6,113 nucleotides of DNA from IMG/VR virus record IMGVR_UViG_2690316166_000018; one strand, given 5' to 3'. Source of the stretch: a virus (lineage: Duplodnaviria; Heunggongvirae; Uroviricota; Caudoviricetes). The notes under the pieces were generated by a model. It ran no database searches. It saw only the letters and a program-made list of their open reading frames with translations, and was not told the origin of the DNA. Shown piece by piece: positions 1-6,113 of the stretch. Numbering within the stretch: position 1 is the first letter of the stretch; every line of letters begins with the position of its first letter. The position numbers were made by a program, and so were the translations under genes.

Positions 1-101
1 TTCCTTAGAAATAGGCATCCTTGCTGGAACAAAGCGAGCAGCTATATTGACTCTATGTTGTGAGTGTGTTGATCCGTTCTGAGTTAATACATTTAAGTTG
101 C

Positions 102-1024
102 TCACTCTGTTTCTGCTATCCATTCCGGGATTTTTGCCTCAAGCTCAAGCTGCGTGGTAAAGCCGCTGTTATCAATGGTGTGCTCGGCTTTTGCAATAAT
201 CCAGTCCTGATTATCAATCTCGCTTTTAAATCCTGTTACCGTGCCATGCATTTCGGGGTAGAGTTCTGCACGTCCATGCGCCAGTGTGATGGAGAATGAT
301 GCGGCTCCGCGTTGTAGCTGCTGCCACTTTGCCGCCGCTGCACGTCTTGCTGCCTGCTCGTTCTGATAAGTTTTGCGTAACACAAACACGTTGCCTTCCG
401 CACCTTCCATATAGTCGCCTTCCCGGCTGCTGCTTTTCTCCTTTTTTGGTTTTGACGGTTTGCGGCGTTTCACGCTGACTTTTTTCTTTTTCCCGTAATT
501 AAGATCAAGCCAGTAAGCGCGTACCCCCGTATACGCTTCGCGGTCAGCAATGCGGAACTGATGGCGATCGCCGCTGCTGCGTGTGATGGCGAACGAGGGC
601 AACGGCTGGCCCTGTGCGTTCACGCCACCACCGGGCATGATGAATAACAGATTACCGCTTTTTACCGTGGTGATTGCGCCCAGCATTTCCGCCATGCGCG
701 TAAGGAAGGACATGTCGCTTTCTTCGGTCTGGTCGGCGTGGTCGATTTCGATATCCATCAGCATTTCGCTGATTTGCGGTTTCAGACCATACCGATGAGC
801 GATGGCGGATACCACACGCTCAACGGTCACATCATGCCAGGACACCTCACGTTTAACGTTAAATTCAGCCCGAAAATCTGCGCTTCTGGCTGAAACAGTC
901 AGCCTGTCCGGCGGTCCTTCGTGAGCGATTTCATCAACAATGTAAGTGCCTTTTTCTGTCAGCGGTTCTCCCTTCCAGCCAATGAGAACCGTCAGGCGCG
1001 CGCCCCGTGGCGGTAGCTGCAACT
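102..1024 (-). CDS. D: Phage late control gene D protein (gpD-like baseplate hub / tail protein D), 5'-partial because the N-terminus is masked
   Basis: Minus-strand ORF with TGA stop (complement of 102-104). The 306 visible codons end in ...HTIDNSGFTTQLELEAKIPEWIAETE and contain ...GARLTVLIGWKGEPLTEKG...SWHD...GVRAYW..., which I recognise as the P2 gpD family from memory. The frame stays open up to the mask edge at 1024 (the M in the ORF track is a TTG read as a start), so the true start lies inside 1025-1488. If full length is 350-390 aa like P2 gpD, the start is roughly 1180-1280. Confidence 0.82.
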
Positions 1025-1423
1025 NNNNNNNNNNNNNNNNNNNNNNNNNNNNNNNNNNNNNNNNNNNNNNNNNNNNNNNNNNNNNNNNNNNNNNNNNNNN
1101 NNNNNNNNNNNNNNNNNNNNNNNNNNNNNNNNNNNNNNNNNNNNNNNNNNNNNNNNNNNNNNNNNNNNNNNNNNNNNNNNNNNNNNNNNNNNNNNNNNNN
1201 NNNNNNNNNNNNNNNNNNNNNNNNNNNNNNNNNNNNNNNNNNNNNNNNNNNNNNNNNNNNNNNNNNNNNNNNNNNNNNNNNNNNNNNNNNNNNNNNNNNN
1301 NNNNNNNNNNNNNNNNNNNNNNNNNNNNNNNNNNNNNNNNNNNNNNNNNNNNNNNNNNNNNNNNNNNNNNNNNNNNNNNNNNNNNNNNNNNNNNNNNNNN
1401 NNNNNNNNNNNNNNNNNNNNNNN

Positions 1424-2720
1424 NNNNNNNNNNNNNNNNNNNNNNNNNNNNNNNNNNNNNNNNNNNNNNNNNNNNNNNNNNNNNNNNNTGTTGATTCCAG
1501 CGTTATCGGTATCGTGGCAACGGCGGATGATGCGGACGCGGAGCTGTTCCCGCTGAACAANNNNNNNNNNNNNNNNNNNNNNNNNNNNNNNNNNNNNNNN
1601 NNNNNNNNNNNNNNNNNNNNNNNNNNNNNNNNNNNNNNNNNNNNNNNNNNNNNNNNNNNNNNNNNNNNNNNNNNNNNNNNNNNNNNNNNNNNNNNNNNNN
1701 NNNNNNNNNNNNNNNNNNNNNNNNNNNNNNNNNNNNNNNNNNNNNNNNNNNNNNNNNNNNNNNNNNNNNNNNNNNNNNNNNNNNNNNNNNNNNNNNNNNN
1801 NNNNNNNNNNNNNNNNNNNNNNNNNNNNNNNNNNNNNNNNNNNNNNNNNNNNNNNNNNNNNNNNNNNNNNNNNNNNNNNNNNNNNNNNNNNNNNNNNNNN
1901 NNNNNNNNNNNNNNNNNNNNNNNNNNNNNNNNNNNNNNNNNNNNNNNNNNNNNNNNNNNNNNNNNNNNNNNNNNNNNNNNNNNNNNNNNNNNNNNNNNNN
2001 NNNNNNNNNNNNNNNNNNNNNNNNNNNNNNNNNNNNNNNNNNNNNNNNNNNNNNNNNNNNNNNNNNNNNNNNNNNNNNNNNNNNNNNNNNNNNNNNNNNN
2101 NNNNNNNNNNNNNNNNNNNNNNNNNNNNNNNNNNNNNNNNNNNNNNNNNNNNNNNNNNNNNNNNNNNNNNNNNNNNNNNNNNNNNNNNNNNNNNNNNNNN
2201 NNNNNNNNNNNNNNNNNNNNNNNNNNNNNNNNNNNNNNNNNNNNNNNNNNNNNNNNNNNNNNNNNNNNNNNNNNNNNNNNNNNNNNNNNNNNNNNNNNNN
2301 NNNNNNNNNNNNNNNNNNNNNNNNNNNNNNNNNNNNNNNNNNNNNNNNNNNNNNNNNNNNNNNNNNNNNNNNNNNNNNNNNNNNNNNNNNNNNNNNNNNN
2401 NNNNNNNNNNNNNNNNNNNNNNNNNNNNNNNNNNNNNNNNNNNNNNNNNNNNNNNNNNNNNNNNNNNNNNNNNNNNNNNNNNNNNNNNNNNNNNNNNNAT
2501 CGGTGCCANNNNNNNNNNNNNNNNNNNNNNNNNNNNNNNNNNNNNNNNNNNNNNNNNNNNNNNNNNNNNNNNNNNNNNNNNNNNNNNNNNNNNNNNNNNN
2601 NNNNNNNNNNNNNNNNNNNNNNNNNNNNNNNNNNNNNNNNNNNNNNNNNNNNNNNNNNNNNNNNNNNNNNNNNNNNNNNNNNNNNNNNNNNNNNNNNNNN
2701 NNNNNNNNNNNNNNNNNNNN
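1424..2720 (+). CDS. FI: Contractile tail sheath protein (P2 FI-like); almost entirely masked, span is an estimate
   Basis: Only 1490-1558 is readable in this frame: VDSSVIGIVATADDADAELFPLN, matching the N-terminal motif of P2-type tail sheath proteins (recalled P2 FI region ...AIVGMVCTASDADAETFPLN...). It lies directly upstream of, and in the same frame class as, the tube gene. Start (~1424) and end (~2620-2730) are extrapolated from a ~396-aa P2 FI and are not observed. Confidence 0.5.
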
Positions 2721-2758
2721 NNNNNNNNNNNNNNNNNNNNNNNNNNNNNNNNNNNNNN

Positions 2759-3259
2759 AAACATCTTCGCTTTTTTACGCTGTTTGTGGATGGTGAAAAC
2801 GAAGTGGGTAAGGTGACGTCCGTCACTCTGCCTAAGCTGACGCGCAAAACCGACAGCTACCGGGGTGGTGGCATGATGGGAGCGGTAAGTATTGATCTCG
2901 GCCTGGATGACTCCGCGCTTGATGCGAGCTTTGTCATGGGGGGCGCAGTTCGTGAGCTGTTCCTTAAGTATGGCGGCACGATTGACGGTACGCTGCTGCG
3001 TTTTGCGGGTGAATACTACACCGACGCTGAAAGCGACCTGTATGAAGTCGAAATGCGCGGACGTGTGACGGAAATTGATATGGGGGAAGCCAAACAGGGC
3101 GAAGCCACATCACACACTTACGCCATTAAAAACACCTACTACAAGCTGAGTGTTAACGATCGCCCGTTGTGGGAGATTGACCTGCTGAACTTCATTTACC
3201 GGAAGGACGGCAGGGACATTGTGCCCGATCGCATCCGTTCCGCGCTCGGGCTTGGCTGA
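2759..3259 (+). CDS. FII: Major tail tube protein (P2 FII-like); first few codons masked
   Basis: Readable from the mask edge at 2759 to TGA at 3257-3259 (166 codons). Contains the conserved tube motif ...VTSVTLPKLTRKTDSYRGGGMMGAVSIDLGLDD...EVEMRGR...EIDMGEAKQGE... and ends ...RIRSALGLG. Position between sheath and gpE fits P2 synteny. True start estimated at about 2738-2750 inside the mask. Confidence 0.85.
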   Translation, partial: KHLRFFTLFVDGENEVGKVTSVTLPKLTRKTDSYRGGGMMGAVSIDLGLDDSALDASFVMGGAVRELFLKYGGTIDGTLLRFAGEYYTDAESDLYEVEMRGRVTEIDMGEAKQGEATSHTYAIKNTYYKLSVNDRPLWEIDLLNFIYRKDGRDIVPDRIRSALGLG

Positions 3260-3271
3260 TAAGTAATATGC

Positions 3272-3292
3272 AGGCGGCGCAGTGCGTCGCCT
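3272..3292 (+). other. RNA stem-loop in the FII-E intergenic spacer (9-bp stem including one G-U pair, 3-nt loop)
   Basis: aggcggcgc (3272-3280) pairs with gcgtcgcct (3284-3292), checked position by position. No downstream U-tract, so not a canonical intrinsic terminator. Confidence 0.35.
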
Positions 3293-3300
3293 CTGACTGA

Positions 3301-3306
3301 AAGGAG
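3301..3306 (+). promoter_or_regulatory. Shine-Dalgarno sequence (AAGGAG) for gpE
   Basis: AAGGAG at 3301-3306, 7 nt upstream of the ATG at 3314. Confidence 0.7.
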
Positions 3307-3313
3307 TTTCCTG

Positions 3314-3679
3314 ATGAAAGAGACGAAAAACATCGATACCGAAAACACGGTCGTTGCTGACACTGTGAAAGAAACCAGTGAGCGTGGCGTAAAACTTACC
3401 CAACCAATTGAGCGAGGCGGCGAAAAAATCACGTATGTGGAGATCACCGGGGCTATTGAGCAGGCTGGATCTCTGCGAGATTTGTCGCTGTCTGATGTGC
3501 TGAATTTGAAAGCGGAATCCATGTTTACGCTGCTGTCACGCGTGACATCACCGCGACTGGATGAAGTGACGATCAAAAAAATGGCATCCCGTGACTTTAT
3601 TCAGTTATGTGTGGTTGCCGTAAATTTTTTGAGCGGTGCGGACTCTGGCGAGAAGAACGAACAGGCGACGGAAGCCTGA
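3314..3679 (+). CDS. E: Tail assembly chaperone gpE (P2 E-like), zero-frame product
   Basis: ATG at 3314 with a strong RBS, 121 codons, TGA at 3677-3679. Sits immediately upstream of the tape measure gene and carries a TTTTTTG slippery heptamer near its 3' end, the arrangement conserved for tail chaperone genes upstream of tape measure genes. Confidence 0.85.
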   Translation: MKETKNIDTENTVVADTVKETSERGVKLTQPIERGGEKITYVEITGAIEQAGSLRDLSLSDVLNLKAESMFTLLSRVTSPRLDEVTIKKMASRDFIQLCVVAVNFLSGADSGEKNEQATEA

Positions 3680-3843
3680 TCACGGTTGTGTGCTTTGAGC
3701 ACATAGAAGACTTTGTGGCGGATATTGCCGCCATTTTTAACTGGTCGCCCGCCGAAATCTTCATGATGACGCCCGGCGAAGTGGTTAGCTGGCGTGAGCG
3801 GGCGGCACTTCGCAGCGGGAATGCAGACAATGAAGACTCTTGA
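3314..3843 (+). CDS. E+E': Tail assembly chaperone gpE+E' fusion made by programmed -1 ribosomal frameshift (join 3314..3631, 3631..3843)
   Basis: Zero-frame codons AAT TTT TTG (3623-3631) contain the heptamer T_TTT_TTG. The -1 frame is open from here and reads ...FFERCGLWREERTGDGSLITVVCFEHIEDFVADIAAIFNWSPAEIFMMTPGEVVSWRERAALRSGNADNEDS to TGA at 3841-3843. Same design as P2 E/E' and lambda G/GT. Confidence 0.75.
3625..3631 (+). promoter_or_regulatory. -1 programmed ribosomal frameshift slippery heptamer TTTTTTG (E to E')
   Basis: Seen directly: tttttt g at 3625-3631, in the X_XXY_YYZ register relative to the gpE frame, with an open -1 frame downstream. Confidence 0.75.
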
Positions 3844-6113
3844 TATCCGGGTCGCTTTCAGCGCCGTTGACAGGCTGACCCGGCCTGCCGAAAACGCCCG
3901 CCGCCTGATGGGGCAGTTTGGTGACTCCATCCAGCGAACGCAGGGGGCGATCAAAAATCTCGAGCGTCAGGCGCGTTCATTTGAGCGCGCCCGTGACGCT
4001 GTCAGTAAAGCGGATGCGGGCATCGTGAAAGCACGACGCCAGCTTAACGCCCTTAATCAGTTACAACGCACGGGTACAGTGCTCAGCGAAAAACAACAAA
4101 AGCTGATGCAGCAGTTAAGCACCCGGCTTGAACGCCTGAATGAATCGCGCACACGGGAAATTCAGAAAATGCGGGAACTTGGCGGAGAGCTGAAACGCCA
4201 CGGCATTTCCCTGACAGGCAGCGATAACACCATCCAGCAGGCCATCAGACGCACCGGACAATACAACAACCAGCTTGAACGCGAACGGCGGGCNNNNNNN
4301 NNNNNNNNNNNNNNNNNNNNNNNNNNNNNNNNNNNNNNNNNNNNNNNNNNNNNNNNNNNNNNNNNNNNNNNNNNNNNNNNNNNNNNNNNNNNNNNNNNNN
4401 NNNNNNNNNNNNNNNNNNNNNNNNNNNNNNNNNNNNNNNNNNNNNNNNNNNNNNNNNNNNNNNNNNNNNNNNNNNNNNNNNNNNNNNNNNNNNNNNNNNN
4501 NNNNNNNNNNNNNNNNNNNNNNNNNNNNNNNNNNNNNNNNNNNNNNNNNNNNNNNNNNNNNNNNNNNNNNNNNNNNNNNNNNNNNNNNNNNNNNNNNNNN
4601 NNNNNNNNNNNNNNNNNNNNNNNNNNNNNNNNNNNNNNNNNNNNNNNNNNNNNNNNNNNNNNNNNNNNNNNNNNNNNNNATGGACCTCGGCGAGACGGCG
4701 GATATTGGTTCCAATATCCTGACGCAGTTCGGCCTCTCTGCTGACCAGATGGACCGGGTCGGTGACACACTTACCGCAGCGTTTACCCGTACCAACACTG
4801 ACCTTCGCGCACTGGGCGAAACCATGAAATATGCAGGTCCGGTGGCGGGTAAGCTGGGAATATCGCTGGAGCAGGCCGCAGCGATGGCGGGCGTGCTGGC
4901 GAAGATGGGTATCAGGGGGAGTGATGCAGGTACAGCGTTGCGTAAAAGCCTGGCCAATCTGTCATCACCGCCAAAGGCAGCGGCAGAAGCACTGAAAGAG
5001 CTGGGGGTGTCAGTTGCTGACGCCAAAGGCAAAATGCGCCCGATGGAGAATGTGCTGGCCGATCTCTATAAAGCCACCCGCAAATACGGGGAGGTTGACC
5101 GGGTATCGTTCTTTAAGGACATTGCCGGAGAAGAGGCTTTCACATCATTTATGGGCCTCGTTGATGCGGCAGGTGACGGCTTCTTAGCCAAACTGAGAAA
5201 AGAACTTGAAGGCGCGCGCGGTGAGGCAGAACGCACGGCAAAGGTTATGGCCAATAACCTTGATGGCAACCTGAAATCACTCGGCAGTGCATGGGAAGGT
5301 CTGCGTATTCGCATCAGTGATCTGGTTGACGGTCCGCTGCGTTCTGTCACGCAGTGGCTCNNNNNNNNNNNNNNNNNNNNNNNNNNNNGCTCACGCGGGT
5401 TGTCTCAAAGGTGACGGCGCTGGCGCAGGCCCACCCGGCACTGACGCGCCAGTTACTGATAGCGGGAGGCGCACTGCTGGCGACAACAGCAACGGTTGGT
5501 TCGTTGTCTCTGGTTATTGGGGTGCTTCACGGGANNNNNNNNNNNNNNNNNNNNNNNNNNNNNNNNNNNNNNNNNNNNNNNNNNNNNNNNNNNNNNNNNN
5601 NNNNNNNNNNNNNNNNNNNNNNNNNNNNNNNNNNNNNNNNNNNNNNNNNNNNNNNNNNNNNNNNNNNNNNNNNNNNNNNNNNNNNNNNNNNNNNNNNNNN
5701 NNNNNNNNNNNNNNNNNNNNNNNNNNNNNNNNNNNNNNNNNNNNNNNNNNNNNNNNNNNNNNNNNNNNNNNNNNNNNNNNNNNNNNNNNNNNNNNNNNNN
5801 NNNNNNNNNNNNNNNNNNNNNNNNNNNNNNNNNNNNNNNNNNNNNNNNNNNNNNNNNNNNNNNNNNNNNNNNNNNNNNNNNNNNNNNNNNNNNNNNNNNN
5901 NNNNNNNNNNNNNNNNNNNNNNNNNNNNNNNNNNNNNNNNNNNNNNNNNNNNNNNNNNNNNNNNNNNNNNNNNNNNNNNNNNNNNNNNNNNNNNNNNNNN
6001 NNNNNNNNNNNNNNNNNNNNNNNNNNNNNNNNNNNNNNNNNNNNNNNNTCTGACACCTGCAAAAATGCTACTGGATACGCTGGCGTGGATACTTGAAAAA
6101 CTTGGCGTCCTTC
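3821..6113 (+). CDS. T: Tail tape measure protein (P2 T-like), interrupted by three masked spans and 3'-partial at the window end
   Basis: N-terminal segment (frame of ATG 3821; alternatives ATG 3830 or GTG 3794) is Arg/Gln/Glu/Leu-rich and coiled-coil-like (MQTMKTLDIRVAFSAVDRL...QLNALNQLQRTG...). Central segment 4680-5360 (...ADIGSNILTQFGL...ALGETMKYAGPVAGKLGISLEQAAAMAGVLAKMGIRGSDAGTALRKSLANL...) matches the conserved tape measure core region as I recall it. 5390-5535 encodes a hydrophobic segment (LLIAGGALLATTATVGSLSLVIGVLHG). 6050-6113 is open in the same frame. The start overlaps the end of E'. Confidence 0.85.

Follow-up and report, generated by a model that had tools for sequence, protein, structure and literature searches.

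Genes of the locus

The stretch of DNA that was analyzed (the window; 6,113 nucleotides of IMG/VR record IMGVR_UViG_2690316166_000018, Caudoviricetes) carries tail genes of the P2 type in two units that point away from each other: gene D on the minus strand, and FI, FII, E, E′ and T on the plus strand. Several parts of the window are masked by runs of N, and positions that lie under a mask were transferred from identical assemblies, of which L003 serves as the reference. The features are as follows.

102..1211, minus strand: gpD-type gene for the predicted baseplate hub (369 aa in the identical assemblies; PF05954); its stop codon is at 102–104, and its start is masked and falls at ~1211 (L003 4092) if the left anchor is used for counting
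1212..1420, no strand: divergent D-FI control region (157 bp in the identical assemblies; fully masked in the window)
1270..1343, no strand: interval containing the 22-bp Ogr-type dyad GTTGTCGCCGTGGCGGGAGAAT (L003 4151..4172)
1421..2747, plus strand: FI, tail sheath gene (394 aa; PF04984, PF17482, PF22671; mapped from the identical assemblies)
2747..3259, plus strand: FII, tail tube gene (170 aa; PF04985, 157 bits; L003 5434..5946)
3314..3843, plus strand: open reading frames of the tail assembly chaperones E (3314..3679) and E+E′ (PF06528 on the E′ part)
3830..6113, plus strand: T, tape measure gene (PF10145, 152 bits; 935 aa in the identical assemblies)

FI is unmasked in the window only at 1489–1560 and 2499–2508, and the first of these islands encodes residues 23–46 of the 394-aa P2 FI-type sheath protein. 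Within E, a −1 slippery heptamer, T_TTT_TTG, can be read at 3625–3631, and the E′ frame stays open as far as 3843. T exceeds the right end of the window (L003 6517..9324) and is directly followed, beyond that end, by U on the same strand (PF06995; L003 9337..9825).

The minus-strand open reading frame that ends at position 102 matches the Pfam family Phage_GPD (PF05954) with 62.9 bits over its visible 306 aa, the gathering cut-off of the family being 30.1 bits. The full-length 369-aa protein, taken from the identical assemblies, shares 51% identity with P2 gpD and is collinear with it from end to end, with many invariant columns. An intact D of this length with the PF05954 domain is called in L003–L006, L008 and L010. 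From this homology, the product of D is predicted to form the central hub of the tail baseplate.

Identical assemblies and masked stretches

The E protein, which is fully visible in the window, was used for an exact-protein look-up that returned nine NCBI assemblies. Seven of them (L003–L006 and L008–L010) match every unmasked piece of the window with 100% identity and are also mutually identical over the whole span; L007 differs from these at only two positions, one of them in an unmasked piece. Comparison of the N-runs with the sequence that they replace gave 464 versus 412 nucleotides for the D-FI mask, and 1198 versus 1056, 386 versus 367, 28 versus −4, and 514 versus 436 for the others. 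Either the masking did not preserve length, or the true source holds hidden insertions. Because every N-run is longer than the sequence it replaced, coordinates under the masks are approximate in window numbering. This applies to the D-FI spacer in particular, which is masked in the window by an N-run 52 nucleotides longer than the real sequence, and the content of which is taken here from the identical assemblies.

In L003, D occupies 2983..4092 on the minus strand, the spacer 157 bp (4093..4249), and FI 4250..5434 on the plus strand. The order in the identical assemblies begins on the left with ihfA, hok (minus), an ogr-family gene (minus; PF04606), a gene for a 500-aa PIN_4 protein (minus) and D (minus); it continues to the right of the spacer with FI, FII, E, E′, T and U (all plus), a DNA invertase gene and fibre gene segments. 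D is intact, and the tail genes are contiguous, each in one copy. The element adjoins ihfA, together with ogr and hok, in what resembles an attachment-site position. The PIN_4 cargo protein had no match in PADLOC or NCBIfam. Some assemblies carry IS elements close by, both in the fibre region and in the stretch from the PIN gene to D.

Several points of the original prediction, which was made from the partly masked letters, can be settled with these assemblies. It had read the minus-strand frame as a gpD homologue diverging from FI, which the domain match and the alignment to P2 gpD bear out; the distance between the two starts, estimated at 150–250 bp, is 157 bp. U is absent between D and FI, as had been argued, and sits after T, where it had been proposed to look for it; likewise, a PF04606 ogr-family gene is present downstream of D, on the left. 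A second copy of D, which it had been proposed to look for downstream of T, was not seen in the identical assemblies, where each tail gene occurs once.

Distribution of the divergent layout

The original prediction regarded the divergent position of D as non-canonical and possibly rearranged synteny. The comparison with other genomes shows otherwise. In the record of phage P88 (NC_026014), the closest relative, D lies on the plus strand and FI to U on the minus strand, which is the layout of the source. A search with the junction itself (the D N-terminus, the spacer and the FI N-terminus) matched Enterobacter phage phiT5282H, Serratia phage KSP20 and many Klebsiella phages, and the layout recurs in ST16-OXA48phi5.4 and 3LV2017. 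In all, it is found in four ICTV genera of Peduoviridae (Xuanwuvirus, Novemvirus, Reipivirus and Reginaelenavirus) and in Serratia phage KSP20.

The same picture emerges from bacterial genomes. Among species-representative genomes, the best 80 of 423 D matches, a sample biased toward the query D, comprise 58 divergent loci and 22 loci with the canonical U-then-D order. The 58 divergent loci of these best 80 span ~25 genera of Enterobacterales, including Salmonella, Edwardsiella, Serratia, Erwinia, Enterobacter, Pantoea, Klebsiella, Kosakonia, Brenneria, Pectobacterium, Xenorhabdus, Photorhabdus, Providencia, Morganella, Hafnia and Yersinia, among others. Of 5426 complete E. coli genomes, 1355 (~25%) have the P88-type D-FI junction and 1571 the P2-type U-D junction, which makes the two layouts similarly frequent in this species.

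Since many characterized P2-like phages share it, the divergent layout is ordinary: it is the normal gene order of a large and well-sampled P2-like branch, neither a rearrangement nor a remnant, and it is already on display in public annotated phage genomes. Taken as a whole, the best explanation of the window, in which we have high confidence, is that it represents the tail module of a P88-like (Xuanwuvirus-type) prophage of the P2 family in its usual arrangement. P2 alone is insufficient as a synteny reference for such elements, and about half of the P2-like prophages in E. coli would look rearranged if they were judged by it.

The D-FI spacer

Late promoters of P2 depend on Ogr and carry a dyad of the TGT-N12-ACA type (PMC3931495). 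Ogr-type dyads had been proposed as something to look for in the D-FI spacer on both strands; the spacer does hold such a site, but a single one rather than one per strand, and its core reads TGT-N12-AGA, one base off the consensus. The complete dyad, GTTGTCGCCGTGGCGGGAGAAT, has the form GTTGT-N12-AGAAT, with AGAAT as the FI-proximal half, and falls at 1270–1291 in window numbering when counted from the left anchor or at 1322–1343 when counted from the right. The spacer of P88 has GTTCT-N12-ACAAC at the equivalent place, and the motif also occurs in the divergent region between terminase and scaffold genes of that phage. Spacers of other relatives carry GTTST-N12-ASAAC or the exact TGT-N12-ACA, and the three sites of P2 itself are off consensus as well.

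A whole-genome scan of P88 for the exact TGT-N12-ACA found two occurrences against eight expected, neither at a late operon, and this query was replaced by the motif common to both divergent late regions of P88. The latter, GTTST-N12-ASAAC, has three occurrences in P88, where chance would give 0.08, and two of these occurrences are in the pair of divergent late intergenic regions; the region upstream of the R/S/V block of P88 (18979–19115) gave no dyad in the scan. Dyads with no more than one mismatch number 41 in the spacers of 51 divergent loci, over a background of 0.04 per 340 nt, a count made over phylogenetically related and hence non-independent loci, and no such dyad was found upstream of D in any of 20 canonical loci. 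The remaining weaker cases, 11 of the 51, have only dyads with two or three mismatches, several of which retain the exact TGT-N12-ACA core. Across loci the half-sites are conserved and the N12 is variable, and the D-proximal half-site, ACAAC, is conserved best.

Blocks resembling −10 elements are conserved to both sides of the dyad. Toward FI, a GAT.AT block at +33..+38 from the dyad end reads GATGAT in the source; toward D, a TG-extended A..AT block at +30..+38, conserved across many genera, reads TGCGACCAT in the source (TGcGACCAT). In P2, the annotated starts, used here as calibration, lie 45 bp from the dyad ends at pP and pO, and 46–48 bp at pF. Because the −10-like hexamers of both sides fall at +33..+38, the spacing that P2 shows, starts are predicted ~45 bp from each dyad end, near L003 4103–4106 for D (minus strand) and 4217–4220 for FI (plus strand). 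The predicted leader of D is short (~11–14 nt), and D has its own ribosome-binding site. Neither a sigma-70 consensus promoter in the spacer nor a terminator after D was found by the respective scans. The ogr-family gene downstream of D encodes an 86-aa product with the PF04606 domain, which shares 38% identity with P2 Ogr and aligns with it at the four cysteines.

Together, these features suggest that D is transcribed from a late promoter of its own. A single Ogr-type dyad, ~55 bp upstream of two opposed starts, would switch on D as well as the FI operon, and the trigger would be production of the prophage’s own ogr-family zinc-finger activator. That D has its own late promoter, with one activator site common to it and the FI promoter, is a prediction from sequence that we consider likely. 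The earlier suggestion of a distinct P2-like lineage with D under its own promoter fits these data, the promoter being the predicted part of it.

A different reading accepts the layout as the norm of the lineage but has the dyad serve FI only, with D expressed from a separate, weaker activator site or from an activator-independent promoter. The dyad would, after all, descend from the FI promoter site (P2 pF), GACCAT, the hexamer on the D side, makes a poor −10, and the leader of D would be very short. However, it is the D-proximal half-site that is the best-conserved part of the dyad, the TG-extended −10-like block is fixed at +30..+38 on the D side in many genera, and the spacer offers no sigma-70 consensus site. 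One site serving two promoters also has precedents, in pP/pO of P2 and in PP′/PO′ of Smp131 (PMC3931495). We regard an FI-only dyad as unlikely, and the shared site as the better reading.

Nature of the element and origin of the layout

An R-type tailocin, a headless tail bacteriocin, with D under separate control might present a similar aspect. Xenorhabdus and Photorhabdus, genera known for P2-like tailocins, have divergent loci too, and the window shows tail genes only. Yet P88 is a complete phage, the record of which holds capsid and other head genes, terminase, lysis, replication, integrase, baseplate and fibre genes; P88 itself was induced as a phage from E. coli K88 (PMC5285337). The O111 prophage, another near-identical relative, extends into baseplate and virion morphogenesis genes, and the element of the source sits in an attachment-site-like position beside ihfA, with ogr and hok. 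We consider a tailocin very improbable. Still less credible is that the source genome alone underwent a recent inversion, was misassembled or joins two decayed tail-module remnants: the layout departs from the textbook P2 order and IS elements lie near the locus in some assemblies, but 1355 complete E. coli genomes, isolated phages from four genera and 58 species-level loci (among the best 80 of 423) have the identical junction, and each tail gene is single and intact, with U after T.

Of the explanations first put forward for the position of D, a junction between two tail-module remnants found no support, the tail genes being single, contiguous and in the order of the inducible phage P88. An inversion separating D from the FI-U block fits as an old event fixed in the lineage, a recent rearrangement being very improbable.

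The preferred reading, a normal P88-like tail module, leads to the question of how this order arose. In an NJ tree of the D proteins from the best 80 of 423 matches (unrooted, without bootstrap), one split parts the divergent from the canonical loci. The distant Pseudomonas phage phiCTX, taken as the outgroup, is canonical, and so is P2; therefore, one old inversion is the simplest account. The FI-FII-E-E′-T-U block would have undergone a single ancient inversion relative to D and to the genes for baseplate and fibres, with one breakpoint just upstream of the activator site of the FI late promoter and the other at the U/D boundary. Such an inversion would be the reason why D diverges from FI over a spacer of ~157 bp, why U converges on the fibre genes, and why the accessory-gene slot has stayed beside the fibre genes, between them and U.

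This slot also bears on the accessory cargo locus (Z/fun in P2), for which no room had been seen upstream of FI. It is not upstream of FI, but it is present between U and the fibre genes, and also between D and ogr. The contents vary: between U and the fibre genes, P88 and the source carry an invertase, O111:H- 11128 a serine O-acetyltransferase, and ST16-OXA48phi5.4 DUF262 together with a hypothetical gene.

We lean toward the view that the spacer is a bidirectional late promoter built on one Ogr-type site, and that it was created as the ancient FI-U inversion brought the pF dyad beside D. If so, a dyad that is symmetric and works both ways would have given D late control at once upon inversion, and this immediate control would explain why the inversion was tolerated and became fixed across many genera of Enterobacterales. 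The single D-FI dyad would then be a tidy and testable case of a symmetric activator site that permits the inversion of an operon fragment without loss of regulation. An inversion in the P88-type lineage is unmentioned in the available text of the P88 paper, in a 2026 survey of P2-like viruses and in the Serratia PP4 paper, and a limited keyword search found nothing specific; a limited literature search likewise found no paper stating a shared bidirectional late promoter for this lineage. Only these two elements, the single-inversion rationale and the shared promoter, are new, and mildly so.

Comparison with known systems

Phage P88: From D through the spacer to FI, FII and E, the source and P88 share 97–98% nucleotide identity (97.1% in D, 98.3% across the D-FI junction and 98.3% from FII through E to the start of T). 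The order and orientation, D diverging from FI FII E E′ T U, are the same, and the dyad is at the equivalent place in the spacer. The two differ in the tape measure gene, which is only 88–91% identical, in a 3-codon indel in D, and in what follows D: hok stands directly after D in P88, whereas the source has the gene for the 500-aa PIN_4 protein, then ogr, then hok.

Other divergent phages: In phiT5282H (Novemvirus), ST16-OXA48phi5.4 (Reipivirus), 3LV2017 (Reginaelenavirus) and KSP20, D diverges from FI-FII-E-T-U as in the source, and ogr is downstream of D where the record covers the region. In the KSP20 record (AB452988), orf2 is already annotated as gpD-like (minus strand) and orf3 as gpFI-like (plus strand). 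The D proteins of these four phages are 70–78% identical to that of the source, and the cargo genes are different ones. Annotated D-FI spacers in the three complete phages, phiT5282H, ST16-OXA48phi5.4 and 3LV2017, range from 28 to 153 bp, some of the annotated starts being possibly over-extended.

The F operon of P2: The source shares with P2 the gene families, the E/E′ −1 frameshift heptamer, ogr downstream of D, and, by prediction, late promoters of the activator-dyad kind. In P2, D comes last in the series FI FII E E′ T U D, overlapping the end of U and followed by ogr; a single pF serves all seven genes, and the Z/fun cargo is upstream of pF. In the source, by contrast, FI-U is inverted relative to D, D has a predicted promoter of its own, and the cargo is between U and the fibre genes.

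The pP/pO region of P2: The closest parallel to the proposed arrangement of the spacer is the region in which a single annotated activator site of P2 serves two opposed promoters, with starts at 3016 and 3127, each 45 bp from the end of the 22-bp dyad. As in the D-FI spacer, one dyad is placed midway between opposed late units, with −10 regions (−10-like hexamers in the spacer) and starts (predicted ones in the spacer) equidistant from it. The genes served are other ones, and the half-site that reads AGAAT or AGAAC in D-FI spacers is CCATC in P2. The P2 site was mapped experimentally, whereas the D-FI site is a predicted one.

Sequence elements around the predicted late promoters
The D-FI spacers compared among relatives of this P88-like prophage (L017-L074), anchored on the predicted Ogr-type dyad, carry a GC-rich CGCGCGCG block at +19..+28 from each dyad end, ahead of the -10-like hexamer. 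The block is conserved on the D side in many genera and, in the form GCGTG, on the FI side; the predicted terminase-side promoter of Escherichia phage P88 also has a GC-rich CGCGCGCG block.

Within the tape measure gene T, ~730 bp upstream of U, the late-promoter dyad (GTTCT-N12-ACAAC) occurs in perfect form for a third time; this copy is common to P88, the E. coli O111:H- 11128 prophage and the source-type assemblies, which are identical to all unmasked pieces of the window.

Positions of the T-internal dyad
Source type (L003): 8581-8602, corresponding to window about 6023-6044 (masked)
P88: 28823-28844
O111:H- 11128 (L001): 17710-17731

It was not found in the T genes of phiT5282H, ST16-OXA48phi5.4 and 3LV2017. 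This copy may be either a chance occurrence or an internal promoter.

Accessory genes flanking the tail module
In most relatives ogr directly follows D, whereas here the two are separated by an inserted gene for a 500-aa protein with a PIN_4 domain.

L003 1255-2757, minus strand: PIN_4 gene, immediately to the left of window position 1

Window positions 1-101 are part of the spacer upstream of this gene, which has a sigma-70-like promoter of its own (TTGATA-16-TATTAT, L003 2820 to 2793). Two source-type assemblies (L006 and L009) have IS3-family elements inserted between the PIN_4 gene and D. The protein had no match in PADLOC or NCBIfam; lysogenic conversion or defence is a candidate role for this cargo gene.

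At the other end of the module, relatives differ in the cargo carried between U and the fibre genes. The DNA invertase that the source type has in this slot is followed, in several of those assemblies, by an IS3-family element.

Cargo in the U-fibre slot
L001 19111-19683 (O111:H- 11128): serine O-acetyltransferase
L002 26977-27564 and L003 9861-10448 (P88 and source type): DNA invertase with inverted fibre segments
L014 7809-9712 (Klebsiella phage ST16-OXA48phi5.4): DUF262 and a hypothetical protein

Masking, annotation and assembly
In assemblies with 100% identity to every unmasked piece, the sequence corresponding to each N-run of the window is shorter than the run itself.

Excess length of N-runs relative to identical assemblies
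1025-1488: +52
1561-2758: +142
4294-4679: +19
5361-5388: +32
5535-6048: +78

The tetramer GCTC, single-copy in the real sequence, stands at both 5357-5360 and 5389-5392, on either side of 28 N. Either masking did not keep length, or the source hides insertions.

In O111:H- 11128, RefSeq gives D (L001 12102-12955) as a small pseudogene and a protein of 266 aa labelled ‘VgrG/Pvc8 family’, despite an uninterrupted reading frame of 369 codons. The same short call recurs in L007, near-identical to the window, and in L009. These calls look like artefacts of start-site choice or annotation. Separately, a contig recorded under a Gram-positive genus (L018, NZ_JBQPOM010000071.1, ‘Vagococcus sp. WN89Y’) encodes D and FI 97-98% identical to those of the E. 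coli prophage and has the same D-FI dyad, probably through assembly contamination or misassignment.

The E/E' frameshift
Near the end of E, at window 3625-3631, lies the -1 frameshift heptamer T_TTT_TTG; the -1 frame (E', PF06528) remains open as far as 3843, overlapping the beginning of T at 3830. The heptamer is of the same type as that of P2.

Follow-up and report, generated by a model that had tools for sequence, protein, structure and literature searches.

Does the tape measure gene of this P2-like tail module change reading frame along its length, as the coordinates of its readable parts seem to say? The stretch of DNA that we analysed, here called the window, is 6113 nt long and is interrupted by six runs of N (A to F, at positions 1025-1488, 1561-2498, 2509-2758, 4294-4679, 5361-5388 and 5535-6048); its readable parts come to 3523 nt and form seven segments, which we compared with other contigs. 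This readable DNA is 88-100% identical to the tail modules of E. coli P2-like prophages and of Escherichia phage P88. The window covers tail genes of a prophage of the P2-like type (Peduoviridae, Xuanwuvirus P88-like), which follow the order D (on the reverse strand), sheath, tube, E/E+E' and T, and biologically this tail module is an ordinary one of its kind. Its features are these:

102-1024, minus strand: gpD-like tail protein, C-terminal ~307 codons (minus-strand ORF 102-1022; start under run A)
1489-2758, plus strand: tail sheath (FI-like), mostly under runs B and C; readable only at 1489-1560 and in a 10-nt island at 2499-2508
2759-3259, plus strand: tail tube (FII-like), Pfam PF04985 Phage_tube, E = 4.7e-46; first four codons under run C
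3314-3679, plus strand: gpE-like tail assembly chaperone, 121 aa; homologous coding sequences in E. coli genomes are labelled 'phage tail protein E'
3625-3631, plus strand: TTTTTTG slippery heptamer of a putative E/E+E' -1 frameshift, with the E frame in phase 2 and the E' ORF in phase 1
3631-3843, plus strand: E' extension (-1 frame), with a 14-nt overlap with the start of T
3830-6113 and past the window end, plus strand: tape measure gene T (P2 gpT-like, PF10145), start ATG at 3830; 2808 nt and 935 aa in identical contigs

The assignments draw on two annotated relatives, the prophage of E. coli CFS3292 (L001) and phage P88 (L002). Alignment pairs the gpD-like gene with gp51 of P88, a 'tail protein', and with a CFS3292 coding sequence of the 'VgrG/Pvc8 family', and the E' extension contains, at 3688-3843, the equivalent of a CFS3292 'GpE family phage tail protein' coding sequence (4930-5085). 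The annotated start of T in relatives corresponds to position 3830 of the window (5072 in CFS3292), and another in-frame ATG lies at 3821. T is also where a tape measure gene is expected, with E/E' (3314-3843) immediately upstream and, in both CFS3292 and P88, a 'phage tail protein' gene after it, in a part that falls past the window end. Beyond the D gene, in a region that lies past the left end of the window, the relatives carry genes for a hok/gef-family toxin and an ogr/Delta-like zinc-finger protein (904-1044 in CFS3292, 747-887 in P88).

We translated each readable segment of T separately. In window coordinates, the phase (coordinate modulo 3) does run 2 -> 0 -> 2, as a first-pass annotation of this DNA had stated:

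3830-4293, plus strand: T segment in phase 2
4680-5360, plus strand: T segment in phase 0, with 0 stops (6 and 18 stops in the remaining two frames)
5390-5534, plus strand: T segment in phase 2
6050-6113, plus strand: T segment in phase 2

Both apparent points of frame change sit within N runs. The first-pass annotation had placed the masks at 4294-4679 (386 nt) and 5361-5388 (28 nt) correctly; the third, which it gave as 5536-6048 (513 nt), is actually 5535-6048 (514 nt). Its argument from the length of each mask modulo 3 is beside the point: had the masks kept their true length, it would be enough to compare the coordinate phases of the flanks. The question is accordingly whether the lengths of the N runs can be taken at face value.

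A search with an exact 40-mer from the window found four IMG/VR contigs, which we refer to as L005 to L008. The closest, L008 (IMGVR_UViG_2693429557_000008), matches 3523 of 3523 readable nt (100%, exact string equality, no substitution), and L006 matches all 2427 of the 2427 nt that are covered (100%). L005 is 100% identical save for one segment at 99.2%, and L007 (IMGVR_UViG_2537561977_000023) is 96.9-100% identical. At the left end of the window, 93 nt fail to align to CFS3292 or P88 but agree exactly with L008 and L005. The T gene of L007 has two single-T deletions in homopolymers, at positions 377 (TTT to TT) and 1677 (TTTTT to TTTT), by which its ORF is cut to 127 aa; these are either homopolymer sequencing errors or the mark of a genuinely broken copy. 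A scan of metagenome contigs for a 40-mer of the window gave no match.

Taking L008 as the true sequence, we used the distances between its matching segments as the true lengths of the DNA under the N runs:

Run A, 1025-1488: 464 nt in the window, 412 nt in L008; excess +52 (1 modulo 3)
Run B, 1561-2498: 938 nt in the window, 817 nt in L008; excess +121 (1 modulo 3)
Run C, 2509-2758: 250 nt in the window, 229 nt in L008; excess +21 (0 modulo 3)
Run D, 4294-4679: 386 nt in the window, 367 nt in L008; excess +19 (1 modulo 3), apparent phase shift +1
Run E, 5361-5388: 28 nt in the window, -4 in L008; excess +32 (2 modulo 3), apparent phase shift +2
Run F, 5535-6048: 514 nt in the window, 436 nt in L008; excess +78 (0 modulo 3), no phase shift

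The excess is positive in six of six runs, and multiples of three are not favoured among them; the spread of the excesses modulo 3 is what would be expected from arbitrary length errors, not from selected in-frame indels. We also sought a rule tying mask length to true length over the six runs, such as a fixed offset, a fixed ratio or boundaries that line up, and found none. The negative distance at run E reflects the motif 'gctc', which flanks the run of 28 N twice (5357-5360 and 5389-5392) and is present as a single copy in the identical contigs, so that the two flanks overlap by 4 nt. One of the explanations put forward in the first-pass annotation, masks whose length differs from that of the true sequence, is therefore backed by the three runs in T, for which the identical contigs give 367, -4 and 436 nt against 386, 28 and 514 N.

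We found T as a single 935-aa ORF in L008, L006 and L005, as well as in phage P88 and the CFS3292 prophage, where it is annotated at 2808 nt. In L008 the gene occupies positions 6148-8955 on the minus strand. In the three IMG/VR contigs the ORF is continuous from the equivalent of position 3830 past the window end; by proxy, this is the single ORF, from about 3821 to the window end, that the first-pass annotation had itself regarded as incompatible with a frame change. In the T protein of L008, PF10145 is matched at aa 228-427 over profile positions 1-201 of 201 (E = 1.4e-57; 195.3 bits, with a gathering cut-off of 33.2), and the boundary of mask D falls within this unbroken domain. A precomputed match to the same family is on record for all close homologues of the 4680-5360 segment. 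Since the readable bases of the window are identical to those of L008 and L006, and the ORF is continuous there, the frame change is best read as an artefact of coordinates. In terms of mechanism, the N runs in T would be longer than the DNA that they replace by 19, 32 and 78 nt, and each coordinate downstream of an N run would be displaced by the excess of that run, which would give the apparent phases 2 -> 0 -> 2. We infer from the sequence comparison that the masked DNA of the window is the same as that of L008 and L006, and we put at roughly 0.93 the probability that the frame jumps come from overlong N runs and that T is an ordinary gene, intact and with all of its 935 codons in one frame. 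The reported change of frame is not a real feature of T: the phase jump exists in window coordinates, not in the DNA that underlies them.

The sheath gene behaves in the same manner. It is a continuous ORF of 394 aa in L008 and appears in the window to pass from phase 2 to phase 0 across run B. As the sheath shows the same spurious phase change, the source of the effect lies in the N runs rather than in T.

Relatives outside IMG/VR agree with these lengths. Alignment of the readable segments to CFS3292 gave 0 gaps in about 3430 aligned nt and was gapless to the edges of the N runs, so all length differences must fall inside the N runs; in the P88 alignments, the sole gap is in segment 1-1024. 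The distances between segments in T are 367, -4 and 436 nt on both CFS3292 and P88, and a query of 3355 nt (2759-6113) matched spans of 3226-3236 nt in relatives, ~129 nt shorter. Among E. coli records, 1373 (from 1371 genomes) matched, and we sampled 40 evenly down the ranking. Run D is spanned by 39 of these 40, with the D, or D plus E, span shorter than in the window by 19-22 or 51 nt, and the mask lengths of the window were never seen in the 40 sampled records. Two alleles occur under mask D (L008 versus L005, 94.8% identical), both of them 367 nt long, and the copies from O157:H7 differ in this region by 3 nt. In all the relatives compared, nothing separates the two flanks of mask E, and a search of IMG/VR for 28 arbitrary bases between the flanks of run E returned no contig. 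Checked against CFS3292, the masked stretches showed neither unusual conservation nor unusual variability.

These comparisons bear on three other ways of explaining the phase changes. If the N runs are faithful in length, the window would come from a copy of the prophage in which T (+19, +32 and +78 nt), the sheath gene and the D region have gained real insertions that inactivate tail genes, in a sequence otherwise identical to intact copies; the prophage would be decaying and T a pseudogene, or the assembly would contain indels. The phase changes are genuinely present in window coordinates, the total excess in T of 129 nt is a multiple of 3 (a 1 in 3 chance by accident), and the related contig L007, with its 1-nt homopolymer deletions in T, is evidence that broken or mis-sequenced copies exist. 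However, six insertions would be needed, each of them lying wholly under an N run, when the roughly 3500 readable nt contain none and no substitution relative to L008; the sheath gene and the region between D and the sheath would have been hit likewise; and the insertions are absent from L008 and L006, which match 100% of readable bases, and from every one of the 39 E. coli records in the sample that reach across run D. Moreover, of 32 inserted bases the 28-nt mask beside the duplicated 'gctc' would need to hide exactly 28, and that spacing at run E is found in no public viral contig (IMG/VR). We therefore give real insertions only a slim chance; were they real, they would represent a very recent and unusual burst of small insertions into a decaying prophage, in itself an ordinary result. 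The first-pass annotation had offered a pair of frameshifts that compensate each other, the result of pseudogenisation or of errors in assembly, but T is a single 935-aa ORF in L008, L006 and L005, and no contig that is identical to the readable DNA has an indel that disrupts the frame. The possible defect in tail building that it had raised likewise has no indication, T being intact at 935 aa in contigs with identical readable bases.

A very small probability attaches to the idea that the hidden stretches are recombinant alleles from other P2-like phages, with real lengths and a T that may still function. In its favour, most E. coli copies share only 91-92% identity with the 4680-5360 segment, against 96-100% in its flanks, and the O157:H7 copies are 3 nt different in the mask-D region. 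Length variants among relatives are nevertheless small and in frame, whereas +19 and +32 nt would break the frame; both alleles seen under mask D are 367 nt, and the flanks of mask E adjoin in all the relatives that were looked at. Finally, the suggestion that T hides something non-standard could refer to a small inserted mobile element, to an intron, to an intein or to programmed recoding by which the frame is regained. The phase changes in coordinates are all that speaks for such an element, and we regard its probability as next to negligible: excesses of 19 and 32 nt are below the size of any known mobile element, intron or intein, the identical contigs encode a continuous protein with PF10145 unbroken across mask D, the N runs in unrelated genes are equally inflated, and the known TTTTTTG site of the tail module lies upstream at 3625-3631, outside T. 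Relatives read T in one frame throughout, so there is no sign of a programmed frameshift or other recoding inside the gene.

T is mosaic among P88-like prophages. The 4680-5360 segment is 91-92.5% identical to the best of the 1373 E. coli records (complete genomes), with its flanks at 96-100%, and its exact allele is present in the four IMG/VR contigs. When the protein encoded by this segment was compared with genome contigs, the matches listed were all distant loci (Stutzerimonas, Thauera) at 47-54% identity; the same query against a large protein collection returned partial tape measure fragments at ≤94% identity and no identical full-length protein.

Given overlong N runs as the preferred reading, there are two candidate causes of the wrong lengths. 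The N runs may be gaps of estimated size, left by assembly or scaffolding, or, just as possibly, the product of masking that alters length. In draft assemblies, N-run gaps of estimated size yield spurious frameshifts, and a duplication such as that of 'gctc' around the run of 28 N is typical of overlapping contig ends left with a residual scaffold gap. The window resembles a draft assembly with estimated gaps in that its N lengths differ from true distances, flanks that overlap by 4 nt are split by 28 N, and more than one gene is affected. It is unlike ordinary scaffolding in having a readable island of 10 nt (2499-2508) and overestimates in six of six N runs, and the six positive excesses are contrary to symmetric errors in gap size. 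Collapse of repeats was considered as a cause of the N runs and found no support (identity to CFS3292 is 90-99% under the masks versus 92-100% outside them).

The N runs in the window are thus unusable for arithmetic on frame or length, and counts of bases across them are unreliable. The inferences affected are those of frame continuity, of gene length and of tail length from the length of T. With a T as long as that of P88, no change in tail length is to be expected.

The only recoding signal nearby is the putative programmed -1 frameshift of E/E+E', a known and conserved feature. The TTTTTTG site of P2 E/E+E' is described in PMC3091744, which cites Christie et al. (2002) and Xu, Hendrix & Duda (2004). 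The window has the canonical P2-type TTTTTTG in E and a -1 ORF that is open to 3843 and overlaps the start of T. The site is in the chaperone gene upstream of T and not inside it, and it has no bearing on the phase changes claimed for T.

The closest known counterpart of T is gpT of P88 (Xuanwuvirus; TP901-family, PF10145). T is 935 aa long in the contigs identical to the window, and the readable DNA is 88-98% identical to that of P88. Gene order is shared with both P88 and the CFS3292 prophage, in which sheath, tube, E, E+E' and T are followed by a U-like tail protein. Between the T of the window and that of the P88 type we found no difference of substance, and most complete E. coli genomes carry a 4680-5360 allele that differs from the one here by about 8-9%.
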